The translations under genes were made by a program, and so were the position numbers. Positions 1 to 26,399 of a stretch of 26,399 nt of DNA are shown piece after piece. Each line of letters starts with the position of its first letter. The stretch's first letter is position 1. Below the pieces are notes generated by a model that was not told where the DNA came from, searched no databases, and was given only the letters and a program-made list of their open reading frames with translations. Source of the DNA: Macrostomum lignano. Lineage: Eukaryota. The stretch is taken from NCBI GenBank assembly GCA_002269645.1, contig NIVC01005093.1:1-26399 (forward strand), given 5' to 3'.

Positions 1-887
1 AAAGTTATTTTGTAAAAAATTGGACATTTTCTAAGCAAAAGACATCATTAAGTTTATGTACCTTTTAAAAACAAATAGAAGCTTTAGAAGGTTAAAACAA
101 ACTATATATAAAATTATAGTACTTGCATCATCAGATAAAAACATTAGCAACCATATAATCTATTATATATTTAATATATTAGTACCTCAAAGTTACTGAA
201 TTGACTGAAAAAAATATGTTACGACCATAAGGCTGCCTTTTCTTTTGTATCTTTGTTGCCTTTTGAGTTTATATATTCTAATAGAAGAGTATGACTTCTA
301 AAGATGTTCTTAGTCAAATTAAAAAAAATATTGCAAAAAATCAAAAATGAAAAATGTTATAAGACTTTTACCTTTTCGTTTCTTTCTATATGTCAAAAAT
401 CCTGTTGTTACGACCATAAGTGCCATTCAAGGTTTAATAGCATCTATACTAATGATGATATCTATATGAAACTTTATAAACATATTCTTGACAAAAAAAT
501 CTTTCATTCAAAAATTGGTTTAGTATATTCTATTATTAGATTTCATTTTATAAGTAAAAATAGTCTGTCATGTTACGACCATAATTATATAGAATGGCCC
601 TATAGGTTTAGTTCAGCTGGTTAACAAACTGCCAGCTATGGCAAGACCAAGACAAGCATGCTTGCTAGTCTAGTCTAAGTCTAGAAACTAGTCTAGAGGC
701 CAATTAAAAAGATTGAGGAGAAAAGTTGCAAGGGCCTTAAATCTTGATTTAACATGCATTTACTCCTATCTTTGTTTGCCCTTTTCCTAACTATTATGAC
801 TATACCTATGACTTCAAATTTAAGAATCGATGCAAAGATAGTTCCAAGAATTGGAATTCAGTGGTTTCAAAATCTGTAGGTTTTAAT

Positions 888-1921
888 TAGGGGTCCCAAT
901 CCGGGATCCCGGCTTTTTGTTAGTGTTTGGGATCCGCGGATTAGGGGTCCGGGATCCTGGTAAACACGGGATTGGAATTTACACTTTGCAGAAGTGAATA
1001 TGTTTTGTCTTGCAATTAGCACTCAACAGTTTTGGGAGAATTTTTGCATCTTGAGAATGAAGTTATAGAATAAAGGACAGTAGGGCTATCAATCAACTGT
1101 ATCAAGCACTACTAGTCACTAGACTAGACTAAGGGGTCTGACTCTAGTCTAGACTCTAACTGTCTAAGTGGCAATGGCATGGACACTAGGCCCACTGGCC
1201 CAGCCCCTGCTGCAGTGCGCAGACACAGCTAAGGAAGGGAAAGGGGAAAATGGGGGTGGGGTGCGGACTGGGTTCTGAGTCTGAGTCTCTGTGTGTGTGT
1301 GCATGTGAGGTGGTCTGTGTTGGGGCAGAGAGAGGCACCAGCACAGGGTATATGGTCCTAATCCGAGGGGAGAGAGTGTAGTTTAGTGTGTATGTACAAC
1401 TAACAACTACATGTAACTTCAACTATTTTATCAATGCAGTTCTACTCGTATAAGCTGGAAATAGAAATTAGAAACCTAAATACTCAAATTGGTTGAGAAA
1501 TTGTTTTGTGGACAATGGGAAAGCTTCCCGTAAATTTGTTTGTTCAATCCCGGGATTGGCCCAGGATCCCAGGATTGGGTCAATTTTTTGTCCAGGATCC
1601 AGGATCATACATGTGCAACCTCCAAAATTCGGTCAGCCGTGCGACTTAGTTTTAACAAAAAGCGACGTAGTTTTTGGCCAAAAATGCGACTTACATATAA
1701 AAAAACCCGAAAGCAAAATTAACGCAACTTTGGGTAAACGGCAGGAGTAACTATGACTGTTTTATTAAGCTAAAATGCCTCGTCAGCTACTTAGTACTAC
1801 TTTTCAGGTTATTTTTTGGGTGGGCATTTTTGCGACTTCCTTGATTGGCCGCCAAATCGGTCGGCCGACTGTTGCGCATGTATGCCCAGGATTGTAAAAT
1901 GTCTAGGATTAGGGACCCCTA
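888..1921. mobile_element. Non-autonomous hAT-superfamily DNA transposon (1034 bp)
   Basis: Termini TAGGGGTCCC-AATCC (888..) and GGATT-A-GGGACCCCTA (..1921) are inverted repeats. Identical 8-bp flanks GTTTTAAT at 880-887 and 1922-1929 form the TSD. GGATCC/CCAGGAT subterminal repeats cluster at 901-975 and 1545-1610. No transposase ORF. An 8-bp TSD with a TAGGG terminus is typical of hAT. Confidence 0.85.
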
Positions 1922-4348
1922 GTTTTAATAGCTTGTATCTCTACTAGATTTGTATTTTGCATCTGATGAGTCATTTGAATCAGGGCTCTTATCTTCCATG
2001 CCAAATCATCTAGCAAGTGGAATTATTCTTGAGCTAGGGCCTATAAGTATAGGTGAATACATTATGAATTGTATCACACAATATTCACTATATTCATTTT
2101 ACTTTGACTTCTAGACATTCATGAATCATGACTTATGTAGTATGCTCACTAAACTGTATTAAGAAATTTACAAATTTCCTCACAGGCACCTGCCACTAGA
2201 TGGCATACAGATTAGCTATTATAAAAACACAAGTAATCTACATGGTATCCTAATTAGCTGATGAGGCATAATTAGCCTTAAAAATATAGTCATAGTAAAT
2301 CCTGCTATTTATCCAAAAGTATGTTTATTTTGCTTTGCTATTTTAGAGGTAACTCATATTTTTTATTACCAACTGTCGCATGGCCAGCATTATTTAGGAG
2401 TTTGCACATGTATATGCAACAAGGTCCACCCAGGCAATCTAGTACTGCATGTAAGATGTAATGATGTATGGTGTGTAGCAAGGAGAATTCTTTAGGCTTT
2501 TGAAAATATATGACAAACGTAATGAATTCACAAACGTACAGTACACGTTGGTGGATTTGTAGGTGGTTGCACTGGTTGGTTCAGATCGAGAATCAAGATC
2601 TAACAGATGAGCTACAGTAACATTTTCTTATCAGATATCCGAGATCTAGTTGAAGAATGTGCCGGCATTTGAAATTTTGACAATTTATAAACAAATCATC
2701 CAACACAAATATGCAGAAAAATTTTAGTCCTAGTTAAAAAGGCTTTTAAAGTTAAATTTAAAATAGGCCTAATATTAATAATCCAATGGTAAATTGTTCC
2801 ACGACAATCAAATTTGGTACAAACTTAATTCCCTTAGAGCTTGATGTTTAATATTATAATTTAAAGTACATGTTTGATCATTACCTTTCCTCACAGAAAA
2901 GTACAAAACTCTAAAGATTAATAAAAAGCAGTTGTTAAATTCTGAAAGAATTGGAGAGGCAATAAGAAGTAAAAAAGAGGTATAAAAGGATTAAGGTAGA
3001 CTTGCTCCTTTTCTTGCAAATTAAAATATAACAAAAGAACTGCTGTAGGACGAAAGTATAGGGTTTAGCAGTTCTGTAACATTTCAGAAAATGCTGTCAG
3101 AAATTTCTTTGTTTGTACTAACCAAATTTGATAAAGTACAGTAAACGGTTGTGTGCAAAACAACAACAACAAAAACAAAAACGACAACAACAAAAACAGC
3201 AAAAAATTACATTGTCAGCCAGTCAAGCGTAGGAAAATGTCATAGGGCGCGTTTTAAGGACTGGGCGCGAACGTATAGGCCGCACCGCCTGCGCGGTGCA
3301 CCTGCATCAGCCAGCTATGTAGCAAGGAAGGCAGTCAAGAGGTCCACGAAACGCCCGCCCGTAAGTAGGGCGGGCGCGTCAGCAGTATGCAGCACCTCCT
3401 GCACTGGCTGTGGGCAGTGCGACTCGGCTCACATAAAATCGCCTGCCAGCTAGAGCTAACAACAGTAATTGCTGGGATGGCAACAGGCCGGTGCGGTGAT
3501 CGCGTATATGCGTATCAATCTTTGACTACGAGCTAAAATAAAAGCTACATATACACGATTTTAGTACGTATTCATTTCCCGATTGACATTCAGATTCACA
3601 TTCAAATTTTAACAAAGCCGCTGTAACCTTTCTTTACTTGAACGAAACGCTTTAAAATTTTACAAAAACTTTGACGCAATCAAGAAAAAAACCTACGTAA
3701 AATATCTCAGCATTTAAAAATTGACTGTACAAATTATTCACATATAAAGTTTGTTCCTATCTCCTTAGTGTATTATTATGCAACTCAACAAAACGGCTTA
3801 AAATACACGCAGAGCTACGAAACTTTATTTTTCTCTTGACGCATGCGAGATGCGTTGGCAAGTCAAAAATCAGCACCCTAGCTTAAAGCCTGTACGAGTT
3901 ATTCACCTGCAAACTGTGTTCCTATCTCCGTAGTGTATTTTAGGGGTCCAGCTTGACATTCGCTGAGAACCACTATATTGCTGTATAAAAACTGGAAAAT
4001 TAGGACGGGTGAAAATTCATATCTCGAGCAACTGTTTATTTTCAAAACAAATTAACATTTTTCAAAGCGTAACTTAAAGCGGGAAATTAAAGCAATGAAC
4101 GGAACAAAAATTTTTAAAGAAAAACATCATGCATCAAGAAGCATAAATAAATTTTGCGCTGTATGGCTTAATCTGCATGCTTAGAAAAGTACTAAGAGAT
4201 TTTTAGTGCATTTTGTAGAAGAAGAAAAACATCATGTACTAGAGGAAGGAAATAAATTATTTAGAGTTGGACGAGAATTCTTTTATTGAAATGGCAAGTA
4301 AATAATTTAAGCCTTCGAAACCTTTAGCTCAATTAGCTCATTCCTGCT

Positions 4349-4862
4349 TTTTGTGTCGTAACTAGGAGCCCGTAAAAGGGCCGTTCGTCTAACTAACCTT
4401 TTCTTACTTTTTCTTACTACTCTACTTTAAGTAGTGCAGTTAATAAATTATTCGTATATTGTATTGTGAAACGTATTTTTAATCACGTGACATTTTGGCG
4501 GTCGAATTTATCGATCGTGTAACAATTTACTGTTAAATATCAAATATAAGCGCGGGTTGCCCTAAGTGGAGCTCGTACCTTTTTTTCCGGCAAAAAGTCT
4601 TACCTGCCACTCGTGTTTCCTGTGTTAGTCTGCTGAGACACCACATTGGCGACGAGGATGGGATACGAACCCACGCGGGGAAACCCAATGGATTAGCAGT
4701 CCAGGGAGGGGGGAAATGTTGTGTCGTGACTAGGAGCCCGTAAAAGGGCCGTTCGTCTAACTAACCTTTTCTTACTTATTCTTACTACTCTACAGTAGTG
4801 CAGTTAAGAAAAAGTAACAATTGTCGAAAAAACGAAAAATGTAGAAAAATAACGACACAACA
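4349..4862 (+). mobile_element. Miniature non-autonomous LTR retroelement (TRIM-like, 514 bp) nested in the MULE
   Basis: 5' LTR 4349-4645 (T[T]TTGTGTC...GACACCACA). PBS TGGCGACGAGGATGGGAT at 4647-4664. PPT GGGAGGGGGGAAA at 4704-4716, abutting TGTTGTGTCG at 4717. 4717-4807 repeats 4349-4443 with 3 substitutions and a 4-bp indel. Element ends ...ACGACACAACA at 4862. 5-bp TSD CTGCT at 4344-4348 and 4863-4867. Confidence 0.88.
4647..4703 (-). tRNA. 3' part (positions 28-76 including CCA) of tRNA-Ser(GCU); non-functional retro-copy serving as an extended PBS
   Basis: Minus strand reads TGGAC-T-GCT-AATCCAT (anticodon arm), TGGGTTTCCCC (long variable arm), GCGTGGGTTCGTATCCCATCCTCGTCG-CCA (T arm, acceptor strand, CCA). 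This matches the conserved animal tRNA-Ser(GCU) 3' half. The D arm and 5' acceptor strand are absent. Confidence 0.85.
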
Positions 4863-5301
4863 CTGCTCACTGGCATAAAACGAATCTGTTACTCGTACAT
4901 GAGCTAGGAATAAAATCCACGAAATTATATAAATTAGATTACAGTATTTACACTTTCCGCCTCTGTTGTCTGGACAGTGACTAAGATTCAGGGAATTCAT
5001 CTAATGGGAAACATATGACGGGATAGAAAGTTCACAAATTCGGCTCTGGTTATAGCTGGGTCACCCACCTGAGCCTGAAAAATAATTTCTGTACGGACCC
5101 CTGCCACACATCCCTTATGAGCACGCATCGCATCATTTTTACGCTGCTTTAGTGGGGTCCTCATGATCGGGAGTTGTTTGAGCCATCTGGTGTAGCCCGG
5201 AAGTCGAAAACGGGACTCATAGGAAGTCTGCTACACCATGCAGCCATGCAGAAGACTTTTTAAACAGTTGGATCCTCTTTCTGTGAATGATGAAGAGGTG
5301 A

Positions 5302-5570
5302 CCGGACATTTTGTCAACCAGCATTTCGTCAACCGGCAGTTCGTCAACCAGACATTACGGCAACTCAGCAAATTGTAGCTGATAATTATAGCTCTGCACC
5401 AGCCAGAGAATGTGAGAAGTGATAATGCGATGTCAAATTTGTTTAAAGAATTTACACTTGGAAGTAAATTTTAGCTTGAATCAAATGTCCAGTTGCCGTA
5501 ATGTCTTCATGGTTACGTGATGTACATGTACGATACCAGTTGTCAAAATGCCGGTGGACGAAATGTCCTG
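5302..5570. mobile_element. MITE-like element nested in the MULE
   Basis: Imperfect 35-bp terminal inverted repeats (28/35) built from CATTTYGTCAACC subrepeats. Perfect 16-bp inner inverted pair AGACATTACGGCAACT (5350-5365) / AGTTGCCGTAATGTCT (5491-5506). TSD not resolved. Confidence 0.5.
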
Positions 5571-5687
5571 GAACTGATGAAGATACGCCCGTACTAGCGC
5601 ATTAGACTACAAAAACCATTGTACTTTAAGGGAACGTCAGAACGTTAGCTCTTTTGTTTTCAGATGATCAGATGTCAGAAAAATAAA

Positions 5688-6584
5688 GTTTCATAGCTCT
5701 ACGTTGAGTAGAAGTGTCTGTCAGCGAATGTCAAGCTGGACCCCCAAAATACACTACGGAGATAGGAACACAGTTTGCAGGTGAATAACTCGTACAGGCT
5801 TTAAGCTAGGGTGCTGATTTTTGACTTGCCAACGCATCTCGCGTGCGTCAAGAGAAAAATAAAGTTTCGTAGCTCTGCGTTGAGTAGAAGTGTCTGTCAG
5901 CGAATGTCAAGCTGGACCCCCAAAATACACTACGGAGATAGGAACACAGTTTGCAGGTGAATAACTCGTACAGGCTTTAAGCTAGGGTGCTGATTTTTGA
6001 CTTGCCAACGCATCTCGCATGCGTCAAGAGGAAAATAAAGTTTCGTAGCTCTGCGTTGAGTAGAAGTGTCTGTCAGCGAATGTCAAGCTGGACCCCCAAA
6101 ATACACTACGGAGATAGGAACACAGTTTGCAGGTGAATAACTCGTACAGGCTTTAAGCTAGGGTGCTGATTTTTGACTTGCCAACGCATCTCGCATGCGT
6201 CAAGAGAAAAATAAAGTTTCGTAGCTCTGCGTTGAGTAGAAGTGTCTGTCAGCGAATGTCAAGCTGGACCCCCAAAATACACTACGGAGATAGGAACACA
6301 GTTTGCAGGTGAATAACTCGTACAGGCTTTAAGCTAGGGTGCTGATTTTTGACTTGCCAACGCATCTCGCGTGCGTCAAGAGAAAAATAAAGTTTCGTAG
6401 CTCTGCGTTGAGTAGAAGTGTCTGTCAGCGAATGTCAAGCTGGACCCCCAAAATACACTACGGAGATAGGAACACAGGTTGCAGGTGAATAACTCGTACA
6501 GGCTTTAAGCTAGGGTGCTGATTTTTGACTTGCCAACGCATCTCGCATGCGTCAAGAGAAAAATAAAGTTTCGTAGCTCTGCGT
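5688..6584. repeat. 176-bp tandem repeat, ~5 near-identical copies, derived from the inner part of the MULE right TIR
   Basis: TGAGTAGAAG recurs at 5705, 5881, 6057, 6233 and 6409 (period 176). Each unit is 160 bp of TIR sequence plus the 16-bp spacer TGAGTAGAAGTGTCTG. Confidence 0.95.
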
Positions 6585-7841
6585 GTATTTTAAGCCGTTT
6601 TGTTGAGTTGCATAATAATACACTAAGGAGATAGGAACAAACTTTATATGTGAATAATTTGTACAGTCTATTTTTTAATGCTGAGATATTTTACGTAGTT
6701 TTTTTCTTGATTGCGTCAAAGTTTTTGTAAAATTTTAAAGCGTTTCGTTCAAGTAAAGAAAAGTTACAGCGGCTTTGTTAAAATTTGAATGTGAATCTGA
6801 ATGTCAATCGGGAAATGAATACGTGATTTTAGTGACAGATAAGTTTGCTATATATTGCTATTAATTATATATAGTACGTGAAAAATTTACGAAAAACTGC
6901 AATTTTTCATCATTTAGAACGCTTAAACACTATTTGTAGCTGTGCTGTGGTGCTCTCTAAAATTAGTTTTATTACTGACAAACGTTCATGCAATTGCGGA
7001 TTGTGGGATGCCACACTGTCTTTACATATACATTTTTGCATCTTTAAAAACGACGTACCAATAACGTACTTGTGCAATAAAGACATAGAGACGTTTGTAC
7101 TTGTAAATAGCTCGTACTACATACAAAAGACAGTACATGGTACACACGGAACTTCTGATAAAAAAGAATCACAAAGACAAGGGCAAAGTATAGGGATCGA
7201 AGCTGGGGGCTATGATGATATTTTTCCAATCCAAATTTTAATATGTGAATTTTGACAGGTGATTATAAATATCAATCAAAACATCTCTGGTATATGTCTG
7301 ATTGAGTAATTTAAGTTAAAAAGATTTGAAAATTACAAATATTTGCGAATATTTATAGCTATTGTGGGCTCGTGCGAGAAGCGATCGCGAGTTATCGAAC
7401 ACTTATATATAGTTCGATAACCCTCGATAACAATACGAGCGTATTACGAGAGTTTACTATAGATGTCCCTTCTACATGCATGCAGCGACGTCCTGAGACG
7501 TCGGGTACGCCGCAGAAGCGTAGGCGGACATTGAAATTTTCCACGGAAAGTGAAACAGACTGGACAAAGTGTACGTAAGCAACATTTTTCGATAGATTAG
7601 TATGCGCAGGTAGTAAGATAGTATAGGAAAAGACATTTGTTAGTCATATCTAAGTTTTATTATGTACATGTTAAGCCTCATTTGAAACGTTTTGATAGTA
7701 CACTTTATTTGATTGGCTATCCATCCTTGACCTGACAACCATGCCATATTTTTGCTATAAAGTTATTCTCAAGTCTTTTCGTCAGGCTAGCTATCATGCC
7801 TTACATGTACATGTAGCTTCAGTCCCGAAAGCTTGCATTAT

Positions 7842-10378
7842 TCACTCCACTAGAATCATCATTCGAATGCTTTTTAGCGACACAAAAGCATTATCAATGG
7901 CATACCAAGTAATGTACTTGTGATGACGAATCTCGCCGCTAACAAACAGTCCATTAGGATTGGTGTAGAAGCAGCTCTTGAACCACCATCCCGACGCGCT
8001 GGCGTAGTTAATCGAGCAGGAAAATGAACTAGCCTGATCGTTATCACGGTCCATAGTGGAGAACATCATGCCTCGGCTCCTCTCGGCCAGTCCGTCGGTG
8101 GCGATGTTGGACCTCTCGGTGGCGTAGCGACTGTAGCTCAGCAGGTAGTTGGTCGACGAGTTGCCCACCTGAAAGCCGTCGTACTCGCAGTGGAACTGAG
8201 AGCCGTCCCATTTGGTCAGTTCAAAGCGTACGGTTGCTCCGGCGCCGTTATTGCCCGTGTCGCCATATGTGGTGAGTCGGTGCAGTTGTTTGAGTCCTGC
8301 ATTGCAATATTAAGGATTATTATATTGCATGTACTCGGGAAAAGACTGAGTGAGAGTGACAGCTTGATGAGTAAAGAGCGCCGTGTCTCTTTGTTGGCGC
8401 CGCTGTTTCTTGGTAGGCATCCTGTTTCTTGGTGGGCGCCCTGTCTCTTGGTGGGCGCCCTGTCTCTTGGTAGGCGCCCTGTCTCTTGGTGGGCGCCCCT
8501 GTCTCTTAGTGGGTGCCCTGTCTCTTGGTGGGCGCCCTGTCTCTTGGTGGGCGCCCTGTCTCTTGGTGGGCGCCCCTGTCTCTTAGTGGGTGCCCTGTCT
8601 CTTGGTGGGCGCCCTGTCTCTTAGTGGGTGCCCTGTCTCTTGGTGGGCGCCCCTGTCTCTTGGTGGGCGCCACTGTCTCTTGGTGGGCGCCCATGTCTCT
8701 TTGTGGGCACCCCTGTCTCTTGGTAGGCGCCCCCTGTCTCTTGGTAGGCGCCCCTGTCTCTTGGTGGGCGCCCCTGTCTCTTGGTGGGCGCCCCTGTCTC
8801 TTGGTAGGAGCCCCTGTCTCTTGGTGGGCACCCCTGGCTCTTGGTGGGCGCAGCCGTCTCTCCTGGTGGGCGCCCCCTGTCTCTTGGTAGGCGCCCCTGT
8901 CTCTTGTTGGGCGCCCCTGTCTCTTGTTGGGCGCCCCTGTCTCTTGGTAGGAGCCCCTGTCTCTTGGTGGGCGCCCCTGTCTCTTGGTAGGAGCCCTATC
9001 TCTTGGTGGGCGCCCCTGTCTCTTGGTAGGAGCCCCTGTCTCTTGGTGGGCGCCCCTGTCTCTTGGTAGGAGCCCCTATCTCTTGGTGGGCGCCCCTGTC
9101 TCTTGGTAGGAGCCCCTGTCTCTTGGTGGGCGCCCCTGTCTCTTGGTAGGAGCCCCTGTCTCTTGGTGGGCACCCTGTCTCTTTTTGTGGGCACCCTAAC
9201 CCCTGGTTTCTAGGCCGGTGCATGCCACGACCGAGAGATAGCAAAAGTTGATGAGCTCCCGTCATTCATCGAGTTCAGGTTACCTGTTTCATTTAGTTTT
9301 TGGAGAAGCGAGAAAAACAACCCTAGTTGGGGTAACGGAGGCTTTGAGCACAATTGCAAATTAAGGCCACAGTCGCCAGCGAAGAGGCAAAGCAGTCATG
9401 CCAATTCCACACCCGGTTACGTTCGAGCGTTACGCTCTCACATACGCTGGTAGACTACCAGACTAATTTCCTTGAACGAGTGATAAATTAAGGGGGTCCA
9501 GTGCAGAATCGCACTCAGCAACCCCACCACAGGCCCCCTACATGCAGAATCCACCAAGCACAAGCCCTATTGTCTTCCCAAGAGAGCCACCTGTCCAGAA
9601 GTTGTCCGCATCGCCAAATCCTGTTTCGTAGTCTAGCCAGGTCCGGCTGAAGTTCACGCTGGCAGACAGACGCTGCTGCAGTAGGCAGAAGCGACGGGAG
9701 CCGATCCAGCGCACGCGACAATCCGGAAATTCGTCAGTTCGATCTGTGTGGTTTTAAATTGTCAGCTTGAATTGAGTTGGAACAAATCGTATCCAAGGAC
9801 CACAAGAAGTTACCGTTGTATCTTCATAACTACGGTTACGATAACTGTTGTTACTGTTGTTGCTACGGTGACTTCTTGTGGTCTTCGATGGTAACTTTAT
9901 GTATTAGTGACTTACACAGCTTCATGAGCTCACAGCCATTAGGCAAGTAGCTGTGGCTTATGTCGCTAACGTTGTACATCAGGCAGAGTCCATTAGGCAG
10001 TCTGCACACCGATTTGCAATGCCTTTTGTGCCTATTCAGAGCGCACAGCTGCAGACACTGCGAGAGACTGTCCGATGGAGTCACGGTTGACACCGTTGCG
10101 ATGGATGCATTGATACCAGGATTTGGAGCGATTGACAAGAAGCCGAAGGTGCCTAAAGTTTATGTACAGGTATCTATGATACAGTAAAGATAAGAATATC
10201 CGTTGTTTTTGGTGCGTACAAAGCGACCAAGCATTATATAATGCACTACAGATCACAACGCATGCTAAATTTAAGCATATTACTTACTCGTACTTCTGGA
10301 TGTCTCACAAGAAAATACTGTTTGGTCATGGCATACGAGACTTGCCATGGCAACCAAAAGCTGGAGCAGCAGTTGCAT
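7842..10378 (-). CDS. Secreted PAN/apple-like + fibrinogen C-terminal domain (FReD) protein, 4 exons, 311 aa: join(10288-10378, 9916-10152, 9591-9743, 7842-8296)
   Basis: Exon 1: signal peptide MQLLLQLLVAMASLVCHDQ..., donor GTAAGT. Exon 2: SLSQCLQLCALN...CKSVCRLPNGLCLMY (PAN-like Cys spacing), donor GTAAGT. Exon 3: LLQQRLSASVNFSRTWLDYETGFGDADNFWT. Exon 4: GLKQLHRLT...FSTMDRDND...GWWFKSC..NPNG...SLKSIRMMI (FReD hallmarks). All introns are GT-AG and phase 1. Exon total 936 nt is in frame with no internal stop. Confidence 0.88.
8378..9196. repeat. GC-rich minisatellite, 19-21-bp unit CCTGTCTCTTGGTGGGCGCC, about 40 copies, in intron 3 of the FReD gene
   Basis: Direct inspection. It generates the spurious repetitive ORFs at 8190-9265. 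Confidence 0.95.
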
Positions 10379-12354
10379 TTGAAGTGTTTAAAATTTCCAA
10401 GTCATACAAAGATAGATTTTCTTGCTGCCCTATCAAGTATTTCTGCTGCATTAAATAGAGTCTTAGGAGGGAGAGGGATGAGGTTGAGAGGTCTTGTCAG
10501 ACTTCCTCTCTGACAAAAGCTACGCTGCTTTCCAGTATCAGAGTCTACATCTGTTTGCACGCTATTGCTTGGGGGATGTAATTAACAGAAACGCGAAGCA
10601 TTGCATGCATAAATAATCTCCCATGGAAAATGACTACTGCAATTTGCATATGCAGAGCTGCAGCTGCAATTTTGAAGGGAAGTCAATCCAACGGGGCAGA
10701 AAATTTCAAATAAGAGTTGATTACAAGCACGGTGAGCGCCAAAACACCCTCGGAATAAAATTAGCTCCAACAAAAATTGGACCTGCAGGGATAGGACAGA
10801 ACAAGAAAGGGGACGATTAGGGATTCCACCTAATGAGCTTAAGTTGACAGGCCCTTATAATGACTTGGGAGCCTTAAATTTTGTCGACCTTAAAAGTTCT
10901 GTGTTGTGAATGTGCATGCTCCATGCTATTAGGTAATGTACGCGCACACATGTACATCTATCATCACAAGTACTTATGTGCTGGAATGCAGCCCGAACGA
11001 AAGCTCCGGATCAACAAACCGACTTTATTCAATAGCTTGTCACGGATTGACTAAAGACTGCCTAGACATCCCCTCCAGGTCCCTTGCACTTAGTGATCCG
11101 CGGCACTGCGACAAGTTATCGATTACAGATTTCAAAATGAATTTCCGTACGTGCTGTATTGTTCCCAAGTGAAGCTTTTTTGCCAAGTACAGCTTCCTGG
11201 TGTCACTATGAGCAGAACGACGTGTCATTTGTGTACATACATGTGTAGGTTACTCGGGCTCCACTTTATGAGCTTAAGTTGGCAATCAGAGAAGCGACTA
11301 ATTTAAAGAATATATCGTCCATATTGATGAACCTTCAGATCTGTCGTTCTATCAAGGTGCAGCTGAAAGTAATCATCTTTGCTTGGTCGCACAGTTGGTG
11401 GCGGAGATGCTGCTGATGACGCTGTGGGCATCTTATCGGCAAAGAGAGGCGTGCACTCGCCGTTTCGTCGACTTTTATGTACAACCTTTCCACGCCTATG
11501 CGTAACACTGTGAGGTTAATCAAGTGAAGTTGAATCAGTGTCCTGTTGTGCCAGCTACTCAAATATTCTTGAACAGTACTGTGCATGAAATTTTAATTCC
11601 CATCAGCGCTTCAGCGTTCACTTGAGCTAGTTTTTTCATTGTCGAAGCTACTCAACCGATGCAAAAGAAATCTAATACACTACTAACAATAGCATATTCA
11701 AACCATGAGTAGCCTTATTTAACACCGCAAATTTAATGAAGATTTACTATTTTCATTCACCGAGTCCTACTGGTTCAACAGACCTCGGGCTAATGTAAAC
11801 TGCACCACATATGACGTACTCCGGTCGGCATTGCAGAAGCCGCCAAGCTAAATTATATTTGGAACTATTTTTATCAACCAATTGCCCATATTAGGCAGAA
11901 GTGTACGTCAATTTCTCGAAAAAATTCGGCGAGAAAAGAAAGTTGTTTGCTCATACTTAAACTACGCCAACTCCAAGCATGACGCTCCGTCTTAATCTCG
12001 ATGAAACGCTCAACTTTATGGCAATGTACTCACTGCGTGGCGCCCAGCCCCAGCATCATGCAGGACTGAGCCTAACTAAATGCTTTTTTCCATGGCTCTG
12101 TTTCTTTCTCTTTTCTTTCTCTTTTCAATTTCCTACCCCGCTTTGCTTCTCTCAGATTCATCTACGCTGTCCAAGTAAGCAGCTGCAGAGAATAGCTCTG
12201 CATAAAACAGGCCTCCTTACTCTCTGCTTCTCCCGAACAACTCACAGCTCACAAGCTACACAGAGAAAGAGTTACTCTCTGCCACCGTAAAATCCTGTCA
12301 GAACTCGACTGATTCGGAGGTTCACTCAGCTGTCTCGTCCACTCGCCAGCAACC

Positions 12355-13758
12355 ATGGCAGACATTTTCAAGCAGTTGTACAGCATTAACATTGTCAACT
12401 ACATCGGAGTCGAGGACTTCTCAGACCGGTTGAACTTTCTCTACACAGCAACACTTCTCACGATTTGCTGCACGATAACAATCGGCAGAGGCTACGTCAT
12501 GCACCCGATCAGCTGCTATTTGCCCAACACCTTCGGCAGCTATCACGAAGAGAAAGACATGAAAGGCCAGCTGGACTTCGTCAACAACTACTGCTGGTCC
12601 GAGGGTACGTACGCTGTGGATGTGAGAGAGTTCCACCTAGAGGGCACGTCAGATAGCGGCGGCCTCGAGCTGTACGCGGACAGGAAGATCAACTTCTACC
12701 AATGGGTGCCATTTGTGCTGGCGCTGCAGGGTCTGTGCTTCTACCTACCCAGAGTGATCTGGCACGCTGTGAGCTTCGGCCGGGCCGGCACCGACGTCGG
12801 ACACATTGTCAAGGTGGCGCGTGACGCGTCGCGCGCCGACGACAAGAAGCACGACCGATTGCTGAACCACGCCTGCCGCATGGTTGAGCAGATGCTGGAC
12901 AGGCAGGCGAACAAAGCCCGACCGGACGACCAGAGCCAGCTTGAAGGCATCCGGCGGGCCTGCAATCGATGCCTAGCGATTGTCATGCCGACGCGTTTTG
13001 TTGGCAGCGGGCTTATATTTACCTACCTGCTAATCAAGCTGACTTACATTGGAAACGCAATCGGTCAGTTAGCTCTAATGCAGAACTTTTTGCAGCTGAA
13101 TTCAACTCGCTATAGTCTACTCGGCATTAAATTGCTTGACGACATCATCTGGGGCAAGGACTGGCACAATACTATCGTGTTTCCTAGAATAGGCTGTTGC
13201 GCAGTCTACCTTCGCTCCGCTGCTCGCGGTAACTGGCAGTTCTCGCAGTGCTCCCTGCCAGTCAATATGATCTACGAGAAAATCTACGTATTTCTATGGT
13301 TCTGGTTTATTTTCGTTGCGTTGGCAACCATTTTCAGTACAATATCCTGGATCTGGAGATTGTGCAATGCGGCTATGAGCAGCAGATTTGTGCGCAAGTA
13401 CCTCAAGCTGGCCGACAACTACGAGGAGCTGAAGAAATCCGGTCAGGTGAAGGGCTTCGTTAGAAACTTTCTACGTCGAGACGGCGCCTTCCTAATGAAG
13501 ATGATCGCGCTGAATTGCGGTGATCTAATCTGCGCGGAGGTCATCCAGACGCTTTGGTTGCGCTACAAAAAAGCCAAAGGCTTCATAGCCCTGGATGAGG
13601 CCCAGCAGGAAAATCTCGAGAATGCGGTGCTGAAGCTCAGCTGCAAAAATTTGCCGCTGTCGACTGATAATAAGACTCGGCGTCGGTTTTTCCATCGTCA
13701 GCAGAGCCTACCGGTTAATTCGCTGTTCCGGCATGAGGAAGGCGACCCCAAAGCGTGA
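12355..13758 (+). CDS. inx: Innexin (innexin A), 467 aa, intronless CDS
   Basis: VEDFSDRLN before TM1. EL1 cysteines in ISCYLP and NYCWSEGT. FYQWVPF at TM2. EL2 FPRIGCC and QCSLPVN. EKIYVFLWFW at TM4. C-terminal FL..DG.FL..I..N.GDL motif. Confidence 0.97.
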   Translation: MADIFKQLYSINIVNYIGVEDFSDRLNFLYTATLLTICCTITIGRGYVMHPISCYLPNTFGSYHEEKDMKGQLDFVNNYCWSEGTYAVDVREFHLEGTSDSGGLELYADRKINFYQWVPFVLALQGLCFYLPRVIWHAVSFGRAGTDVGHIVKVARDASRADDKKHDRLLNHACRMVEQMLDRQANKARPDDQSQLEGIRRACNRCLAIVMPTRFVGSGLIFTYLLIKLTYIGNAIGQLALMQNFLQLNSTRYSLLGIKLLDDIIWGKDWHNTIVFPRIGCCAVYLRSAARGNWQFSQCSLPVNMIYEKIYVFLWFWFIFVALATIFSTISWIWRLCNAAMSSRFVRKYLKLADNYEELKKSGQVKGFVRNFLRRDGAFLMKMIALNCGDLICAEVIQTLWLRYKKAKGFIALDEAQQENLENAVLKLSCKNLPLSTDNKTRRRFFHRQQSLPVNSLFRHEEGDPKA

Positions 13759-15387
13759 GGGTTGACTGCATGTTTGCTGCGCCTACAGTTTCTCTCGAAT
13801 AGTGCCTGGTTAACACTCAACAGTGACACCCGCGTTGTGAGCAGAGATCGACCTAACTAGCATGTTTTGAGAGCATTTCGTGGTTCTGACTTCATCTTTG
13901 GCTGTGTAGTATAGCTTTAACTGTTCTGTAAACATGTGTTTTAGCAAAATTCTTGTTTGGTTCTGAAATCTTACTCATACGAAATTAGTAAAATCACAAA
14001 CTAATTTGCAGATTTTCTTAGAAATCAAAAAAAACGGTCCCTAAATCATTTGAATTTCATTTAAATGGCCCATAAAATTTTCGTTATTCTAACTTACCGC
14101 TTCTCTAACCCCGTTTTTCTTTACTTCTTTCAGATGTATTCAGATAACAATTCTTGATACAATACGGTTTCGTGTCGAATCTCTCAGATGTGCATTATTT
14201 TATTTATTATTATTTACTTAGTAATCATTGTAAACAGTGTGTATAAACACATTTTGTGACTCATTTATAAAGACATTATTTCTGCCATAGAGCCTATATA
14301 TTTTAATGTGTTTGTTATGATGACAATCTGAAGTTTGATCATTATGCGCCTTTAGACTAAAGAGATGAAATATACATATGTAATCTATACATTTAATTTT
14401 TTTATAATCAGAAATTATTAAATATTAAGAAGTGACGAAGCTGCACTTATTGTTGACAATACATTCACTTTTGCTGGTAGCAGTTCGGCGGAGTTCCTAA
14501 AGCATCTAGCTCGAAAAAGCCAGCCAAATGACTGCGAAATAGAGGACGGCAAAGTAAGCAGAGCTAGATCACGTCCTGCATTTGTCTGCAGGGTTCGGGA
14601 CAAACCACGCAACATAAGTGCACAAACGGTTGTTTAAACTTGGCTGGAATATAGGGTGCAGGGTGCCTATCGTAGCTACCGCTAGATTTCTTCCTTGTCT
14701 CTTGATGTTTTCTTTCTTTTCACCTTTATCGTCACATGCATAGATTTTGGCGTCTAATATTTGAATTTGTTTGTTTTTTAATGAGGACGAAAGCTATAGC
14801 TGACTAGAATTAGTCCATGAGAATATTTCTATATTGTAGTCATTAACGAAGTCGTTGAAAAAACAACAACCAAAAGTTACTTCGATCTCGGAAAAAACAG
14901 AAACATAAAATCAATGAGATTTAGTGGTACTCGAATGTCCAGAATCCAACATTGGAAAATTAATGTTTGTATTGAGATGTCGCATAAAACGATCTTATTG
15001 GACCGTAAGTATCAAAAAATTTACAATGAAAACGCTATTAGCTACATAGTCTATGACTTGTATTAAAAATATTACACACGACAATTATGGAAAATATTGT
15101 ATGAAAATATCAAGCTCGGGGCTACAGAAGTTTTAAAAAATTACGAGTGGTTTAATCATGGACTTCTATACTTAGCATGCTAAGTATAGAAGTCCATGGG
15201 TTTAATACAGAAATATATTCGGTAAAAGCACACATGCATTGGTGGCATAATAAGACTAATAAAGCTGTTGAAAACAAATGATCACATGAATGGACGATGA
15301 CACAAGTCGAATCTTGCGTGACTAATGGAATCAACAAACCTGACTGAAAAAACGGACAAATAGTGTTAGCATACAGCGATCCATATT

Positions 15388-16869
15388 CTAAGTTGTCGTT
15401 GAAATGCTTCTCTGATAAATCAGCCTGCGCCGCTTCTGATTAGCGGACTTGTCTTCGACGTCCAATCCGATGTCTTCGTCGACTTCCGAAGCCGGGGGCG
15501 CCGAAGGCTCCGCCGGTGGTTGGTGTGTCACCGGCTGCAACAGCAGCTTCGGTTTCTTGACTCTGGCCTGTTCTGGCAGTCCAGCAGTGGAGATGACCAC
15601 GAGGTTCTTGACTGAGACGCCTTGGTCTCCATGTGTCTCCTCGGCCTTGTGCACTCCGTTGGACCGCAGGAAGCGGATCCAGAGGCGGCGAAGAATTTCC
15701 GTGCAGGCCAGATCGCCGCAGTTTAGCGCAATCATTTTTAACAAAAAGGTGCCATCGTTTCTAAGAAACTCCAGTTCGAACTTCTTCAGCCAAGGATTGT
15801 TGCGCAACTGGTTGTAGTTATCCGCCAGCTTGAGGTACTGCTTTACAAAGCTGCTGCGCCGGTGACCATGGCTGTAAATGCGAACAACCCAGACGAGAAT
15901 GCTAATTGCTGTGGCCGAAGCTACAAATACCATCCAGAACCACAGGAAGATGTAGATCTTCTCATTGATCATGTTGATTGGAAGGGCGCACTGCGACATC
16001 TGCCAGTTGCCGACGCCAGCCGTTTTCATGTAGACAGCGCACGATCCTACTCTCGGGAACACCATGCTGTTCTCCCAGTAAATTCCGCTGCTCAGGTCGC
16101 CAAGAAGTCTCAGTCCGAAGAGTCCGTACTCAGTGTTGTTTAGATTCAAGAATCTTTGCATGATGACCAGCTGGCAGGAGGCGTTGATAAAGTACAGCGT
16201 TTTGATGGCGAGGTAGCTGCATATGATCGTATTGCCTTGCGGCTGAGTTGACAGTACCAGGCCAAACCGGTTTAGCGCCAGTTGTTGGACTGACCTCAGA
16301 GCCGAGTAATGGCTAAACTGATGACTGCGACTGAGTAGCTGCTCAAGCCTTGCACAGGCGTGCTGCATCAACTTGTTGTGCTTCTCCCTATCGGCCTGGA
16401 TAGCGTCGCGAACTGTGCGCACGATGTGAGCAACGTCCGTACCGGAGCGCTGATTAGTGATGAAGTTCCACAGCACGCGGGGCAAGTAGAACATGATGCA
16501 CTGCACGCCCAGCACCAAGGGCACCCATTGGTAGTAGGTGATTCGCTTGTCCCGGTAGCGGCCCAGTCCGCCGTCCTTTTGCGTGGCGTCGATGCTGAAC
16601 TGTCTCGGGTGGACGGCAAACGTGCCCTCCGTCCAGCAATAGTTGTTCACAAACAGTTCTTGACCTGCTGTGCCAGAGCCAAACATGTTCGGTATGTAGC
16701 AGGCCAGCGGGTGAAAGACGTAGGTTCGAACTGTGACCACCGAACAACATACTAGAAGTACGGTGACAGTAAACAGAAAATTTAATCGGTCAGGGAAATC
16801 CTCGAGTCCGATGTAGTTGAAGGCTTTCGGCAGAGCCTTGTACTGGTTGATGAGCTCGTTTGCCACCAT
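15388..16869 (-). CDS. inx: Innexin (innexin B), 493 aa, intronless CDS
   Basis: LEDFPDRLN, LACYIP, NYCWTEGT, YYQWVP, FPRVGSC, QCALPIN, EKIYIFLWFW, FLRNDGTFLLKMIALNCGDL. Confidence 0.97.
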   Translation of the reverse strand: MVANELINQYKALPKAFNYIGLEDFPDRLNFLFTVTVLLVCCSVVTVRTYVFHPLACYIPNMFGSGTAGQELFVNNYCWTEGTFAVHPRQFSIDATQKDGGLGRYRDKRITYYQWVPLVLGVQCIMFYLPRVLWNFITNQRSGTDVAHIVRTVRDAIQADREKHNKLMQHACARLEQLLSRSHQFSHYSALRSVQQLALNRFGLVLSTQPQGNTIICSYLAIKTLYFINASCQLVIMQRFLNLNNTEYGLFGLRLLGDLSSGIYWENSMVFPRVGSCAVYMKTAGVGNWQMSQCALPINMINEKIYIFLWFWMVFVASATAISILVWVVRIYSHGHRRSSFVKQYLKLADNYNQLRNNPWLKKFELEFLRNDGTFLLKMIALNCGDLACTEILRRLWIRFLRSNGVHKAEETHGDQGVSVKNLVVISTAGLPEQARVKKPKLLLQPVTHQPPAEPSAPPASEVDEDIGLDVEDKSANQKRRRLIYQRSISTTT

Positions 16870-17870
16870 TTTGAGGCAAAAGGCTTGCTATTCTCGATCG
16901 GCTGAAGCTGAAATGGTTTTAAAGTATGAGTTTATGTATCACTGTGGCACGATCGAGCGTTTCTCGCTTAATACTGTCTAGTGGCCAATGGATGGTTCGA
17001 CAAGGCGACCAAATTCTCGGGACAAGCTGGAAGAAAAACTGAGGAAAGGGGAGAGGGGAGAGATCTCTACGTATGGAGGCTTTCCCAATGCACGCACACT
17101 TTGGTAATCCCAAAATTTACAACACTGGGGGGGAGGGGCAGTCAGCCTGCATTGCTGTACAGTCAACACAAATAGCGGGACGAACGAACGTTCCTTAGAG
17201 GGTAGAGAAGGTTAAATCGATTGTACACTCGGAAAGGAAAAAGTATCAGTTGCTATCTTTATACGCATTCTTATCGTGTATTAACATAATATAGCTGCTT
17301 CCTATATGCTCTAAAATAGCTTGTCAGCTGAAAATACCATTCTCGCGCATGTATTCACATAAATGATGCATTGCAAATTACAGAGATATAATACTTACAC
17401 AGAAATAAATATTACAGGCACTTAGTTGCAAGATACACGCAGAAATACAAAAATTCTTGGATACTTTCGGACTGTAAGAGTCAATAAAAAATGAAACATG
17501 CAAAAAATTATGAGAATACATCTGACAAATGGCACATGTGATACATGCAATCTGTGCGATATTTCTCAAAAGAAAGATACTGTAGAGCAAACTGTATTTA
17601 CAAACTTACTGAAAGTAAAAGTTCAGAAAGTTTCTCACGGGACTGCTGTACCATCTTTGACCTTTTTTATTCACTCTAATATAAAGTTACGAGTACATGC
17701 AGCTTATTCACCCAGTTCAATCTCATCCTCGGAGTGACCGAAGTTCTCTGAAATTGCCGATTCAATTCTGACAATGCTGCTAGACACTAGGTAGCTCAAT
17801 GATTATGCCAAACTGATGGAAGACCGACATTTCACTGCCATTGCGGTATTCGACTGCCGACATTTTAGGC

Positions 17871-17915
17871 TAGGGTTAGGGTGGGGTTAGGGTGGGGTTA
17901 GGGTGGGGTTAGGGT
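17871..17915 (+). repeat. Telomere-like G-rich repeat (GGTTAGGGTGG)n, G-quadruplex-competent, inside a possible small MITE (about 17824-17975)
   Basis: TAGGGTTAGGGTGGGGTTAGGGTGGGGTTAGGGTGGGGTTAGGGT contains 8 G-runs. Flanking 9-bp inverted repeat TCACTGCCA (17832-17840) / TGGCAGTGA (17957-17965). Confidence 0.75.
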
Positions 17916-18104
17916 CAAATCTTCTCTACATGAAGTATATGGTGATATTTGAATTGTGGCAGTGATATAGGGCCAGTCTAAACCCGATAGCATAAGCTGG
18001 ATAAAATGGATAAAAAGATGAACGATGGCTCAAACGTCATAAAAGTCACTGTCACTTCGAGTTACACGTTTCTTCGGCGACTGTTTCTCATCCTGATGCC
18101 GCAG

Positions 18105-22174
<4,070 letters not shown>

Positions 22175-23536
22175 GCTTGGGCTTCGATGCGTGCGAGGTT
22201 TTGGCCGTGTCTTTGCTCTGTATTTTTGCTAGTACACAATTTGATAGTAGAAATAATATTTGCCGTTGGCTTGGTGCTGTCTAATGCTGCAGTTCTACTT
22301 GACTGGCAGGGGCTCTAGCGCTTTTAATAACGCGCGAATGGAGGGTTAGGGTGGGAGTGAAGAGAATAGAGGCAGAGAGAAGCACAGGGTCACAGGCTGT
22401 GCACACAAAGAACTTGCCTGCCCGTTAGCTTGTGAGATCCACGCAACCAACCTATGTCGCAAAAAAATACGCACAAAGCAATGGCCGTCTGGCCTCATTC
22501 GTTCCGTTGCATTCGAGCACAATATACTCGTAGGCGTTAATAAAGGCGACCAAATGATGCAGACAGACTCGCAATTTAGTCAAAGGCACAGGACACTTTT
22601 TTATAATTTGTGCTCCGTTTAAAACAACAATTTATTTAACGTTACACAGAATACATCCAAATAAGGAAGCGGTGCAGGGAGCCCTATATACTTGTATTGG
22701 TTGGCTGATGGGTACATTTATCGCAAGACAAGATACCTTATGGAGGTACGCAGAACAGTTTTAACAGTTTAAAGACAGCTCGAGAAAACGAATGAAAGAC
22801 AATGCTAATGCCGTATGTACAGTCAGTACATTTGCGCATCAAACTTACGTTAGGCTCGCTAGAGCAGAATGCGAGATTAACGCTTTTGGAAAATAAAATC
22901 TCGAAGCCAGAGAGCTCAAACTGACAGTCACGTGCTCATATCTTATTAAGCACGGTCAGGAAAATTTCACATGGTTACTCCAATCTGGCAACCAAAATTA
23001 CAAATCTGCCAATCTTTCTGCAGCTGGGGGTTCAATCTGGGTTATCAACTGCTAACAGGGTGCAACTTCCGTGCACTGAGCATCAACGCATAAGAGAAGC
23101 TATAAAAATAATAATATCGTCTTGAATGAACACACAGCCATGGCAATACTGTCGCAAGTGAGTCTTATCTGCTTGTTTCAGTTGCCAGATAAAGTGTTTA
23201 AGTGTTCGGAGCAGCCCTATCTAATAGCTAGCTAAAATGTGCATATCGCACTTACAGCGTCAATAAATATATTAATTCAGCCATTCAGTTACTTTATTAG
23301 GTGAATTAAACTATAAGCTTCTACGCTCGTAAGTGTCAATTGCTAGTCAGTGTAATTTAGTACCCCCTAATTGATAGTAAGCTTTCTAAGTTAGTAAGCC
23401 TTTAGGTGTGCACTGATAGTGTCTGTGGCTTTGTTAGCTGAAAAAATAGCTGACACTACATGTCGCAATTAGCGACCCCGTTGGGGTGGCAACAAAGACT
23501 GAAACAATTTTTTTTTAATAAACTACACGTAGCTTC

Positions 23537-23781
23537 TGACCTCTCAGCAATTCCCCGTAAGCCTTGACATCTCAGAAATTCCCCCCATAAGCCTTGACAA
23601 CTCAGCAATTCCCCCGTAAGCCTTGACATCTCAGCAATTCCCCCCAAGCCTTGACATCTCAGCAATTCCCCCCAAGCCTTGACATCTCCGCAATCCCCCC
23701 GTAAGCCTTGACATCTCAGCAATTCCCCCCAAGCCTTGACATCTCAGCAATTCCCCCGTAAGCCTTGACATCTCAGCAATT
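23537..23781. repeat. 28-30-bp minisatellite TGACATCTCAGCAATTCCCCC(GT)AAGCCT, ~8.5 copies
   Basis: Direct inspection. Units vary mainly in the C-run and the presence of GT. Confidence 0.93.
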
Positions 23782-24365
23782 TATGTTTGACATGACGCTT
23801 ATTTTAGTTTTGATTTGACGCTTCTGTTATTTTTGAAACATTTGGAGCGTTTTTTTTCCAGCACCATCAACTTAATTGGCATTTCTCAAAAGATGCTGAA
23901 ACTCTTCTGTAACTCTCTTCACGATCTTGTAGCAGATATTCTTCCCAGAGAGTTGATGTTGCTGTCAACTCGCAACGCAACAGGATCGGTGAAAATTTCT
24001 CGCCTACTTAAAAATCAATTCATTAAAGCACTTGAGGAGAGTAGAAGCTGTATTGCACTGCCAATGGCTTGGGATGCAAGCAGGTGCTGAAGACTCAGAC
24101 AGCCTGTCAGTCGTATTACTCAAGCAGACAGTACCAGACGAACAGGTGAAAGAACATGTTTTTTATTCAAAACTCAATATTTATTGCGACGCTCGTCTTG
24201 CTGATTCATCAGGAGCCGAGGTTCCCAGTTTGACTTTATTTAGTCGCGTCTGGTGAACGGCCGGAACTTCTTGCACTTGTAAAGCCCTCTGCAATTCAAT
24301 ATTCTGTGCTTGCCGAAGCTCATAAATTATTGAAAGCTTGGAAACTGGCTCAAAGAAGCTACCGA

Positions 24366-25085
24366 ATGGTGCTTCTGCTGCTGCTGCTGTTGAGCTCACC
24401 CGGTGTGTCCTCGGGCCAGGTTTACCAAGCTATGTCTGGCTTTCTCTGCATCCGGCCTGGGTTTACCGGAAGCGAGCCTCGAGCCAGGTCCGACATCGAG
24501 TGCTCGCTACTCTGCAGCAGGGAGCGGCGCTGTCAGGCGTTCAGCCTGGCTGATGGTCCGTGCCAGGTGTTCGTGTTCGACAAGTGCAGCAAGTCGGTGA
24601 AGGTCTGCGGCTGCTCTAGGAGAGGCCAGGTGTTCGTGAAGCAGCAGCCGGGACTCGAGCCGGGCGCGCTGTGTCCGTCCGACTTCGGAGGCGACCACTG
24701 CGGAGTGAAGTACAAGCTGCTGAATGATACCAACACCTGGGCAGTGAAGAGACAGAGGTGCGAGTCGGAGAGCGGTCTGGTGATCATGGCGGACGTGACT
24801 GACAGCGCCGACCTGGCTGCCATCGGACAAGTTTTCAACACAAAGGCTGGCAGCGGCCCCACATGGCTCGGCGGCTTCCAGACTCCGGGCAGCGTGGAGC
24901 CCAACGGAGGCTGGCGCTGGGTGGCCTGCAACATCAGCTTTGACGCCGGCCTATGGGGCAGTGGAGAGCCTGACAACTGGGGTGGCATCGAGGACGCAAT
25001 TTTACTGCGTGCTGCCTTCTTGGGAGACGGCGCGCAGGCAGACTCAAACGGGCTGGCCTGTGCGAGTGCTGTCGCCTTTGGCTGA
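24366..25085 (+). CDS. Secreted PAN/apple + C-type lectin domain protein, 239 aa, single exon
   Basis: First in-frame ATG at 24366 gives signal peptide MVLLLLLLLSSPGVSSG. PAN-type ARSDIECSLLCSRERRCQAFSLADGPCQVF. Long-form CTLD: CPSDF...C..KY...W......C, WLGG, GGWRW, WGSGEPDN, ED and a terminal Cys. Confidence 0.9.
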   Translation: MVLLLLLLLSSPGVSSGQVYQAMSGFLCIRPGFTGSEPRARSDIECSLLCSRERRCQAFSLADGPCQVFVFDKCSKSVKVCGCSRRGQVFVKQQPGLEPGALCPSDFGGDHCGVKYKLLNDTNTWAVKRQRCESESGLVIMADVTDSADLAAIGQVFNTKAGSGPTWLGGFQTPGSVEPNGGWRWVACNISFDAGLWGSGEPDNWGGIEDAILLRAAFLGDGAQADSNGLACASAVAFG

Positions 25086-26399
25086 GATTTGCAAGAAGCG
25101 AGGATTCGAAAAGTTTTAAGTCTGAGCAATGATTTAGTTTGGTACTGTTGAAGAAGTGCCGACTTTTATAGATTACAAACTTTATTCGAATTTTGTTGCC
25201 TCGTTCGGTAAACAGTCATGAATCAGTGTATGTCCACGATCAAAACTAATCCGAATATAAAATACGACCCGTGGAATCTGATAGCATTAAAAATATCTTA
25301 ATTTCTTGCTTTGTTCATTCTAAATGCATTTTTAAATGGATTTGACTTGGCAAAAATAGTGCCTTATCTTATAATAGACTTTCGTAGCTCTGATAGAAGT
25401 ACTGGACAATAAGTAAATAGAGCCCGGAATTTCTTACTGTGAGCGACTGCGCCTTGTTGATTTCTATGGCGTAATTTCCCTGTTTTTATGTCTATGGTTA
25501 AAACCTAATATGTTCATAAGAGAGCAAGCGTATGATCGAGACATACATTCTTAATCCACTCGGGACTACACTGATGAATTCGTTGGCATCAAACGGACAT
25601 CGACACCGTGTTGGCTGCAGGAGAAGACCTTAGTCCATATCATAAGCTTTCTTCGGTCTTGTCAAAGGCGTCAGGGACTACTCAACTCCTGCAAGTACGA
25701 AGTCATCGAAGACATTGAGAGAGACAAGTGGGCTAGTTTTTACTACACAGATCACGCCAGATTCCCTCACTTTCCAACGACGGTGAAGTGTTGACGTAGT
25801 GACGGTCAGAACACCTGTGGGCTTGTTTGTAGTCCGGACTTCAAAGTAATCACGGACTCAATAGATGCTGTCATGAAGATTTCAACGAACAAGGCAACGG
25901 CTTAAAGCGCAGGAGTGCTTCCATATCTAAGAAGAAGCCCAAGTTTGGGATAAACAGCTAGCTTGGCCGCTAAAATACGAGTAAAAGCCATTGACTATCA
26001 TTGCGAATAAGAAAGCTTGAAACTTGACTAAAAGCTTCTTATTGCGGGAATTATGGGAGCTACATATCATGCTCGTGCCCGGAATTTTTAACTAGACTCG
26101 ATGTGTTGTCAATTTCTTGGAGCCCATTGACAAAAAGCCTCTAGATCCAAGGTCTGCCCTCCACAGTTGGACCGGTGTTGATAAAATCCACGAGATGTGT
26201 CATCACTAACACATAAAAAATACTCTCATTTGCGATGTAAAGCCCGGAAATTCGTTTCTAATAATTTCTGATAGTTAATTATTGGAAATATTTTTTATAA
26301 ATGACTTCCTATATGTGCTCATTTTTCTCCTTTTCCGTGTTTCCCTTAATTTTCTGTTTGAAAGTTTTCATGATGAAAAATTTGTCTATGACGTGTTGT

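What the first reader, a model, noticed from the sequence alone, without database searches (positions are those of the whole stretch)
4647..4716. Molecular fossil of reverse transcription through a modified tRNA: PBS extended to 57 nt with A58 to T at the m1A site
Seen: the tRNA-Ser(GCU) complement includes CCA, which eukaryotes add post-transcriptionally, so the template was mature tRNA. It runs 57 nt instead of the canonical 18. Base 19 (4665) corresponds to tRNA position 58 and gives T-loop TTCGTAT instead of the invariant TTCGAAT. The copy ends at tRNA position 28 and joins directly to the PPT. Established: m1A58 is the normal stop for plus-strand strong-stop synthesis in LTR elements and causes misincorporation when read through; m2,2G26 is a strong RT block. 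Inference: RT read through m1A58, miscoded it, stalled just before G26 and jumped to the PPT. This deleted all of gag-pol and created a mini-element whose whole interior is primer tRNA. It suggests a direct route for TRIM birth and leaves a DNA record of tRNA modifications.
Basis: partly seen in the sequence, partly recalled or inferred. Interest (0 to 1): 0.85.

Follow-up and report, generated by a model that had tools for sequence, protein, structure and literature searches.

The report
Mini LTR element built from primer tRNA
A dead, 514-bp miniature LTR retrotransposon in the flatworm Macrostomum lignano has an interior made only of a 57-nt DNA copy of its tRNA-Ser primer plus the polypurine tract, showing that reverse transcriptase ran far past its normal stop on the tRNA; similar relics turn up in other animals' DNA.

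Summary
Window 4647-4703 is a gap-free complement of the 3' 57 nt of a mature tRNA-Ser(GCU), CCA included. It has T instead of A at tRNA position 58. It sits 1 nt after an LTR end and directly before a 13-nt polypurine tract and a second LTR. The whole unit (4349-4862) is flanked by a 5-bp duplication, CTGCT.

Orientation, CCA and position show that plus-strand synthesis copied the primer tRNA 39 nt past the m1A58 stop.

Three parts are not shown:
- that this insertion was the founding event;
- that T58 is a miscoding rather than later decay (about 1.2 random substitutions are expected in 57 nt);
- that m2,2G26 caused the stop.

A metagenome scan found 11 unrelated LTR families with 28-85-nt tRNA-Ser(GCU) copies:
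- one family with gag, protease and RT carries a 40-nt copy;
- two have tRNA copies fused directly to gag or RT with deletions;
- one is a second mini-element.

Primer over-extension is therefore recurrent and can be inherited. I found no description of such genomic relics. It is a new variant of known kinds (TRIM, primer over-extension sequence, aberrant LTR junctions).

The parts
4344..4348 (.). Left copy of the 5-bp target-site duplication CTGCT
   Evidence: Read directly in the sequence; identical to 4863-4867.
4349..4645 (+). 5' LTR (LTR1), 297 nt, TtTTGTGTCG...GAGACACCACA. The second base has mutated from G to T. AATAAA lies at 4442-4447, exactly where homology with LTR2 stops.
   Evidence: Direct repeat with 4717-4811. 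It ends in CA, 1 nt before the tRNA complement.
4646..4646 (+). Single-nucleotide spacer (T) between the LTR end and the primer-binding site
   Evidence: Comparable spacers of 1-9 nt occur in the metagenome elements.
4647..4664 (+). Canonical 18-nt primer-binding site (complement of tRNA positions 76-59, CCA included)
4665..4665 (+). Complement of tRNA position 58: A on the + strand, so T in tRNA sense where A is expected
   Evidence: The real gene L019 and 10 of 13 retro-copies have A58.
4647..4703 (-). 57-nt tRNA-Ser(GCU) sequence (tRNA sense on the minus strand), positions 28-76: anticodon arm, variable arm, T arm, acceptor 3' strand, G73, CCA
   Evidence: Rfam tRNA alignment; pairwise alignments.
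4704..4716 (+). Polypurine tract GGGAGGGGGGAAA, the whole of the remaining interior
   Evidence: Read directly in the sequence; immediately followed by the LTR start TGTTG.
4717..4862 (+). 3' LTR (LTR2), 146 nt, TGTTGTGTCGT...ACGACACAACA, with perfect 11-bp terminal inverted repeats. Only 4717-4811 is homologous to LTR1. The tail 4812-4862 is A-rich and unrelated apart from its last ~9 nt.
4863..4867 (.). Right copy of the target-site duplication CTGCT

Best explanation
Window 4349-4862 is an inert, non-coding, TRIM-like miniature LTR retroelement in Macrostomum lignano. Its 71-bp interior holds nothing but the footprints of the two replication primers.

Core claim, which follows from the anatomy plus established retroelement biology: plus-strand strong-stop DNA was primed at the polypurine tract (PPT). 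It copied U3-R-U5 and then the tRNA-Ser(GCU) primer still attached to the minus strand. It did not stop after 18 nt at position 58 but ran on to position 28.

Most likely route (inference): the non-complementary 3' end could not make the normal second strand transfer. It was instead extended on a PPT-U3 region of a minus-strand DNA, probably from a related co-packaged template, which would explain the unequal LTRs. This gave LTR-tRNA57-PPT-LTR, which integrase inserted with a 5-bp duplication.

The T at position 58 is more likely than not a dA inserted opposite (m1)A58 during that read-through.

The event may have happened in this insertion or in an ancestor of it. The copy is now dead: the 5' TG has mutated to TT, and the two LTRs share no sequence in their 3' portions, where the shared repeat (R) needed for first-strand transfer probably lay.
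For: - The sense strand carries the tRNA complement directly after the LTR end. The minus strand therefore carries tRNA sense exactly where the primer sits.
- CCA is present, so the template was mature tRNA.
- PPT, TG...CA termini and the 5-bp duplication are all present. No ORF exceeds 51 aa.
- m1A58 is the documented main stop. Unmodified tRNA is copied to its 5' end, and minor stops further along are known (PMC13191261; PMC8599865).
- The metagenome scan found 22 LTR-linked loci in 11 LTR families with 28-85-nt copies of the same tRNA.
- L016 carries a complete 85-nt copy plus one extra C, fused to gag with 642 nt lost relative to its sister L010. L004 carries a 40-nt copy fused to the RT domain. 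L014 is a second mini-element: copy to position 33, then 26 nt, then the 3' LTR.
- Two unrelated families stop at position 33, one base before C32.
- Position 58 is G, G or C in 3 of 13 other copies. A to T fits the m1A-A signature.
Against: - Only one copy of this family is available. Its parent and its copy number are unknown.
- LTR divergence (K = 0.043) predicts 1.24 random substitutions in 57 nt, so T58 could be decay.
- The metagenome pattern allowed variation only at position 58. Unconstrained position 49 varies just as often (3 of 13), so enrichment at 58 is not demonstrated.
- C32 and A37 were copied correctly, although m3C32 and t6A37 are blocks in other eukaryotes.
- The copy ends at 28, one base short of the usual stop before m2,2G26.
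- Nothing explains why a template switch should land exactly at the 5' edge of the PPT.
- The LTR2 tail (4812-4862) has no identified source.
Confidence: 0.6

Rival explanations
1. Junction of primer-retaining ends. The interior is an end-to-end junction, as in an aberrant 2-LTR circle or a head-to-tail concatemer. One side is a U5 end whose plus strand had copied the unremoved tRNA primer to position 28. The other is a U3 end that kept its 13-nt PPT primer. Transcription from the upstream LTR across this junction to the next LTR gives R-U5-PBS57-PPT-U3-R. This minimal genome was then reverse transcribed and integrated in trans.
For: - Both inner boundaries are natural primer termini, and nothing else lies between them.
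- HIV-1 2-LTR junctions with unprocessed U5 and U3 plus inserted PBS and PPT sequences are documented (PMC5618025).
- Transcripts crossing 2-LTR junctions are documented (PMC11680205).
Against: - It needs several extra steps: circle transcription, packaging and trans-mobilisation.
- Retrotransposition of such an RNA would produce identical LTRs, which is not what is seen.
- It cannot explain L016 and L004, where tRNA copies are fused to gag or RT. A template-switch route therefore exists in any case.
Confidence: 0.2
2. Inherited long PBS. The family, or its coding partner, already carried a long tRNA-Ser(GCU) complement as a heritable over-extension sequence. The mini-element is one copy of an established TRIM lineage or an ordinary internal-deletion derivative. 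T58 is then a later point mutation, or neutral drift at a site that cannot pair with m1A anyway.
For: - L010/L020 carry a 40-nt copy followed by leader, gag, protease and RT.
- L022 is a conventional TRIM-like element with a 36-nt copy, 5-bp duplication and LTRs 95.6% identical.
- Lentiviruses and spumaviruses carry a short primer over-extension sequence.
- About 1.24 random substitutions are expected in 57 nt.
Against: - An independent deletion would have to start exactly at the end of tRNA homology and end exactly at the PPT.
- A random hit on position 58 has a probability of only about 2%.
- Within one LTR family (L010, L016, L018) the tRNA copies differ in length and sequence. This argues for repeated fresh copying rather than simple inheritance.
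Confidence: 0.25
3. Not a primer footprint. The stretch is a tRNA gene fragment, a tRNA-derived SINE, a LINE-made tRNA retropseudogene, or a tRNA picked up by minus-strand template switching, lying by chance between two LTR fragments.
For: tRNA sequences can enter retroviral genomes by minus-strand switching (HITME recombination, cited). tRNA retropseudogenes with CCA exist (from memory).
Against: - The copy starts 1 nt after the LTR's terminal CA with the CCA complement. It is antisense to the element, lacks the tRNA 5' half and A box, and abuts a PPT and an LTR start.
- Minus-strand capture would put tRNA sense on the element's sense strand.
- The same arrangement recurs in 11 unrelated LTR families.
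Confidence: 0.02

Closest known systems
TRIM (terminal-repeat retrotransposon in miniature)
   Same: Two short direct LTRs, an interior holding only a PBS and a PPT, no ORF, a 5-bp target duplication and a total length of 514 bp.
   Different: The interior is only 71 bp and is essentially a primer-tRNA copy. The LTRs are unequal (297 and 146 nt, homologous over ~95 nt). Copy number and trans-mobilisation are unknown.
Primer over-extension sequence of lentiviruses and spumaviruses (Muthuswami et al. 2002, as summarised in PMC13191261)
   Same: Complementarity to the primer tRNA continues just downstream of the 18-nt PBS. It reflects plus-strand synthesis running past m1A58.
   Different: The known sequence spans a few nucleotides, to positions 55/54. 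Here 39 extra nucleotides reach position 28, and related elements reach up to the whole tRNA.
Aberrant 2-LTR circle junctions with retained PBS/tRNA and PPT sequences (HIV-1, PMC5618025; MLV circle of Colicelli and Goff 1986)
   Same: The same order, U5 - tRNA-derived sequence - PPT - U3, produced by copying or retaining the two primers.
   Different: Those are unintegrated episomal by-products. Here the junction lies between two LTRs of a chromosomal insertion with a target duplication.
Helenus / TRIMp3 (Kojima 2024, PMC10886601)
   Same: Miniature LTR elements that contain tRNA-derived sequence. Some use tRNA-Ser primers.
   Different: Helenus carries a tRNA-like pol III promoter inside the LTR, in sense orientation. 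It probably came from a SINE insertion and is not complementary to its PBS. Here the tRNA sequence is antisense, internal and continuous with the PBS.
Hairpin-induced tRNA-mediated recombination in HIV-1 (Konstantinova et al. 2006, cited in PMC12220202)
   Same: 63-65 nt of a cellular tRNA are incorporated into a retroelement genome, together with a deletion.
   Different: That tRNA is copied during minus-strand synthesis at an internal site. It is not the primer and would lie in the opposite orientation.

Membership tests
LTR retrotransposon (class I, LTR order) | Direct terminal repeats with TG...CA termini | tested here: met
   LTR2 runs TGTTG...CAACA. LTR1 runs TtTTG...CCACA, with one mutated base. 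The direct repeat 4349-4447 / 4717-4811 is 96% identical.
LTR retrotransposon (class I, LTR order) | PBS complementary to a tRNA 3' end immediately after the 5' LTR | tested here: met
   The complement of tRNA-Ser(GCU) including CCA starts 1 nt after the LTR end.
LTR retrotransposon (class I, LTR order) | Polypurine tract immediately before the 3' LTR | tested here: met
   GGGAGGGGGGAAA at 4704-4716.
LTR retrotransposon (class I, LTR order) | Target-site duplication of 4-6 bp | tested here: met
   CTGCT at 4344-4348 and 4863-4867.
LTR retrotransposon (class I, LTR order) | Superfamily assignment (Gypsy, BEL or Copia) from pol | not testable with these tools
   The element has no coding sequence. 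Its LTRs match none of the fetched loci.
TRIM | No coding capacity; interior limited to PBS and PPT; total size well under 1.5 kb | tested here: met
   The interior is 71 bp and the element 514 bp. The longest ORF is 51 aa.
TRIM | Two near-identical LTRs over their full length | tested here: not met
   Only the first ~95 nt are homologous. LTR1 is 297 nt and LTR2 146 nt.
TRIM | Multi-copy family mobilised in trans by an autonomous partner | not testable with these tools
   No search of the M. lignano genome was possible. There is no other copy in the window. LTR-word and pseudo-ORF searches found nothing.
m1A58 reverse-transcription miscoding footprint | The changed base lies at tRNA position 58, and the host tRNA has A there | tested here: inconclusive
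   The position is confirmed. A58 is present in a real tRNA-Ser(GCU) gene from another organism and in 10 of 13 retro-copies. The M. lignano gene itself was not available.
m1A58 reverse-transcription miscoding footprint | The substitution type matches the known m1A signature | tested here: met
   A to T in RNA sense. An m1A-A context gives T or G with little C (PMC4787781).
m1A58 reverse-transcription miscoding footprint | Excess of changes at 58 over neighbouring positions in independent copies | tested here: inconclusive
   3 of 13 other copies differ at 58, but the scan pattern fixed positions 76-59 and 57-51. Free position 49 also varies in 3 of 13.
m1A58 reverse-transcription miscoding footprint | tRNA-Ser(GCU) of the host actually carries m1A58 | not testable with these tools
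   This needs tRNA sequencing of M. lignano. In human cells 87% of tRNAs are highly modified at this position (PMC5066629).
Helenus / TRIMp3 | tRNA-like sequence with pol III boxes inside the LTR, in sense orientation | tested here: not met
   The tRNA sequence is internal, antisense and lacks the 5' half. ARAGORN finds no tRNA in the LTRs.

The most novel reading that the evidence does not exclude
Over-extension of plus-strand synthesis on the primer tRNA is a general, recurrent source of 5'-deleted and miniature (TRIM-type) LTR elements in animals. The resulting long PBS regions would then be a genome-encoded archive of primer-tRNA modification. The signs would be miscoding at m1A58, miscoding or deletion at the variable-loop site that is m3C47d in human tRNA-Ser, and copy ends just before C32, A37 and G26. 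Modification states of unstudied or uncultured animals could then be read from genome sequence alone.
Probability: 0.35. Interest if true: 0.8.

Novelty: new variant of a known kind. Interest (0 to 1): 0.6.

Why it matters
- Retrovirology treats m1A58 as the device that sets PBS length, and treats over-extended products as dead ends. These relics show that over-extended products do reach the germline.
- They can be inherited. One family with gag, protease and RT carries a 40-nt copy.
- They coincide with deletions that strip coding sequence, down to a two-primer mini-element. This offers a concrete, testable origin for TRIMs.
- If the position-specific changes hold up against host tRNA genes, LTR elements would provide a sequence-only readout of tRNA modification across animals.

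Tried and rejected
- ARAGORN on the window and on the paralogous contig found no tRNA gene to compare with.
- A whole-window Rfam scan gave only an antisense artefact. The Plastid-psbI-rps4 model overlaps plastid trnS-GCU.
- The paralogous M. lignano contig NIVC01000712.1 (L002) was fetched to look for an empty site or a second copy. It is 99.6-100% identical to the window but stops 1.8 kb short of the element. The look-up that could have reached it was collapsed as a duplicate place.
- An LTR 24-mer was scanned against metagenome and prokaryote genome contigs: no hits.
- A protein search with a stop-free translation across LTR1-tRNA-PPT, meant to catch spurious gene calls on other copies, found nothing.
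- A pattern with a free T-loop, run on viral and prokaryote collections, hit only phage tRNA genes and chance matches in bacterial coding sequence.
- A fuzzy search of all fetched loci for degraded copies added nothing.
- I tested whether LTR2 is a snap-back palindrome of its own 5' part. Only the 11-bp ends and ~37 nt near the centre pair, and the global alignment is poor, so I rejected it.
- I tested whether LTR2 is LTR1 with a simple internal deletion. The 51-nt tail has no counterpart in LTR1, so I rejected it.
- Joined flanks were used to look for an uninterrupted copy of the target site within the window: none.
- Colicelli and Goff 1986 is not held in the library.
- Literature searches found no paper describing genomic LTR elements with tRNA copies much longer than 18 nt used as modification records.

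Full report
**Source.** The window is the whole contig NIVC01005093.1 of assembly GCA_002269645.1. NIVC01 is the Mlig_3_7 genome of the flatworm Macrostomum lignano (PMC5730564), in which LTR retrotransposons make up about 21% of the DNA.

**Check of the observation.**
- Bases 4647-4703 on the + strand are an uninterrupted complement of the 3' 57 nt of a class-II tRNA-Ser(GCU). The stretch covers CCA, discriminator G73, the acceptor 3' strand, the T arm, a 12-nt variable arm and the anticodon arm with GCT, ending at position 28.
- Rfam's tRNA model aligns the minus strand as a 5'-truncated tRNA.
- Outside the variable arm the copy matches a real tRNA-Ser(GCU) gene from an unrelated organism (L019) at 43 of 45 positions. 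The two differences are at positions 43 and 58.
- Base 4665 turns the T-loop TTCGAAT into TTCGTAT.
- ARAGORN finds no intact tRNA in the window.

**Anatomy around it**.

| Feature | Coordinates | Notes |
|---|---|---|
| Target duplication (left) | 4344-4348 | CTGCT |
| LTR1 | 4349-4645 | 297 nt, ends ...ACCACA |
| Spacer | 4646 | T |
| tRNA copy | 4647-4703 | 57 nt |
| Polypurine tract (PPT) | 4704-4716 | GGGAGGGGGGAAA |
| LTR2 | 4717-4862 | 146 nt, TGTTGTGTCGT...ACGACACAACA, perfect 11-bp inverted termini |
| Target duplication (right) | 4863-4867 | CTGCT |

- No ORF exceeds 51 aa.
- The two LTRs align only over 4349-4447 / 4717-4811, with 4 substitutions in 95 nt and a 4-nt indel.
- Homology stops at an AATAAA hexamer (4442-4447).
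- The 51-nt A-rich tail of LTR2 has no counterpart in LTR1 except its last ~9 nt.
- No other copy of the LTR lies in the window.

**What the tRNA stretch must be.**
- The element's sense strand carries the tRNA complement. Its minus strand therefore carries tRNA sense directly 5' of U5, which is where the primer sits.
- The primer serves as a template in only one step, plus-strand strong-stop synthesis. That step normally ends after 18 nt at m1A58. Unmodified tRNA is copied to its 5' end, and minor stops occur further along (PMC13191261; PMC8599865).
- CCA shows the template was mature tRNA.
- Capture of a tRNA during minus-strand synthesis, a SINE or a gene fragment would each give the wrong orientation or position.
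- I regard this core inference as secure (about 0.9).

**Related sequences.**
- I could not search the M. lignano genome. The second contig with the same locus stops 1.8 kb short of the element.
- An LTR word and a pseudo-ORF found nothing in the public collections.
- A metagenome scan for CCA plus 23 nt of the tRNA-Ser(GCU) complement, with position 58 left free, returned 23 loci. One (L019) is a real tRNA gene inside a cluster of 41 tRNA genes.
- The other 22 lie 1-9 nt after LTR-like ends (...ACAACA and similar). By LTR similarity they fall into 11 families, with 13 distinct tRNA-copy variants. None is related to the window's LTR.
- Copy lengths correspond to last-copied tRNA positions of about 49, 47, the variable arm (several), 45 (twice), 44, 42, 38, 33 (twice) and 1.

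**Informative cases among the 22 loci.**
1. L010/L020 carry a 40-nt copy followed by a leader, a 313-aa gag-like ORF, an aspartic protease and RT. An element with coding sequence can therefore carry and transmit a long tRNA match.
2. L016 has an LTR 92% identical to L010. It carries the entire tRNA (85 nt, called tRNA-Ser gct by ARAGORN) plus one extra C. It then resumes at L010 nt 1259, so 642 nt of leader and gag are replaced.
3. L004/L006/L021 are one locus sampled three times. A 40-nt copy plus one G is joined straight to the RT domain (FNDWGTPVVP...), with gag and protease missing.
4. L014 is a second mini-element: a copy to position 33, then 26 nt, then a 3' LTR 83% identical to the 5' LTR.
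5. L022 is a conventional TRIM-like element with a 36-nt copy, LTRs 95.6% identical and a 5-bp duplication TTGAC.

Cases 2 and 3 are best explained by an over-extended plus strand whose 3' end was extended at a non-homologous internal site.

**How the window's element most likely arose.** Two routes give LTR-tRNA copy-PPT-LTR.

*Route A, template switch.* The over-extended strong-stop DNA switched onto the PPT-U3 region of a minus-strand DNA.
- For: the direct fusions in L016 and L004. A switch onto a related co-packaged template would also explain the unequal LTRs.
- Against: it gives no reason for landing exactly at the 5' edge of the PPT.

*Route B, joining of ends.* Two ends that both kept their primers were joined: a U5 end with the tRNA copied, and a U3 end with the PPT retained. 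The junction was then transcribed and the mini-RNA retrotransposed.
- For: it explains both inner boundaries. It also has direct precedents: HIV 2-LTR junctions with PBS and PPT inserts (PMC5618025) and transcripts that cross such junctions (PMC11680205).
- Against: it needs more steps and predicts identical LTRs.

I favour A (about 0.4) over B (about 0.2). A further 0.25 goes to the possibility that the long PBS was inherited and this copy is merely a descendant or a deletion derivative.

**Position 58.**
- A to T in RNA sense means dA was inserted opposite the template base. This fits the m1A signature in an m1A-A context (PMC4787781).
- Most human tRNAs are highly m1A58-modified (PMC5066629).
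- Among the 13 other copies, position 58 is A in ten, G in two (L010/L020 and L018/L026) and C in one (L013).
- Three cautions apply.
  - My pattern fixed every other position from 76 to 51, so variation could only appear at 58.
  - Unconstrained position 49 varies in 3 of 13 as well.
  - The divergence between the window's LTRs (K = 0.043) predicts 1.24 random substitutions in 57 nt. One mismatch is therefore unremarkable, and only its location (about 2% by chance) is informative.
- I put the miscoding reading at about 0.65-0.7.

**The stop at position 28.** It is compatible with a block at m2,2G26 but lies one base short of the usual stop. The copy also passes C32 and A37 unchanged. Both are blocking sites (m3C32, t6A37) in other eukaryotes. 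Two unrelated families end at position 33, just before C32, and one ends at 38, just before A37. Stops on this tRNA therefore look non-random, but the numbers are small.

**A possible second footprint (untested).**
- The middle base of the variable loop is the m3C47d site in human tRNA-Ser (PMC5066629). It is C in the real gene L019.
- It is T, T and A in the window, L013 and L014.
- In the other copies with a GTGC-type variable arm it is absent, T, A, absent, A and A. No retro-copy has C.
- Within the single L010/L016/L018 LTR family it takes three states, while the flanking stem stays constant.
- Without the host tRNA genes this remains a lead.
- Relative to L013 and L014 the window copy also has one G fewer in the variable stem.

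**Comparison with what is known.**
- The element works like a TRIM, but fails the full-length LTR identity criterion and has unknown copy number.
- Its long PBS is an extreme form of the lentiviral and spumaviral primer over-extension sequence.
- Its interior has the same order as aberrant 2-LTR circle junctions.
- It is not a Helenus-type element, where tRNA-like sequence lies inside the LTR in sense orientation (PMC10886601).
- My literature searches found no description of chromosomal LTR elements with 28-85-nt primer copies, of deletion derivatives fused at the end of the copy, or of their use as modification records. The library is incomplete, so this absence is weak evidence.

**Verdict.**
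It is plausible but unproven on m1A58 miscoding and the G26 stop. It overreaches in treating this insertion as the birth event.
- I rate it a new variant of known kinds. Interest is moderate to high, mainly because the phenomenon proved recurrent across unrelated elements.

Noticed in passing
window 3566-3974 and 5677-6824: Large inverted repeat (arms 97-99% complementary). The right arm contains five tandem 176-bp units (5677-6584) that are inverted copies of 3807-3974. This foldback-like structure encloses the mini-element and about 1.2 kb of unique sequence.
   Followed up: partly
window 12355-13758 (+), 15388-16869 (-), 18105-22174 (-): Cluster of innexin genes. Two are intact single-exon ORFs (467 and 493 aa). 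A third is split into an N-terminal part (21188-22174) and a C-terminal part (18105-18626). About 2.5 kb separates them, including a 1.5-kb (ATAG)n microsatellite at 19655-21150.
   Followed up: partly
L002:15079-16396 (NIVC01000712.1), corresponding to window 11791/11792: The near-identical second copy of this locus carries an extra 1.3-kb mariner-like DNA transposon with 28-bp inverted termini and a degraded transposase ORF. It is absent from the window, so the insertion is polymorphic between the duplicated regions.
   Followed up: partly
window 8384-9183: 40 tandem copies of a 20-bp GC-rich unit (TGTCTCTTGGTGGGCGCCCC). They create long spurious ORFs on both strands.
   Followed up: no
window 7842-8168 (-): Isolated ORF fragment matching the C-terminal part of the fibrinogen globular domain (Pfam Fibrinogen_C, E = 1.4e-16). 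It is probably an exon or a gene remnant.
   Followed up: partly
window 17865-17915 and 23537-23781: Short tandem arrays: TTAGGGTGGGG x 4.6 (telomere-like) and a 28/57/85-bp repeat x 8.6.
   Followed up: no
window 4650-4696 (+): The Rfam hit to 'Plastid-psbI-rps4 3'UTR' (26 bits, below the family's threshold) is an artefact. The model evidently overlaps the antisense of plastid trnS-GCU and so picks up any tRNA-Ser(GCU) complement.
   Followed up: yes
L016:4359-4444 (Ga0210059_1035646): A complete, CCA-bearing, antisense tRNA-Ser(GCU) copy sits at the PBS position of an LTR element, followed by one extra C and then mid-gag sequence. ARAGORN annotates it as a tRNA gene, so such relics may be miscounted as tRNA genes in genome annotation.
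   Followed up: yes
L019:1-7204 (ERZ1046148 contig): 7.2-kb contig with 41 tRNA genes for many amino acids, apparently a tandemly duplicated array of about 5.4 kb. The organism is unknown.
   Followed up: no
window 4442-4447 versus 4806-4811: Homology between the two LTRs ends at an AATAAA hexamer in LTR1. The unmatched tail of LTR2 is A-rich (GAAAAAG...GAAAAAACGAAAAATG...GAAAAATAA). A link to the polyadenylation site or tail is possible but untested.
   Followed up: no
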